Positions 1-64,000 of a DNA stretch of 64,000 nt are shown one piece after another (the stretch's first letter is position 1; each line of letters begins with the position of its first letter). A model generated the notes under the pieces. The model searched no databases and was not told where the DNA came from. It saw nothing but the letters and a program-made list of their open reading frames with translations. Location: positions 17,220 to 81,219 of the forward strand of contig WLST01000002.1 in the NCBI GenBank assembly GCA_009711295.1, written 5' to 3'. Made by a program: the position numbers and the translations under genes. Source of the DNA: Actinomycetota bacterium. Its GTDB lineage: Bacteria; Actinomycetota; Acidimicrobiia; Acidimicrobiales; Ilumatobacteraceae.

Positions 1-1
1 A

Positions 2-817
2 GACCTGCACGATCTGCTTGCGATGCCACTGCCTGTCATTGTTATTGCTCGCATGCTCGGAGTGCCTGAAGACATGCGCGACACATTCAAAGAGTGGAGC
101 GATTCTCAGCTACAAGGCATGAACATGGTTGACCCCGAACGTGAAATTGCAGCACGTCGTGCCATGAGCGAGTATCTCATTAACGAAGTAAACAAGCGTC
201 GAGATCTCATTGCGCTGGGTCGTGATCTGCCGAATGACCTCATTTCAGAATTAACACAAGCTGCAATGTCGCACGATGACCCGCTCAGCGACGCGGAAAT
301 GCTGTCGATGTTGGTACAAATTCTGGTGGGAGGAAATGAAACAACTACTTCTCTCATCACAAACTTGGTGTGGCGTTTGTTACAAGACCGCAGTAGGTGG
401 AATGAAGTGGTGAATAACCCTGAACTTATCGATGTTGCTATTGAAGAAAGTTTACGATTCGACCCACCAGTTTTAGGTTTGTATCGCACCACCACGTGTC
501 CGGTCACGATGTCGGGAACAGAAATACCTGGTGACGAAAAAGTAATGGTTCTGTACGCCTCGGCTAATCGAGATCCCGCGGCGTGGGAAGACCCTGACAC
601 CTTTCGCCTCGACCGCGACCTCAATCAACTGCGTAGACATTTGTCTTTCGGGTTTGGTTTGCACGTGTGCCCAGGGGCAGCACTTTCGCGCACAGAAACA
701 CGCATTGCTTTGCGCAAGCTCATTGAACTATTTCCTACACTTGAGCTAGACGGCGAGCCTGAACGAATTGAAACGTTCTTGTTGTGGGGCAAACGTACGT
801 TGCCAGTGAAGTGGTAA
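2..817 (+). CDS. cytochrome P450, C-terminal part (5' end lies upstream of the window)
   Basis: The frame is open from nt 2 (DLHDLLAMPLPVIV...). It has the ExxR motif (EESLRFDPP) and the heme-thiolate loop FGFGLHVCPGAALSR. Confidence 0.9.
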   Translation, partial: DLHDLLAMPLPVIVIARMLGVPEDMRDTFKEWSDSQLQGMNMVDPEREIAARRAMSEYLINEVNKRRDLIALGRDLPNDLISELTQAAMSHDDPLSDAEMLSMLVQILVGGNETTTSLITNLVWRLLQDRSRWNEVVNNPELIDVAIEESLRFDPPVLGLYRTTTCPVTMSGTEIPGDEKVMVLYASANRDPAAWEDPDTFRLDRDLNQLRRHLSFGFGLHVCPGAALSRTETRIALRKLIELFPTLELDGEPERIETFLLWGKRTLPVKW

Positions 818-834
818 TAGACCTTTTGTTGTTG

Positions 835-1683
835 CTACCACTGCATGTCGGGTGAGTACACGGCATTCTGGTTACCCATAGCGTTTCCAGCATCGGCAAT
901 GAGTAGTTGACCAGTGAGTGATCTGGCTGCAGGAGAGCACAAAAACAATATGTGTGCCGCTGTTTCATCGGGGCTTTGTAAGCGTTGAATTGGTGTATCG
1001 CGAATGATGCGCTTGGTGTACTCCACAACGTCGGGAGAAATATTGGCAACTTCTTCTTCGCGAAAGCCCTGCGTATCAACAGGCCCAGGAGCGAGAGCGT
1101 TCACCGTGACGCCGCGATGAGCGAGGTACAGGGCGGTGGTCTTCGTCATGTTCACTACGCCTGCACGAGCAGCACCGGAGTGCAAAAAGAGAGGTGCGCC
1201 ACGGTCGCCGACCTGGTTATGAACGACGTTGACGATGGAGCCATCGCCGCCAGCAATGAGATCGGGCACAAACCTGCTGAGCATGTTCCATGTTCCATGC
1301 AAGTTGAGGTCAACAACAGCGCGAAACCCGCGGTCTGAAATTTCTGATGGGCGTGCAGGGAATTGCCCACCGGCATTGTTGATGAGGAAATCGAGTTTGG
1401 TGAATGAACTCATCACCATGTCGCGGAGCGACTCGACGCTTTCCGTGTTGCGAATGTCGCACACTTGTGAAATGCATCGCACGCCGAGTGCTTCGATGTC
1501 GGCATGTGTCTTTGCCAAGTTGTCGGCGTCTCGAGCGGCCAGTGCAACGTCGGCACCCAATTGGGCAAAACCAAGAGCGGTAGCGCGTCCGATGCCACGG
1601 CCTCCTCCGGTGACGAGAACGGTGCGGCCGTTAAAGAGACCTGGGGCAAAAGTTTCTGCTGCAGAGAGAGGGGTGCTTGTCAT
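835..1683 (-). CDS. short-chain dehydrogenase/reductase (SDR) family oxidoreductase
   Basis: 282 aa. N-terminal Rossmann motif VLVTGGGRGIGRA and the NNAG motif. Length and layout are typical of a classical SDR. Confidence 0.85.
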   Translation of the reverse strand: MTSTPLSAAETFAPGLFNGRTVLVTGGGRGIGRATALGFAQLGADVALAARDADNLAKTHADIEALGVRCISQVCDIRNTESVESLRDMVMSSFTKLDFLINNAGGQFPARPSEISDRGFRAVVDLNLHGTWNMLSRFVPDLIAGGDGSIVNVVHNQVGDRGAPLFLHSGAARAGVVNMTKTTALYLAHRGVTVNALAPGPVDTQGFREEEVANISPDVVEYTKRIIRDTPIQRLQSPDETAAHILFLCSPAARSLTGQLLIADAGNAMGNQNAVYSPDMQW

Positions 1684-1709
1684 TCCAACGAGAGTAGCGA
1701 ACTACCATC

Positions 1710-2714
1710 GTGTCTATGCGAGCGGTGATATGTAAAGAACTAGGACCATTAGAAAATTTGTCACTAGAAGAGGTTCCAACGCCCCCTTTGTTGAGTGGGC
1801 ATGTGCGTTTGCGTGTTCTAGCAAGTGGTGTGAACTACGTCGACGGTCTCCTCATCCAGGGTAAATATCAAATCAAACCGCCTACTCCGTTTATTCCAGG
1901 TATGGAAGTTGTTGGAGAAGTAATTGAATGCTCAGACGACGTGTCTCAAGATCTTCTGGGGCAACGTGTGTTGGCAAACGTGGGCTTCGGGGGTTTCGCC
2001 ACCGAGGCGGTTGTTCGTGCAGATCGCGTCATCAGCATTCCCGACACGTTGTCTACTGGCCAAGCGGCAAGTTTCTTGCAGAGCTATCTCACGGGCTGGT
2101 TCGCACTCACGCGACGCGCACACATCAGTTCTGAGTCAATTGCGGGGAAAGAGCAATGGATGTTGGTGTTGGGTGCAGGAAGCGGAGTGGGTCTTGCTGC
2201 CGTCGATATTGGTTCCGCTCTCGGATTGCGAGTCATCGCTGCGGCCTCGTCACAAGAAAAACGTGACCTCGCGCTTGCGTGCGGCGCGTATGCAGTAATT
2301 GATTCTTCAAATGAAGATGTGAAAGAGCGTGCAAAGGAAATTTCTGGCGGTGGGGTCGATGTGCTGTACGACCCAGTGGGTGGGGCACTTGGGGAAACCT
2401 GCTTGCGAGCGCTGGGCGAAGATGGTCAATACCTTGTCATTGGCTTCGTTGCCGGAATCCCGCAATTGCCGGCCAACCAGGTACTCCTGCGCAATCGCCG
2501 AGTCGTTGGAGTCGACTGGGGGGCCTGGGCGGGTCGCAACCCGCAGAGCAATGCCCAGATGCTCGACGAGGTACTGGCCAAAATTGCCACGAAAGATTTG
2601 AGCCCCGTTGAGCCTCAGGTGTATTTGTTGAGCGAAGCAGCCTCGGCCTTGAAAGATCTAGAGGAGAGGCGAGTGGCAGGCAAGGTGGTACTCGTTGCCG
2701 ACGAAGCGAAATAG
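1710..2714 (+). CDS. NADPH:quinone oxidoreductase / zeta-crystallin-type medium-chain dehydrogenase
   Basis: 334 aa. MDR fold with the nucleotide motif LGAGSGVGLAAV and no obvious zinc ligand pattern. The start is GTG 1710 or ATG 1716 (MRAVICKELG). Confidence 0.8.
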   Translation: MSMRAVICKELGPLENLSLEEVPTPPLLSGHVRLRVLASGVNYVDGLLIQGKYQIKPPTPFIPGMEVVGEVIECSDDVSQDLLGQRVLANVGFGGFATEAVVRADRVISIPDTLSTGQAASFLQSYLTGWFALTRRAHISSESIAGKEQWMLVLGAGSGVGLAAVDIGSALGLRVIAAASSQEKRDLALACGAYAVIDSSNEDVKERAKEISGGGVDVLYDPVGGALGETCLRALGEDGQYLVIGFVAGIPQLPANQVLLRNRRVVGVDWGAWAGRNPQSNAQMLDEVLAKIATKDLSPVEPQVYLLSEAASALKDLEERRVAGKVVLVADEAK

Positions 2715-2727
2715 GTAGTCTGAATGA

Positions 2728-3660
2728 ATGGCTACTCTTAAACCTTTCAAATTCGGCGCAAAAGCAAAGACCGCAGGCAGCGGTAAAGAATGGGCAGACA
2801 TTGCCAAGCAAGCAGAAGACTTGGGTTATGTCTCCTTGCAAATGGACGATCACTACACCAAGCAATTTGCTCCAGTGCCTGCACTCATGGCAGCTGCAGC
2901 GGCAACAAAAACTTTGCAGGTCGGAACACTGGTTGCAGGAAATGACTTCCGCAACCCAGTGGTGTTCGCAAAAGAAGCAGCAACAATCGACCTCTTGTCT
3001 GATGGTCGATTCATGATGGGCCTGGGTGCTGGATGGATGAAAGAGGACTACACCATCACCGGTATTACTCAAGATGATGCCATGACTCGCATTGAGCGGC
3101 TCGAAGAGGCAATCACTGTGATGCGTGGCTTGTGGGGAGCAGGACCCTTCTCGCATGAAGGTCGCTTCTACAGCGTCTCTGAAATTGATGCACAGCCAAA
3201 GCCCATTTCAAATATTCCCATCACCGTTGGTGGTGGCGGGCCAAAGTTGCTTGCCATGGCTGCACGTAAAGCCGATGTCATTGGAATCAACCCAAAAATT
3301 GTTGGACGTTCCATCAACCCTCGATCAATGGCTACAGCAGCAGCTGACGTTGTCGATGAGAAAATTGGTTACGTGAAAGCTGCAGCAGGCGATCGCTTCG
3401 ACCAGTTGGAATTGCAGCTGCAGGTTTTTGCCACAGTTGTGACCGACGACCCCATGGCAGTTGCCGAGAAGATGGCGCCGATGTTCGGCTTGCCACCAGA
3501 AGTGGTATTGCAGGCGCCATACTTCCAAATTGGAAGCGTGCAACAAATCATCGACAACATCACCATGTTGCGCGAGCGCTGGGGCATCACTTACATCGCA
3601 TTCCAGCAAGACGCAACAGCAGCGATGGCTCCCGTTGTTGCAGCTCTTGCTGGCAAATAA
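2728..3660 (+). CDS. luciferase-like monooxygenase (LLM) class, probable F420-dependent oxidoreductase
   Basis: 310 aa. Typical LLM layout (FGAKAKT..., MGLGAGW, ITVGGGGPKLL). It is one of three LLM paralogs in the window. Confidence 0.8.
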   Translation: MATLKPFKFGAKAKTAGSGKEWADIAKQAEDLGYVSLQMDDHYTKQFAPVPALMAAAAATKTLQVGTLVAGNDFRNPVVFAKEAATIDLLSDGRFMMGLGAGWMKEDYTITGITQDDAMTRIERLEEAITVMRGLWGAGPFSHEGRFYSVSEIDAQPKPISNIPITVGGGGPKLLAMAARKADVIGINPKIVGRSINPRSMATAAADVVDEKIGYVKAAAGDRFDQLELQLQVFATVVTDDPMAVAEKMAPMFGLPPEVVLQAPYFQIGSVQQIIDNITMLRERWGITYIAFQQDATAAMAPVVAALAGK

Positions 3661-3677
3661 GCGGTGACGCCAGAGTT

Positions 3678-4859
3678 GTGAACACTGTGCCGCCGTCTGC
3701 TGTTGCATCGCGATTGCGGCCTTTTGGCACCACCATTTTTGCCGAGATGTCGGCGCTTGCAGTTGAACTCGGGGCGATTAATTTAGGTCAAGGCTTTCCC
3801 GACTCCGATGGGCCGCGGGAAGTTCTAGATATTGCTATTGACTCCATTAACTCAGGGCTCAATCAGTATCCACCAGGAAACGGAATGCAGGTGTTGCGCG
3901 AAGCAATAGCTCAGCATCAGCTGCGTTTTTATGGAGTGAGCTATGACTGCAATACCGAAGTTTTGGTTACTGCAGGGGCCACTGAGGCAATAGCAGGAGC
4001 ATTGCTTGGGCTCTTAGAGCCTGGCGATGAAGTTGTTCTTTTTGAACCGATGTACGACAGTTATCAGGCATGTATTGCTCTGGCTGGTGCGGTGTCGGTG
4101 CCTGTGCTGCTTGAGCCTCCTTCGTATCGGCCAAATATGGCGGCGTTGGAAGCGGCTGTCACCGAACGTACGAAGATTCTGCTCATCAACTCTCCTCATA
4201 ACCCCACAGGCATGTTGTTGACACGAGAAGAGCAGGCGCACATTGTTCGCATTGCGGAGCAACACAATCTCATTATTGTTTCCGATGAGGTATATGAACA
4301 CCTGGTGTTCGACGGTCAACGGCATGCATCAATTGCTGAAATACCCGAAGCACGAGAAAGATCTGTTGTCATTTCCAGTGGAGGGAAGACTTTTAGTACC
4401 ACAGGGTGGAAAGTGGGTTGGGCAGTTGGCCCAGCGCATCTCATTAATGGAGTTCGTTCTGCAAAACAGTTTCTCACTTATGTAAATGCAGCTCCATTTC
4501 AACCAGCCATTGCCCATGGCCTTTTAATGCCAGATGAATACTTCCGGCAATTGGCAAAGAATTTAGAAGATCGACGTAATCAACTGTGCGAAGTTCTTTC
4601 TGCATCAGGATTCGAGTTTTTTCGTCCTGAGTCAACGTACTTTGTTACTGCAGACATCCGCACAATGCAGGCGAACGGAGATGGTCGCGAGTTTTGTCAT
4701 CGACTTGCCCATGAAGCTGGAGTAGTAGCCATACCAAATGTTGCTTTCTATACGCCGCAAAATGCACACCGTGGTCGGCACTTAGTGCGGTTCGCCTTTT
4801 GCAAACAAGAAAATGTCATTGCGCAAGCCGCGCAACGTTTGCGAAAATGGGCACGATGA
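3678..4859 (+). CDS. class I/II PLP-dependent aminotransferase (KAT/YbdL/DapC-like, glutamine-transaminase-type)
   Basis: 393 aa. Contains INLGQGFPD, NSPHNPTG and the PLP-lysine region SSGGKTFSTTGWKVGW. GTG start. Confidence 0.85.
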   Translation: MNTVPPSAVASRLRPFGTTIFAEMSALAVELGAINLGQGFPDSDGPREVLDIAIDSINSGLNQYPPGNGMQVLREAIAQHQLRFYGVSYDCNTEVLVTAGATEAIAGALLGLLEPGDEVVLFEPMYDSYQACIALAGAVSVPVLLEPPSYRPNMAALEAAVTERTKILLINSPHNPTGMLLTREEQAHIVRIAEQHNLIIVSDEVYEHLVFDGQRHASIAEIPEARERSVVISSGGKTFSTTGWKVGWAVGPAHLINGVRSAKQFLTYVNAAPFQPAIAHGLLMPDEYFRQLAKNLEDRRNQLCEVLSASGFEFFRPESTYFVTADIRTMQANGDGREFCHRLAHEAGVVAIPNVAFYTPQNAHRGRHLVRFAFCKQENVIAQAAQRLRKWAR

Positions 4860-5623
4860 AAATCGCAGCAATTCAACACAACATTCATTGGCTCGATCGA
4901 GAAGCCAATTTTGCTCAGCTTGAAACTCTTATTGCCTCTGCGGCAAAAGATGAGGCGCGACTTGTTGTATTGAGTGAAATGTTCTCTACTGGTTTCGCGA
5001 TGGGTGAAAAGTGGATGAATGAATTGCCAGAGCCATTTAATGGCCCGAGCGCGCAGTTCTTGCAACGCATGGCACAGAAGTACAGCGTATGGGTGGGCGG
5101 TACGTGTCCAGAATTATCTGAGACCAACGAAGATTTGCCAGGAAACACTTTCATCGTTTCTGCGCCAGACGGAGCGCTGACGCGTTATGTGAAGATCCAT
5201 CCGTTCACATACAGCGGCGAAGACAAATGGTTTCGTGCTGGATCCAACACAGTGATGCTCAGTATTGAGGGAATCACTGTTGCGCTTTTCGTGTGTTATG
5301 ACCTGCGATTCGTTGAAGAATTTTGGAATTGCGCAGAAGAAACCGATGTGTATCTCGTTCCTGCTAATTGGCCAGAGAGTCGCCGTGAACATTGGTTGGC
5401 GTTATTGCAGGCCCGCGCAATTGAAAACCAGGCCTATGTGGTGGGTGTGAACCGCGTCGGCTCGGGCGGGTCTTTGGTGTATTCGGGAGACAGTCGCATA
5501 TTTGGTCCCCTGGGAGAAGTGCTCGCCGCAGGTGGTGCCACAGAAGAAATTCTCTTTGCTGACGTGACAAAAGAGCACGTAGCGAAAACACGCCAGAGTT
5601 TCCCTTTTATGAAAGATCGTTAG
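4856..5623 (+). CDS. carbon-nitrogen hydrolase family protein, YafV/Nit2-like omega-amidase
   Basis: MKIAAIQHNIHW... with the catalytic Glu context LSEMFSTGFAM and the Cys context LFVCYDLRF. Its ATG at 4856 overlaps the upstream stop (ATGA). The longer ORF starting at 4799 would overlap the aminotransferase. Confidence 0.8.
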   Translation: MKIAAIQHNIHWLDREANFAQLETLIASAAKDEARLVVLSEMFSTGFAMGEKWMNELPEPFNGPSAQFLQRMAQKYSVWVGGTCPELSETNEDLPGNTFIVSAPDGALTRYVKIHPFTYSGEDKWFRAGSNTVMLSIEGITVALFVCYDLRFVEEFWNCAEETDVYLVPANWPESRREHWLALLQARAIENQAYVVGVNRVGSGGSLVYSGDSRIFGPLGEVLAAGGATEEILFADVTKEHVAKTRQSFPFMKDR

Positions 5624-7893
5624 TCAGAGTATTTCGGCCACTGCGAGAATTTCTCTAAAGAGATCACCGTATTGCGCATTTGTTCTGGAGCCACGGGATG
5701 CGAAATGAGGTAACCCTGAGCCTTGGCGCAGCGCAGGTCGATGAGTGCTTCTAGCTGGCGAGAGGTTTCCACTCCTTCGGCAACAGTGTCGAGGCCGAGA
5801 GCATCGCTCATTGCCAAGATGGTTTTAACAAGAGAACGAGCACTGACGTCATCGGCAATTCCGCTAATGAATGACCTGTCAATCTTAAGGCGTTGAATGG
5901 GGAAGCTCTGGAGAAGCGACAGCGAAGAATAGCCAGTACCAAAATCGTCAATGGCTATTCGCACGCCAAGGGTATTGAGTCGGCGCAAGGCGGCAAGAGC
6001 TTGCTCGGGTTCGGTAATCATGATGCTTTCGGTCATCTCAAGCCACAACTGTTGTGGTTGAACGCGCGCCCGCGACAGGGCCTCGCTGACCACCGACACG
6101 AATTGTGGGTCATGTAGTTGTCGAGGTGACACGTTGACAGACATTGAAGCGGTCTCTGGGCAAATACCAGCATCGATCCAACTACGTAGGTGTGTGAGAG
6201 CTTCAATGAGGGCCCATGCGCCTATCGGTACGATGATGCCCGTCTCTTCGGCAATAGGAATGAATTGTGCTGGTGAACTGGTGGATCCGTCTTCGCGCTC
6301 CCATCGCATGAGTGCCTCAAAGCCAAGAACATCACCTAGATGTAGGTCAATAATGGGCTGATACACAAGAGTGAGTTCTTGTCGCTCGAGTGCTCTATAG
6401 AGAGCCGTTTCTAGTGTGAGTCGTTGAGTTGCCCGTTCAAGCATCGAAGCGTCGAACAAAGCGATGCAGTTACGTCCGGCGTCTTTAGCACGGTACATCG
6501 CAGCGTCAGCATGCCGAAGAAGTTCTTCTGGAGACGGGGAGTCGGCTACAGCTGAACACGCCACCCCAATGCTTGCTGAAACGAATACGTCACCCTGGCG
6601 CAATGCAAGAGGCTCGCGAAAACATTCCAGAAGTCGTTCGGCGGTCTTCATGGCCTCAATATCGCTGACACTGTCGGGTTCGAGAACAACAAACTCATCG
6701 CCGCTAATACGCCCGACGATGGCCGTTGCAGGTACAGCATTAGTGAGTCGTTGGGCGACTGCTACCAAGACATCGTCGCCAGCACTATGGCCAAGTGAGT
6801 CATTAATATTTTTGAATCGGTCTACGTCAATGAAATGGACAGCTGGAACTCTTCCGGTCCTCCATGCGTTGTCGACAGCTTCTTCTATGTGTTTCAACAT
6901 GAGAGAACGATTGGGGAGAAGAGTGAGCGCATCGGTTTGTGCTGTTTTGACGAGCACAGCTTGTGTGCGTGCATTGGTTCTTACTGCTTGTATCACTCGT
7001 GCAGTCACCGATGCGGCGAGCACAAATAAAGATATTGCGCGAATAACGCGGTCGACCTGGTTGCGCGGATCAAAAAGTGCAATGGTGATGAGTGGAACCA
7101 CGAGCGCAGTAGTGGTGAGCACGAGTCGACCGAGCAACGGCTGACGCTGACGCGTGGTGCTGCGATGGGTGAGGCTGCGCACCGAGGGGTGCAAGAAGGT
7201 TGCAGACGCCATAAAGAGGCTGATGACGTAAGGCGCATTGAGGAAGCGATCGGAAACACTCGCATGGCCAGATTTGTCTAAAGCAAAAAGGAAGTCTCCG
7301 AGTAGCGAAAGTGAAATAGCACCAAAAAGCAACCAAATGGAAGGCGTGCGGTTTGCCTCGCTAAAGAGCAACGAGACGAGAAGGAAAAGAACAATTGTGC
7401 TCGTAGCCAGGGTGATACCTCGCAAGGCACTGATGACGGTTGGTTCACCGGCAATGTTCAGCGATGGTTGAAGAAGCCCAACCCAAATGAGTAGCCAAGC
7501 TCCGAGCGCAACGACTAACGCATCACCGAGTGAGTTCAGAATCGCGGTCCCGTTGCGCCTCAGCGTGACGAGAAGAAGCGCGCTAGCGAGAAGTATTTGA
7601 ACGGCAAGGAAAAATGATTCCGAGACGATACGCAATGTTTCAGAAGCCAAAGAATTGTCTGCCAATATTTGCCCAGCGACAGTAAAAAGAGAAACGCCTA
7701 AAATGACGAGCCATGCTCGGGGGTCAGGTCGATGTGCAAAAAACCCGATGACGACACAAATGGCTAACTGGGTGGCTGCAACGAAATAGAAGGTGTTCCC
7801 AACAGTTGCGGACGGGGTCAAGATATTGACCAGCCCGAGAACCACTCCCACGGCCCCGACGAACCATGCCAATTGAGAAAAGCTTTTGCGCAC
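5620..7893 (-). CDS. membrane-anchored GGDEF/EAL protein (c-di-GMP turnover)
   Basis: 757 aa. About 300 aa of multi-pass hydrophobic N-terminus. The GGDEF domain reads RISGDEFVVL (SGDEF variant). The EAL domain has GFEALMRW, DDFGTGYSSL and KIDRSF. GTG start. Confidence 0.9.
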   Translation of the reverse strand: MRKSFSQLAWFVGAVGVVLGLVNILTPSATVGNTFYFVAATQLAICVVIGFFAHRPDPRAWLVILGVSLFTVAGQILADNSLASETLRIVSESFFLAVQILLASALLLVTLRRNGTAILNSLGDALVVALGAWLLIWVGLLQPSLNIAGEPTVISALRGITLATSTIVLFLLVSLLFSEANRTPSIWLLFGAISLSLLGDFLFALDKSGHASVSDRFLNAPYVISLFMASATFLHPSVRSLTHRSTTRQRQPLLGRLVLTTTALVVPLITIALFDPRNQVDRVIRAISLFVLAASVTARVIQAVRTNARTQAVLVKTAQTDALTLLPNRSLMLKHIEEAVDNAWRTGRVPAVHFIDVDRFKNINDSLGHSAGDDVLVAVAQRLTNAVPATAIVGRISGDEFVVLEPDSVSDIEAMKTAERLLECFREPLALRQGDVFVSASIGVACSAVADSPSPEELLRHADAAMYRAKDAGRNCIALFDASMLERATQRLTLETALYRALERQELTLVYQPIIDLHLGDVLGFEALMRWEREDGSTSSPAQFIPIAEETGIIVPIGAWALIEALTHLRSWIDAGICPETASMSVNVSPRQLHDPQFVSVVSEALSRARVQPQQLWLEMTESIMITEPEQALAALRRLNTLGVRIAIDDFGTGYSSLSLLQSFPIQRLKIDRSFISGIADDVSARSLVKTILAMSDALGLDTVAEGVETSRQLEALIDLRCAKAQGYLISHPVAPEQMRNTVISLEKFSQWPKYSD

Positions 7894-7911
7894 TGGCTTT
7901 TCAGGCTACAC

Positions 7912-8577
7912 ATGACCCGAATTGCAGGGGTGGATCAACTACTCTATGAGGAGGCGGAGTGCCTCTTTTTTGGAGTACCTCCACGTATGTACGTCACTCG
8001 CCACTCTCACGTTGTAGATCACAATCTGCAAGATTCCCTATGGAACCTCTACGTGCGCGCCTATTTGCCTGAGGCAGAGTTGACTGCAACGCACGAGATG
8101 CTGGATCGATTGGAATTTAACGACCAGATGACCCTGCAGAGCAATCGTGCTTGGGTGGTATGGGATGACGGCGTACCCGTTGCTATGACGCTGATTGCAA
8201 CAGATGTTCGAGCGACACGTTGGCTTTCGGAGCTCTATTTCGCCAAGCATTACCCAGATCGTTTTCGCAATGGCCAAGTGCACTACGTGGTGTGGGCAGT
8301 GGTCGACCCCGATTACGTGGCAAAAGGTGCGGTGATCCATTTGGGGAAGCATGCGCTCGCCGTTGAGGCAGCAGAGGGGGCTCTGTTGGTGTTCGATACT
8401 CCCGAGAGCAACCAGCCTGAAGCCACTGGCGGTGCTGCAGAACTGATGGTGCGTCTGGCTCGAATGGTCTCAGAGGCAGATCTCATCCCTATTACCACCC
8501 AGCGTTACTACGCCATCGACTTTGTCCGACCTCGTGAAATCGCCGCTGTAACAGAATCGACCATGCTCACCTCGTAG
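7912..8577 (+). CDS. hypothetical protein (possible GNAT-like fold, unassigned)
   Basis: The ORF has coding-like composition and no motif I can name with confidence. ATG 7912 is preferred because the TTG start at 7873 would overlap the divergent GGDEF-EAL start. Confidence 0.5.
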   Translation: MTRIAGVDQLLYEEAECLFFGVPPRMYVTRHSHVVDHNLQDSLWNLYVRAYLPEAELTATHEMLDRLEFNDQMTLQSNRAWVVWDDGVPVAMTLIATDVRATRWLSELYFAKHYPDRFRNGQVHYVVWAVVDPDYVAKGAVIHLGKHALAVEAAEGALLVFDTPESNQPEATGGAAELMVRLARMVSEADLIPITTQRYYAIDFVRPREIAAVTESTMLTS

Positions 8578-8594
8578 TCAATGCGCTACGTTTC

Positions 8595-9551
8595 ATGGAG
8601 ATGAGTACTTCTTCCTCCACAGTAGATGTGGTTATTCCTCATTCGCACATGATGGCCGATCTCTTGGGGATGCGCGATGAGCATTTGCGTCGTATTGAAG
8701 ACGCCTTCCCATCGACAAAAATATCTGTGCGTGGCAACGTGGTGTCGTTAGCTGGTGCCGACTCGGCAAAAGCCGGACGTCTTTTTGAAGAATTGGTCAT
8801 GCTTTTGCAAAAAGGGGAAGCGTTCGATTCTTTGGTCATCGATAGGTCAATCGACATGGTGCGCAACAACCAGAGCCCGAGTGACGTACTTACCGATGAA
8901 GTGATGCGTGCGGGTCGTGGACGTGCAGTAAAGCCAAAAACAGCTGGTCAAAAACGCTATGTCGACGCAATACGCGAAAACGTCATCACCTTTGGAGTAG
9001 GGCCTGCAGGAACGGGTAAGAGCTGGCTAGCGGTCGCTATGGCCGTTCAGGCGCTTCAGGCAAAACAGGTGCAGCGCATCATTCTCACTCGTCCTGCTGT
9101 GGAAGCAGGTGAGCGACTTGGTTTCTTGCCTGGCGACCTGATGGCAAAGATTGACCCGTATTTACGACCCCTCTATGACGCGTTGTATGACATGGTCGAC
9201 CATGAGGGTGCCCAGAAACTCATCGAGCGCCAAACCATTGAAGTGGCTCCGTTGGCCTTCATGCGGGGACGCACGCTCAACAACTCGTTCATCATTCTCG
9301 ACGAAGCCCAAAATACGACTCCTGAGCAAATGAAAATGTTTCTCACCAGAATTGGCTTCAACTCCAAAGTGGTGGTGACCGGAGACGTCACACAAATTGA
9401 TGTTCAAAATGGCAAAAGTGGTCTTGTGGGGTTAGAAAAAATTCTCACCGGAATTGAGGGCTTGGAATTCGTGCATTTGTCCAAATCAGATGTCGTACGC
9501 CATCGCATCGTTGCCGATATTGTGTCTGCATATGAAGAAAGACAGCGCTGA
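8595..9551 (+). CDS. phoH: PhoH-like ATPase
   Basis: 318 aa. Walker A GPAGTGKSWLA, Walker B IILDEAQN. It sits in the conserved phoH-ybeY-corC context. Confidence 0.93.
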   Translation: MEMSTSSSTVDVVIPHSHMMADLLGMRDEHLRRIEDAFPSTKISVRGNVVSLAGADSAKAGRLFEELVMLLQKGEAFDSLVIDRSIDMVRNNQSPSDVLTDEVMRAGRGRAVKPKTAGQKRYVDAIRENVITFGVGPAGTGKSWLAVAMAVQALQAKQVQRIILTRPAVEAGERLGFLPGDLMAKIDPYLRPLYDALYDMVDHEGAQKLIERQTIEVAPLAFMRGRTLNNSFIILDEAQNTTPEQMKMFLTRIGFNSKVVVTGDVTQIDVQNGKSGLVGLEKILTGIEGLEFVHLSKSDVVRHRIVADIVSAYEERQR

Positions 9552-9558
9552 ACTCTGA

Positions 9559-10161
9559 ATGGTTGACTTTTTAGGAAGGTTTAAAAAACCAAAGCGCGTT
9601 GGAGGAGACGGTGAACTCACCGTGTTTTGTGCCTCGGAACAAGATGACATAGCAATAGATCTTGCTCGCTGGCAGTTACTCGCCACCGAAGTGTTGAGAG
9701 CAGAGGGCGTGCGTGGAGCCGCCGAGATGAGCATTTTGTTTGTGGAGCCTCATGTGATGGCCGAAATGAATAGCGTTCACATGGGTAAGAGCGGCCCCAC
9801 CGATGTTTTGGCTTTTCCTATCGATGCTTTTGTCCCCGAATATGCCAGTGGTCCAGGTTCGGTATCGCGTGGGCCAGACAGAGCGAGTGAAAACATGGAA
9901 GATTCTCCGTTGCTCCTCGGTGACGTTGTCATTTGTCCAGAAGTTGCCCGCTCTCAAGCCCCCACCCATGCCGGAACCTTTGACGATGAAATCGCCCTGC
10001 TAGTAACGCATGGCTCATTGCACGTCTTGGGATATGACCATGCTGAAGACGAAGAGCGTGTGCGCATGCAGGGTCGCGAAAAAGAACTTTTGGAACAGTT
10101 TTTCTGGAAGGCATCTGCGCCACTGAATTTTCGCATCGATCACCCAGAGGACGCACAATGA
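9559..10161 (+). CDS. ybeY: rRNA maturation endoribonuclease YbeY
   Basis: Metal-binding motif HGSLHVLGYDH. Located directly after phoH. Confidence 0.9.
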   Translation: MVDFLGRFKKPKRVGGDGELTVFCASEQDDIAIDLARWQLLATEVLRAEGVRGAAEMSILFVEPHVMAEMNSVHMGKSGPTDVLAFPIDAFVPEYASGPGSVSRGPDRASENMEDSPLLLGDVVICPEVARSQAPTHAGTFDDEIALLVTHGSLHVLGYDHAEDEERVRMQGREKELLEQFFWKASAPLNFRIDHPEDAQ

Positions 10162-11447
10162 TTGCTTCTACACCCACTAGCGCCGACTACTGGATGCTGG
10201 TAGCAATACTTGTATTGCTCGTGTTGCTCATTTTCTTTGGTGTAGCCGAAATGGCTCTCTCGAGAATTTCGAAACCAAAGGCTGCAGCACTGGCTGACCA
10301 AGGTGTGAAATCGGCGCGATCACTTGCGAAACTCGTCACCGATCCGGCTCGTTGGGTGAACCCGTTGTTGTTAAGCGTCAATATTTGTCAAACCGTTCAA
10401 GCCACGCTGACGGGTGTTGTCGCAGGGCGTTTGTTTGGGGCAGGCGGAGTTGCAGTGGGCGTTCTCTTGAACGTTGTTGTGTTCTATGTTTTCGCTGAGG
10501 CCGTGCCAAAAACATATGCAGTGCTGTACCCGGAAAGAGCTGCGCTCATCATTGCTCGGCCAACGAGTTTCATCGTGTCGTTTTGGCCATTGCAATTCGT
10601 TTCACGAGGTCTCATTTCACTGACCAACGTCATTGTGCGTGGCAAGGGGCTGCAATCGGGACCTTTCGTGAGCGAACAAGAGTTCCTCGGCATTGTGGAG
10701 GCCGCTGCTCAAGATGAGGTTATTGAACACGAAGAACGCGAGCTTATTGAATCGGTTATTGAATTCGGCGACACAGTTGTACGCGAAGTGATGGTGCCGC
10801 GACCCGACATGGTGACTGTCGACCACAACATGACCATTACACAAGCTCTCGACGTGGCAATTTCTGAAGGGTATAGCCGCCTTCCTGTTATTCAGGAAGG
10901 CGAAGAAGACATTGATGTTGTGGGTATTGCCTATACAAAAGACCTCATGCGTGCAGAACGTGAAGGCTCGGGGGCATCGGTTATGACCGACCTCATCCGC
11001 AAAGTCGTCATCGTTCCAGAAACAAAACCGGTGAATCGTTTAATGCGCGAAATGCAGCGAGAGAAGTATCACTTAGCTGTAGTGGCCGACGAACACGGGT
11101 CGATTGTCGGCATCATTTCCCTTGAAGATTGTCTTGAAGAACTCGTCGGCGAAATCATTGACGAGTTTGACGATGATGAAGTGGGCGTCGTTCGTCTGCC
11201 CAATGGTAACTATCGCGTCGATGGCAAAATGCCGATTGATGATGTCAACGACTTGTTGGCGACACATCTCCCCAACACCGATTGGGATACTTTGGCCGGC
11301 TTTGTTTTCAACATGGTGGAACATGTGCCGGAACCAGGTGAAAGCGTTGAAGCTGAAGGCTGGAAATTTACAGTAGAAGAACTGGTAGGTCGCAGAATAC
11401 GCACCATTCAGATTTCTGCCCATGTTCAAGACATTTCAGAATCCTGA
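10158..11447 (+). CDS. CNNM/DUF21 - CBS pair - CorC_HlyC family membrane protein (hemolysin-like / Mg-Co efflux type)
   Basis: 429 aa. N-terminal TM helices, a CBS pair region and a C-terminal CorC_HlyC-like domain. ATGA overlap with ybeY. Confidence 0.88.
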   Translation: MIASTPTSADYWMLVAILVLLVLLIFFGVAEMALSRISKPKAAALADQGVKSARSLAKLVTDPARWVNPLLLSVNICQTVQATLTGVVAGRLFGAGGVAVGVLLNVVVFYVFAEAVPKTYAVLYPERAALIIARPTSFIVSFWPLQFVSRGLISLTNVIVRGKGLQSGPFVSEQEFLGIVEAAAQDEVIEHEERELIESVIEFGDTVVREVMVPRPDMVTVDHNMTITQALDVAISEGYSRLPVIQEGEEDIDVVGIAYTKDLMRAEREGSGASVMTDLIRKVVIVPETKPVNRLMREMQREKYHLAVVADEHGSIVGIISLEDCLEELVGEIIDEFDDDEVGVVRLPNGNYRVDGKMPIDDVNDLLATHLPNTDWDTLAGFVFNMVEHVPEPGESVEAEGWKFTVEELVGRRIRTIQISAHVQDISES

Positions 11448-11485
11448 TGCAAAATCAGTGCTTCAAGTGGCACTAGTTTGAGGTA

Positions 11486-12229
11486 ATGGAAATTTCTTTT
11501 GAAGGCAAGGTCGCTCTGGTCACTGGGGCATCTAAAGGTATCGGCAAGGCAATTGCCAAGACTCTCGCTGAGAGTGGTGCAAAGGTCATGTTGTCTTCGC
11601 GCAAAGAAGACGCACTGCGTGAAGCCGCAAAAGAAATTGATGGTGTGACTGAGATTTTCGCCGCTAATGCTGGTGATATTGCGTCTGGGCGAGAATGCAT
11701 TGCTGCCACTATCGAAAGATTCGGTGGTATCGACATTCTCATCAACAACGCAGCTACCAACCCGTACTACGGAGATTCGCTCGGGGTTGATGAAGCTCGG
11801 TTCGATAAAACATTCCAGGTCAACTTAAAAGGTCCGTTGTTTTGGACACAGATGGCCTATGAAATGGCGCTCAAAGAAAAGCCAGGCGTTATTTTGAATA
11901 TTGCCTCTGTTGGGGGAATGCGTACTGAGTCGGGCTTAAGTATTTACAACCTCACCAAAGCGGCGCTCATTCACTTCACTCGGCAACTCGCTAGCGAAAT
12001 TGGGCCCAACCGCGTGGTGGGCATCGCTCCTGGGTTAGTAAAAACAGACTTTGCTGCGGTGTTGGTTGACAACTTTGGAGATGCTTTAGCGAAGCGCACC
12101 CCATTGGGTCGTCTGGGTGAACCTCAAGACATTGCGAACTTGGCTGCATTCCTTGTTTCAGATGCCGCAAGCTGGATTACTGGCGAAACCTATGTCATTG
12201 ACGGCGGTGCGGGAGTTGCACACTCGTAA
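11486..12229 (+). CDS. SDR family oxidoreductase
   Basis: 247 aa. VTGASKGIGKA, NNAA, and the YxxxK context (IYNLTKAA). Confidence 0.85.
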   Translation: MEISFEGKVALVTGASKGIGKAIAKTLAESGAKVMLSSRKEDALREAAKEIDGVTEIFAANAGDIASGRECIAATIERFGGIDILINNAATNPYYGDSLGVDEARFDKTFQVNLKGPLFWTQMAYEMALKEKPGVILNIASVGGMRTESGLSIYNLTKAALIHFTRQLASEIGPNRVVGIAPGLVKTDFAAVLVDNFGDALAKRTPLGRLGEPQDIANLAAFLVSDAASWITGETYVIDGGAGVAHS

Positions 12230-12238
12230 AACCTGGGT

Positions 12239-13372
12239 CTATGGAGTCAGTGTTTCTTTGAGCGCCTGTCGTTGAGGTTTGCCGAGGGCGCTTCGCGGAA
12301 TGCTGTTCATGATGACAACCTGACGGGGGGCCATGAATCGCGGCAGTGACTCAGACACGAAATCTCTCCACTCGACCAATGAATGCGTAGCCGAGATATT
12401 TGTCGGCACGATGAAGGCAACAACTCGCTGGCCCCACTCGTGGTCGTCTACGCCCACAACGCATGCGTCGCTCACGTCGGGGTGATTCATGAGAGCGGCT
12501 TCCACCACTTCTGGCCAGATATTTTCGCCACCTGAAATGATGAGCTCATTTCGTCGTCCGGTCACAGACAGTTGATGATCTGAGCTCAAACTTCCGAGAT
12601 CACCAGTATGTAGCCACCCCTCATTGTCGATGGGGTGACTCAACTGCTGTTGGTAGTAACGGTTCATGAGGAAGGGTCCGCGTACCAAAATTTCTTGATC
12701 TGCCGATATAGAAATTTCTACACCAGTCAGTGCGGTGCGGTTGTACACAACGCCACCCATCGTTTCTGTCAGACCGTATGTGGTGATGACATTTGATGGC
12801 AAAGTAGGCGGCGGTTTCGCTCCGCCGAGGAGGATGTTTTCAAACAATGCGGAATTAATGCGTCCGAGCGCTGTTGCAACAAGTGAAGTATGCGTGATGC
12901 CTTGACGGGCGAGGCTCTCTACCTGTTCCGCATCAAACTGTGGAACGGCCGTTAATTTGCAATTCCATAAAAGTGCTCGAGAAATCACACCGAAACCGCC
13001 AACATGGGATGGGGGTAAACAAGCGAGCCAATGCATACCCGATGTGTCGCCAAAATACTGAGCAACGATGTTGGCGTTGGCGCGCAGTGAATCGTGTGTG
13101 TGTATTACTCCCTTTGGTGTGCCACTGCTGCCAGAGGTAGTGAAAAGCACCGCATCATTCTCGGTGATCGTTGACTCTTGTTTCTCAAGAACGCTGCGCC
13201 CTTCGGGGGAGATGATTTCTTGGACGCAGAAATCTTTAACGAGTTGGTCTCTTTGCTTGTGTGGAAGGCGCTGATCGATGGGAAATGCGCAGTCGCCTGC
13301 ACTCCAAATATCTTGAAGCGTATTGACGAACTCGGCAGATAACGGGATGTCGATACCCACGAGTTTGCGCAT
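12239..13372 (-). CDS. menE: o-succinylbenzoate-CoA ligase (adenylate-forming enzyme)
   Basis: AMP-binding motif TSGSSGTPKGV and a short MenE-like length. It sits beside menA in a men gene neighbourhood. ATG 13372 is preferred over TTG 13378. Confidence 0.75.
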   Translation of the reverse strand: MRKLVGIDIPLSAEFVNTLQDIWSAGDCAFPIDQRLPHKQRDQLVKDFCVQEIISPEGRSVLEKQESTITENDAVLFTTSGSSGTPKGVIHTHDSLRANANIVAQYFGDTSGMHWLACLPPSHVGGFGVISRALLWNCKLTAVPQFDAEQVESLARQGITHTSLVATALGRINSALFENILLGGAKPPPTLPSNVITTYGLTETMGGVVYNRTALTGVEISISADQEILVRGPFLMNRYYQQQLSHPIDNEGWLHTGDLGSLSSDHQLSVTGRRNELIISGGENIWPEVVEAALMNHPDVSDACVVGVDDHEWGQRVVAFIVPTNISATHSLVEWRDFVSESLPRFMAPRQVVIMNSIPRSALGKPQRQALKETLTP

Positions 13373-13412
13373 ATGCAAAGGTTAGACCTCTATTACGTGC
13401 GACACTAATGAG

Positions 13413-14318
13413 GTGACAGATTCGCAATCACACGACAATCAGATACCGGCAGTAAAGCTCTGGATCATGGGCGCCCGGCCCAGAACTTTGCCAGCTGCTG
13501 TGGTGCCGGTCTTAGTGGGGGCGGCATTGGCGGTGGGAACAGCGCATCCGGTGTGGTGGCGTATCGCTCTTGCTCTTGTGGTGAGTCTCTCGTTGCAAGT
13601 GGGCGTGAATTACGCCAACGACTACAGCGATGGGGTCAAGGGCGCCGATGCCGTTCGTGTCGGGCCTGTGCGTCTGGTGGGCTCTGGTCTCGTGGCCCCA
13701 AGGTCTGTGAAGAGAGCAGCCTTCTTGTCGTTTGGCTGCGCAGCTGTATGCGGCCTCGTGCTGTCTTTGGCGACGACCCCGTGGCTCTTGCTCGTTGGGG
13801 TATGCGCAATTGCTGCTGGTTGGACCTATACGGGTGGGCCTCGGCCCTATGGCTACCTGGGACTCGGTGAGATATTCGTCTTCATTTTCTTTGGTGTGGT
13901 TGCGACGTTGGGTAGTGCGTATGTTGTTGCTGAAGAGCTCACTAGTGCAATGTGGATTTCGTGTGTTCCCGTGGGTTGTTTTGCCTGTGCACTACTTGTT
14001 GTGAACAACTTGCGCGACATACCAACCGATAGCAAAGTGGGTAAAAACACTTTGGCGGTGCGGCTAGGTGACGCGCGAACCAGACAGTTCTTTGTTTTCC
14101 TGTACGCACTGTCTGCAGCTTTCGTGGTTGCAGTGGCTATTCAAAAACCAGCAGCCATTCTCGGGCTTCTCGGTATTGCTAGTGCGCGTGGTGCAGTGCG
14201 AGCCGTACGTGGCGGAGCAAGTGGTCGCGACCTCATTGCGGTGCTCGGTGCAACAGGTAAGGCTCAGCTCATTTTTGGGTTGCTATTTTCGCTTGGTCTA
14301 CTCATTGCAAACCGCTAG
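13413..14318 (+). CDS. menA: 1,4-dihydroxy-2-naphthoate polyprenyltransferase
   Basis: UbiA-family polytopic membrane protein with NDYSDGVKGAD and RPRTLP. GTG start; ATG 13467 is an alternative. Confidence 0.88.
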   Translation: MTDSQSHDNQIPAVKLWIMGARPRTLPAAVVPVLVGAALAVGTAHPVWWRIALALVVSLSLQVGVNYANDYSDGVKGADAVRVGPVRLVGSGLVAPRSVKRAAFLSFGCAAVCGLVLSLATTPWLLLVGVCAIAAGWTYTGGPRPYGYLGLGEIFVFIFFGVVATLGSAYVVAEELTSAMWISCVPVGCFACALLVVNNLRDIPTDSKVGKNTLAVRLGDARTRQFFVFLYALSAAFVVAVAIQKPAAILGLLGIASARGAVRAVRGGASGRDLIAVLGATGKAQLIFGLLFSLGLLIANR

Positions 14319-15085
14319 CGCAACAAAATGAATTGTGACACAACTGAGCAGAATTCCGCAGGCTTCTGAAAAGGAACTGAATGGCCACACTGTGGAATGT
14401 GTGCATGCTGTGCGGCTGGCCCGATGAGGGCTTTCATCTCGACGGCAATGTTTGAAAATTTATGATCGTCATCGCCGGTAACGAGAAGTACGGGCATGGA
14501 GAGCTCAGAGAGTCTGTTCCATAAATCTTCTTGAGTACCAGTACCCATTTTGCGCAAGCTTTGAGCAAGTCCACTCGGATTGTTCTTGAGTCGAATCGAT
14601 ATGTCCGTTTCGTCGGGAACATAACCATCAAATATTGCTTGGCGGGTCCAGGTGTTGAGGAACTCTGCAAGCGGAGTTTGTTCAATGTTCTGTGCAATAT
14701 TTTCGTCGGCAACGCGGCGTGCCTCACGTTCCTCATTGCTACGTAGGCCAGGTGTGGCGCCACACAAGACCAAGCGCTTCACCGAGTTGGGTGATTGCAA
14801 AGCGCAATGGAGCGCAATGCGTGCACCAAGCGAGTAACCGATATACGTGGCTTCGCCGCATAGTTCAACAATCTGCTGTGCGGCTTGCCACAGATTGACT
14901 TCCTGCGCACTACTTCCGCCATGACCAGGAAGGTCGACAGAAATGATGTGGGGGGCACGGCCGGCAAGATCGTTGGCAAGTAATGAAGCAGTGCTGTGCC
15001 ACAACTCTTTTGCCTGGGTGAAGCCATGAAGAAGAACAATTTTCTCGAGAGAGTCAGATGGTCCTATTGAACTGTATGCAAGCAT
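14315..15085 (-). CDS. menH: alpha/beta hydrolase, probable SHCHC synthase
   Basis: HGF oxyanion region, nucleophile elbow GYSLGARIA, C-terminal His (CGHSVP). Lies in the men cluster. Start taken at the internal Met (MLAYSS...) because the longer ORF to 15181 overlaps the upstream DsbA-like gene. Confidence 0.65.
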   Translation of the reverse strand: MLAYSSIGPSDSLEKIVLLHGFTQAKELWHSTASLLANDLAGRAPHIISVDLPGHGGSSAQEVNLWQAAQQIVELCGEATYIGYSLGARIALHCALQSPNSVKRLVLCGATPGLRSNEEREARRVADENIAQNIEQTPLAEFLNTWTRQAIFDGYVPDETDISIRLKNNPSGLAQSLRKMGTGTQEDLWNRLSELSMPVLLVTGDDDHKFSNIAVEMKALIGPAAQHAHIPQCGHSVPFQKPAEFCSVVSQFILLR

Positions 15086-15099
15086 GCCTTGACTTGTGT

Positions 15100-15759
15100 T
15101 CACGAGGTGAGGGTTCGCGTTGCGAGCCTTCGCAGTACATTTTCGAATACAGCTACATCTTGCGCGCCTGGCACGGTCCATTTGCCATCAAAGACAAAAG
15201 TGGGAACAGCAGTGATGCCAAGTTCGCCAGCCAACGACAAGTCGCTGAGCACCTCTTCAAGACCTTCGTCAGATGCCAGATATTCGCGCGCGGTCTCTGA
15301 TGTGATTCCGGCGCGTTGAGCGCACGACACCAATATGTCTGAATTGCAGATGTCTTCACCATTGGTGAAGTACGCCTCGAGGAGCGCCTGTTTTAGCAGT
15401 ACTTGGGCCTCTGCGCCATGATGCACAAGAGCGAGGTGCAAGAGGCGATGTGCTTGCAAAGTATTTGCGCGTAGGGCGTTTTCCATATGAAATTCAATGC
15501 CGCTGTCGCTCGCAGCTGAGGTGACGTGGTTGATGATTTGATGTGCTTTTTCCATGCCGCCAAATTTTTTTGCATATCCATCGATGACAGGGCTAGGGGC
15601 ATTCCTGGGCGCAGATGGGTCGAGCTGGAACGGGCGAAAGGAGATGTTGATATCGAGTTCAACTCCTTCTGCGGTGAGGTTCGCCAGGGCGGTTTCAAAT
15701 CGCTTTTTGCCGATGTAGCACCATGGGCAAACGACATCAGACCAAATTTCTACGTTCAT
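15100..15759 (-). CDS. DsbA/FrnE-family thiol:disulfide oxidoreductase (no signal peptide seen)
   Basis: 219 aa. N-terminal CPWCY active site immediately after the start (MNVEIWSDVVCPWCYIGKKRF), typical of the FrnE / HCCA-isomerase-like DsbA subfamily. Confidence 0.85.
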   Translation of the reverse strand: MNVEIWSDVVCPWCYIGKKRFETALANLTAEGVELDINISFRPFQLDPSAPRNAPSPVIDGYAKKFGGMEKAHQIINHVTSAASDSGIEFHMENALRANTLQAHRLLHLALVHHGAEAQVLLKQALLEAYFTNGEDICNSDILVSCAQRAGITSETAREYLASDEGLEEVLSDLSLAGELGITAVPTFVFDGKWTVPGAQDVAVFENVLRRLATRTLTS

Positions 15760-15819
15760 AAGGTCACTCTAGAGCAGCTAAGAGTGCAAGTATTTACACC
15801 AGAGAAGAAATGGTGAAAA

Positions 15820-17568
15820 ATGACAGCACTAACGACGGCTAATGCACAAGCCACTTTTTGCGCAACCTTGGTTGACGAGTGGATTCGCGATGGAGTGCAA
15901 TATGCATACGTCGCCCCAGGATCCCGCTCAACGCCCCTGGCCTTAGCCCTGTCGGCATGTTCTGAGATGTCGGTTGAAGTATTCATCGACGAGCGTTGTG
16001 CAGCTTTTGCGGCTTTAGGTGTGGGCAAGGCAACCGGACTACCAGCGATTGCCTTGTGTACTTCGGGAACTGCCGCAACCCATTTTTCTGCTGCTGTCAC
16101 TGAAGCATCGCTTTCTGGGGTTCCTCTCATCGTGTGTACGGCCGATCGTCCACCGGAACTGCGAGACGTAGGCGCTGCTCAGACCATTGACCAAACTCAT
16201 TTGTACGGATCCGCAGTGAGGTGGTTCCATGACCCTGGCGTCGCTTCGTACGATGCAGCCCACACTTGGCGAGCTTTGGCTAACCATGTGGTAGCCCGAA
16301 CGATGGGTCCCATTGCAGGCCCCGTACATCTCAATTTGCCATTTCGTGAACCGTTGCTCGGCGAAGTGGTAGATATGCCACCTAAGCGACAGCACGACGC
16401 CACATGGTCAGGATTCCACGCAGGGCGTTCGCAGCTTTCCGATTGGGAAATTGATGATCTTGCTCATCGACTAGCAGGACGGCGTGGAGTCATTATTGCA
16501 GGTGATGTGGGAGCAGGTTTTGAACTTGCGACGTATACGTCGGCAGTAAGCGTATTGAGCTCGGTTCTGCATTGGCCAATATTGGCATGTCCTCTCAGTG
16601 GTGTGCGCGGAGGCTCGGCAAACATCGTTTCGCACTTTGACGGCATTGTGCGTTCACAAAGTGCTCACGGTGTATTGGCTCCGGAAGTGGTGTTACAGCT
16701 CGGTAAGCCTCCTGCTTCCAAGGTTCTTGGGCAATGGGTTGCTTCCACTCATGGTGAAGTCATTGCCGTTCATGGCCCAGGTACTTACCAAGATGCACAG
16801 CATGCGGCCTTCATGCACATTGAGGCTGATGTAGCGAACACGATTGACCGTTTGTGCTCGGTGGTCGCCTCCGTTGGCGATACTCGCGAGCAAGACATTC
16901 CATTGCGGTGGAACTCTTTGTGGAGAAACGCTCAGGCGGCGGCGGCCCAAAGTATTGAGCAGGTGTTGTCTGCTGAAGGAGAAGTTTCCGATCCTGCGAT
17001 TGCGCGCATGTTTGGCGAAATATTCTCCGTCGGCGTGGTCAGTTCGTCGATGCCGGTTCGCGATGTTGAGTGGTTTTCAAAAGGAAAGGAGAATGGCGTT
17101 CTCTTTTCCAATCGCGGAGCCAATGGTATAGATGGCGTTATTTCCACCTCTATTGGCATTGCTCAATCTCTGCGCACTCCCGTTGGCGTATACCTCGGCG
17201 ACGTCGCCTTTCTCCACGATGGATCATCGCTGGTCGGGTTGAAGAATCGCAATCTCAATATGCGTATTGTGGTTGCAGATAATGATGGAGGAGGAATATT
17301 TTCTTTCCTTCCTCAAGCTTCACAGGTTGAAAAAGGAGTATTTGAAAATCTCTTCGGTACACCTCATGGCGCAGATATTGCAATGCTGGCCCGTGCTCAT
17401 GGAATAGAAGTCCTTGAACCCAAATCGCTGAGTGAATTGAGTACAGCTATGCAAGGCTCAGGTACCGCCGTCATCTTGCTGAAAACTCATCGAGAGAGAA
17501 ACGTGATTATTCACGAGAAATTGCACGCAGCTATTGCGTCTTCTGTAGACGCTATGACGAATGCATAA
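15820..17568 (+). CDS. menD: 2-succinyl-5-enolpyruvyl-6-hydroxy-3-cyclohexene-1-carboxylate (SEPHCHC) synthase
   Basis: 582 aa ThDP enzyme. N-terminus TFCATLVDEW..., ThDP-binding region GDVAFLHDGSSL...VADNDGGGIFSF. Confidence 0.9.
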   Translation: MTALTTANAQATFCATLVDEWIRDGVQYAYVAPGSRSTPLALALSACSEMSVEVFIDERCAAFAALGVGKATGLPAIALCTSGTAATHFSAAVTEASLSGVPLIVCTADRPPELRDVGAAQTIDQTHLYGSAVRWFHDPGVASYDAAHTWRALANHVVARTMGPIAGPVHLNLPFREPLLGEVVDMPPKRQHDATWSGFHAGRSQLSDWEIDDLAHRLAGRRGVIIAGDVGAGFELATYTSAVSVLSSVLHWPILACPLSGVRGGSANIVSHFDGIVRSQSAHGVLAPEVVLQLGKPPASKVLGQWVASTHGEVIAVHGPGTYQDAQHAAFMHIEADVANTIDRLCSVVASVGDTREQDIPLRWNSLWRNAQAAAAQSIEQVLSAEGEVSDPAIARMFGEIFSVGVVSSSMPVRDVEWFSKGKENGVLFSNRGANGIDGVISTSIGIAQSLRTPVGVYLGDVAFLHDGSSLVGLKNRNLNMRIVVADNDGGGIFSFLPQASQVEKGVFENLFGTPHGADIAMLARAHGIEVLEPKSLSELSTAMQGSGTAVILLKTHRERNVIIHEKLHAAIASSVDAMTNA

Positions 17569-17584
17569 TTGCGTTCGTCATAGC
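17551..17584. terminator. 11-bp perfect inverted repeat spanning the overlapping menD/menF stop codons (possible bidirectional terminator hairpin)
   Basis: GCTATGACGAA (17551-17561), a 12-nt spacer, then TTCGTCATAGC (17574-17584). There is no clear U-tract on either side. Confidence 0.35.
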
Positions 17585-18799
17585 TTTAAATTTTGATTCT
17601 GTCTCAGCAAGTTCTAATTCAGGCTCACTATCGGCAACAATGCCGCCGCCAGCAAACAATCGTGCTGACATGAGGTCTGTGCTGAACTGAGCGCAGCGAA
17701 TAGTGACTGCCCAGGTTCCGTTTCCTTGTGCATCGCACCAGCCCACAGCGCCGCCATAGCGGCCACGATTCATGTGTTCCACCCTGTTGATGAGCTCAAT
17801 GGCTTCGGTGCGCGGAAACCCGCCAAGAGCAGGAGTAGGGCTGAGTTCTCGTGCGATCTCGAGAACGTGAGTATTCGTGTCAGATAACGGGCCTGTGACG
17901 TGCGTGCCAAGATGTTGAACATTGGCAACACTCACCACAGATGGCTCAGGTTCCCAATCAAGATACGAACACCACTGCAGCAATGTGTCGTGCACCATCT
18001 CTACAACAACTCGATGTTCAATTTGGTTCTTCTTGCTCGCGAGCAGATCGGCTGCATTCTGTGCGTCGGTGGCAGGGTCGCCGGTACGTGGCGTGGTCCC
18101 AGCCAAAGGATTGCTATGTACTATTCCTTTTTCCATGTGAACAAGCAGCTCTGGTGACGCCCCGACCAAATGATCAATAGAGAATTGGTAGCAGGTTGAA
18201 TATTGTTCGTGGAGGTATGTCAGAACCGAATGGATATTGAGAGGGGTGTCAGACTTCAGCTCGATATCTCGCGCAATGACTGCCTTCTCTATTTGCCCCG
18301 AACGAACAGCAGATCGCGCTTCACTAACAGCCGCTAGATATGTGGTGATCGGTGTGAGGGGAGTGTTGCTCAGATGGCGTTCAATATTTTTTTGCTGAAA
18401 TACCGGGGGAAGAGACCTCAACAACGATGTGACGACTTCGTCTACATGAACGAGGCGTTCTTTTTCAGACATCTCTGCATCTGTCAACACGGTGATTGAG
18501 GTGTATCCATCGCTGAATCGGCGAGCAAAAATATGTGGCACAAACAGGTCTTCTCGTTCTTCCCGTAAGAACGGGAGAAAGCCAAGAGCGATAGGACCAT
18601 CTTTGTCATGTTCGTCGGTGTAGTGATGTTGAATCTCGCTCAGGAAAGCATGCACTTGAGAAGGCCCGACGCGAGTGAATTGACCAGTGGATGCAATTCC
18701 CTCATCGCCATGAACGAAGAGCATCCCGTCTGAACCAGCAATATTGTGCAGATGTGGCAGGTTGTCTACTGCAACTGCAGTGGCGATGATTTGGCTCAT
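17552..18799 (-). CDS. menF: isochorismate synthase
   Basis: 415 aa chorismate-binding enzyme. C-terminal signature region GRYGGAVGW...AGGGIVADS. Confidence 0.85.
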   Translation of the reverse strand: MSQIIATAVAVDNLPHLHNIAGSDGMLFVHGDEGIASTGQFTRVGPSQVHAFLSEIQHHYTDEHDKDGPIALGFLPFLREEREDLFVPHIFARRFSDGYTSITVLTDAEMSEKERLVHVDEVVTSLLRSLPPVFQQKNIERHLSNTPLTPITTYLAAVSEARSAVRSGQIEKAVIARDIELKSDTPLNIHSVLTYLHEQYSTCYQFSIDHLVGASPELLVHMEKGIVHSNPLAGTTPRTGDPATDAQNAADLLASKKNQIEHRVVVEMVHDTLLQWCSYLDWEPEPSVVSVANVQHLGTHVTGPLSDTNTHVLEIARELSPTPALGGFPRTEAIELINRVEHMNRGRYGGAVGWCDAQGNGTWAVTIRCAQFSTDLMSARLFAGGGIVADSEPELELAETESKFKAMTNAIMHSS

Positions 18800-19509
18800 T
18801 AGTGATTTCGCGTGCCAGAGAGGAGCTGCGTAAGTCCTCCGCTGAGTTGTCTGTGCTCGGCATCGCTGAAACCTGCCGAGCGCAACATAGCGGTGAGTTC
18901 TGCGCGAGGTGGGAGATAAGCGACGCTGCGAGGAAGATAGCGGTAGGCCTCTTTATCTGAGAAGAGAGCTCCGATTTTCGGAACGATTTTTCCAAAATAG
19001 ATGTTGTTGCCAAAACGAATAATCGGATTATGCGGAACACCAACGTCGAGCAGAACCACCCTGCCACCTGGTGTGAGGACGCGAGCAATTTCGACAAAAA
19101 ACGTCGGTAAGTCAACGAGGTTGCGCAGGGCAAACCCACAAATGACTGCATCAACAGAAGACGCGGGAAACGGTAAGCGCAAAATATCTGCTTGTGTTCG
19201 AGGTGAACCTGAACGGTCGAAAGACAGCATGCCATAGGAGAGATCGACTGAAATTGCCATGTGACCTCTCTTTTGCAGGGAAATGCAAAGATCACCAGTG
19301 CCGCTCGCAAGGTCGAGAACACGCGAAGGAGACGAGAGACGGAGAGTCTCTATTGCTATTTTTCTCCATTTAGTGTCGAGACGAAAGGTCATGACCCTAT
19401 TCACAAAGTCATAACGCGAAGCGATGGTATCGAACATCTCCCGCACGGCTTGTTGCTTCGCATCACCCTGGGGAAGTGTTTCTTGTGCTTTATTTCGCTT
19501 AAATACCAC
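18799..19509 (-). CDS. menG: demethylmenaquinone methyltransferase (UbiE/MenG family)
   Basis: 236 aa. FDTIASRYDFVNRVMTF...WRK and the SAM motif VLDLASGTGD. TAATG junction with menF. GTG start. Confidence 0.88.
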   Translation of the reverse strand: MVFKRNKAQETLPQGDAKQQAVREMFDTIASRYDFVNRVMTFRLDTKWRKIAIETLRLSSPSRVLDLASGTGDLCISLQKRGHMAISVDLSYGMLSFDRSGSPRTQADILRLPFPASSVDAVICGFALRNLVDLPTFFVEIARVLTPGGRVVLLDVGVPHNPIIRFGNNIYFGKIVPKIGALFSDKEAYRYLPRSVAYLPPRAELTAMLRSAGFSDAEHRQLSGGLTQLLSGTRNH

Positions 19510-19607
19510 AACTCAACAATACGACTGTTTCTAAGTTGTTGCACGCTTCTGCGAGATGACAAGATGACAGAGCACATGGGGTGATCAAGATATATGGGGT
19601 GTATGAA

Positions 19608-20828
19608 ATGATCGATTTTTCGTTTCCGGCTGAGGTAGAAGAAATTCGCCTGAAAGTTCGCAATTTTATGGACGATGTCGTTCGTCCTGCCTGGGATGCA
19701 ACTGATCAAAGTGATCGCAGTGCTGTTGTGAAAACTATTACGAGCTTGCGGGCGCGTGCCCGTAATGAAGAGCACCTCTGGTTGCCTCATATGCCCGCCG
19801 AATGGGGTGGCATGGGTTTGGGTGCCACGGCGATGGCTGCGGTTTCAGCTGAAGCCGCGAAGGTCAGTATCGGGCCATTCGTCTTAAATGCTCAAGCTCC
19901 AGATGAGGGAAACCAACACACACTTCATCACTGGGGTACTCCTGAACAAAAGGAAAAATATCTCCGTCCTTTGTGTGAAGGTACCACTCGTTCATGTTTC
20001 GCAATGACCGAGCCCGAGGTTGCAGGAAGCGACCCAACCCTCATTAAAACTTTTGCTTACCGTGATGGTGATGAATGGGTCATCAACGGGCACAAATGGT
20101 TTATCTCTGGGGCTCGCGGCGCAAAGTTTGCGTTACTCATTGCGCGCACCGAGGAAGACCCCGATCTTCCACAGGCAGCGAACTCATGTTTCATTGTCGA
20201 CTTGCCAAACCCTGGCTTTCGCATAGTTCGCGACATTCACACCATGTCGGGTGGGCACAATCACTGTGAAATCATGATCGAAGATCTCCGAGTACCTGCA
20301 GAAAATATGCTCGGTGGCCGAGGCCAAGGTCACCTCCTTGGTCAATATCGCCTCGGACCTGCTCGTCTTGCGCATTGCATGCGGTGGATTGGTCAGGCAG
20401 AAATTGCTCTCGACATGATGGTGAAGCGCTCACTCGAGCGTTTTTCACATGGTTCTTTGCTCGCAGAAAAACAGGGCATTCAATGGATGATTGCTGACTC
20501 TGCCATGGAGCTCTACCAGAGCAAGTTGATGGTTCTGCATGCGGCATACAAGCTAGAAAACAAACTCGACTTCATCTCAGAAGTATCTATGGCTAAGCAT
20601 TTTGTTGCAAATAGCCTCTGGAAAATCACCGATCGAGCAATTCAAGTACACGGCGCATTGGGTTACAGCACCGACACTCCGCTTGCGGGCATGCTCACTC
20701 AGGCACGCTGGAGTCGGTTTGCCGATGGTGCCGATGAAATACATCAAATGCGTATTGCGCAACGCACCATTGCTGCCTACAAAGATTTTGGTAGCACCAC
20801 GAAGGCAACCGGAGACCTTCCGCTCTAA
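19608..20828 (+). CDS. acyl-CoA dehydrogenase
   Basis: The ACAD middle-domain motif FAMTEPEVAGSD and a C-terminal helical domain. ATG 19608 (MIDFSFPAE...) is preferred over 19581. Confidence 0.88.
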   Translation: MIDFSFPAEVEEIRLKVRNFMDDVVRPAWDATDQSDRSAVVKTITSLRARARNEEHLWLPHMPAEWGGMGLGATAMAAVSAEAAKVSIGPFVLNAQAPDEGNQHTLHHWGTPEQKEKYLRPLCEGTTRSCFAMTEPEVAGSDPTLIKTFAYRDGDEWVINGHKWFISGARGAKFALLIARTEEDPDLPQAANSCFIVDLPNPGFRIVRDIHTMSGGHNHCEIMIEDLRVPAENMLGGRGQGHLLGQYRLGPARLAHCMRWIGQAEIALDMMVKRSLERFSHGSLLAEKQGIQWMIADSAMELYQSKLMVLHAAYKLENKLDFISEVSMAKHFVANSLWKITDRAIQVHGALGYSTDTPLAGMLTQARWSRFADGADEIHQMRIAQRTIAAYKDFGSTTKATGDLPL

Positions 20829-20857
20829 AGTGACGTGTCAATAAACGCTAGGAACCT

Positions 20858-21844
20858 ATGTACAGCAATGATGTGATTTTTGGAGTCTTCATGCCGCAAG
20901 GCTGGAAGATGGAGTTGTCGTCTATAGAAGGTGCCGAAGCAAAGTGGCAAACAAGCGTTGACATTGCTTTACGTGCAGAGGAACTGGGGTATCACTCCAT
21001 TTGGGTATACGACCATTTCCACAATGTGCCGCGCCCGGCGCAAGAAGCTGTATTCGAATGCTGGACCACCATGGCAGCTATTTCCCAGCGCACATCACGT
21101 ATACGACTGGGTCAAATGGTCGGATGTAATGGTTATCGCGAGCCAGGTTTGCTGGCAAAAATAACTTCCACCATCGACGTCATTTCCGGAGGACGCTTGG
21201 AATGGGGAATTGGTGCGGGCTGGTATGAAAACGAGTTTCGTGGATATGGCTACTCGTTTCCGAAGCCAAAAGATCGCATTGGTATGTTGAAGGAAAGCGT
21301 TGAAATTGTGAAGTCGATGTGGACTCAATCTGAAACCACGTACGACGGCAACTATTACAAACTCGTCCGAGCCAATTGCGACCCGAAACCGTTGCAGTCT
21401 CCACATCCACCTATATGGATTGGTGGAGGTGGCGAACAGCTCACCCTGCGAGTAGTGGCTGAACATGCCGATTGTTCCAATTTTGGTGGAAACCCAGCCG
21501 TATGGGAGCGTAAGCGCAACATTTTGAAAGAACATTGTGCAGCTGTCGGCCGCGATGAAGAGACCATTCGTAAAACGTGGTCTCCAGAAGTTTTCATTCG
21601 CTCAACAGAAAAAGAACTTGCTGAACGAACCATTGGTGGCTTGTGGGGTGAACCTGTGGACTCGTGGCGAGAAGGCAATCTGGTGGGTACGCCAGAGCAG
21701 GTAGCCGAAAAAATAAAGACTTACTTCGACTTGGGTTGCACTGGTTTCATTCCATGGTGTGCTGATTATCCCGACACAGAGTCGATGGAACGTTTAGCTA
21801 CAGAAGTAATGCCGGAGTTCGTTACACGTAATAACGCAAAATAA
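20858..21844 (+). CDS. LLM class F420-dependent oxidoreductase
   Basis: 328 aa. FGVFMPQGW..., WGIGAGW, IWIGGGGEQLTLR. Confidence 0.8.
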   Translation: MYSNDVIFGVFMPQGWKMELSSIEGAEAKWQTSVDIALRAEELGYHSIWVYDHFHNVPRPAQEAVFECWTTMAAISQRTSRIRLGQMVGCNGYREPGLLAKITSTIDVISGGRLEWGIGAGWYENEFRGYGYSFPKPKDRIGMLKESVEIVKSMWTQSETTYDGNYYKLVRANCDPKPLQSPHPPIWIGGGGEQLTLRVVAEHADCSNFGGNPAVWERKRNILKEHCAAVGRDEETIRKTWSPEVFIRSTEKELAERTIGGLWGEPVDSWREGNLVGTPEQVAEKIKTYFDLGCTGFIPWCADYPDTESMERLATEVMPEFVTRNNAK

Positions 21845-22289
21845 CTTCGGCAACGCAAGATGGCTTAGCAGCGCCTTCACATTCGAAAACAATCTCGAGA
21901 GTGACTTGTGCGCCACCGGCGATCTCGTCAACGTTCATGAGTTTTGCTCCGGCGCGTAGTTGAGCACCCACGGGAACTGGAGACATGAAGCGAACTTTGT
22001 TTGCGCCGTAGTTGACTCCCATTGAAATTCCGCTGACAGCAAAAATCTCGGGCAAGAAGACGGGTCCGAGCGACAAGGTGAGATACCCGTGAGCGATGGG
22101 CCCACCGAATGGGCCTGTCTTAGCGCGCTCAACATCAACATGGATCCACTGGAAATCGCCAGTTGCTTCGGCAAATTGATTGACGCGTTCCTGGGAAATG
22201 GTGAGGTAGCTGCTGTAGCCAAGGTGATTGCCTACTTCAGCCTTTAACCCGTCAATACCTGCGATGATCTTTGGTTGCTGCGATGTCAT
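21822..22289 (-). CDS. MaoC-like (R)-specific enoyl-CoA hydratase / hot-dog fold dehydratase
   Basis: 155 aa. Hydratase-2-type region GDFQWIHVDVERA...PIAHG. Confidence 0.8.
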   Translation of the reverse strand: MTSQQPKIIAGIDGLKAEVGNHLGYSSYLTISQERVNQFAEATGDFQWIHVDVERAKTGPFGGPIAHGYLTLSLGPVFLPEIFAVSGISMGVNYGANKVRFMSPVPVGAQLRAGAKLMNVDEIAGGAQVTLEIVFECEGAAKPSCVAEVILRYYV

Positions 22290-22337
22290 GGCTTTATTCT
22301 GTCATGCGTAGCAAAGAGCGAGAGAACTGAAAATCTT

Positions 22338-22760
22338 TTATTTGAACCAGATCTTTTGGTGGTTTTTGCTCTGCGGGTGAAGTAATAGGGCAATGAGGGC
22401 GACTTCAAATATTGCACTGAGCGAGTTCCCGCCGGTGAGTTTGTCGTAGAAGGAAACGGGCGCATCGTGAAATGCGAAATATCGCAAGATGAACGGCCCA
22501 AATGCAGCAGCCACGGCGAGGTAGTAACCCGCCTTGCGGCCATTGGCCATCAGCCAGCCACCTCCGGCAGATGAGGCGATGAGCAGCAGGCCAAGAACGA
22601 TACCGAAGCCATAGCGCACACGTAAATAGCCGAGATAGCCCGTGGTGTCGAGGACGGCAATGATGTCGAAAAAACCATTGAGGTACAAAAGCCATGTGGC
22701 AATCTGCAGCGTTTGGGGCTGCATGCGGTCGAACCACTGACGAGGGTCTGGGGATGTCAT
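22338..22760 (-). CDS. small integral membrane protein, unknown function
   Basis: 140 aa with about four hydrophobic segments. No recognisable family motif. Confidence 0.55.
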   Translation of the reverse strand: MTSPDPRQWFDRMQPQTLQIATWLLYLNGFFDIIAVLDTTGYLGYLRVRYGFGIVLGLLLIASSAGGGWLMANGRKAGYYLAVAAAFGPFILRYFAFHDAPVSFYDKLTGGNSLSAIFEVALIALLLHPQSKNHQKIWFK

Positions 22761-22778
22761 GGCTTTAGTCTGTCAGTT

Positions 22779-23741
22779 GTGAGTACTGCACCGCTGTCAT
22801 CTGCCCCACGTCCCTTTCGTTTCAGCGTGATGTCGAGTGGGGCCTCGAACGCGCATGCATGGCGTTCATTGGTGCGCCAAATAGACGACATGGGCTTCGA
22901 TGTTCTGCACGTGCCACAGCATCGTGGCACCAAGGGCTTTGGTCCCATTGCAGCACTTGCAAGTGCTGCAGAAATATCGTCACGGCTGCGCCTGGGTTCG
23001 CTGGTGTTCGACAATGAAAGCACTCACCCTGCCCTCTTGGCTAAAGATTTAGCCACTCTCGATCTGATCTCTGAGGGGCGGTTAGAGGTGGGTATTGGTG
23101 CAGGGTGGTTACCAGCCGATCATGAACCCTTAGGTCAGGCTTTCCCGGCTGCAGGGGAGCGAATTGAAAAACTCATGGAAGCCGTAGAGGTCTTGCGTGC
23201 GTGCTGGACTCTTCCGTCGGCTTCTTTTGCGGGCAAGCACTACCAACTCAATGAGCTGGCTAATGATCCTTTGCCTGTGCAGCAGCCTCATCCGCCGTTA
23301 CTCATTGGTGGTGGTGGCAAGCGAGTGCTCACATATGCAGCTCGTGTTGCAAACATCGTGAGCTTGGTACCCAATATGTCTGCTGGAAAAGTTGGACGTG
23401 AGTCGGCGGCTAATGCAACAGGCGCAGCAACATCGGAAAAATTGCACTGGGTGCGAGAATCTGCTGGGAGTCGTATCTCCGAAATTGAGTTACATACCAA
23501 TTTAACTAACGTGTTCATTACGAATGAAGTGCAACCGTTGATAGAAAAATTGGCGCGTGGATACGGTCTCGAGAATCATCAAGATGTTTTTGCTATACCG
23601 CACGTAGTATTAGGAACAGTAGAGCAGTGTGCTAATCAACTAATTCAACGTCGTGTTGAAACCGGAATTAGCCACTACACCGTTTTTGAATCAGGGCTCG
23701 CTGATTTTGGTCCTATTCTTCAACTGTTAGCAGGTAAATAA
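22779..23741 (+). CDS. LLM class F420-dependent oxidoreductase
   Basis: RPFRFSV first strand, IGAGW, LLIGGGGKRVLT. The start is uncertain. GTG 22779 avoids overlap with the divergent membrane-protein gene; ATG 22713 is the longest option. Confidence 0.75.
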   Translation: MSTAPLSSAPRPFRFSVMSSGASNAHAWRSLVRQIDDMGFDVLHVPQHRGTKGFGPIAALASAAEISSRLRLGSLVFDNESTHPALLAKDLATLDLISEGRLEVGIGAGWLPADHEPLGQAFPAAGERIEKLMEAVEVLRACWTLPSASFAGKHYQLNELANDPLPVQQPHPPLLIGGGGKRVLTYAARVANIVSLVPNMSAGKVGRESAANATGAATSEKLHWVRESAGSRISEIELHTNLTNVFITNEVQPLIEKLARGYGLENHQDVFAIPHVVLGTVEQCANQLIQRRVETGISHYTVFESGLADFGPILQLLAGK

Positions 23742-24617
23742 GTGTCAATGGACAACGTGGGTGTAACGCATAGCGGTTTCGTAGCATTTGTGGGTCGTCC
23801 CAATGTGGGGAAATCATCACTTGTGAACACCATCCTAGGAAGAAAAGTCAGCATCGTCTCAGACAAGCCCCAAACAACTCGGCATCGCATTCATGGAGTG
23901 CTCACTGTGCCACCAGCTCAGGTCATTTTCGTTGACACCCCGGGTCTGCACAAGCCGGTGAGCGCGTTAGGTCAACGCGTGAACGCAACTGCTCTTGCCA
24001 GTTCCGATGACGTCGATATTTCGTGTCTCGTCATCGACGCTACGCAAAGTTTTGGAAGCGGTGATCAGTGGGTGGTTGACAACGTGAACCTGGCACGCGC
24101 TGGTATGCGTTTCTTTGTCATCATCAATAAGGTCGATATCGCATCTCGGGAAAAAGTGCTAGCCCAGTTGGTGAAACTTTCTGCATTGAATGCTGAAGAG
24201 TACTTTCCGGTTTCTGCCAAGTCGGGTGAAGGTGTCGATGCATTGAAATCTGCTCTTCTCGCGGCAATGCCAGAGGGGCCGATGTACTACCCACCGAATG
24301 AAGTGCGCGATACTCCCGAAGCGGAATGGGTTGCAGAGCTAGTACGTGAAGAACTACTTGCCCTTGTGTTTGATGAATTGCCATATTCCATAGCAACGCG
24401 AGTGACGGAATGGGAATGGCCGCGTGTGCGCTGCGAAATTGTGGTGGAGCGAGACAGTCAAAAGGGCATGGTCATTGGCAAAAAGGGTGCGATTCTGAAA
24501 CAAGTAGGCGAGCGAGTGCGGATGCAAATGGCGCCTGGTGCCTTTATTGAACTGCACGTTGTAGTAGATAAAAATTGGCAGCAGCGCGCCGACCGTGTGG
24601 AGCGCTTAGGGTACTAA
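23742..24617 (+). CDS. era: GTPase Era
   Basis: G1 GRPNVGKSS, G3 DTPG, G4 NKVD, and a C-terminal KH domain. The GTG start directly abuts the upstream stop. Confidence 0.93.
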   Translation: MSMDNVGVTHSGFVAFVGRPNVGKSSLVNTILGRKVSIVSDKPQTTRHRIHGVLTVPPAQVIFVDTPGLHKPVSALGQRVNATALASSDDVDISCLVIDATQSFGSGDQWVVDNVNLARAGMRFFVIINKVDIASREKVLAQLVKLSALNAEEYFPVSAKSGEGVDALKSALLAAMPEGPMYYPPNEVRDTPEAEWVAELVREELLALVFDELPYSIATRVTEWEWPRVRCEIVVERDSQKGMVIGKKGAILKQVGERVRMQMAPGAFIELHVVVDKNWQQRADRVERLGY

Positions 24618-25265
24618 TCCTTCATTTTGGGGAGCGATGAATAACGGACTTGATGGTGCTGAAGAAAGCAGAAGACTTGCGTAGTCATCGAACGCAACTG
24701 GCTGGTTGGCCTTTGCTGTGTCACCGGCTCCGCGTGGTACCGATTGCGGGATTCCGTCAACAGTGAACAGCACCTGTCCAATGCCGGGCAAAGAGGTGAG
24801 CGTCAAAACGATCTGACCAATAGCTAAACGCTGCTCGAGTGTCGTTGCAATTTCCAGCAGTGAGTTATTTGCATCGACAACGGCAAGACCACGTGTGACT
24901 TCAACAGTCAGACTTAAGTTCTTGGGAATGGCGCTACGTGAGTAACTATTTTCCAAACTTTCGGGTCTGATACTTAGTAGCGCATCAATTGCATCTTGAG
25001 CCGTTGAATCTTGTTTCACATTCTGTTGCGTACCGATGAGCCTGTTGGTGGAAACGTAAAACAAAGAGATCTGGTTCCTCAGTTCATCCTCTGGATTCGT
25101 TGTGGTGGGAGACGGGGTCGTTGTAGAGGTCGTGGTTGTTTGGTCGAGCCCAAATGGCACATCGGTCACGATGCGAGCAGATCTGTCGGGACTTGGCCCG
25201 CAAGCGCTCACCAACGCGGTGCCCAAAGCAACTACAACGAAAAGCCTGAAGTGTCGCTTTGTCAT
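24606..25265 (-). CDS. GerMN-domain lipoprotein (short LpqB-like)
   Basis: Lipobox LVSAC after a hydrophobic signal sequence, a Thr/Pro-rich linker, then a GerMN-like domain. ATGA-coupled to the upstream histidine kinase, as lpqB is to mtrB. Confidence 0.7.
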   Translation of the reverse strand: MTKRHFRLFVVVALGTALVSACGPSPDRSARIVTDVPFGLDQTTTTSTTTPSPTTTNPEDELRNQISLFYVSTNRLIGTQQNVKQDSTAQDAIDALLSIRPESLENSYSRSAIPKNLSLTVEVTRGLAVVDANNSLLEIATTLEQRLAIGQIVLTLTSLPGIGQVLFTVDGIPQSVPRGAGDTAKANQPVAFDDYASLLLSSAPSSPLFIAPQNEGLVP

Positions 25266-26701
25266 GAAACGTCACTTTCAACAGGGATGGTGACGGTAAA
25301 TCGGAGTCCTGAACTTCCATTGTCGGTGTGATCAGAAATGGTAATTGTCCCTTCCATGACCTTTGCATGCTCCATTGCAATTGCCAAACCTAAACCAGAA
25401 CCCGTACCACGGGGGGCATTTCGTCCGCGTGCAAAACGATTAAACACATCTACTCGTTCATCAACGGGAAGCCCTGGACCATTGTCATCAACATGGATAG
25501 TGAGTAGAGCCTTTTCTTGGTGAATTGTGACTGCTGTCGCTCCACCTGCATGTTCTGCGGCATTTCCTAAGAGATTCACTAAGACGCGTTCAATTCTTAA
25601 TCGGTCGACGAATATTTGAGTGCGAACGACACTTGTATTAATGAGTGGGATACTTCCGAATTGGAATCGTTGTGCGATACGCGTAATGAGATCTTCAATG
25701 TCAACCGACTCAACGCGTATTTGGCTTGCTCCAGATTCCAGTCGCGATAGTTCTAAAAGATCAATGACCATGCGGTCGAATCTGCGTACTTGAGTATCGA
25801 TGATGTCAAATGCTTGCTGATTACGATCACTGAGTTCATGTCGTTTAGCAGCAAGAACCTCGATAGCCGCAGTGAGAGCCGTGATGGGTGAACGCAATTC
25901 ATGGCTCACGTCTGATGCAAATCGAATTTCTCGTTCAATTCTTTCTTGCACCGTGTCGGCCATCGCGTTGAACGAAGTAACTAGTTGGTCAAGGTCGGGG
26001 TCAGACTCAGGCGTGAGACGCGCATCGAGTTTTCCTTCTGCAATTTCGGCAGCGGTAGTAGCTACACGTCCGACTGGTCGCAATAGTCGCTTCGAAGCAA
26101 ACCATCCGAGAAGAAGTCCTGTCGATGTAGCAATCACCAAACCAGCGATGACCGCACTTAAAATGAAGCCAATAATTCGTTCTGTTTCGCGAAGAGAAAA
26201 AACTTCGAAGTAGTTTGCCCCCGCCGCTGCTACAGGTGTTCCGACTGCCTCGTACAAGTGGCCATCAAATGAGAACTTCTGGGTAGCCGCCTTGCCGCCT
26301 TGCACGGTCTTGAGCAACTCTTTGGGAATATTGGCCTGAGTGAATTTCAGTGGGTCAACCGAGTAGTAAAACCCCTCGGGGGTCAGCTGTAAAACGGCGT
26401 ATCCATCTGTTTCCGTGCGAATGTAGGAAACGAGAGATCCCACTGCATCGCGCTGTGTTTCAAGGTATGTGCCCATGAGCCGGGCATTGCTAAACGCTTG
26501 GCTGGTGATGACGTTGCCCCGCTGTTCCAGCAAATAAGAGCGCGAGAACGAATAGGTAGCAATGCCAGCGAGTAGCGATGTGGTGAAAGCGATGAGCCCA
26601 AATGAGGTGAGGGTGCGAGCGCGGAGCCCCAAGCTCTGATGGCGCGCGCGCTCGAAGCGTCTAAAAGGAGAGCGAGGGCGGTTCGGCATCACCAACAGCA
26701 T
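25262..26701 (-). CDS. mtrB: sensor histidine kinase, MtrB-like
   Basis: Two TM segments flank an extracytoplasmic region. HAMP domain, H-box SHELRSPITAL, and an ATPase G-box GSGLGLAIA. The start is uncertain (ATG 26701 or 26689, or GTG 26761). Confidence 0.8.
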   Translation of the reverse strand: MLLVMPNRPRSPFRRFERARHQSLGLRARTLTSFGLIAFTTSLLAGIATYSFSRSYLLEQRGNVITSQAFSNARLMGTYLETQRDAVGSLVSYIRTETDGYAVLQLTPEGFYYSVDPLKFTQANIPKELLKTVQGGKAATQKFSFDGHLYEAVGTPVAAAGANYFEVFSLRETERIIGFILSAVIAGLVIATSTGLLLGWFASKRLLRPVGRVATTAAEIAEGKLDARLTPESDPDLDQLVTSFNAMADTVQERIEREIRFASDVSHELRSPITALTAAIEVLAAKRHELSDRNQQAFDIIDTQVRRFDRMVIDLLELSRLESGASQIRVESVDIEDLITRIAQRFQFGSIPLINTSVVRTQIFVDRLRIERVLVNLLGNAAEHAGGATAVTIHQEKALLTIHVDDNGPGLPVDERVDVFNRFARGRNAPRGTGSGLGLAIAMEHAKVMEGTITISDHTDNGSSGLRFTVTIPVESDVS

Positions 26702-26786
26702 TACCGAAAGAAAGGAAACCTTCCCACCCGGTGAGCCGCTAAAGGGAAGAAAAGGGCCCACCGGGAGGAAAAACCACCGCTCATAG

Positions 26787-26825
26787 TGTGACGCTCAATT
26801 GTGACTTCCTGGCCCAATTTGTGTG
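26787..26825. promoter_or_regulatory. direct repeats TGTGAC (x2, 13-bp period) plus TGTGTG in the mtrB/mtrA divergent spacer; candidate response-regulator boxes
   Basis: TGTGAC at 26787-26792 and 26800-26805. CAATTGTGAC and CAATTTGTGTG are related decamers. The reverse complement, GTCACA, resembles the reported mycobacterial MtrA half-site. Confidence 0.3.
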
Positions 26826-26901
26826 CGTTTTCTGTAACAAAATGCCGTCATGACTCGATACTGGTGCCCCTGGAGGATCATTCAGTAGGCAGAATGGAGA
26901 G

Positions 26902-27618
26902 GTGTCCACTCTCTTACTCATTGAAGATGACGACAATATACGTCTTGCTCTACGCCTGTCACTTGAAGATGAGGGCTACTCAGTTGTTGAGGCGGCTAAC
27001 GGATCGCTTGGGCTGGAGGCCTTCGCCCAAAGCTCACCAGATGTCGTGCTTTTAGATCTGCGTCTACCTGATATCTCTGGTTTCGAAGTGTGTCGGCTGA
27101 TCAGACAAAAATCATTGGTCCCCATCATTATGGTGACTGCTCAAACCGACACTCACGATCTTGTTGCAGGTTTAGAGGCGGGTGCAGATGATTATGTCAC
27201 CAAGCCAGTCATTCCGAAAGAATTGGCAGCTCGTATACGTGCGGCTATGCGTCGTGTGCTGTTGCAAGAGGTGGTTCAGCCAAGTGGCGCGGCGTCACAG
27301 AGTCCGGCTTCATCGCAGGTGCACACGGTGAGAGATATTGAAATTCGTCGAGACCTTGGTGTGGTGCTGAAGGGTGGGGTTGAGCTGTCTCTCACGAAAA
27401 CCGAGTATCGCCTGTTATGTGAATTTGCTGACCACCCATTGATGGTGTTGTCACGCGACCAGTTGCTGGAAAGAGTGTGGGGATATGAGTATCTCGGCGA
27501 TAGTCGCATCGTCGATGCCCATGTGCGCCGATTGCGTTTGAAAATTGAGGATCACCCCGACGACCCACAAATTATTGCTACGGCACGTGGCGTGGGTTAC
27601 CGGCTCATGCCGGCATAA
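26902..27618 (+). CDS. mtrA: OmpR/PhoB-family response regulator, MtrA-like
   Basis: Receiver domain (LLIEDDD, VVLLDLRLPD, MVTAQTDTHDLVAGLEAGADDYVTKP) plus a winged-helix domain (RVWGYEY...VDAHVRRLRLKI...ARGVGYRL). GTG start. Confidence 0.85.
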   Translation: MSTLLLIEDDDNIRLALRLSLEDEGYSVVEAANGSLGLEAFAQSSPDVVLLDLRLPDISGFEVCRLIRQKSLVPIIMVTAQTDTHDLVAGLEAGADDYVTKPVIPKELAARIRAAMRRVLLQEVVQPSGAASQSPASSQVHTVRDIEIRRDLGVVLKGGVELSLTKTEYRLLCEFADHPLMVLSRDQLLERVWGYEYLGDSRIVDAHVRRLRLKIEDHPDDPQIIATARGVGYRLMPA

Positions 27619-27623
27619 AAATT

Positions 27624-29519
27624 TTATTGCGTGATTTCTTTCAAGAACTCTGTTGCTTCGTTGATGTCTTTGATGCGCTTCAACGGCGGGAGTGCGTTGA
27701 TGATTGACCACCTGTAGCTCTTGCTTGCCAAGCGCGGGTCGAGCACAGCCACCACACCTTTGTCTGTTCGCGTTCGTATCAGGCGGCCTGTGGCTTGAGC
27801 GAGTGCAGTAATGGCCCGTGGTAGGTCGATCTCGGTAAAACCTTTCGCCCCATGTAGGTCTCGACGTGCCGCCAGCAGTGGGTTATTGCGATGAGGAAAA
27901 GGAATGCGGTCGATGACGACGAGCGAGAGTGCGCGACCAGGAATGTCGACACCTTCGAAAAAGCCTGCTGTTGCAAAGAGGCAACTGGTTTCGTCGAGGA
28001 GAAAGTCGCGCAGCAAACTTGGCTTTTGGTTTTCATCTTGAGCCAAGATGCGAAAGGGAAGGCGTTTGCGCATTTCTTCCACAGCGCTCGTGAGTGCGCG
28101 ACGACTGGTGAACAGGGCCAAGGTGCGCCCGCCTGCTGCGGTGATGAGTGTGGCTAATTCGTCGTGTACAGCATCGTCGCGTTGAGCGTTGGGGTCGGGA
28201 AGATGTGTTGCGCAATACAACCGACCTTGTTCTTCGTAGTTGAAAGGACTTCCTACATCGAGAACATGTACTTTGTCGGCCGACAACCCAATGCGCTCTG
28301 GCATCGATAGGGGAATTGTTGCACTGGTCATGATTGCCGTGTGTAGTGGCCAGACGAATTCGGCCAAAATAGGGCCGACGTCGAGTGGAGCAATAACGAG
28401 TTCGGGTCGTTCTGTTGTGCCTGAAACGAAGGGAACCGAAGTGGCGGAAACACGCAATACCGCATCGAGGTCGTCTGCGAAACGGGTGGCGAGTGTTTGA
28501 GCGCGCAACACCTTTTGTCGAACGGTTTCTAGTGTTGACTCAATTTTGCGAAGTGCGTCGAGGCATGAGTTCACGGTGATGCGCAATGTATTGAGTCGTT
28601 CAGCAATATCGACGGGAAGAGGCAGGCTGAGGCGAGTTTCTATATGTGGTGCAAACAGTGTGCGTAAATGGGCAGCGGCGTCGAACAACTCGGTGAGCAA
28701 TTTGTCGTCTTCAACTACTTTGTTCATTGCTGTTGCCAAAGTGGTTGCTCGTGAAGCGGAAATAGTGACCCCAACCGTGGCAGTGAGTGTGTCTTCTAGT
28801 TGGTGTGCCTCATCGAAGATGACAACTTCATGTTCGGGAAGGATGGCTCCACCGCTAGCAACATGAATGCCGTAAAGATGGGTGTTGACCACCACCACAT
28901 CGGCTGCGGCGGCACGGTACTTGGCGTGTTCGGCAAAGCACTGGCCGCCAGATGGGCATTTGGTTGCACCGGGGCATTCGTCGCTACCCACACTGACCGA
29001 TTGCCATGCTTTGTGATGCGGTTGCCAGTCGAGTTCGGCAATGTCGCCTGTAGGAGATTTCTCTGCCCACTTCACTAACTCTTTCACTTCTTTCTTCGTG
29101 GCAATTGCAAGGTCGTCGAGTTCTAGTTGCCCGTCGTCGTGCACCTCTGAGATGCGTTGCATGCAGACGTAGTTGCTGCGCCCTTTCAGAACTGCCCATG
29201 AGAATGGTTCAGGGAGTGTTGCTTCTAAAAGTGGGAGGTCATGAAGTGCGAGTTGATCTTGCAGTGTTTTGGTAGCGGTGGAAACAACCACACGTTTTCC
29301 CGACAAAATTGCAGGAACGAGATATGCAATTGTTTTCCCCGTACCAGTGCCGGCTTGAACAATGAGCGGTTGTTTGCTGTTGATGGCGTCCATGACCGCA
29401 AAAGCCATTTCACGTTGTCCTGGTCGATCTTCTGGATGCGAGAGTCCAGATGTCGCATGATGGATTCCTTGTTCCACGCGCTCTGTATTGAGCGGAGCAT
29501 CGGAAGGATTATCGACCAT
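27624..29519 (-). CDS. dinG: ATP-dependent DNA helicase, DinG/XPD-like (Fe-S type)
   Basis: 631 aa. Walker A AGTGTGKT, DEAH box (IFDEAHQL), and a cysteine cluster (C...CPGATKCPSGGQC) in the Fe-S position. Confidence 0.85.
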   Translation of the reverse strand: MVDNPSDAPLNTERVEQGIHHATSGLSHPEDRPGQREMAFAVMDAINSKQPLIVQAGTGTGKTIAYLVPAILSGKRVVVSTATKTLQDQLALHDLPLLEATLPEPFSWAVLKGRSNYVCMQRISEVHDDGQLELDDLAIATKKEVKELVKWAEKSPTGDIAELDWQPHHKAWQSVSVGSDECPGATKCPSGGQCFAEHAKYRAAAADVVVVNTHLYGIHVASGGAILPEHEVVIFDEAHQLEDTLTATVGVTISASRATTLATAMNKVVEDDKLLTELFDAAAHLRTLFAPHIETRLSLPLPVDIAERLNTLRITVNSCLDALRKIESTLETVRQKVLRAQTLATRFADDLDAVLRVSATSVPFVSGTTERPELVIAPLDVGPILAEFVWPLHTAIMTSATIPLSMPERIGLSADKVHVLDVGSPFNYEEQGRLYCATHLPDPNAQRDDAVHDELATLITAAGGRTLALFTSRRALTSAVEEMRKRLPFRILAQDENQKPSLLRDFLLDETSCLFATAGFFEGVDIPGRALSLVVIDRIPFPHRNNPLLAARRDLHGAKGFTEIDLPRAITALAQATGRLIRTRTDKGVVAVLDPRLASKSYRWSIINALPPLKRIKDINEATEFLKEITQ

Positions 29520-30195
29520 CGGTGGGTTCTACAAGCGCAATAGCTGCATCGAGTTCTGTGGCAGAGATATCGGGCCAAGTGCGCTCGGTAAAGAAGACCT
29601 TGGCGCCGGCGATTTGCCACAGGAGAAAATTTGAAATGCGGCTTTCGCCAGAAGTGCGAATGAGGACATCAACAGGTGGCATTTCAGGATCGTAGAGGTG
29701 CTGTGTGATGTCACTGGTCTCCACGTCACTGCGCAGGTTTTTGGCGTCAGACGATAGGCGTGCCGACCGTGTGAGTTCTGCTCTGCTTCCGTAGTCAAAA
29801 GCCACCGTCAAGGTCATACCGGTGTTGTTGCGAGTGTCGTCAATAGCTTTTTCAATGGAACGTTGAACAAAGACCGGTGTGCGTGCACCGCTCTCGTTGA
29901 ACTGGCGTCCAATCCAACGCACGCGAACATTGTTTTCATTCAATTCATCGATGCGCCCAAAGAGACGCTTGTGCATCGACAAAATGTGACGTACCTCGGT
30001 ACGAGGTCGTACCCAGTTCTCAGTAGAGAACCCATATACCGTCAGCCAGCCAATATTGCATTGAGAAGCGATGCGCACGATGTTGGCGAGTGCTTCTTCG
30101 CCGGCAGTGTGACCGTCGGTGCGTGGCAAGCCGCGACGGCGAGCCCAGCGGCCGTTGCCGTCCATGATGCAAGCAACGTGGAGCAGATGGGGCAT
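29509..30195 (-). CDS. uppS: cis-prenyltransferase (undecaprenyl/decaprenyl diphosphate synthase family), catalytic motifs intact, C-terminal RXG tail absent
   Basis: [38 protein letters not shown]. The protein ends ...[22 protein letters not shown], without the usual Y..R.RRFG tail. 11-nt overlap with the dinG start. Confidence 0.9.
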   Translation of the reverse strand: [228 protein letters not shown]

Positions 30196-30885
30196 AGATC
30201 CTTACGCTACCTGTGCGAACATAGGGAGGTGATTCGTCGACTCAAGGCCAGGGCAAAAGATCGTCTCCGGCGTGCTGTGGCGACCGGTGGGCGCACCGAT
30301 AACCCTGAAGAAGTGCTCGCACATGTGGTCATTGCAGGCGGCACACACAAGGAGTGGGCGTCTTTCGGCGCGAGTAAGTGGTCGCGCCGGTTAGAAGAGA
30401 TGGTGCAGGCCGTTGAGCGTGAAGGAGTGCAGTGGCTCACCGTGGTTCCGGTCTGCAGTGGGTATGAAGGAAACGAGACCTGCTCAGACGAAGATCAAAA
30501 AGATCTTGATGACGCCATTGCACGTGCAGTTCGGCACGTTTCAGGCCGCGTCGATGTGGTGGTACGGAGCGAACCTGACGGTCAAAAAAGATTTGTTGAA
30601 GTGGTCAATCATCTTCGGAACGACCGCGACGACATGTCGAGTCGTGCCACGTTGTCTGAGGTGCGTTTAGCCAAGGCGCTTTTGGCTCCCGCCGATGTTG
30701 AACCCGATCTTGTTTTAGTGCTTGGTCCACCTACCCAGCTACCAACTTCGCTCGTTTGGGAAATGGCCTATAGCGAACTGGTGTTTCTCGATATCGGTTG
30801 GAATGATTTAAGTGAGGAGCATCTCCTGATGGCGGTCGACGATTATCGCCGCCGCAATAGGAGATTCGGAGGAATCGACGCGTGA
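30187..30885 (+). CDS. UPPS-fold paralog with degenerate catalytic motifs but a retained C-terminal RRFGG tail (candidate non-catalytic cis-prenyltransferase subunit)
   Basis: By-eye alignment to UPPS: [12 protein letters not shown] versus [13 protein letters not shown], and [58 protein letters not shown] versus the UPPS C-terminal region. GTGA overlap with recO. The start is uncertain (ATG 30187, GTG 30229 or GTG 30277). The upstream ORF portion 29863-30186 is antisense to uppS. Confidence 0.7.
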   Translation: [232 protein letters not shown]

Positions 30886-31628
30886 GTACCCGCCCAGAGC
30901 GTGTGTATAGCGATAAGGGCGTCGTTTTACGTACTTACAAGCTCGGAGAATCTGACCGCATCGTGGTCTTGTTGACCGAAGCAAATGGCAAAGTGCGCGC
31001 AGTGGCCAAAGGCGTGCGGAAAACAAAATCTCGTTTTGGTTCTCGGCTCGAACCGTTAAGTCATGTTTCGGTGTTGTTATATCGCGGCCGTGAGCTCGAC
31101 GTGGTGAATCAGGTCGAGCCACTTGAGCCGGCTGGACCACTGCGGAACAATCTCGACAAGATGACACAAGGCATTGCAATGCTCGAAGCTGTTGAGCAAC
31201 TCACACCCGATCGAGAGCCAGTGCCACACATCTATGCAATGTTGGTAGGGGCTTTGCGAGAACTCGCCCGCAGTGGGTCGTCTCTCGTCGTCGCGGCGTT
31301 CTACTGGAAGCTCCTGGCGTCTGAAGGTCTCGCTCCTGAACTATTTGTCTGCGTGTCGTGCGGATCGGAGCTTGAGGAGCAGCAAACGCATTATTCATTC
31401 GATATTGAACAAGGCGGCATTCAATGCCGAACTTGCCGCTCGGGGAGAGCCTGTAGTGCAGAGGCGTTACATCTGCTGCGCCTCATTTTGGGGGGTCGGT
31501 TAGGGGAGGCACTTGCCCTCGAGGAGTCGCCAGCTGGTCATGAAGTCGGCCATCTGGCCACGCAAGCTGTAGAAAGTCACATAGAACGTCGGCTGCGGGC
31601 AGTGGGGATGTTCGAACGGCACGACTAG
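30882..31628 (+). CDS. recO: DNA repair protein RecO
   Basis: 248 aa. OB-fold N-terminus (VVLRTYKLGESDRIV...) and the zinc motif CVSCGSE...CRTC. A GGAGG Shine-Dalgarno lies 8 nt upstream of the GTG start. Confidence 0.9.
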   Translation: MSTRPERVYSDKGVVLRTYKLGESDRIVVLLTEANGKVRAVAKGVRKTKSRFGSRLEPLSHVSVLLYRGRELDVVNQVEPLEPAGPLRNNLDKMTQGIAMLEAVEQLTPDREPVPHIYAMLVGALRELARSGSSLVVAAFYWKLLASEGLAPELFVCVSCGSELEEQQTHYSFDIEQGGIQCRTCRSGRACSAEALHLLRLILGGRLGEALALEESPAGHEVGHLATQAVESHIERRLRAVGMFERHD

Positions 31629-31642
31629 CCTTTGCTACTTCT

Positions 31643-32950
31643 ATGGCTGCTAAAGATCTCGACCAAATCGTCAACCTATGTAAGCGCCGTGGGTTTGTGT
31701 ACCCGAGCGCTGAAATCTACGGAGGGTTCCGCTCTTCGTACGATTACGGCCCATTGGGCTCAGTGATGCTGCGCAACGTGAAAGATGCCTGGTTACGCAC
31801 CATGGTGCAAATGCGTGACGACGTGGTGCTCATTGATGCAGCTATTTTGGGCCCGCCTCAAATGTATGAAGCAAGCGGTCACCTCGCTAACTTCAGCGAC
31901 CCTCTCATTGACTGCACCGTATGTAAGCGTCGATTCCGTGAAGACCACCTCGAAACACGAGATTGCCCACAAAGCATGAAGGGTTGTGAATTCACGGCGC
32001 CGCGAGCATTCAACCTGATGTTCAAAACTCATGCAGGACCCATTGAAGGTTCGGGTGCCGATGTATATATGCGCCCAGAAACTGCGCAAGGCATGTTTGT
32101 GAACTTCATGAATGTTTTGCAGACCAGTCGCAAAAAGCCGCCATTTGGTATTGCGCAGGTGGGAAAGAGCTTCAGAAATGAAATCACTCCCGGAAACTTC
32201 ATCTTCCGTACGCGTGAATTTGAACAAATGGAACTTGAGTTTTTCGTACCACCCGAAGAAGGCCCAAAGTGGTACAAGTACTGGTGCGAAGAGCGTATGA
32301 ATTGGTACATCAACTTGGGTATTCCAGCCGAGATGCTGCGCATGCGCCCTCACGAGTCCGATGAACTCTCGCATTATTCTGCGGGTACAAGCGATGTTGA
32401 ATTCCTCTTCCCATGGGGTTGGGGTGAACTCGAAGGTATTGCGCAGCGCACTAATTTCGACCTCACGCAACATGCTCAGTTCTCTGGGCAAAAACTCGAC
32501 TACTTCGACCAAACAACTAACGAACGCTATGTTCCTTTTGTTGTAGAGCCCGCTGCAGGCGCCAACCGCACGATGGCAGCATTTTTGCTCGCTGCCTACG
32601 ACGAAGACATCATCAACGATGAGCCTCGTACGGTGTTGCGTTTGCATCCGCGTTTGGCGCCATACAAAGTGGCAATTTTGCCCTTGTCGAAAAAGGACAC
32701 GCTGACTCCTTTGGCGAAAGAAATCTTTGCAACGTTGTCGGCCCATTACATGGTTGACTACGACGAAACCCAAGCAATTGGTCGCCGTTATCGCCGTCAA
32801 GATGAAATTGGAACTCCTTACTGTGTCACGGTCGATTTCGACTCACTCGAAGATGGGGCAGTCACCATTCGTGATCGCGATACCACCGAGCAAACTCGAG
32901 TACCGATTGCAGATCTCTTGCCAGAACTGCAGCGCAGGCTGAAGTTCTAG
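31643..32950 (+). CDS. glyQS: glycine-tRNA ligase (dimeric GlyQS type)
   Basis: 435 aa. N-terminus IVNLCKRRGFVYPSAEIYGG, class II motifs, and a C-terminal anticodon-binding domain. Confidence 0.93.
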   Translation: MAAKDLDQIVNLCKRRGFVYPSAEIYGGFRSSYDYGPLGSVMLRNVKDAWLRTMVQMRDDVVLIDAAILGPPQMYEASGHLANFSDPLIDCTVCKRRFREDHLETRDCPQSMKGCEFTAPRAFNLMFKTHAGPIEGSGADVYMRPETAQGMFVNFMNVLQTSRKKPPFGIAQVGKSFRNEITPGNFIFRTREFEQMELEFFVPPEEGPKWYKYWCEERMNWYINLGIPAEMLRMRPHESDELSHYSAGTSDVEFLFPWGWGELEGIAQRTNFDLTQHAQFSGQKLDYFDQTTNERYVPFVVEPAAGANRTMAAFLLAAYDEDIINDEPRTVLRLHPRLAPYKVAILPLSKKDTLTPLAKEIFATLSAHYMVDYDETQAIGRRYRRQDEIGTPYCVTVDFDSLEDGAVTIRDRDTTEQTRVPIADLLPELQRRLKF

Positions 32951-32991
32951 CCGTAGTAGTCTTTTCACAACATCGTCAATAAGGGGTAAAT

Positions 32992-33303
32992 ATGAGTGCT
33001 GGAAAAGTTGCAGTAATTGCAAAAATCACATCGTTGCCAGGAAAGCGCGACGAACTAGCAAAGGCGCTCGATATCGCCTTTGACAATGTCAAGACAGAAG
33101 CAGGAACCCTGTACTACATCTTGCATGCAGACAACGCAGACGAAACAGTGTTGTGGATGTACGAGTTGTACACCGGTCAAGAGGCTCTTGAGTCGCATAT
33201 GGGTTCACAATGGTTCAAAGAGTGGGGTCCCTCTTTAGCTCCATTCTTGGGTGGACGTCCTGAACTCATCTTCGTTACACCGCTTGCAGGTAAAGGGCTC
33301 TAA
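32992..33303 (+). CDS. antibiotic biosynthesis monooxygenase (ABM) domain protein
   Basis: 103 aa with the ferredoxin-like ABM pattern (VIAKITSLPGKRDEL...YELYTGQEALESHM). Confidence 0.7.
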   Translation: MSAGKVAVIAKITSLPGKRDELAKALDIAFDNVKTEAGTLYYILHADNADETVLWMYELYTGQEALESHMGSQWFKEWGPSLAPFLGGRPELIFVTPLAGKGL

Positions 33304-33317
33304 AGCCTCTTTCTCAA

Positions 33318-34100
33318 GTGAAAACGTATCTCGACGCCATATTGGCTTTTCATCGCGAGCGTGCTCGTGTCGATACGCGATCTTTCCCCGACTTGTTCAA
33401 TTTGGCGTCCCAAGCGTCGCCATGCCGTGGTTTCGCGCAGGCCATTGCACGTGAGTCGCAATCGCGTCTATCTGTTATCGCAGAAATTAAAAGACGTTCC
33501 CCCTCTAAGGGCAATCTCAACATTGATGTTGACCCAGCAGTACTTGCGCAGCAGTATGAACAGGGCGGTGCAACGTGTTTATCGGTGTTAACAGATGTCG
33601 AGCATTTTGCTGGTTCGCCCGAAGACTTGCGCATCGCCCATCGGTCTGTTGGTCTTCCTGTATTGCGTAAAGACTTCACTGTTGATGTGCGTGATATTTG
33701 CGACGCGCGCCTCATGGGTGCTGATGCCGTTCTGTTCATTGCTGCAGCTCTCACTGGAGCCGAAATGGCGAGTTTTCATGAAGTGGCCACGGACCTCGGA
33801 CTCGATGTTTTGGTAGAAGTGCACGATGAACGCGAACTTGAAACTGCCCTTGCTGCCAACGCCTCAATGATTGGCGTCAATCAGCGTGATTTGGTCACCT
33901 TCCAGGTCGACCACGAGCGCGCAGTACGCATGGGAGGCGTCATTCCCTCAAACGTGGTTCGTGTTGCTGAGTCGGGAGTGCGCGGGCGCGACGATGCCCA
34001 AAGCCTGCGAGACGCCGGATACGACGCAGTGTTGGTGGGGGAATCGTTAGTAACAGCCACGAACCCCACGGAATCACTGCAGTTACTACGGTGCACGTAG
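33318..34100 (+). CDS. trpC: indole-3-glycerol phosphate synthase
   Basis: IAEIKRRSPSKG, LRKDF, and ends with the ...GESLV region. GTG start. Confidence 0.92.
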   Translation: MKTYLDAILAFHRERARVDTRSFPDLFNLASQASPCRGFAQAIARESQSRLSVIAEIKRRSPSKGNLNIDVDPAVLAQQYEQGGATCLSVLTDVEHFAGSPEDLRIAHRSVGLPVLRKDFTVDVRDICDARLMGADAVLFIAAALTGAEMASFHEVATDLGLDVLVEVHDERELETALAANASMIGVNQRDLVTFQVDHERAVRMGGVIPSNVVRVAESGVRGRDDAQSLRDAGYDAVLVGESLVTATNPTESLQLLRCT

Positions 34101-34113
34101 TACCTTCACATAC

Positions 34114-34770
34114 ATGTTCATCAAGATCTGTGGCATTACCAATGAGGACGATGCGCTCTTGTCGGTGGCTCTCGGGGCCGATGCTTTAGGTTTTGTTTTT
34201 GCGCCGTCGCCACGACAGGTCACGATGCAAAAGGTGTACGACATCACACGTCGACTTCCGCCAGGAATTTTGACCGTAGGAGTGTTCCGTGACGAACATC
34301 CGCGTCGAGTCATTGAAATGGTTCACGAAGCGGGTCTCAAGGGAGCTCAGCTCCATGGGCACGAGACACCTGACGATGTTGTTGAAGTTTCGCGTTCGGT
34401 GCGTTGGGTCATTAAGGCAGTTGCAGCTGGTTCAGTAGATGCACGTAACGCCAATCAGTTTGCTACCGACATTGTGCTGCTCGATGCGCCTCATCCTGGC
34501 GCAGGAAAAGTCTTCGATTGGTCACTTGCTGGCGAGCTTGCGGCCGGGCCTCGCGTGTTGCTCGCTGGGGGTCTCACATCAGAGAACGTGAGCGATGCAA
34601 TTTCTCAGGTGCGTCCATGGGGTGTCGATGTGTCGTCGGGTGTGGAAAGTGAACCTGGAAAGAAAGATGCCCGCAAATTACGCGTATTTATCGCAGCAGC
34701 GCGAGAGGCAACCCCAGAGCAATACCGAGGATCCGACGACATGCCTTATGACTGGGAAGATGATGAATAA
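34114..34770 (+). CDS. trpF: phosphoribosylanthranilate isomerase
   Basis: MFIKICGITNEDDA...GADALGFVFAPSPRQV...LAGGL. Acidic C-terminal tail. Confidence 0.9.
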   Translation: MFIKICGITNEDDALLSVALGADALGFVFAPSPRQVTMQKVYDITRRLPPGILTVGVFRDEHPRRVIEMVHEAGLKGAQLHGHETPDDVVEVSRSVRWVIKAVAAGSVDARNANQFATDIVLLDAPHPGAGKVFDWSLAGELAAGPRVLLAGGLTSENVSDAISQVRPWGVDVSSGVESEPGKKDARKLRVFIAAAREATPEQYRGSDDMPYDWEDDE

Positions 34771-34810
34771 CAGTTAGGCGCTCGTTCTTGTTACCTGCGA
34801 GAATAAGGTC

Positions 34811-35977
34811 ATGAGCGTGATGCAAACCCCCGGGGCAGATGGCAGATTTGGGCAATTCGGGGGGCAGTACGTTCCGGAAACTTTGGTGCCTGCGTGTCAA
34901 GAGCTCGAAAGAGCTTTCACCGAAGCATGGGACGACGCGTTGTTTCGTGAAGAGTTGAATCATCTGTTGAAGACCTACGCCGGACGTCCTTCTATTTTGA
35001 CCGAATGCCATAACTTGGGTCGAGAGCTCGGCATTCGATTGTTCCTGAAGCGCGAAGATTTGAACCACACGGGTTCGCACAAAATCAATAATGTTCTCGG
35101 CCAAGCACTGCTCGCTAAGCGCATGGGGAAAAAGCGCATTGTTGCTGAAACTGGTGCAGGCCAGCACGGTGTCGCTTCGGCAACCGCAGCGGCGCTCCTC
35201 GGTTTGGAGTGCAAGGTGTTCATGGGTGCTGTCGACATGGAACGCCAAGAACTCAACGTGTTTCGCATGCGCCTACTGGGAGCAGAAGTGGTGGCCGCAG
35301 AGTCTGGAAGTCGTACGTTGAAAGACGCCGTGAATGAAGCAATGCGTGATTGGGTAGCAACGGTTGAATCAACGCATTACTGCCTCGGCTCGGTGATGGG
35401 TCCACACCCGTACCCGTACATGGTGCGCCAGTTTCATCGCGTCATTGGTGATGAAGCGCGTGAACAGTGCCGTGAGGTGCTTGGCGGAGACGACCCCGAT
35501 GTTGTGGTTGCGTGTGTGGGTGGTGGCAGCAATGCCATCGGAATCTTCTCTGGCTTTGTCGATACGGAAGCACGGCTCATTGGTGTAGAACCCGCTGGAG
35601 GTGCTGCAGTGGGGCGTGGAGTGCCTGGAGTTGTGCACGGTATGAAGAGTTATCTCATGCAAGACGAAGATGGCCAAGTACAAGAGGCCCATTCCATTAG
35701 CGCAGGTCTCGACTATCCAGGTGTCGGCCCAGAGCATTCGTATTTGTCGGAAATTGGGCGCGCCGAATACCCAAGCGTCACCGATGCAGAAGTGATTGAT
35801 GGCTTCACATTGCTCGCGCGTTCAGAAGGAATCATCCCGGCGCTGGAATGCGCACATGCGTTGGCATGGATCAAACGGGCTGCCCCAGAAATGCAGGGTC
35901 AAGTAGTGCTCATGAACCTGTCGGGACGTGGCGACAAAGACGTTGCACAAATGATGGATGTATTGGGTAAGAAATAA
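34811..35977 (+). CDS. trpB: tryptophan synthase beta chain
   Basis: PLP-lysine motif HTGSHKINN, plus GGGSNAIG. Confidence 0.95.
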
Positions 35978-36750
35978 TGCCGATGCATTTAGAAACACAT
36001 CTCAGGGCTCAGCGCTCAGCAGGGAGAAAACTTCTTGTTCCCTACGTAACGGGTGGGCTTTTGAATTGGAAGGAAGCTATTCGTGCTGCTGCGGCCTGTG
36101 GTGCCGACGCCATTGAAGTAGGCATACCCTTCTCCGACCCCGTGATGGACGGGCCGGTCATTCAGGAAGCTTCATTGCGCGCGTTGAAAGATGGCGCAAC
36201 ACCCTTTGGCATTATTCAAGAGATTTCTACTCTCGATATCGACATCCCTATTGCAGTCATGCTCTATTACAACACCGTGTTTCGTGCAGGTCATGAACGT
36301 TTCGCTACTTCATTAGTGAAAAATGGAGTGAGTGGTGCAATTGTTCCCGACCTTCCCTTGGAAGAAGCAGGCGAGTGGTGCCGCGACGCCGACGCAGCCG
36401 GCGTGGAAACCATCATGCTTGCAGCACCTACAGCACCCGATAGTCGTCTCCCACTTGTCGTCGAACGAGCACGCGGTTTTGTATATGCAGTAGGACTTTT
36501 GGGTATTACCGGTGAACGCGATTCGTTGGCGTCAACAGCAACAGTGTTGGCTGGCCGTTTGAAGAAAATCACCGATAAGCCAGTACTCATTGGTGTCGGT
36601 GTTTCGAATGCGGAACAGGCGTATGAAGCGTGCAATGTTGCCGACGGCGTCATTCAAGGTGCATCTGTGGTGCGTCGCCTCATGGAGTCGGGTCCCGATG
36701 CCGTGGGCGAATACATCGCCGAAGTGCGCGCAGCAATAGATGCTCACTAA
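35977..36750 (+). CDS. trpA: tryptophan synthase alpha chain
   Basis: GADAIEVGIPFSDPVMDGPVIQ. TAATG junction with trpB. Confidence 0.93.
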   Translation: MPMHLETHLRAQRSAGRKLLVPYVTGGLLNWKEAIRAAAACGADAIEVGIPFSDPVMDGPVIQEASLRALKDGATPFGIIQEISTLDIDIPIAVMLYYNTVFRAGHERFATSLVKNGVSGAIVPDLPLEEAGEWCRDADAAGVETIMLAAPTAPDSRLPLVVERARGFVYAVGLLGITGERDSLASTATVLAGRLKKITDKPVLIGVGVSNAEQAYEACNVADGVIQGASVVRRLMESGPDAVGEYIAEVRAAIDAH

Positions 36751-36775
36751 GTCAATCCACGGCTAATCTCTCACT

Positions 36776-37228
36776 ATGTTGAAAGTCGGAGACAAAGCCC
36801 CTGCCATTGAGTTGCTCAACCAAAATGGCAAAGTAGTTTCGCTCGAAAAAATGGGTAAGAAAAAGGTGTTGGTGTATTTCTATCCCAAGGCCGATACCCC
36901 AGGGTGCACAACTCAATCGTGTGGGCTGCGCGATATCAAGGGTGACATTGGTCGTACTGCCATCATCGGAATTAGTCCCGATAAGCCAGAGAAACTTAAA
37001 AAGTTCGACGACAAATATGAACTTGGTTTCACATTGCTCTCTGATGTTGAACACACTGTTTCGCTTGCCTACAAAGTGTGGAAAAAGAAGAGCATGTATG
37101 GTCGTGAATACATGGGTGTCGAACGTTCAGCATTTCTCATCGATGCAAATGGAATCATTCAAGAGGCTTGGTACAAAATTTCACCGAAAGACACTCCGCT
37201 GAATTTGTTGAAAGCTCTCGGTAAATGA
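36776..37228 (+). CDS. bcp: thiol peroxidase / peroxiredoxin Bcp
   Basis: 150 aa. YFYPKADTPGCTTQSC active site. Confidence 0.9.
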   Translation: MLKVGDKAPAIELLNQNGKVVSLEKMGKKKVLVYFYPKADTPGCTTQSCGLRDIKGDIGRTAIIGISPDKPEKLKKFDDKYELGFTLLSDVEHTVSLAYKVWKKKSMYGREYMGVERSAFLIDANGIIQEAWYKISPKDTPLNLLKALGK

Positions 37229-37650
37229 GTTTTCCCCGGCCCGATTCTGTCTTGCCGCATCGTCCTCCGTTCCTCTTCATCGATGAAGTGACCGAGCTCG
37301 TAGAGGGAGAGTCGGCCGTTGGTACATGGAGCCTGAGTGGTGACGAGTGGTTCTTCCCAGGACATTTTCCTGGCAGACCAACCCTTCCTGGCGTTCTCAT
37401 GTGTGAAGCCATTGCGCAACTTGGTGCGTATGTCGTGCTCAGCAATCACAAGTACGCAGGGAAATTGCCGCTGTTTGGTGGGCTCGACTCTGCACGTTTC
37501 CGTAAGCAAGTAGGCCCAGGCGACCAATTGCGACTCGAAGTATCTTTAGGCAAGATGTCGGCACGAGCAGGAAAAGGTTCTGGCCGCGCTGTGCTGAACG
37601 GTGAAGTTGCCTGCGAGTGTGAACTTTTCTTTGTACTGGTCGACGCGTAG
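37225..37650 (+). CDS. fabZ: 3-hydroxyacyl-ACP dehydratase FabZ
   Basis: LPHRPPFLFIDEV and FFPGHFPGRPTLPGVLMCEAIAQ. ATGA overlap with bcp. Confidence 0.9.
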   Translation: MSFPRPDSVLPHRPPFLFIDEVTELVEGESAVGTWSLSGDEWFFPGHFPGRPTLPGVLMCEAIAQLGAYVVLSNHKYAGKLPLFGGLDSARFRKQVGPGDQLRLEVSLGKMSARAGKGSGRAVLNGEVACECELFFVLVDA

Positions 37651-37660
37651 TTCTACTGCA

Positions 37661-38860
37661 TTAACGCGGTGGGGCAATAATGACCGAACCGTTATGCCCA
37701 CCAAAGCCGAAGTTGTTCGACATTGTCGGGCCGGGCGTCCATGGACGTGGAGCGCCCATCACTAAGTCAATGTTGAGAGCTGGGTCGAGCTCGGTTGTTC
37801 CCGCTGTTGGCGGAATGAGTTTCTTTTCAAAAGAAAGTAGAACAGCTGCTGCTTCAAGTGCGCCCGCGGCTCCGAGTGCATGACCAGTGACACCTTTGGT
37901 AGAGGTGACGATGGGTCGGGAAGTGCCGAAGACCTCGGCCATTGCCAAACCCTCAGCGGCATCGTTGAGGGGTGTAGAAGTCCCGTGTGCATTGATGTGT
38001 GCAATATCTTCAGGTGTGAGTTCAGCATCTATTAATGCATTGCGCATACAGGCCTGTGCGCCAATGCCACCAGGCGCTGGTGCAGTGATGTGGTACGCAT
38101 CGGCGTTGCTTGCGGCGCCGAGAATTTCGCCCAAAATGGTGGCGCCTCGTTTTTCGGCAAGGTCGTAACGTTCCAAAATGAAAACTGCTGCACCTTCTCC
38201 CATCACAAAACCATCGCGGGTGGTGTCGAATGGTTTGCTGGTGCCCGATGAAGACAAAGCAGTCATATTGCCAAAACCCGCCATAGAGGTAGGCGTTGCT
38301 GCGGCTTCTGAACCACCAGTTGCTACAGCGTCACAAGTTCCATAAGCAATGAGACGAGCTGCATAGCCAATGGCATGGCTTGATGCCGCACAGGCTGTAC
38401 AGATAGTTTCATTGGGTCCTTGGAGGCCGTAACGCATTGAAATGGCCGCTCCCGAAGCATTTGCCATCATCATGGGAACGAGGAAGGGAGAAACGCGGCG
38501 GGGGCCTTTTTCTAAAAGAATCGCCACTTGCTCTTCAAGGGTTCCGAGTCCACCAATACCTGTAGCAAAGATGGTGCCAAAGCGTGTCTTATCGGCGGTG
38601 ATGTTTCCTGCTTGTGCAAAAGCTTCTGCTGCAGCAGCAAGAGCAAATTGTTCAACACGGTCGGCGCGACGAGCATCTTTAGGGTTGTCGAAATAGGGAA
38701 GTGGATTCCACTCGGGAATGTTTACCTGTTTCGAGCCGGTAATTCCGGGCCCGATGAGACCAGTCCAAAAATCTTGTTTGCCTAAACCACAAGGTGCAAC
38801 AACCCCGTATCCGGTGATGGCAACACGATGTGGTCCGCCCGTGGTGAATGGGTTACGCAT
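37661..38860 (-). CDS. fabF: 3-oxoacyl-ACP synthase II (KAS II)
   Basis: 399 aa. Cys-His-His triad contexts (TACAASSHAIG, HGTSTP, GHALGAAG). Confidence 0.92.
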   Translation of the reverse strand: MRNPFTTGGPHRVAITGYGVVAPCGLGKQDFWTGLIGPGITGSKQVNIPEWNPLPYFDNPKDARRADRVEQFALAAAAEAFAQAGNITADKTRFGTIFATGIGGLGTLEEQVAILLEKGPRRVSPFLVPMMMANASGAAISMRYGLQGPNETICTACAASSHAIGYAARLIAYGTCDAVATGGSEAAATPTSMAGFGNMTALSSSGTSKPFDTTRDGFVMGEGAAVFILERYDLAEKRGATILGEILGAASNADAYHITAPAPGGIGAQACMRNALIDAELTPEDIAHINAHGTSTPLNDAAEGLAMAEVFGTSRPIVTSTKGVTGHALGAAGALEAAAVLLSFEKKLIPPTAGTTELDPALNIDLVMGAPRPWTPGPTMSNNFGFGGHNGSVIIAPPR

Positions 38861-39096
38861 TAGAGCTTGGAGACCACCAGGTCATAGGCCTGACCGATGG
38901 TTTCAATTCCGTCGAGATCTTCTTCCGGTACTTCAACGCCAAATTCTTCTTCAAGAGCCATGACGAGTTCGACGAGATCGAGGCTGTCGGCATCGAGGTC
39001 GTCACCGAAGCGAGCCTCTTTGGTTACTTTTGCTGCATCGACTGACAAGACATTGACAGCACACTTTGTGAATCGGGCAAAAAGATCGTCGCTCAT
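38860..39096 (-). CDS. acpP: acyl carrier protein
   Basis: 78 aa with the phosphopantetheine site DLDADSLDLVELV. A GGAGGA Shine-Dalgarno lies 5 nt upstream. Confidence 0.93.
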   Translation of the reverse strand: MSDDLFARFTKCAVNVLSVDAAKVTKEARFGDDLDADSLDLVELVMALEEEFGVEVPEEDLDGIETIGQAYDLVVSKL

Positions 39097-39199
39097 AATT
39101 TCCTCCGGTTAATGAGAGCACATCGTGCTCGCCTCTATTCTTACAATTTTTCACTCGCTCATCAGGTATTACTGAGGGGTACCTGAATAGTTCGGTGCC

Positions 39200-39919
39200 T
39201 TAGTGACCCATTCCTAAGCCGCCATCAACAGGAATCACGGCGCCTGTGATGTATGCGGCATCATTTGACGTGAGAAATGTCACTACACCTGCAATTTCGT
39301 CGGGGGTTGCCATGCGTTGGAGCGGTACGGCTGCTGTGAGTTCAGCGAGGCGCTTGTCTCCGAGGGCTGCTGTCATATCGGTCTCTACTGGCCCTGGCGC
39401 AACGACGTTGACGGTGATGCTGCGGGAACCAAGTTCGCGGGCAAGTGATCGTGCAAAACCTACAAGACCCGCCTTGGAAGCGGCGTAGTTTGATTGGCCC
39501 GCTGAACCCAAAAGCCCGACAACTGACGAGATGAGCACGATGCGGCCGCTGCGTGCGCGCAGCATATTTTGTGAAGCTCTTTTAGATACCCGATATGCGG
39601 CGGTCAAGTTTGCATCAATGACGCTGGTGAAGTTTTCTTCACTCATACGCAGGAGCAAACCGTCTTGAGTAATACCGGCATTCGACACAAGTATTTCTAC
39701 GTTTCCTAATTGTGCTTCTACTGCAGTGAAAGCTGCATCAACTGAAGCTGAAGAGGTGACATCACATTGCACTGCCACAACGCCGAGGTCGGTCAGTTCT
39801 TTGGGCACTGGTGACGAGTTGTAGGTGACCGCAACTTTGTCTCCTTCAGCGATGAAACGGCGCGCACACGCGGCACCAATACCTTTTGATCCACCTGTGA
39901 TGAATACGACGCGAGACAT
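39200..39919 (-). CDS. fabG: 3-oxoacyl-ACP reductase
   Basis: ITGGSKGIGAA, NAGI, YAASKAG. Start taken at MSRVVFITGG (TAATG junction with the fabH stop) rather than the longer ORF to 39943. Confidence 0.9.
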   Translation of the reverse strand: MSRVVFITGGSKGIGAACARRFIAEGDKVAVTYNSSPVPKELTDLGVVAVQCDVTSSASVDAAFTAVEAQLGNVEILVSNAGITQDGLLLRMSEENFTSVIDANLTAAYRVSKRASQNMLRARSGRIVLISSVVGLLGSAGQSNYAASKAGLVGFARSLARELGSRSITVNVVAPGPVETDMTAALGDKRLAELTAAVPLQRMATPDEIAGVVTFLTSNDAAYITGAVIPVDGGLGMGH

Positions 39920-40890
39920 TACTTGCCCCATCTCAGTACACAACTTGCCGCGGTCATGCCAGCACCAAACCCCACGAGCAAGACGAGGTCTCCGTCTTTT
40001 AAGCGACCTTTATCGGCAGCATTAAACAGTGCAAGTGGAATAGATGCCGAGGAGGTGTTTCCTGTTTCATGCAAAACGGTAATAGTTCTCTCTGGCGGTA
40101 TGCCTAACTTCTCACAAGCCGAGTTGATGATACGAATATTGGCTTGATGGGGGACAACGAGAGCAATGTCATTGGCCGTCACTCCGGCTGCGGCCATTGA
40201 TTTTTGCCCGGAGTCGACCATGATGCGCACGGCACGGCGAAAGACTTCTTTCCCATCCATGTGAATTTTTCCGCCGACTTCGCAGTACAAAATATTTTCT
40301 GCAGAGCCATCGGCATCGATATCCCAAGACAGCAAGTTGCTTGGCCCGTCGTGAGCCTCAATCACTGCTGCCCCTGAACCATCAGCGAAAAGAATGGCAG
40401 TGTTACGGTCGGTCCAGTCGGTAATGCGCGACAGGGTGTCGGTTCCTATGACAAGCACTTTTTCAGCGCCCATTGCAATGAGCCCGTAAGCATTAACGAG
40501 CGCGTAGACGAACCCGCTGCACGCTGCATTGACATCGAAGGCTCCACACGACAGGCCAAGTGCATTTTGAACAGTTGCCGAAGTTGCGGGAACCGTTCTG
40601 TCGGGCGTGGTGGTGGAAAGAACGAGAGCATCGATGCTGCTGGGGTCAACACCGGCCATAGCAAGAGCCTTGGCTCCGCTTTCAATTGACAATGAGGCAG
40701 TGCTTCCACCGATGTGGCGACTCACAATTCCGGTGCGCTCGCGAATCCATTCGTCGCTAGTGTCAATTGTTTTTTCTAAATCGACGTTGGTGACCACATT
40801 GTCGGGTAGAGCGCGACCCCAACCAGTGATGCGGGCACCTCTGACATTTGCTGGTGTGCGTGGCATCTTCTTTAATTGCTCCGCAGCCAT
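39919..40890 (-). CDS. fabH: 3-oxoacyl-ACP synthase III (KAS III)
   Basis: Cys-His-Asn contexts (NAACSGFVYAL, PHQAN, GNTSSAS). The start is either ATG 40890 (19-nt overlap with fabD) or ATG 40866. Confidence 0.92.
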   Translation of the reverse strand: MAAEQLKKMPRTPANVRGARITGWGRALPDNVVTNVDLEKTIDTSDEWIRERTGIVSRHIGGSTASLSIESGAKALAMAGVDPSSIDALVLSTTTPDRTVPATSATVQNALGLSCGAFDVNAACSGFVYALVNAYGLIAMGAEKVLVIGTDTLSRITDWTDRNTAILFADGSGAAVIEAHDGPSNLLSWDIDADGSAENILYCEVGGKIHMDGKEVFRRAVRIMVDSGQKSMAAAGVTANDIALVVPHQANIRIINSACEKLGIPPERTITVLHETGNTSSASIPLALFNAADKGRLKDGDLVLLVGFGAGMTAASCVLRWGK

Positions 40891-42047
40891 GCAATGGGTT
40901 GACGATGGGTGACTCGTTCTCCTTCAACTGCGATGTAACTCTGCAATATTCCGGCAAACGGGCTACGTACTTCTTGGTCGGCCACTGTGCCAAGTACCTC
41001 GCCGACAGCAATTGAAGTTCCTGCTGGATGGGCGGTGTCGACCGTGAAAACTCCAGCACAAGGACTCACTATGAGTCGTTCAACGGCAAAGAGGTGTTCG
41101 CCCTCAAGAGGGGCAGGAGCAGTAGAGAGACTTTTATTCACCCAATCAATGAGTTTGTCGAGCTCGTCGGGTGTAGCAACACTGATGGTTCGTGCATTGT
41201 CGACGGTGCGCTTGGCCATTCCGGTGAGAACTCCGCCTGGGCCAAGTTCTACAAAACCGGTCACGCCAAGCTCTGCCATGGTGAGGAGCGAATGCTTCCA
41301 ACGCACGGGGCTAGATAATTGCGCAGAGAGAAGCGATGCCCATTCTTCGCCAGAGCTGTGAGCGAGTGCGTCGACGTTGGAGATGACCGCAACTTCAGTA
41401 TCGCGAGGTTGAGCAGAAGCAATGGCAAGACGTAAGCGGTCACGTGCTGCAGTCATGAATGGAGTGTGGAATGCACCAGACACTTGCAAGGGCATCACCT
41501 TTTTTGCACCAAGTTCTTTGGCGTGAATTGCTGCAGCAGCAACGCCACTTGGCGAACCGGCAATTACTACCTGTCCCGGAGCGTTGAAGTTTGCCACCCA
41601 TACGTCACTGTCGGCTCGACGACAAGCAATTTCTACATCTTCATCATCGAGACCAAGTACTGCCGACATCGTGCCTGGCGACTCATTGCCGGCATCGTGC
41701 ATGGCGGCTGCTCGTTCCACTACTAATGCGATGCCGTCTTCAAAGCCGAGGGCTCCGGTAGCGGTTAATGCGGTGTATTCACCAAGACTGTGTCCCGCAC
41801 AAAAACTCGGCTCAATACCCAAGCGCTCAACTGCGTCGAGAACCATCAGGCTCGAGACGTAGGTGGTGAGTTGGGCGTTTCTGGTGTCTTTCAGCTCCTC
41901 AGCATCGGCGTCGAGCAAGAGGCGGGCGACGTCTTTGCCTGATATTGAGGAGGCCTCTTCAACGAGTTCCCAGCTGTCGTGGTCGACCCAAGGGCGGCCC
42001 ATGCCAGGGCGCTGAGAGCCTTGTCCGGGAAATGTAAAAGCGAGCAT
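40872..42047 (-). CDS. fabD: malonyl CoA-ACP transacylase with a C-terminal biotinyl/lipoyl-like (barrel-sandwich hybrid) extension
   Basis: FPGQGSQ and GHSLGEY in an N-terminal part of about 300 aa. An extra 85 aa or so (IVSPCAGVF...GEVLGTVADQEVRSPFAGIL...GERV...PIAWL) resembles a BCCP domain but has no Lys at the EAMK position. Confidence 0.88.
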   Translation of the reverse strand: MLAFTFPGQGSQRPGMGRPWVDHDSWELVEEASSISGKDVARLLLDADAEELKDTRNAQLTTYVSSLMVLDAVERLGIEPSFCAGHSLGEYTALTATGALGFEDGIALVVERAAAMHDAGNESPGTMSAVLGLDDEDVEIACRRADSDVWVANFNAPGQVVIAGSPSGVAAAAIHAKELGAKKVMPLQVSGAFHTPFMTAARDRLRLAIASAQPRDTEVAVISNVDALAHSSGEEWASLLSAQLSSPVRWKHSLLTMAELGVTGFVELGPGGVLTGMAKRTVDNARTISVATPDELDKLIDWVNKSLSTAPAPLEGEHLFAVERLIVSPCAGVFTVDTAHPAGTSIAVGEVLGTVADQEVRSPFAGILQSYIAVEGERVTHRQPIAWLRSN

Positions 42048-42130
42048 TAGTGAGAGGTTAGACGTTCGGGAGGCATTGGGCAGGATTCCTTGTATCGCCT
42101 TGTACGATGCAGGCTCGTAATTGGTTACTT

Positions 42131-42213
42131 GCCCGAGTGGCGGAATGGCAGACGCGGCGGACTCAAAATCCGTTGTTCGAAAGGACGTGTGGGTTCGACT
42201 CCCACCTCGGGCA
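42131..42213 (+). tRNA. tRNA-Leu (anticodon CAA)
   Basis: Manual cloverleaf fold. 7-bp acceptor stem GCCCGAG/CTCGGGC, 3-bp D stem, anticodon stem GCGGA/TCCGT with loop CTCAAAA, long variable arm (GTTC-GAAA-GGAC), T arm GTGGG-TTCGACT-CCCAC, discriminator A. No encoded CCA. Confidence 0.93.
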
Positions 42214-42241
42214 CGTTTTAGCGCAAGTAACCCTTTTGATG

Positions 42242-42280
42242 GCCCACAGACATCTCTGTGGGCATTGCGGGTCGCGCAAT
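42242..42280 (+). other. two abutting stem-loops downstream of tRNA-Leu / upstream of the pdtaR operon
   Basis: Hairpin A: GCCCACAGA-CATC-TCTGTGGGC (42242-42263, 9-bp perfect stem). Hairpin B: ATTGCG-GGTCG-CGCAAT (42264-42280). No U-tract follows. Confidence 0.45.
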
Positions 42281-42304
42281 CTCTACACTCCTTGTGTGGC
42301 TTCT

Positions 42305-42601
42305 ATGTTTCTTGAACGGCGTCTTGCGCAAATCGGAACTCGATTGCGTGTTACCCAAGAGAAACTTCGCATTGCTGAAGAACAATGTTCTGCAATGGAA
42401 GAAGAAACGAACGAGCACGAACTGCGTTCTCTGGTGTCTGAAACAGCCGGTGCGTCGTATGAGTTCCGTCAGGCAAAAGCCCATAGTGATGCATTGAAGA
42501 GACACTGCGAAGAGTTGCGCAGCAGTATTCGCGAGATGGAAGTGCGTCAAGATGAACTACTCGACAAACTTTCGAAGACTCGACGTAAGGGCGAAAAATG
42601 A
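42305..42601 (+). CDS. small coiled-coil protein, unknown function
   Basis: About 98 aa, rich in E/R/L/Q with a heptad-like pattern (LRVTQEKLRIAEEQCSAMEEE...ELRSSIREMEVRQDELLDKL). ATGA overlap with pdtaR. The longer ORF from 42107 is excluded because it runs through the tRNA gene. GTG 42296 is an alternative start. Confidence 0.5.
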   Translation: MFLERRLAQIGTRLRVTQEKLRIAEEQCSAMEEETNEHELRSLVSETAGASYEFRQAKAHSDALKRHCEELRSSIREMEVRQDELLDKLSKTRRKGEK

Positions 42602-43173
42602 CAGTTCGTATTGTTATTGCAGAAGATGAAGCCATCATCCGACTCGACCTGCGCGAAACATTGGTTGAAGAAGGTTACGAGGTGGTTGGTGAAGCCGCTA
42701 ACGGTGATGATGCAATTGCTCTCATCAGACAACTGAAGCCCGACCTGGCAATTCTTGACATCAAAATGCCAGGTCGCGATGGTGTTGACGCCACCAAAAT
42801 CATCAGTGCAGAAAAACTGTGTCCTGTTATTTTGGTGACGGCATTTAGCCAGAGGGAAATTATTGAGACAGCACGTGATGCTGGTGCGCTGGCGTACATC
42901 GTGAAGCCGTTCCAACGCACAGATCTTGTTCCTGCAATTGAGGTAGCCCTTGGCCGATACAGAGAGATGCAACTTCTCAATGCAGAAGTTGGGGCGTTGG
43001 AAGAACAGTTGGAAACACGCAAGATTCTCGATCGGGCTAAGGGTGTTTTGGTGTCGCAATGGAAAATGACAGAAAACGATGCCTATCTCTACTTGCAGAG
43101 AACCGCGATGAGCACCCGGTGTAAAATGCGCGATGTTGCCGAGCGTGTCTTGGCTGGCGAAGTAACGCTCTAG
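42598..43173 (+). CDS. pdtaR: ANTAR-domain response regulator (PdtaR-like)
   Basis: Receiver domain (IVIAEDE..., ILDIKMPGRDG) followed by a coiled linker and an ANTAR domain (LETRKILDRAKGVL...YLYLQRTAM). Confidence 0.88.
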   Translation: MTVRIVIAEDEAIIRLDLRETLVEEGYEVVGEAANGDDAIALIRQLKPDLAILDIKMPGRDGVDATKIISAEKLCPVILVTAFSQREIIETARDAGALAYIVKPFQRTDLVPAIEVALGRYREMQLLNAEVGALEEQLETRKILDRAKGVLVSQWKMTENDAYLYLQRTAMSTRCKMRDVAERVLAGEVTL

Positions 43174-43185
43174 AAAGACCGACGC

Positions 43186-45879
43186 ATGAAACTGATGACT
43201 TTAGATGGTAACTCGCTCGCGTATCGAGCTTTTTTCGCTTTGCCCACCGACATGGCAACGGCAAGCGGACAAGTAACTAACGCGGTCTTTGGGTTCGCTT
43301 CAATGCTGTCGAATTTATTGAAAGAACATCGCCCCGACGGCATTGTTGTTGTTTTCGATCGGCCCGAACCAACTTTTCGCCATTTGGCAGTTCCCGAATA
43401 TAAAGCGCAACGAGAAGCTGCTCCCGATATTTTGCGACAGCAAATGGGCGTCATACGCGAGTTGCTCGATGCGCTCGGTGTGCACACCATCGATATGTCT
43501 GGCTTCGAGGGTGACGACCTCATTGCAACCATCGCGCGGCGTGGAAAAGAAGCGGGGAATGATGTGCTCATTGTTACTGGCGACCGCGACAGCTATCAGC
43601 TGGTATGTGACCCCCACGTCAGGGTTTTGTATAACAAGCGAGGTGTGAGCGACTACGCCATTTATGACGAAGCAGGAATATTGGAGCGCACTGGAGTGCA
43701 CCCAAATCGCTATGTGGAATACGCGGCTTTGCGAGGAGACCCAAGCGACAACCTCGAAGGAACGCCAGGTGTGGGTGAAAAAACCGCAGCCAAGTTGGTG
43801 AATGCGCACGTGTCGTTGGAAGATATTTTTGATAACGCAAGCAAGCAAACGCCAAAGCTTCGTGCATCTCTGGAGGAAAGCCGCGATCGCGTTCTGCGCA
43901 ATGCTTCCATCATGGTGTTGAGAGATGATCTCGAGATCACACTTTCCGATACCGATGTCATCCCGACACCACACATTGACCAACTCGATCGATTGCTCGA
44001 TTTCTTAGAAATGCGCACCATGAAGAAGAGGTTGGTCGAAGCCTTCTCGCCGTGGGTCACCTCAAAGGGCTCTAACGAGAAAGCCTCGGTTGCTCCGCAA
44101 GCTACAGAGAGCGATGTAGGCCTGCCTGTTGTGGTCACCGTGGTGTCGAAAGATTCGCTGAGCGATTCGTTCAGTTCTCTTGAGCAAGACAACCTCTTGG
44201 GTATTTCTGCCGTGTGGAGAGATCAAAAAAAGCAAACTGATCTCATCGGAACCGTCGTAGCAACGAGCACAATGTCTTGGCAATACGACACAGCTTTATT
44301 GCCACAACTTTCACGGCACTTACAGAGTTGCAAGGAAAAGGGTGCATCAATTATTTCGTACGATGCAAAACCGTTGCTCCGATCTCTCCTCGAAAGAGAT
44401 ACAGATCTTCAAGCAATTACTTTCGATATAGCCATTGCCGGTTATCTCATCGACCCCGTCGAGGGCGCGCATACCCTGAGTGGTCTTTTAGAGCGCTACA
44501 CGGAATACGCGCTTCCGCAGGTATCTTCTGTTGCCGATTCTGGTCAACTTGACTTTGGTGGTTTCGACGATTCTCCAGATGCTTCGGCATCGGTAGGGCA
44601 GTCACAAGCTTGTCGCGTCATTTACGAGCCGCTGCGTGCCGCTTTAGATGAGTCGGGAATGTTGTCGTTGTATGAAGACATAGAACACCCCCTCATTCGT
44701 GTTTTGGCAAGAATGGAAACGTTAGGAATTGGCGTTGACGTAGCCGCGCTTTCCAAAATCAATAATGATCTCATCGGCAGGGCAAGCGCACTCAGCGAAA
44801 CTTTGCTCGCTGTCGTCGGACGCCCCATCAATTTCAACTCTCCCACTCAGTTGCAAGAAGTCTTGTATAAAGATCGGCAGTTGACCCCTGGTAAGAAAAC
44901 GAAAACAGGTTTCAGTACCGATGCAGCAACGTTGGAAAAACTGCGTGATGAATGGCCTGAATTCATCAATCCACTATTGGAATATCGAGAAGTCGAGAAA
45001 TTGCGTGGCACATATGGCCAAGGACTACTCGACGCCGTTCAAAAAGATGAACGCATTCACGCGACATTCCAACAAGCTGTGGCTCGCACAGGTCGGTTGA
45101 GTAGCGAAAATCCGAATTTGCACAACATTCCGGTGCGTTCTGAATCGGGGCGTATCTTCCGAACCGCATTTGTTGCACGCGCAGGCTGCGAATTGATGGT
45201 GGCCGATTACAACCAAATCGAACTGCGTTGCATTGCGCATCTTGCAAACGACCCTGGCCTCATCCAATCCTTCACTGACGGGATCGACATTCACAACGCC
45301 ACAGCGGCACGCGTGTTTGGTGTCGACCCTCTGAAGGTGACCCACGATCAGCGCTCCCAAGCAAAAATGGTTTCGTATGGGCTGGCCTATGGCATGGAGG
45401 CCTACGGTTTATCGCAACGATTAGCTATTGGTGTCGAGGAAGCAACTGGAATTCTCAATGCCTACTTCGATGCCTTTCCTGCAGTTCGTCAATACATGGA
45501 CGACACCGTTGTCGAAGCGCGTAAAAACGAAGGCACTGTCACGCTCTTTGGTCGGCGTCGTCCTATTCCGGAATTACGCAGCGACAATTTCCGTGTTCGA
45601 CAAGCCGGTGAGCGTCAGGCGATGAATGCCGGTATCCAAGGTCTGGCAGCAGACATTTTCAAAGTTGCTTTGGTGCGCATCGACGAAGCATTGGAAAAAG
45701 GCAACTTTGCAAGTCGTCTAGTTCTTCAAGTTCACGACGAAGTAATTGTTGAAGCGCCAACTTCAGAAAAAGAACAAGTGAACGAACTCGTGCTGAACAT
45801 CATGTGTCATGCCACCGAACTGAAAGTTCCTCTTGAGGTGAATTCGGCATGGGGTCATACGTGGTCTGAGGCCAAGTAA
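43186..45879 (+). CDS. polA: DNA polymerase I
   Basis: 897 aa. 5'-nuclease N-terminus (LDGNSLAYRAFFAL), polymerase motifs DYNQIELR and LQVHDE. Confidence 0.95.
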   Translation: MKLMTLDGNSLAYRAFFALPTDMATASGQVTNAVFGFASMLSNLLKEHRPDGIVVVFDRPEPTFRHLAVPEYKAQREAAPDILRQQMGVIRELLDALGVHTIDMSGFEGDDLIATIARRGKEAGNDVLIVTGDRDSYQLVCDPHVRVLYNKRGVSDYAIYDEAGILERTGVHPNRYVEYAALRGDPSDNLEGTPGVGEKTAAKLVNAHVSLEDIFDNASKQTPKLRASLEESRDRVLRNASIMVLRDDLEITLSDTDVIPTPHIDQLDRLLDFLEMRTMKKRLVEAFSPWVTSKGSNEKASVAPQATESDVGLPVVVTVVSKDSLSDSFSSLEQDNLLGISAVWRDQKKQTDLIGTVVATSTMSWQYDTALLPQLSRHLQSCKEKGASIISYDAKPLLRSLLERDTDLQAITFDIAIAGYLIDPVEGAHTLSGLLERYTEYALPQVSSVADSGQLDFGGFDDSPDASASVGQSQACRVIYEPLRAALDESGMLSLYEDIEHPLIRVLARMETLGIGVDVAALSKINNDLIGRASALSETLLAVVGRPINFNSPTQLQEVLYKDRQLTPGKKTKTGFSTDAATLEKLRDEWPEFINPLLEYREVEKLRGTYGQGLLDAVQKDERIHATFQQAVARTGRLSSENPNLHNIPVRSESGRIFRTAFVARAGCELMVADYNQIELRCIAHLANDPGLIQSFTDGIDIHNATAARVFGVDPLKVTHDQRSQAKMVSYGLAYGMEAYGLSQRLAIGVEEATGILNAYFDAFPAVRQYMDDTVVEARKNEGTVTLFGRRRPIPELRSDNFRVRQAGERQAMNAGIQGLAADIFKVALVRIDEALEKGNFASRLVLQVHDEVIVEAPTSEKEQVNELVLNIMCHATELKVPLEVNSAWGHTWSEAK

Positions 45880-46611
45880 ATGACCAACCATTGGTTTGAA
45901 CCCATTGCAGACCATTTGGGTTCCGCCTACTTGAGGTACTCCTTTACAAAAGGGACGCGCCAAGAGGTCGACTTCATCGTCTCGGAATTGCATCTTGTGC
46001 CGGGAATGCGAGTGCTCGATGTGGGCTGCGGGCCAGGGCGTCATGCGCTCGAACTCGCCCGGCGGGGTATTGAAGTAGTGGGAATCGACATTTCCCAGAC
46101 ATTTGTCGATCTTGCCTCACAGGCCGCGCAGAATGAGGGTGTGGCATCTCTAGCCACATTCCATCGACACGATGCTCGCCAGATTCAGCAGCTCAGCGGC
46201 GTTCAGGGAGCATTTGATGTCGTCATTTGCCTCTGCCAAGGTGCCTTTGGTCTGATGCGTCAAAATAGTGAAGATGAACTGGTTTTAGCCGGAATGGCTG
46301 ATGCTCTGAAAACTGATGGAACCCTTGTGCTGTCTGCCTTCAACGCCTACTTCGCCGTGAAATACCACTCATCGGCGCAGTTTGATGCCGATAGCGGTGT
46401 GTCGTCGGAAATGACTGAAATCCGTAATCCGCAAGGGGAATCTCGCGAAGTTGCCTTGCACACGGGGTGTTACACGCCGCGTGAACTGCGTTTGCTCTGC
46501 AAGGGGGTGGGTCTCGACCACATCAAGGTTTTCAGTGCCGAACCAGGGGCGTACGGGGATGCCCTTCCCACCACTGAAACAGCGGAGTTTCTTGTTTTTG
46601 CTTCTCGGTGA
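45880..46611 (+). CDS. class I SAM-dependent methyltransferase
   Basis: Motif I VLDVGCGPGRHALELA. The ATG directly follows the polA stop. Confidence 0.8.
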   Translation: MTNHWFEPIADHLGSAYLRYSFTKGTRQEVDFIVSELHLVPGMRVLDVGCGPGRHALELARRGIEVVGIDISQTFVDLASQAAQNEGVASLATFHRHDARQIQQLSGVQGAFDVVICLCQGAFGLMRQNSEDELVLAGMADALKTDGTLVLSAFNAYFAVKYHSSAQFDADSGVSSEMTEIRNPQGESREVALHTGCYTPRELRLLCKGVGLDHIKVFSAEPGAYGDALPTTETAEFLVFASR

Positions 46612-48011
46612 TAGGTTTTCAGGGTCCTATCCATCGATTCCCGTCCCTTTTGAAAGCGAATTCCCCGTTGTCCGACACCACTATCTCTTCTGCTCCCTTT
46701 GGCACCTACGACGCAGAAGGTAATTACACCCCGCGCCAAATCACTTCACACGACACATCGTTCGCCGATGCCATTGCAGGCACCATGGTGGAACTCAAAG
46801 ATGGTCAGCTTGTTTCAGGAACGGTCGTCAAAATTGACCGCGATGAAGTGCTCTTGGAAATCGGGTACAAAACCGAAGGCGTTATTCCTTCGCGTGAACT
46901 TTCTATTCGCAACGATGTTGACCCCAGTGAAATCGTTTCACTTGGTGAGCGCATTGAGGCTTTGGTCTTAACACTTGAAGACAAAGAGGGCCGCCTCTTG
47001 TTGTCGAAGAAGCGTGCTCAGTACGAGCGTGCCTGGGGCGACATCGAAAAAGTTAAAGAAGTCGACGGCATGGTTGAAGGTCTCGTTATTGAAGTCGTCA
47101 AGGGCGGCCTCATTGTCGACATCGGACTTCGCGGTTTCTTGCCAGCCTCACTCGTTGAGCTTCGTCGCGTTCGCGACCTTCAGCCGTACATGGGCAAGGT
47201 CTTGCAAGCAAAAATCATTGAACTCGACCGCAACCGCAACAACGTTGTGTTGTCACGTCGTGGTTTCCTTGAAGAAACACAAAAAGAGCAGCGCGACGAT
47301 TTCCTCGTGCATCTCAAGCCAGGCGAAATCCGCACCGGAATCGTGTCAAGCGTCGTTGCATTCGGTGCATTCGTCGACTTGGGCGGCATGGACGGACTCA
47401 TCCACGTTTCAGAGCTCTCATGGAAGCACGTCGATCACCCAGGTTCAGTTGTTGCAATTGGCGACGAAGTAACTGTTCAGGTTCTCGATGTCGACATGAG
47501 CCGCGAGCGCATTAGCTTGTCCTTGAAGGCCACACAGCAAGACCCATGGCAAGAATTCGCCAGCTCACACGAAGTGGGTCAGCTTGTTTATGGTCGCGTC
47601 ACGAAGCTCGTTCCATTTGGTGGTTTCGTGCAGGTTGGCGACGGCATTGAAGGTCTCGTTCACATCTCCGAAATGTCGGCTCACCATGTCGATTCACCAG
47701 AGCAAGTGGTCACGCCAGGCGAAGAGTTGTGGGTCAAGATCATCGATCTCGATCTTGCGCGCCGACGCATCAGCATTTCTATCAAGCAGGCTGCCGAAGG
47801 CGGAGAGCTTGCCGAAGAGTACCGCAGCCACTTTGAAGTCGATGAGCAAGGTAACTGGGTTGGCGGCGACGACGCAGAGCGTGAAGCAGCTTGGGCCGAC
47901 TACTACAAAGAGTACGGCGAGGGTGAAGCACCACCTGCAGCAGAAGGCGCTGAAGCAGTAGCTGAAGTTGCCGCTGTAGTTGAAGAAACACCTGCTGCAC
48001 CTGCTGAGTAA
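46608..48011 (+). CDS. rpsA: 30S ribosomal protein S1
   Basis: Four S1 repeats with near-identity by eye to actinobacterial RpsA blocks (VKIDRDEVLLEIGYKTEGVIP, KKRAQYERAWG, GLRGFLPASLVE, HVSELSWKHVDHP). The start is uncertain: GTG 46608, TTG 46650 or 46668, or ATG 46785. Confidence 0.9.
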   Translation: MIGFQGPIHRFPSLLKANSPLSDTTISSAPFGTYDAEGNYTPRQITSHDTSFADAIAGTMVELKDGQLVSGTVVKIDRDEVLLEIGYKTEGVIPSRELSIRNDVDPSEIVSLGERIEALVLTLEDKEGRLLLSKKRAQYERAWGDIEKVKEVDGMVEGLVIEVVKGGLIVDIGLRGFLPASLVELRRVRDLQPYMGKVLQAKIIELDRNRNNVVLSRRGFLEETQKEQRDDFLVHLKPGEIRTGIVSSVVAFGAFVDLGGMDGLIHVSELSWKHVDHPGSVVAIGDEVTVQVLDVDMSRERISLSLKATQQDPWQEFASSHEVGQLVYGRVTKLVPFGGFVQVGDGIEGLVHISEMSAHHVDSPEQVVTPGEELWVKIIDLDLARRRISISIKQAAEGGELAEEYRSHFEVDEQGNWVGGDDAEREAAWADYYKEYGEGEAPPAAEGAEAVAEVAAVVEETPAAPAE

Positions 48012-48023
48012 TTTTTCAACAAC

Positions 48024-48665
48024 ATGATACTTGTGGGTCTGACCGGGGGAATTGGCTCCGGTAAGTCCACGGTGTCGCAGATGTTGTTAGAACACGGGGC
48101 AATCATTGTCGATGCAGACGCCGTGGCCCGTGAATTACAGCAACCAGGCACCGAAGTTTTGCGTCTCATGGCGGAAGCCTTCGGCGACGAAATTTGCAAC
48201 GACGACGGTTCACTCAACCGGCAAGCAGTAGCCGACAAAGTATTCGGTAACGCCGATGCTTTAAAGACCCTTAACGGAATTGTGCATCCTGCCATTGGTA
48301 AAGAAATGAACAGGCGCATTGAAGAGCAAAGAAGCACCAACAACGTGGTTGTGCTCGATATCCCGTTGCTCTTCGAGAACCCGCGCGAGGGCTTGTGTGG
48401 GGTCATTGTTGTCGACGTGCCCGTTGAGATAGCCGTCAATCGCTTGGTGAGCGCTCGCGGTATGACCATTGCAGACGCCGAGGCGCGCGTATCTCGCCAA
48501 GCATCGCGAGAAGACCGTAGAGCAATTGCCGACAAAGTAATTGATAACTCCAGAGATCTTGAGTTCCTTCGTCAACAAGTTGATGAGGTCTGGGCATGGA
48601 TGCAACAACTTCCTGCTGCTGCTCCCGATGCGGGCAAACAAGTACGCCCTGAAGTGAAGAAATGA
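48024..48665 (+). CDS. coaE: dephospho-CoA kinase
   Basis: P-loop [11 protein letters not shown]. Located in the rpsA-coaE-uvrB context. Confidence 0.9.
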
Positions 48666-50692
48666 CCGAGGCTCGGCACTCCTTCCAGGTGGTGTCTGAC
48701 TATTCGCCAGCCGGAGACCAGCCGCGTGCCATTGCAGAGCTATCGGCAGGTATTGAACGTGGCGAGAAGTTCCAAACCCTGTTGGGAATTACGGGTTCGG
48801 GTAAGTCGGCCACTATTGCCTGGACTATTGAGAAAGTACAACGACCAACACTCATTCTTGCGCCCAATAAGAGTTTGGCTGCTCAGCTGACGCAAGAGAT
48901 GCGAGAGTTTTTTCCGCATAACCGCGTTGAATATTTCGTGAGTTATTACGACTACTACCAGCCCGAGGCGTACATCGCTTCAAGCGACACGTTCATTGAA
49001 AAAGACTCATCGGTGAACGATGAAATTGACCGGTTGCGACACTCTGCTACCGCTGCACTTCTGACACGGCGCGACACCATCGTGGTGGCCAGCGTGAGTT
49101 GTATTTACGGAATGGGTGACCCTGAGGAATACCGAGGCCAGTTGCTGGAGTTGCATACGGGTGTCGACTACGACCAGCGCAGTATTTTGAAACGCCTCGT
49201 TGAGCTGCAATACGACAGAAATGACATTGCACTGGGGCGTGGAAATTTTCGCGTGCGCGGCGACACCATTGAAATTCATGCTGCATACGACGAAAACGTA
49301 TTGCGGGTGGAAATGTTTGGCGACACTGTCGACCGCATCACCACAATCGACCCGGTCACGGGCGAAAACCTGAGTGAATTAACAGAAGTTGTTGTTTTCC
49401 CTGCAACGCATTATGTAGCCGGCGACGAACGCATGCGCCGCGCTGTTATTGGTATAGAGAAAGAACTCCAAGAACGACTAGCGGTATTTGAGTCGCAGGG
49501 GAAACTGCTAGAAGCGCAACGTTTGCGTATGCGCACGCAATACGACCTCGAGATGATTCAAGAAATGGGTTACTGCAACGGTATTGAGAACTACTCAATG
49601 CACATTGATGGCCGCGAGCCAGGGGAGCCACCTTTCTCCCTGCTCGACTATTTCCCAAAAGACTATTTGTTGGTCATTGATGAAAGCCACGTTGCAATTC
49701 CGCAGTTGCATGGGCAATTTGCCGGCGACCTGAGTCGCAAATCGAATCTTGTAGAACATGGCTTTCGTTTGCCGTCGGCCATCAATAACCGTCCATTGCG
49801 ATTCGAAGAGGTGATGGAGCGACTGCATCAAGGTATTTTCATGTCGGCAACTCCTGGCAAGTTCGAACTTGCCGAGTCGCAGAGCATTGTTGAGCAAATT
49901 GTTCGACCAACTGGGCTGGTTGACCCCGAGGTCATTGTGAAGCCAACGAAGGGTCAAATTGACGACCTCGTAGAAATGGTGAACGATCGCATTGAGCGCG
50001 GCGACAGAATTCTTGTCACGACGCTCACCAAGAAGATGGCCGAAGACCTCAGCGAATATTTGCTCGAGCAGGGTTTGCGCGTTCGCTACTTGCACTCAAA
50101 TATCGACACCATTCAACGCATTGAAATACTTCGTGCGTTACGCCTTGGCGAATTCGATGTGCTTGTAGGAATTAACTTGTTGCGAGAAGGTCTCGACCTT
50201 CCTGAGGTCTCGCTTGTTTGTATTCTCGATGCCGATAAAGAAGGTTTCTTGCGTAGCGAAACATCGCTCATTCAAATGATCGGTCGTGCCGCACGAAATG
50301 TCGACGGTCAAGTTGTGATGTATGCCGACAAGATGACCAAGGCAATGACGGCTGCTATTGGTGAAACCCAGCGGCGCCGTGAGCGACAAATTGCCTACAA
50401 CCTTGCTAACGGCATTAATCCGCAGACCATTCGTAAGGCTGTGGGCGACATCTTGCATTTACTCAGGCCCGATTCGGGTGCACCCGTTCCAGGGAAGGGA
50501 CAGCGTAAAGATCGTGAGCGCGACAAGGTCAAGCGCGAGTTGCGCTCGTTGCCCGAGCAAGAGATGCTGCGTCTCATTCAAACCCTTGAAGAAGAGATGC
50601 ATGAGGCTGCTGGTGACCTGCGCTTTGAGTATGCAGCCCGACTGCGCGATGAAGTGAATGAATTGAAGCGGGAATTACGTGATGCGGGTTAG
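48662..50692 (+). CDS. uvrB: excinuclease ABC subunit B
   Basis: 676 aa. GITGSGKS, helicase motifs, and a C-terminal UVR domain ([12 protein letters not shown]). ATGA overlap with coaE. Confidence 0.96.
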
Positions 50693-50725
50693 CACATTGC
50701 CCCATATGTAAGTAATCTCGCATGA

Positions 50726-53662
50726 ATGGCTGACAAAATCATTGTGAGAGGTGCTCGTGAGCACAACCTGAAAAATGTCAGCGTTGAACTACCACGCGAC
50801 AAACTCATTGTGTTCACTGGTTTGTCTGGTTCGGGTAAATCAAGCCTTGCATTCGACACCATCTATGCCGAAGGTCAACGTCGGTATGTGGAAAGCCTCA
50901 GCGCCTATGCACGCCAATTTCTGGGTCAGATGGATAAGCCAGATGTCGACCACATTGAAGGTTTGTCTCCCGCTATCTCCATTGACCAAAAGTCCGCTTC
51001 TCGTAACCCGCGGTCAACAGTAGGAACCATTACTGAGGTGTACGACTATTTGCGCTTGCTCTACGCGCGCATTGGTGTGCAGCACTGCCCGAAAGATGGC
51101 ACTGCACTGAAGAGGCAGACGCCTCAACAAATCGTTGATCGTGTTTTACAGATGCCCGATGGAACTCGTTTCCAGGTGCTGGCGCCAGTGGTTCGCGGTC
51201 GCAAAGGTGAATACGACACCTTGCTTGGTGAACTTGCAGGGCAAGGGTATGTGCGCGCCAGGGTCGACGGAGAACTCGTCGATATTTCTGAGTTCCTGAA
51301 ACAAGAGAAGCGTTTGGCTCGCTACGAGCAGCACTCTATTGAAGTAGTCATTGACCGATTGGTAAAGAAAGACAACATTTCGCGTCGTCTCACCGACAGT
51401 TTGGAAACGGCTCTGCGGCTCGCAGAAGGAGTTGCGGAAATTGAACTGATGGGCGTGAAAGGCGATGAAAGCGAAACACTCACTTTCAGTCAACATCTTG
51501 CGTGCCCCAAGTGTGGCGATAGTTTCGATGAACCCGCTCCACGTAACTTCTCATTCAACTCTCCTTACGGCGCGTGTGAGAACTGCGATGGTTTAGGAAC
51601 CAAGTTTGAAGTTGATGCCGACTTGGTGATTCCCAATACCGATCTGGCCATTACCGAGAGCGCAATAGCGCCTTGGCGTTCGGCGCATACTCAGTACTTC
51701 AACCGCATGCTTGAATCGGTGGCAGAGAAGTACAAGATTCCGCTTACCAAACCCTTTGCAAAACTCACCGACAAGCAAAAGAACATCGTGTTGAACGGCG
51801 TTGAAGAGGGTCTAGTAGTTAAGTACAAGAATCGTTACGGTCGGGTACGTACATTCAATACGCACTATGAGGGCGTCATCCCATGGATCAAGCGTCGTCA
51901 TGAAGCTGCAGAAAGCGATTGGTCGCGCGAGCAGTATGAAACATATATGCGTGAAGTACCTTGCACGGCTTGCAAAGGAGCGCGTCTCAAACCCTCTTCT
52001 TTGGCAATCACCATTAACGACAAGAGCATTTCGGAAGTGTGCGAAATGCCCATCGCCGACTCTGCAGATTTCCTCGAAAAACTGGTGTTGAGTGATCGAG
52101 ACAAAATGATTGCGGAACGTGTGACGAAGGAAATCAACGCACGTCTCGGTTTCCTCCTCGATGTGGGCTTGAATTACCTCACACTCATGCGTAATGCAGG
52201 AACACTCGCAGGCGGCGAAGCACAACGTATTCGTTTGGCTAGCCAAATTGGGTCGGGCTTAGTGGGAACGCTGTACGTTCTCGATGAGCCGTCGATTGGT
52301 TTGCATCAACGCGATAATAAACGTCTCATTGAAACGCTCGTGAGGTTGCGCGACCTCGGGAACACGGTGCTGGTTGTGGAACACGATGAAGACACCATTC
52401 GCGAGAGCGACTGGATTGTTGACATTGGTCCTGGTGCCGGTGAGCACGGCGGTGAAGTGGTGTACAGCGGCCAGGTGTCGGGCATTGGCAAAGTTGCCGA
52501 GTCGATCACCGGTCAGTATTTGTCGGGGAAGAGGTCGATTCCGGTTCCTGAAGTACGGCGTCAGCCCAACAAGGAACACATCGTGGTGCGCGGTGCTCGC
52601 GAGCACAACTTGCAAAACATCGATGTGGAATTCCCTTTGGGATGCTTGGTTGCGGTCACGGGTGTTTCGGGAAGCGGTAAGAGCACTCTGGTGCGCGACA
52701 TTTTGTTGCCTGCTCTCATGCAGAAAATCTACAAATCGAAAGATGCACCTGGTCGACACAAGTCGGTTGACGGTATTGAGCATCTCGACAAAGTAATCGA
52801 CATGGATCAGTCGCCCATTGGTCGTACGCCACGCAGTAACGCAGCTACCTACACAGGCGTGTTCGACAACATCCGTAAGTTGTTCGCAGCTACTCCTGAG
52901 GCAAAAGTTCGCGGGTATCAACCAGGTCGATTCAGCTTCAACGTTGCTGGTGGGCGCTGTGAAGCTTGTTCGGGCGACGGCACCATCAAAATTGAAATGC
53001 ACTTCCTACCCGATGTCTATGTTCCTTGCGAAGTATGCAAAGGCGCGAGGTACAACCGCGACACTCTGGAAATTCAATTCAAAGGCAAGAGCATCGCCGA
53101 TGTATTGAACATGCCCATCTCGGAAGCTGTCGACTTCTTCGACAATCAGCCCGTCATTAGCCGCCATATGAAGACCTTGGTCGATGTTGGCCTCGGATAC
53201 GTGCGTCTTGGCCAATCGGCTCCAACCTTGTCGGGTGGTGAAGCCCAAAGAGTGAAACTGGCAAGTGAATTAGCAAAGCGCAGCACCGGACACACCATTT
53301 ATTTGCTTGATGAACCAACAACGGGATTGCACTTCGAAGACGTGCGTCGATTGCTCACCGTGTTGTCTCGTCTCGTTGACCAGGGAAATACCGTCTTGGT
53401 CATTGAGCACAACCTCGACGTCATTAAAACCGCCGACTGGCTCATCGACCTTGGACCTGAAGGTGGCTCTGGTGGTGGTTTAGTGATTGCAGAAGGAACG
53501 CCTGAAGACGTCGCTAATACGCCTGGTAGTTACACAGGGCACTTCTTGCGGCCACTGTTGGGCCTCGAGGGGAATGCTCCAAAAGCAACAAAGCCTGTTG
53601 CGGTGAAAAAGAAGGCTGTGAAAGTTGCTGATCCAAAACCGAAAGTTGCTCGAAAGAAGTAA
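50726..53662 (+). CDS. uvrA: excinuclease ABC subunit A
   Basis: 978 aa. Two ABC modules ([20 protein letters not shown]) and zinc-finger Cys clusters. Confidence 0.96.
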
Positions 53663-53665
53663 TGC

Positions 53666-55546
53666 GTGGTTACTAAACCACCCACCGGCACCATTCCAGA
53701 AACGCCGGGTTCGTACCAGTTCCGTGATGCAAACGGCAAGGTCATTTACGTAGGTAAAGCAGCAAACCTGCGTCAACGGTTATCGAACTACTTCCAGGAC
53801 CCTCGTATTTTGCACACACGAACAGCAGCCATGGTTGCTGCTGCCGAAACGGTGGAATGGATTGAAGTACGGAATGAAATAGAAGCGTTGATGTTGGAGT
53901 TTAATCTCATTAAAGAGCATCGACCTCGCTTCAACATTCGTCTTCGTGACGATAAGAGTTATCCATTTCTCGCCCTCACGCTCGATGAGCAATGGCCACG
54001 TGCAGTGGTGATGCGCGGAAGGAAGCGCAAGGGGACCAAATACTTTGGTCCGTACCCCCATGCCTATGCCATTCGCGAAACGCTCGATTTGTTGTTGCGT
54101 ACATTTCCGGTACGCACGTGCGCTCCTTCCAAGTTCAAAGAACACGAGCGCCTTGGTCGCCCGTGTCTCTTGTTTCACATTGAGAAGTGTTCGGGGCCGT
54201 GCGTCAATGAAGTGACGCCTGACGAATATCAGGTATTCGTACGAGGTCTCACAGATGTGTTGAATGGGGACGCTGAAGGAATCACCAAAGATCTTGAAGT
54301 TTCAATGCGCGAAGCTTCTAGCGCTTTAGATTTTGAAAAGGCCGCTCGTCTGCGCGACAGGCTCGCCGCAGTGAAGCGTGCGACAGAGAAACAACAGGTG
54401 GTGGGCGACAACAACGACAGCGTCGACGTCGTCGGAATTTTTGATGACGATCTGGAGGCTTCCATTCAGGTGTTCTATGTTCGCCATGGTCGCGTGGTGG
54501 GACGCCGTGGTTTTATGGTCGACAAAGTTGAAGACCTCACGCCTGGTGAATTCCTCAATCGCATTTTAGAAAACCTCTATGGCGAAGAGCCTGCAATGGG
54601 CTATCCGAAATCGGTATTGGTTCCTTACCTTCCAGACGACATGGATACCTACACCGAGTGGCTCTGTGGCATGCGTGGTAGCGCTGTTGATATTCGCATT
54701 CCTCAACGTGGAGACAAGCGGTCACTGCACGAAACCGTCACCATGAACGCACGTGAAGAATTCACTCGTCAACGTATGAAGCGGGCGAGCGACCATAACG
54801 CCCGAAGTAAAGCATTGAGCGAAATTCAAGACCTCTTACGCCTACCAGAAGCGCCGCTTCGAATTGAATGTTACGACATGGCTCATTTGCACGGCACCGA
54901 CTACGTCGGGTCGATGGTGGTGTTGGAAGATGGGTTGCCAGCCAAGCGTGAATATCGTCGCTTCAAAATTAAAACAGTGGAAGGCAACGACGACTACGCC
55001 GCCATGAAAGAAGTGTTGACCCGTCGACTAAGTGCCTACATCGAGGAACGAGATGAACCCACTGGCGACAAGCCCGGTCGGTTTGCCTATCCGCCACAGT
55101 TATTGCTGGTCGATGGCGGAAAAGGGCAACTGTCCGTCGCCATTGAAGTGGTGAAGGAACTTGGTCTTGAAGATGAAATTCCTGTGGCTTCTCTCGCGAA
55201 GAAATTTGAAGAGGTTTTCATACCTGGCCAATCTCACCCTGTGAACGTTCCTAGAGGAAGCGAAGCGCTCTACATGTTGCAGCGCATTCGAGATGAAGCT
55301 CACCGTTTTGCAAACTCCTTCCATAGGGAACTGCGCGACAAGCGAATGAAAGAAAGTGTGCTCGATGGAATTGTGGGTTTGGGTGAAGCCCGACGTCAGC
55401 GTCTTGTGAAAGAGCTTGGTTCCTTGAAGGCGGTCAAGGAAGCGCCACTTGATCAACTGCAGGCATTACCGTGGTTGCCTGACGTTGTTGCATTAGCCAT
55501 CTTTCACAAGATTCATGGTGACAGCGGCTCCACCCCAACACAATGA
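53666..55546 (+). CDS. uvrC: excinuclease ABC subunit C
   Basis: GIY-YIG N-terminus (GSYQFRDANGKVIYVGKA), UVR domain (LDFEKAARLRD), and a C-terminal endonuclease/HhH region. GTG start. Confidence 0.95.
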   Translation: MVTKPPTGTIPETPGSYQFRDANGKVIYVGKAANLRQRLSNYFQDPRILHTRTAAMVAAAETVEWIEVRNEIEALMLEFNLIKEHRPRFNIRLRDDKSYPFLALTLDEQWPRAVVMRGRKRKGTKYFGPYPHAYAIRETLDLLLRTFPVRTCAPSKFKEHERLGRPCLLFHIEKCSGPCVNEVTPDEYQVFVRGLTDVLNGDAEGITKDLEVSMREASSALDFEKAARLRDRLAAVKRATEKQQVVGDNNDSVDVVGIFDDDLEASIQVFYVRHGRVVGRRGFMVDKVEDLTPGEFLNRILENLYGEEPAMGYPKSVLVPYLPDDMDTYTEWLCGMRGSAVDIRIPQRGDKRSLHETVTMNAREEFTRQRMKRASDHNARSKALSEIQDLLRLPEAPLRIECYDMAHLHGTDYVGSMVVLEDGLPAKREYRRFKIKTVEGNDDYAAMKEVLTRRLSAYIEERDEPTGDKPGRFAYPPQLLLVDGGKGQLSVAIEVVKELGLEDEIPVASLAKKFEEVFIPGQSHPVNVPRGSEALYMLQRIRDEAHRFANSFHRELRDKRMKESVLDGIVGLGEARRQRLVKELGSLKAVKEAPLDQLQALPWLPDVVALAIFHKIHGDSGSTPTQ

Positions 55547-55558
55547 GAAGAGAAACAG

Positions 55559-56320
55559 TTGAATCAGCCTGCTGAGTATTCATGGGAAGATCATGCACAA
55601 TGGTGGATCGACGGTTTTACCGGCGGTGTTGACCCCGAATATGTCGAGCAAATTATTCCCATGGCTCTGCGTGAGCTTGATGGTTTTGCGCGTATTCTCG
55701 ATGTGGGGTGTGGTGAAGGTCAAATTGCCAGGGTCTTACAAAGTCGTACCAATATCGATTCTCATATTGTGGGTGTCGACCCCACGCAGGGCCAGGTTGA
55801 CGTTGCCATTGAACGAGCAGTGGGCGAGCAGTATTTGCGTTCAGGTGCCGATGCGCTGCCCTTTGCTAGCGGCAGTTTCGATGCCGTACTTGCTTGCTTG
55901 GTGTTCGAGCACATCGATGCTCTTGATGAAGCTGTGAGTGAAGTTGCGCGCGTCCTGCGACCAGGTGGGCGTTTCTCTTTTTTCCTCAACCATCCACTCT
56001 TGCAAACCCCCAACAGCGGGTGGATTGATGATCAGATCATCGACCCTCCAGAACAGTATTGGCGTATCGGGTCGTACCTAGATGAAGCCATCACCTTTGA
56101 AGAAGTGGAACCTGGCGTGCGAGTGAGGTTTTTGCATCGTCCACTGAGTCGATATGTGAACACCCTCGCAGCACATGGTCTCTTCCTTGAGGCGATGTTT
56201 GAGCCAGCACCGCCACCAGGGTTTCTTGCCCGCAGCGCCGACTACGCCTTTGCTGCATCAATTCCGCGGTTGCTGTGCTTGCGTCTATGCAAATTTAGCT
56301 CTCCTCATTCGTTAGTCTGA
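55559..56320 (+). CDS. class I SAM-dependent methyltransferase
   Basis: Motif I ILDVGCGEGQIA, and post-I/II motifs (FDAVLACLVFEHI). TTG start. Confidence 0.75.
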   Translation: MNQPAEYSWEDHAQWWIDGFTGGVDPEYVEQIIPMALRELDGFARILDVGCGEGQIARVLQSRTNIDSHIVGVDPTQGQVDVAIERAVGEQYLRSGADALPFASGSFDAVLACLVFEHIDALDEAVSEVARVLRPGGRFSFFLNHPLLQTPNSGWIDDQIIDPPEQYWRIGSYLDEAITFEEVEPGVRVRFLHRPLSRYVNTLAAHGLFLEAMFEPAPPPGFLARSADYAFAASIPRLLCLRLCKFSSPHSLV

Positions 56321-56324
56321 CCTT

Positions 56325-57206
56325 GTGACTGACGTCCTCGTTATTGCCGGTTTATCGGGTGCGGGCCGTTCTCAAGCTGCCGACGACATCGAAGACCTTG
56401 GTTGGTTCGTCATCGATAATCTGCCTACGTCGCTCGTTGAAAAAGTGGTGGAGTTGGCGAGTTCGCCGCTCGACCCGCATTCTCAACTCGCTTTGGTCGT
56501 GGGTAACGTCAGCCAACAAAGCGACATGCTTGAAGTGTTGCGCAACCTTCGTCACAACGGACACCGAGTGACTGTGCTGTTTCTCGATTCTTCGACAAGC
56601 GAACTGGTGAAGCGTTACGGCGCAACACGTCGGCGCCATCCACTCGATAACGAAAATTCTTCATCGGGTTCAGGGCATAGCGGAGGCATTGCGACGCTCA
56701 TTGAAAAAGAGCGCGCATTATTAGAGCCAGTGAAGGCTGTTGCCGATTTGGTCATCGATACCTCGGCATTAACCGTGCATCAACTGAAAGCCAAGTTGGT
56801 AGAAATCTTTAGCGAAAAGGGAACAACCGATGTCATCCAGGTGGGTCTTGTTTCCTTTGGCTTCAAGCAAGGACTCCCACTCGATGTCGACTTGGTTTTC
56901 GACGTACGTTTTTTACCGAATCCATACTGGGATGAAAACCTGCGTCCGCTCACGGGAATTGATCCGGCGGTGAGTGCCTACGTTCTGGAAAATCCCATTG
57001 CTGAACAATTTTTGTCACACCTTGAAGGGATGCTCGATCTGCTCTTGCCTGCATATGTGGCAGAGGGGAAGAGTTACCTTTCTATTGCCATTGGGTGTAC
57101 GGGGGGTCAGCACAGGTCGGTAGCGATGGTCGAGCGTCTTTCACAATGGTTCACAGGTCGGTCAATGAACCCGCGGGTTACCCATCGAGACCTGCCCCGC
57201 CACTAA
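56325..57206 (+). CDS. rapZ: RNase adapter / nucleotide-binding protein RapZ (YvcJ family)
   Basis: P-loop GLSGAGRS, DVRFLPNPYW, and CTGGQHRSV. Confidence 0.92.
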   Translation: MTDVLVIAGLSGAGRSQAADDIEDLGWFVIDNLPTSLVEKVVELASSPLDPHSQLALVVGNVSQQSDMLEVLRNLRHNGHRVTVLFLDSSTSELVKRYGATRRRHPLDNENSSSGSGHSGGIATLIEKERALLEPVKAVADLVIDTSALTVHQLKAKLVEIFSEKGTTDVIQVGLVSFGFKQGLPLDVDLVFDVRFLPNPYWDENLRPLTGIDPAVSAYVLENPIAEQFLSHLEGMLDLLLPAYVAEGKSYLSIAIGCTGGQHRSVAMVERLSQWFTGRSMNPRVTHRDLPRH

Positions 57207-57253
57207 GGTTCTAGAGGCACCGTTTTGGGTGCGGAACGCGAAAGGGCAAATAC

Positions 57254-58264
<1,011 letters not shown>

Positions 58265-58266
58265 CT

Positions 58267-59382
58267 ATGGCGCGTTTGCCACTATTAGAAGATCTGGGTG
58301 ACGTTTCAGGTAAGCGCGTTTTGGTGCGTACCGATTTCAACGTTCCGATGGAAGGCCCCGATAATGCCAGAGTCATCACCGATGACTTTCGCATTCGTGC
58401 TGCATTACCAACTATCAATTGGCTGACCTCTCGTGGTGCGTCAGTTGTGTGTGCAAGTCATCTCGGGCGCCCCAAAGGCGAATCTGTAGATAAATATTCC
58501 ATGGCACCTATTCGCGCACGTCTTCAGGAATTAGCACCAGGCGTAGAGCTCCTTGAGAACCTTCGTTTTAATGCTGGTGAAGAAGCCAACAGCGAAGCCT
58601 TTGTTGCACAACTCGTGCAAGGTTTCGATATGTATGTCAACGATGCTTTCGGAGCTGCGCATCGTGCGCACGCCTCGGTATCGGGGCCACCAAAAACTTT
58701 GCCTTCAGCAGCGGGGCGTCTTCTTCAAAAGGAAGTGGAAGTACTCGGAGAAATGCGCAACCATCCCAAGCGTCCATTCATCGCTGTTCTTGGCGGCGCA
58801 AAAGTGAGCGACAAATTGGGAGTCATTGAAGCACTGTTGTCGACAGTTGATGCTTTGGTCATTGGTGGGGGAATGTGCTTTACCTTTCTGGCTGCCAAAG
58901 GGATGCCAGTGGGCAGTTCCATTTGCGAACTCGATCAGGTTGCCGTCTGTAAACGACTTCTCGATGGGCCCAAGCCCATACATCTCCCAGAAGACATTGT
59001 TGGTCTCGACGCCGAGGGAAACTACGCCACCTTTGGTGTTCGTTTGCCCGACGGAGCAAAAGGGCTCGATATCGGCCCTGGGTCAGCAGCAGCTTTTACC
59101 GACGTCATTATGGATGCGCGCACGGTGTTCTGGAATGGCCCGATGGGTATGTTCGAAGACCCGCGTTTCGCAGCAGGAACAAAGACGGTTGCTCAAGCAG
59201 TTGCCGACACAAAAGCTTTTACGGTTGTGGGCGGAGGCGATAGTGCTGCGGCGCTCGCACAATTTGGTTTAGACGATCAGGTAGATCATGTGTCTACTGG
59301 CGGTGGGGCGTCTTTGGAATATCTAGAACTTGGCGACTTGCCAGGTCTGGCTGCATTACGAGGAGCACCCAATGTCCGTTAA
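58267..59382 (+). CDS. pgk: phosphoglycerate kinase
   Basis: Start taken at MARLPLLEDL..., two nt after the gap stop. RTDFNVP and the ASHLGRPKG region. The longer ORF from 58186 overlaps gap. Confidence 0.95.
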   Translation: MARLPLLEDLGDVSGKRVLVRTDFNVPMEGPDNARVITDDFRIRAALPTINWLTSRGASVVCASHLGRPKGESVDKYSMAPIRARLQELAPGVELLENLRFNAGEEANSEAFVAQLVQGFDMYVNDAFGAAHRAHASVSGPPKTLPSAAGRLLQKEVEVLGEMRNHPKRPFIAVLGGAKVSDKLGVIEALLSTVDALVIGGGMCFTFLAAKGMPVGSSICELDQVAVCKRLLDGPKPIHLPEDIVGLDAEGNYATFGVRLPDGAKGLDIGPGSAAAFTDVIMDARTVFWNGPMGMFEDPRFAAGTKTVAQAVADTKAFTVVGGGDSAAALAQFGLDDQVDHVSTGGGASLEYLELGDLPGLAALRGAPNVR

Positions 59383-60157
59383 TTCTCGTCGACCACTCAT
59401 TAGTGGCAACTGGAAAATGAACCACAACCATTTTGACGCAATTCAGTTTGTGCAAAAGCTGGCGTATCTCGTCACTAAAGAAGACTTTGAAGTGGTCGAC
59501 GTTTCGCTAAACGTTCCATTCACCGACATTCGCAGTGTGCAAACCCTCATTGACGCTGATGAGTTACGTTTCCAACTCGGTGCGCAGCATTGCCACTTTG
59601 AAGATAACGGAGCATTCACTGGCGAGGTGTCGGCTGCAATGTTGTCAAAGCTTGGAGTAAAGACTGTCATTGTGGGTCACAGCGAACGGCGAGAAGTTTT
59701 CGGTGAATCTGATGAAGTGATTTACAAAAAAATTTCAGCAATAGTGAAATACAATATGACCCCCATTATTTGCGTGGGTGAAACACAAGCTGAACGTGAA
59801 GCCGGCGCCACGGAAGAAAAGGTGCTGGGGCAGTTGCGTTCGGCTCTTGCTCAACGCTCACCAGAACAAGTAGCTAAGTTCGTTATTGCCTATGAACCAA
59901 TTTGGGCTATTGGAACAGGGCTTACAGCAACAGCGCAAGACGCCCAAAGTGTCATTGCAGCCTTGCGTAACGAAGTTCTCGTTTTGGCCGGGGCAGAGGC
60001 CGCTCAGAGTGTTCGCTTGCAATATGGCGGTTCCGTCAAGTCGAGCAATATTGCCGAAATTATGGAACAGCCCGATATTGATGGAGTATTGGTGGGTGGG
60101 GCGAGTCTCGACCCTGACGAGTTCGCTCGTATAGTGCGCTACCGTTTGCTTGCATGA
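59372..60157 (+). CDS. tpiA: triosephosphate isomerase
   Basis: Start taken at MSVNSRRPLISGNWKMN. Contains AYEPIWAIGTG and GGASL. 11-nt overlap with pgk. Confidence 0.95.
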   Translation: MSVNSRRPLISGNWKMNHNHFDAIQFVQKLAYLVTKEDFEVVDVSLNVPFTDIRSVQTLIDADELRFQLGAQHCHFEDNGAFTGEVSAAMLSKLGVKTVIVGHSERREVFGESDEVIYKKISAIVKYNMTPIICVGETQAEREAGATEEKVLGQLRSALAQRSPEQVAKFVIAYEPIWAIGTGLTATAQDAQSVIAALRNEVLVLAGAEAAQSVRLQYGGSVKSSNIAEIMEQPDIDGVLVGGASLDPDEFARIVRYRLLA

Positions 60158-61140
60158 GTAATACAGACCTAGCGACACGGGAGCCCCAAGTGTTTGGGGC
60201 AGTCGAGAGCAAGTCTCCGGGTCGCCTCGCTTGGGAGCGTTTTCGACGCGATCGAGTTGCTGTCATCGCATCGTTTGTCGTCTTGTTCTTCGTTTGCATC
60301 GCTCTTCTTGCGCCGCTGGTTTGCAAAGCACTTGGTATTAACCCACTGACGCTCGATCGCAAAGCGTTGAATGATTATGGTTTGCCCAATGGACCATTTG
60401 GTGCAATTTCTCGTAAGCATTTACTCGGAGTAGAGCCAGGAACAGGGCGCGATATTCTTGCTCGCTTAATTTATGGAGCTCGTGTTTCATTGTTGGTGGG
60501 ATTTGTTTCCACGCTTCTTACAACGGTGATTGGTGTAGTGCTCGGTATCGTTGCCGGATATCGGCGAGGAAAAATAGACGCCATCATTAGTAGGTTCACC
60601 GACCTCACGTTGGCCTTCCCGTCGCTTCTGCTCATCATTGCTCTCACACGCCCATTTACGCAGCGTCTCGAGTCATTCGGCGTTCCTGAAGGAAATCCGG
60701 CACGACTCACTTACATCGTGCTTGTGCTCTCCCTTTTCGGATGGGTCTATGTGGCTCGCATTGTTCGAGGCCAGACCCTGGCACTTCGCGAGCGTGAATT
60801 TGTCGAGGCAGCTCGCGCAAGTGGGGCAGGGCATTGGCACATGGTGTTTAAAGAGTTGCTTCCCAACATTTGGGCACCCATCATCGTCATTGTGTCGTTG
60901 AGTTTGCCCGGTTACGTGGCGGTCGAATCTACCCTCTCCTTCCTTGGTGTAGGACTCCTGCCTCCCGATGCTTCATGGGGAGTGATGCTGGGCGATTCGG
61001 TGAAGTATTACCGTGCCGACCCCGCCTACCTCTTTGTGCCTGGGGTGGCCCTCATAGTGCTCGTGTTGGCCTTCAACGTGATGGGTGACGGGCTACGTGA
61101 TGCACTTGACCCGAAGTCTGACCGTCAACAGCTGGGGTAG
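60154..61140 (+). CDS. ABC transporter permease (peptide/nickel type, DppC/OppC-like)
   Basis: 328 aa, six hydrophobic segments, and an EAA-like loop (FVEAARASGAG). ATGA overlap with tpiA. Confidence 0.88.
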   Translation: MSNTDLATREPQVFGAVESKSPGRLAWERFRRDRVAVIASFVVLFFVCIALLAPLVCKALGINPLTLDRKALNDYGLPNGPFGAISRKHLLGVEPGTGRDILARLIYGARVSLLVGFVSTLLTTVIGVVLGIVAGYRRGKIDAIISRFTDLTLAFPSLLLIIALTRPFTQRLESFGVPEGNPARLTYIVLVLSLFGWVYVARIVRGQTLALREREFVEAARASGAGHWHMVFKELLPNIWAPIIVIVSLSLPGYVAVESTLSFLGVGLLPPDASWGVMLGDSVKYYRADPAYLFVPGVALIVLVLAFNVMGDGLRDALDPKSDRQQLG

Positions 61141-61216
61141 TTGCTCGGATTGTTCATCTGGCGTTCGCTTGGGTATAGGGTTACCACGTAGTAGATATTC
61201 ACACTAGGGGGTAACA

Positions 61217-63007
61217 ATGAAACGTCGCATCATTGGCTTGCTGGGTTTAGCGCTTTCCGCTTCTCTCATTGCTAGCGCTTGTGGAAGCGATTCCAGTAGC
61301 AGTACAGATACAGCAGTATCGAATGACACGGTGGCAACACCGGGAACCGATGCGGGTACTCCAACTACTGGTGGCACCATTCATATTTTGAGTCAACTTG
61401 AGCAAATCACTCACCTTGACCCTCAGCGCAATTACACGGGGTCAGACCTGGCATTCGTTGGCTCCACAATGCAGCGTGCGCTCACCTCGTATGCGTATGC
61501 GCCAGGCAGCGACGGGTCAAAACTTGTTGCCGACCTTGCGACCGATACTGGTACACCTACTGAAGGTGGAAAAGTGTGGTCATTCACGTTGCGCGATGGC
61601 GCTACCTATGAAGATGGTTCTGCAGTGACATGTGCCGATATTGCATACGGCGTGTCTCGTGTATTCGCGACCGACATCATTGTTGATGGCCCTACTTATG
61701 CAATCACTTATCTCGACATACCGAAAGATGCCGATGACAATAGTGTGTATCCAGGCCCATACACCGCAAAAGCCGATCAACAGGCCTTATTCGACAAAGC
61801 TGTTGCGTGTTCAGAAGATGGCAAGACAATTACCTTTACTCTGAGCCGTGTTGTTTCCGACTTTAACTACACCACTACTTTGCTTGCTTTCAGCCCAGTG
61901 CCAAAAGCAAAAGACACCGGTGAAAAATACGACATGGCTCCTGTGTCATCAGGGCCATACAAAATTAAGTCGTACGAACCCGGTAAGTCGTTGGTTCTAG
62001 TGCGTAATGAAAACTGGTCGAAAGCTTCCGACCCCATCCGTAACGCATACGCCGATTCTTTTGTGTATGAATTTGCGTTGGACCCAGCAGTAATCGATGA
62101 GCGTCTCATCGCCGACGCTGGAGATGACCAGTATGCAGTGAGCGACGGCGGATTGCAGCCAGAAAATCTTCAAACCGTTTTCGACGATGAGCGCTTTAAA
62201 GACCGTCGTCAAGATGACTACGACCCATATGTTTCGTTCACCGCGTTTAACGCGAAGACCGTTTCATGTGTTGAAGTGCGACGTGCAGTGTATTTGGGTC
62301 TCGACCGTGAGGCGCTGCGCACCGCAGGTGGCGGACCATACACAGGCGACTTCGCTGACGGATTCATCAAGCCAGCATTGGCCGATGACTACGCGCCAAA
62401 CAAAATGCCTGAAGGCCTCAATGCAGACGGTACGCCGAACGTAGAGGCTGCCAAGGCTGCTTTGACTGAGGCGAAGACCAAGTGCCCAGATGTTTATGCC
62501 AAAGCGACAGGCGAAGGCTTGAAGTTCTTCCACCCCGATACACCGACATGGCAGAAGAACATTTCTATTTGGATTGAATCTCTGAAGGCCGTGGGAATAG
62601 TTATTAAACCAACAGCTGTTGAACCAAGTAAGTACTACCCAACAGTTCAAAGTGACGAGACCGACTACGACATCGCTCGTGGTGCATGGGGCCCAGACTG
62701 GCCAAATGCTTCAACGATGATTCCAGAGTTGTTCCTCACCACTGGTGGATTCAACCTCACCCGCAACGGTGATGATCCGGCATACAAGCAGTTTGAGACC
62801 GACACAAAAGCAGCACTTGCTGAACTCGATCGTTCAGCACAGGGTACGAAGTGGAAGGCTCTCAACCAATTCCTCGTCGACCAGCTGTGGTCTCTTCCTG
62901 GAACTTTCTTGAAGGCTCAAGACCTCTGGGGTTCCAAAGTAGGCAACGCTTACCGTTGGTCATCTAGTGGATCTTTCCTCTTCGGAGAGCTCTACGTAAA
63001 GCAATAA
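61217..63007 (+). CDS. ABC transporter substrate-binding lipoprotein (family 5, peptide/nickel type)
   Basis: 596 aa. Signal peptide with lipobox LIASAC, a Ser/Thr-rich linker, and SBP_bac_5-like length and composition. Confidence 0.85.
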   Translation: MKRRIIGLLGLALSASLIASACGSDSSSSTDTAVSNDTVATPGTDAGTPTTGGTIHILSQLEQITHLDPQRNYTGSDLAFVGSTMQRALTSYAYAPGSDGSKLVADLATDTGTPTEGGKVWSFTLRDGATYEDGSAVTCADIAYGVSRVFATDIIVDGPTYAITYLDIPKDADDNSVYPGPYTAKADQQALFDKAVACSEDGKTITFTLSRVVSDFNYTTTLLAFSPVPKAKDTGEKYDMAPVSSGPYKIKSYEPGKSLVLVRNENWSKASDPIRNAYADSFVYEFALDPAVIDERLIADAGDDQYAVSDGGLQPENLQTVFDDERFKDRRQDDYDPYVSFTAFNAKTVSCVEVRRAVYLGLDREALRTAGGGPYTGDFADGFIKPALADDYAPNKMPEGLNADGTPNVEAAKAALTEAKTKCPDVYAKATGEGLKFFHPDTPTWQKNISIWIESLKAVGIVIKPTAVEPSKYYPTVQSDETDYDIARGAWGPDWPNASTMIPELFLTTGGFNLTRNGDDPAYKQFETDTKAALAELDRSAQGTKWKALNQFLVDQLWSLPGTFLKAQDLWGSKVGNAYRWSSSGSFLFGELYVKQ

Positions 63008-63017
63008 ATCGATAGGA

Positions 63018-63058
63018 GGGGGGTGTCGGCGAAAGTTGACACCCCCCTTTTTATTTTT
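63018..63058 (+). terminator. rho-independent terminator after the substrate-binding protein gene
   Basis: GGGGGGTGTC (63018-63027), a 10-nt loop, GACACCCCCC (63038-63047), followed by TTTTTATTTTT. Confidence 0.85.
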
Positions 63059-63081
63059 AGTCTTCACACCTGAGGAATGCA

Positions 63082-64000
63082 TTGACCACTTTTATCGCTC
63101 GTCGTATTTTGTTTGCGCTGGTGCTCCTGGCTGCCGTTTCTCTCTTCACCTATTTACTTTTCGCGTTACTCCCTACAGACCCTGCAGCATTAACTTGCGG
63201 CAAAAACTGTAAACCTGAACTCATAGCTGCGAACAGAGTTCGGCTCGGCTACGACAAGCCCATTTACGAGCAGTATTGGCAGTTCATCAAAGGCATTTTT
63301 GCCGGACGAACGTACGGTTCAGGTGATATCGCCTTTACGTGCCCTGCACCGTCGTTGGGTTACTCCTTCAATCAGCACGAATGTGTGTCAACACTCATTG
63401 GCAAGACATTTCCTGTAACGGCGTTTCTTTCTTTAGGCGCTTTCATTTTGTGGATGCTGCTCGGTGTAGGAACAGGAACATTTGCCGCATTGCATCGCGG
63501 CAAGTGGCAAGACCGTTTGACCTCTGTTGTTACTTCTATTGGAGTGAGCCTTCCGACGTTCTACGTTGGTCTGTTGGTGTTGTTTTCTGTCGTGATCTGG
63601 CTGCAATGGCTGCCGTTTCCTCACTATGCATCGCCCACCGAAAACCTTCATGATTTTCTCACAGCAATGATTTTGCCATGGATCACTTTGGCTGTTCTTT
63701 CCGCAGCCTCGTACACACGTCTCACTCGTAATGGTGTCTTGGAAGCGATGAACGAAGATTTTGTACGCTTTGGTGTAGCCAAGGGTCTAAAGAATAGAAC
63801 CGTCATTCGTAGGTATGTGTTGCGAGCGGCACTCATCCCCATTGTCACCATTGCTGGTTTAGATTTTGCCGCGCTCCTCGGAGGCGCAATCGTCACCGAG
63901 AGTGTTTTCTCTTTGCCCGGCATGGGCCGCTTAGCCATTAGATCAGTTACCGATTCCGACCTGCCAGTACTTGTCGGCACAACCTTGGTGGCGGCTGTAT
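63082..64000 (+). CDS. ABC transporter permease (DppB/OppB-like), 3' end beyond the window
   Basis: My own translation from TTG 63082 (LTTFIARRILFALVLL...). A GAGGA Shine-Dalgarno lies 5-6 nt upstream. The frame stays open to the window end. It is not in the supplied ORF track because no stop codon is reached. Confidence 0.8.
   Translation, partial: MTTFIARRILFALVLLAAVSLFTYLLFALLPTDPAALTCGKNCKPELIAANRVRLGYDKPIYEQYWQFIKGIFAGRTYGSGDIAFTCPAPSLGYSFNQHECVSTLIGKTFPVTAFLSLGAFILWMLLGVGTGTFAALHRGKWQDRLTSVVTSIGVSLPTFYVGLLVLFSVVIWLQWLPFPHYASPTENLHDFLTAMILPWITLAVLSAASYTRLTRNGVLEAMNEDFVRFGVAKGLKNRTVIRRYVLRAALIPIVTIAGLDFAALLGGAIVTESVFSLPGMGRLAIRSVTDSDLPVLVGTTLVAAV

Follow-up and report, generated by a model that had tools for sequence, protein, structure and literature searches.

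A head-to-head gene pair of Ilumatobacteraceae-like Acidimicrobiia as a candidate heteromeric cis-prenyltransferase: a tail-less UppS and a non-catalytic paralogue that keeps the tail

The homodimeric UPPS/DPPS enzymes of bacteria (e.g. E. coli UppS, those of M. luteus, S. aureus and T. fusca, and M. tuberculosis Rv2361c) carry an active site and a C-terminal RXG tail on every subunit. In heteromeric enzymes, such as human DHDDS/NgBR (NUS1) or yeast Rer2 or Srt1 with Nus1, the catalytic subunit has a complete active site and lacks RXG. The motif acts in trans in NgBR/DHDDS as well as in homodimers. In every solved cis-prenyltransferase the tail reaches over the dimer interface to close the S2 site of the partner, and homodimeric DHDDS without NgBR has ~400-fold lower activity. 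Prokaryotic heteromers are found in Methanosarcina (MM_1083/MM_0618; MA3723/MA4402) and Archaeoglobus (Af1219/Af0707); these are soluble, two-subunit, medium-chain (C45-C60) enzymes that serve a glycosyl carrier lipid, and the origin of heteromeric cis-prenyltransferases lies in Euryarchaeota according to published scenarios. The literature that we searched describes heteromers from eukaryotes and Euryarchaeota only, in agreement with an earlier note on this DNA, and holds no description of a bacterial two-subunit cis-prenyltransferase; reviews from 2025-26 treat all characterized bacterial CPTs as homomeric (the 2026 review speaks of the homomeric class). Outside this family, mint GPPS large/small and the bacterial heptaprenyl and hexaprenyl diphosphate synthases also pair a catalytic subunit with a partner that is itself inactive but required for activity (a paralogue in the case of mint GPPS). 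These heteromeric trans-prenyl diphosphate synthases share that dependence with the enzyme proposed below, but differ from it in their unrelated all-helical fold, their DDxxD mechanism and the lack of a tail donated in trans.

Here we analyse a 64-kb stretch of DNA (the window) from a member of the Ilumatobacteraceae, in which two genes of the UPPS fold, called cat and par, lie head-to-head among these features:

29509-30195, minus strand: cat, 228 aa, candidate catalytic cis-prenyltransferase (UppS) subunit, lacking nothing but the C-terminal RXG tail
30187-30885, plus strand: par, 232 aa with its ATG at 30187, non-catalytic UPPS-fold paralogue and candidate RXG-donating accessory subunit
30187-30195, both strands: head-to-head overlap of the cat and par start codons (ATGGGGCAT)
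30882-31628, plus strand: recO, with RecO_N and RecO_C domains and TIGR00613
27624-29519, minus strand: DinG/YoaA-like helicase, whose start (ATG) and the end of cat share 11 nt

As the earlier note had read it, the two divergent genes start within the same 9 nt, and recO is translationally coupled to par through a GTGA overlap with the par stop (30882-30885). Because the helicase ATG overlaps the end of cat, these two genes are probably co-transcribed. The surrounding genes are phoH, ybeY, corC, men genes, era, recO, glyS, trp and fab genes, polA and uvrABC, and we found no natural-product cluster in the region around the pair; its gene context is core housekeeping.

The first of the two proteins, cat, has the anatomy of an ordinary UppS up to its last helix:

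30142-30180, minus strand: P-loop of cat, 13 residues, Mg2+/FPP-diphosphate site, its Asp equivalent to E. coli D26
30004-30030, minus strand: FSTENWVRP of cat, equivalent to E. coli E73, N74 and R77, the tail-docking residues, all kept
29614-29661, minus strand: IPP-diphosphate-binding segment of cat, 16 residues, with the equivalents of E. coli R194, R200 and S202
29509-29577, minus strand: C-terminus of cat, 22 residues, helix alpha7 followed at once by the stop codon, RXG motif absent

The UPPS motifs quoted in the earlier note all lie where it had put them, in cat and in par, and alignment confirms the full set of P-loop, FSxENWxRP and RTSGExRxSNF residues in cat. The HMM search that the note had proposed returned both proteins. 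cat matches Pfam PF01255 with E=5e-66 and 222.7 bits, where the cutoff is 27, and covers 1-209 of the 219 profile positions; since the match ends there, the tail is the sole missing part. It is also a member of TIGR00055, the equivalog of bacterial UppS as autonomous polyprenyl diphosphate synthase (206 bits, above the cutoff of 109.55), and falls, like par, below every cutoff of the lineage-specific PRK equivalogs. Residues 6-222 match solved UPPS by phmmer (E=6e-49), and the enzymes of S. aureus, T. fusca and E. coli align with cat up to helix alpha7. Homodimeric bacterial UPPS are 40-50% identical to cat and have the same catalytic residues. By its sequence, cat thus has the intact active site without C-terminal RXG that characterizes catalytic subunits in the heteromeric class.

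The missing tail could in principle be an artefact of an assembly frameshift, or par a pseudogene remnant of a duplicated uppS. We looked for the 3'-end frameshift that the earlier note had named as a possible refutation and found none: cat stops ~10 residues short of the RXG position, no tail follows in any of the three downstream frames, and the stop overlaps the start of the helicase gene in ATGGTCGATAA. In six frames of the window, the only RRFG peptide is the one in par. MDGNGRW is present in 120/120 close cat homologues, while the tail is missing in 119/120 of the closest ones and in all syntenic partners. The one database homologue with a tail, P0122, would speak for an artefact, but it is identical to cat only as far as ...SNFLLWQIA, where a canonical C-terminus of unrelated sequence abruptly takes over, and it comes from one 1.5-kb contig, a pattern that indicates a chimeric assembly. 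As for decay, par has a confidently predicted fold, an intact ORF in 23+ loci and an ω of 0.04-0.05. These results effectively refute artefact and decay alike, which we regard as having a negligible chance of being right.

The second protein, par, has lost what cat retains and retains what cat has lost:

30322-30360, plus strand: degenerate P-loop of par, 13 residues, D26 replaced by an invariant Gly, N28 by H and R30 by E (E. coli numbering)
30700-30786, plus strand: betaE / linker / betaF of par, 29 residues, catalytic Arg and Ser replaced; the most conserved block of the protein
30850-30882, plus strand: C-terminal tail of par, 11 residues, RXG being R226-F227-G228 at 30862-30870
30205-30279, plus strand: N-terminal basic helix of par, 25 residues, clade-specific

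PF01255 matches par with E=2e-12 (47.4 bits, cutoff 27) at profile positions 116-219 only, and its 35.5 bits against TIGR00055 are below 109.55, so it is not a member. Profile-profile alignment (hhalign, probability 99.6%, E=4e-24) makes residues 38-231 homologous to UPPS and recovers the same three P-loop replacements. Further losses in the alignment are R194 to V, R200 to Q, S202 to P and the absence of S71/N74, with deletions of ~7 residues at R39/H43 and of at least 26 residues spanning alpha3. The AF2 model has a pLDDT of 85, and its top 50 Foldseek matches are all cis-prenyltransferases, almost all of them UPPS (probability 1.0, TM 0.52-0.6). According to this model, par is a folded UPPS-type protein over its whole length. 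The low pLDDT of the tail in the monomer model is consistent with a flexible segment. The proposals that par has the UPPS fold, that its catalytic Asp is Gly, that the Arg/Ser residues of its diphosphate segment are gone and that RRFGG is intact therefore hold, and the complementary loss, which matches the architecture of heteromeric cis-prenyltransferases, stands on a proper alignment and not just by eye.

Conservation in par is concentrated in the parts that would contact a partner. The family comprises 209 matches, and among the 120 listed every full-length one ends in RRFG, usually RRFGG[IL]D (P0006 is incomplete and was not counted as full-length). R223, R225, R226, F227, G228 and G229 do not vary among 69 diverse members of the family. 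The linker block, the counterpart of the linker at the subunit interface in known cis-prenyltransferases, has invariant columns at P168, D174, L175, G180, P186, S188, L189, W191, E192, Y195, E197 and V199; in total, there are 24 such columns, of which 18 fall in the stretch from residue 168 to the tail, the part that holds interface linker and tail in DHDDS/NgBR (interface as defined in PMC7573591). Substitution rates agree, with ω at 0.02-0.04 for cat, 0.04-0.05 for par and 0.004-0.017 for the last 77 codons of par (dS 0.7-1.6). Both genes are thus under strong purifying selection, and par is therefore not a relic. By sequence, fold and conservation, par has the features of an accessory subunit of the heteromeric class. 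Neither protein combines catalytic residues with RXG, as each subunit of a homodimeric UppS does; the two are here on separate polypeptides.

The likeness to DHDDS/NgBR extends to smaller changes. The equivalent of E. coli E213 is present in NgBR (IRLTEI) and invariant in par; it is lost in DHDDS (SHSC) and relaxed in cat (K/R/Q/A/P/H, rarely E). The RTSGE segment has become x-x-G-P in both accessory subunits (LKFGP in NgBR, LVLGP in par), and in both systems evolution is faster in the accessory than in the catalytic subunit. We considered par as an NgBR/Nus1 orthologue and rejected this, as it matches NUS1 with E=0.29 against 3e-11 to 1e-7 for bacterial UPPS and has no membrane anchor. Being closer to bacterial UPPS than to NgBR, par has an independent origin, and the resemblance is convergent. 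The differences are also structural: par has neither a hydrophobic N-terminal segment nor a transmembrane anchor, only a basic helix (residues 5-32, pLDDT 53-71 in AF2, net charge up to +7 per 18 residues, hydrophobic moment ~0.55) that is kept in the group at 55-90% identity and missing from distant paralogues; cat lacks the C-terminal helix-turn-helix of DHDDS and with it a tetramerisation module; the two genes are adjacent and divergent; and the expected product is medium-chain, for peptidoglycan synthesis, rather than dolichol. The archaeal heteromers resemble the proposed enzyme in the features given above. They belong to another domain of life and a separate lineage, and no archaeal accessory subunit was among the matches of par in the solved-structure search.

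The survey of relatives that the earlier note had suggested places the pair in an evolutionary setting. Tail-less cat and par occur head-to-head in 24 loci of Ilumatobacteraceae-like Acidimicrobiia (21 sources, i.e. 20 loci and the window, plus 3 more distant loci added later), with par identity down to about 33-40% and start spacings of 40-180 bp in other lineages. Two gene orders are conserved across loci: cat followed by the helicase, and par followed by recO and glyS. No locus where both sides are readable has a lone cat or par; L011 and L013 show par alone at the very start of a contig, with no upstream DNA to check. In 63 sister Acidimicrobiales loci (order helicase, uppS, recO, glyS), one full-length uppS with catalytic motif and tail sits exactly in the slot of par. 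The earlier note had recO in the usual uppS position, and here it needs correction: it is par that holds the ancestral uppS slot. par shares with full-length Acidimicrobiales UppS a lineage-specific 10-residue signature in the betaE/linker/betaF segment, and its C-terminal region is 38% identical to these enzymes against 20% to cat. par, with the fold, tail and recO-adjacent housekeeping locus of homodimeric bacterial UPPS, is the positional orthologue of Acidimicrobiales uppS, and cat is the inserted copy, co-oriented with the helicase. The pair thus differs from DHDDS/NgBR in that par descends by position from a resident bacterial uppS, and from the archaeal heteromers in having arisen within Acidimicrobiia from bacterial uppS.

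A first alternative is that cat is a self-sufficient homodimer without RXG and that par is a non-enzymatic UPPS-fold protein with a different role, such as to bind lipids or polyprenyls, to regulate, or to act as a scaffold to another partner. Tail-less cis-prenyltransferases can work alone, as does the Methanosarcina mazei homodimer MM_0014, UppS relatives without a tail turn up sporadically in other contexts (e.g. bacterial P0246, beside a trans-prenyl synthase), DHDDS homodimers have residual activity, and the clade-specific basic helix of par might point to another interaction. Yet MM_0014 is but a distant relative of cat (E=2e-14), ends in TLGG, has no dedicated dead partner and shows a relaxed acceptor specificity (O-prenylation), an altered chemistry that contrasts with the fully canonical IPP site of cat. 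Moreover, an invariant RRFGG (ω about 0.01) on a dead protein has no known role in cis, the tail acts on the partner's site in all solved structures, cat keeps the residues that dock it, and the two genes co-occur without exception. We consider this reading improbable.

A second alternative accepts the heteromer and gives it another task: a normal homodimeric uppS elsewhere would make the carrier, and the product of cat and par would differ (another chain length, or a Z-prenyl primer as for mycobacterial Rv1086). Many actinobacteria have two cis-prenyltransferases (e.g. Rv1086 and Rv2361c), and the analysis covered 64 kb of this genome. On the other hand, the normal uppS slot of sister lineages holds the dead copy here, which points to a gene replaced and not to one added; when 1.84 billion representatives were searched exhaustively, no close sister family of cat with a tail came up, and the nearest matches that have one are <=50% identical; and the gene context is that of core housekeeping. 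This, too, seems unlikely.

We consider it probable that cat and par are the subunits of an obligate heteromeric cis-prenyltransferase in which the par tail completes the IPP site of cat in trans, a reading that is supported as far as sequence analysis reaches. cat would provide the sole active site, made up of the Asp/Mg2+ site in the P-loop, the sites S1 and S2 for the diphosphates of FPP and IPP, and the tunnel for the product. par, whose own P-loop Asp, basic residues, FSxENW segment and tunnel elements (helix alpha3 and strand betaC) are gone, would contribute the dimer-interface elements and its RRFGG tail. In the dimer, this tail would thread into the S2 site of cat, where Phe/Gly backbone amides would bind the IPP beta-phosphate and the tail Arg would contact a Mg2+-bound water. 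The analysis establishes the sequence anatomy, fold, conservation, synteny and selection of the pair; heterodimer formation, tail insertion and the identity of the product are inferred, with strict co-occurrence and the conserved interface region lending indirect support to a physical complex. The product is most likely a C50-C55 polyprenyl diphosphate that leads to the cell-wall lipid carrier.

The pair may have originated when a second uppS copy was inserted, in inverted orientation, between the resident uppS and the helicase. Catalysis would then have been lost in the resident copy, which would have made the tail of the new copy useless and led to its loss, and these complementary losses would have locked both genes together. 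On its long branch, cat shares 48% identity with the UppS of Acidimicrobiales and 42% with that of other bacteria; because a recent origin of cat by duplication of the resident gene is not clear, we infer this order of events.

Ilumatobacteraceae-like Acidimicrobiia are abundant freshwater and marine actinobacteria. We lean, by a little, towards the view that they rely solely on a two-subunit UPP synthase, which would have arisen independently of the archaeal and eukaryotic DHDDS/NgBR system by complementary degeneration, the resident uppS losing catalysis and becoming the tail donor and the inserted copy losing its tail. If true, the pair would represent the first heteromeric cis-prenyltransferase from bacteria. 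It would also offer a clean example of an obligate heteromer that evolved convergently and possibly neutrally, with convergence extending to secondary changes, namely in the Glu equivalent to E213 and in the interface linker with its replacement by G-P.

Two open reading frames (ORFs) resembling the Pfam Prenyltransf family PF01255, and only two, are found within the 64-kb window. They stand head to head, next to a helicase gene.

Genes of the cat/par locus
27624-29519, DinG/YoaA-like helicase, downstream of cat, its ATG overlapped by the cat stop
29509-30195, minus strand, cat, ORF of 228 aa, the candidate catalytic UppS subunit without the C-terminal RXG tail
30187 (ATG) to 30885, plus strand, par, ORF of 232 aa, the UPPS-fold paralogue with a dead active site and a kept RRFGG tail

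As the earlier note had read them, the start codons of cat and par lie within the same 9 nt (ATGGGGCAT, 30187-30195), and the par stop overlaps the GTG start of recO in a GTGA (30882-30885). The cat stop overlaps the helicase ATG by 11 nt (29509-29519, within ATGGTCGATAA), so that cat sits in the 5' region of the helicase gene and is probably co-transcribed with it. A promoter and terminator scan of the divergent cat/par region returned no consensus sites. The surroundings are core housekeeping genes (phoH-ybeY-corC, menaquinone genes, era, recO, glyS, trpCFBA, fab genes, polA, rpsA, uvrBAC, gap and pgk). The menaquinone biosynthesis cluster (12239-19509), located between the phoH-ybeY-corC block and era, carries menE-like (AMP-binding enzyme), menA-like (UbiA-family prenyltransferase), menH-like (alpha/beta hydrolase), menD-like (TPP enzyme) and menF-like (chorismate-binding enzyme) genes, together with one for a UbiE methyltransferase. 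A gene for a 757-aa GGDEF-EAL protein of cyclic-di-GMP turnover (5620-7893), located upstream of the phoH-ybeY block, has no relation to cat or par.

At the family level, cat matches PF01255 (E=5e-66, profile positions 1-209 of 219) and passes the NCBIfam uppS equivalog TIGR00055 (206 bits vs a cutoff of 109.55), with all motifs quoted earlier found where expected. Its residues 5-6 to 212-222 align with the solved UPPS/DPPS of S. aureus, T. fusca, E. faecalis, M. tuberculosis and E. coli (E=6e-49 to 3e-44), and the alignment ends where those proteins run on into ...R-x-RRFGG. The residues that receive the tail are kept, in that FSTENWVRP holds the equivalents of E. coli E73, N74 and R77 (DHDDS E81, N82 and R85). 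A frameshift could in principle have hidden a tail, and we reject this explanation because no downstream frame encodes one; the only RRFG peptide in the six frames of the window is that of par. The loss is genuine, since 119 of the 120 closest database homologues (67-93% identity) share the same ending. The sole tail-bearing one (P0122, on a 1,468-bp ENA contig) matches cat exactly as far as ...SNFLLWQIA, where it changes abruptly into an unrelated canonical UppS C-terminus (...RERRFGKTSEQLT). Such a switch on a 1.5-kb contig is the pattern of an assembly chimera; P0122 is most likely a metagenome artefact joined at the conserved motif, and we set it aside as a tailed cat.

The kinship of par with the UPPS family, first proposed by eye, holds up in profile searches. 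Its match to PF01255 is significant (47 bits, E=2e-12, above the gathering score), covering profile positions 116-219 only, and its alignment with solved UPPS takes in their C-terminal 60-115 residues through to the very end (E=3e-11 for B. subtilis UppS). When a 69-member alignment of the par family was compared with a 45-member UppS alignment, profile against profile, the match covered par residues 38-231 (probability 99.6%, E=3.8e-24). Together with a MAFFT alignment using E. coli UPPS as the ruler, this establishes homology over the whole length and the loss of the active site.

Changes in par, by E. coli UPPS position
D26: G, an invariant Gly
N28: H
R30: E
R39/H43 region: about 7 residues deleted
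FSxENW motif, alpha3 and the following strand: at least 26 residues deleted
R194: V
R200: Q
S202: P

The AF2 model of par (pLDDT 85.2, pTM 0.77) has a correspondingly reduced set of elements, with low confidence in the last residues, as expected of a flexible tail, and its top 50 Foldseek matches in the PDB are almost all UPPS or related synthases (probability 1.0, TM 0.52-0.61). What par does keep, as claimed before, is the RRFGG tail, plus helix alpha7 and PDLVxVLGPPxxLPxSLVWE(M/L)AYSELVF. The par family has 209 database matches. Of the 120 listed, all full-length sequences terminate with RRFG, usually as RRFGG[IL]D, and a degenerate P-loop, H-V-x-x-x-G-G-T-x-x-E/D-W, is present in every one that reaches the N-terminal region. 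Eighteen of the 24 invariant family columns fall between residue 168 and the tail. In two Ilumatobacteraceae MAGs (loci L021 and L023) RRFGRLD replaces RRFGG(I/L)D with RXG itself kept, the second Gly being the only tail position seen to vary. At the other end of the protein, par residues 7-31 (30205-30279) form a strongly basic, moderately amphipathic helix (net charge up to +7 per 18 residues), whose core RLKxRxKxRLRRA is conserved in the group at 55-90% identity and absent from more distant paralogues. Speculatively, this helix might bind membrane or anionic lipid, like the NgBR anchor.

We fetched the genomic contexts of relatives and classified every UPPS-like ORF, which revealed a dichotomy of pair-type and single-type loci. 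The co-occurrence for which the earlier note proposed a survey is seen at 24 loci, arranged as helicase(-), cat(-), par(+), recO, glyS, in Ilumatobacteraceae and unclassified Acidimicrobiia MAGs, and par identity there drops to about 33-40%. Without exception, cat in these pair-type loci has the catalytic motif and lacks the tail, and par is the reverse. At the two loci where par appears alone (L011 and L013), it lies at the very start of the contig, with no upstream DNA to check. Single-type loci (n=63), from Microthrixaceae, Acidimicrobiaceae and other Acidimicrobiales, instead read helicase(-), uppS(+), recO, glyS, with one full-length uppS bearing both motif and tail; here, helicase and uppS are merely divergent neighbours about 40 bp apart. 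It follows from this dichotomy that par occupies the ancestral uppS slot and that cat is the inserted gene, co-oriented with the helicase. Additionally, par and the single-copy Acidimicrobiales enzymes have in common a lineage-specific signature where most bacteria have W-Q, and the par C-terminal region is 38% identical to these enzymes vs 20% to cat.

By neighbour-joining, the cat sequences form one clade (100/100 bootstraps) whose long stem lies next to, and not within, a clade including the Acidimicrobiales UppS; cat identity is 48% to Acidimicrobiales UppS and 42% to those representing other bacteria. When 1.84 billion representatives were searched exhaustively with HMMER, no close sister of cat with a tail turned up, and the nearest matches that have one are at most 50% identical. 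A recent inverted duplication at the DNA level is rejected, since no cat/par inverted repeat is detectable and the two proteins share only 20% identity over 80 aa. A DinB_2-family gene lies between cat and par in one distant lineage (L088, 4397-4972), so the linkage of the pair survives an interruption of their common promoter region. Record titles on some typical Acidimicrobiia loci (L011, L020, L014, L037, L051 and L083) read 'Bifidobacterium breve', 'Bifidobacterium sp.' or 'Acidobacteria bacterium', and are probably taxonomic mislabels of the bins.

Both genes are under strong purifying selection among close relatives.

Estimates of ω among close relatives (dS 0.7-1.6)
cat: 0.02-0.04
par, whole: 0.04-0.05
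par, first 110 aligned codons: about 0.06
par, last 77 codons: 0.004-0.017

In deeper pairs, ω is 0.08-0.11 (cat) and 0.11-0.29 (par). These values indicate that par is a functional protein, whose most constrained part is the predicted interface and tail. Overall, par evolves faster than cat, and the same rate asymmetry between catalytic and accessory subunits has been described for eukaryotic heteromers.

Whether the enzyme is NgBR/DHDDS or a homodimer, the RXG tail of one subunit reaches across the interface into the S2 (IPP) site of its partner, where the tail backbone amides bind the IPP beta-phosphate and the tail Arg contacts a Mg2+-bound water. Without NgBR, the activity of DHDDS is about 400-fold lower. 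The human subunit interface is built from the betaD-betaE/betaE-betaF linker together with neighbouring helices and is crossed by the tail (PMC7573591), and the kept segment of par, from residue 168 to the tail, is the equivalent of this linker and tail. The simplest reading is that cat and par would form a heterodimer with a single active site, completed by the tail of par. Once the active site of the resident copy was dead, the tail of its partner would have nothing to complete and could be lost; with that tail gone, cat-cat dimers would be crippled and the heteromer obligate, a self-reinforcing logic. We consider such an obligate heteromer likely. The fuller claim, that cat/par evolved independently and is the clade's only UPP synthase, we put forward more cautiously, at slightly better than even. 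The core housekeeping context favours a cell-wall carrier lipid as the putative product.

A further residue is divided between the two proteins. At the position of E. coli E213, par has an invariant Glu (E197, segment at 30757-30786), whereas cat, with K199 aligned there, is unconstrained (K, R, Q, A, P or H, and E in one lineage; segment IAGAKVFF, 29590-29613). In E. coli, E213 is said to have a role in IPP binding and kcat, and E213A reportedly raises the Km for IPP strongly. The human sequences in the PDB are split likewise, with NgBR keeping Glu (WHIRLTEIV) and DHDDS having Cys (WQTSHSCLVF). That the same Glu is split in both pairs suggests that it works with the tail or interface rather than with its own active site. 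Moreover, R-T-S-G-E has become x-x-G-P-x in both accessory subunits (NgBR LKFGPV, par LVLGPP).

The main rival is that cat is autonomous and works without par, because tail-less cis-prenyltransferases that act alone exist. The nearest tail-less relative of cat outside its family is P0246 (L087, 4248-4994), which is 52% identical, follows immediately after a gene for a trans-polyprenyl synthase and lacks any par-like partner; we regard it as an unrelated case rather than the same system. Canonical RXG is also missing in P0307, P0324, P0341, P0350 and P0375, representatives from the exhaustive search, so that, with P0246, tail loss has been repeated in bacteria.

Returning to the cat-par heteromer, both sequence-level defining features of the heteromeric cis-prenyltransferase class are present, and by predicted function the pair fits there. 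The likeness to DHDDS/NgBR drawn in the earlier note is one of functional class and not of descent: par matches human NUS1/NgBR at E=0.29 only, so it does not belong to the NgBR/Nus1 family and the likeness is convergent. In reviews from 2020 to 2026, all characterized bacterial enzymes are homomeric; heteromers are listed only from eukaryotes, Methanosarcina and Archaeoglobus, and are proposed to have arisen in Euryarchaeota. The earlier note knew of no such system from Actinomycetota, and a literature text search for heteromeric cis-prenyltransferase/undecaprenyl in actinobacteria/Acidimicrobiia returned nothing relevant, and neither Pfam nor NCBIfam holds a dedicated model for this type. 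Source records name par 'undecaprenyl diphosphate synthase (family protein)' or 'hypothetical protein' and cat as an ordinary UppS; metabolic reconstructions consequently overlook the predicted dependence of one on the other.

Since UppS is targeted by antibiotics, a split form of it would present a different set of vulnerabilities for drugs. Small, soluble and anchor-free, cat/par may also offer a simple model for how an RXG tail and interface linker activate a catalytic subunit, a question tied to disease mutations in human DHDDS/NUS1. More broadly, the pair would break the textbook rule that bacterial enzymes are homodimers and that heteromers belong to eukaryotes and some Euryarchaeota, where they are linked to long-chain products. 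An independent bacterial origin, if true, would mean that heteromeric architecture evolves readily via duplication and complementary loss, which would weaken its use as a marker of archaeal-eukaryotic ancestry.
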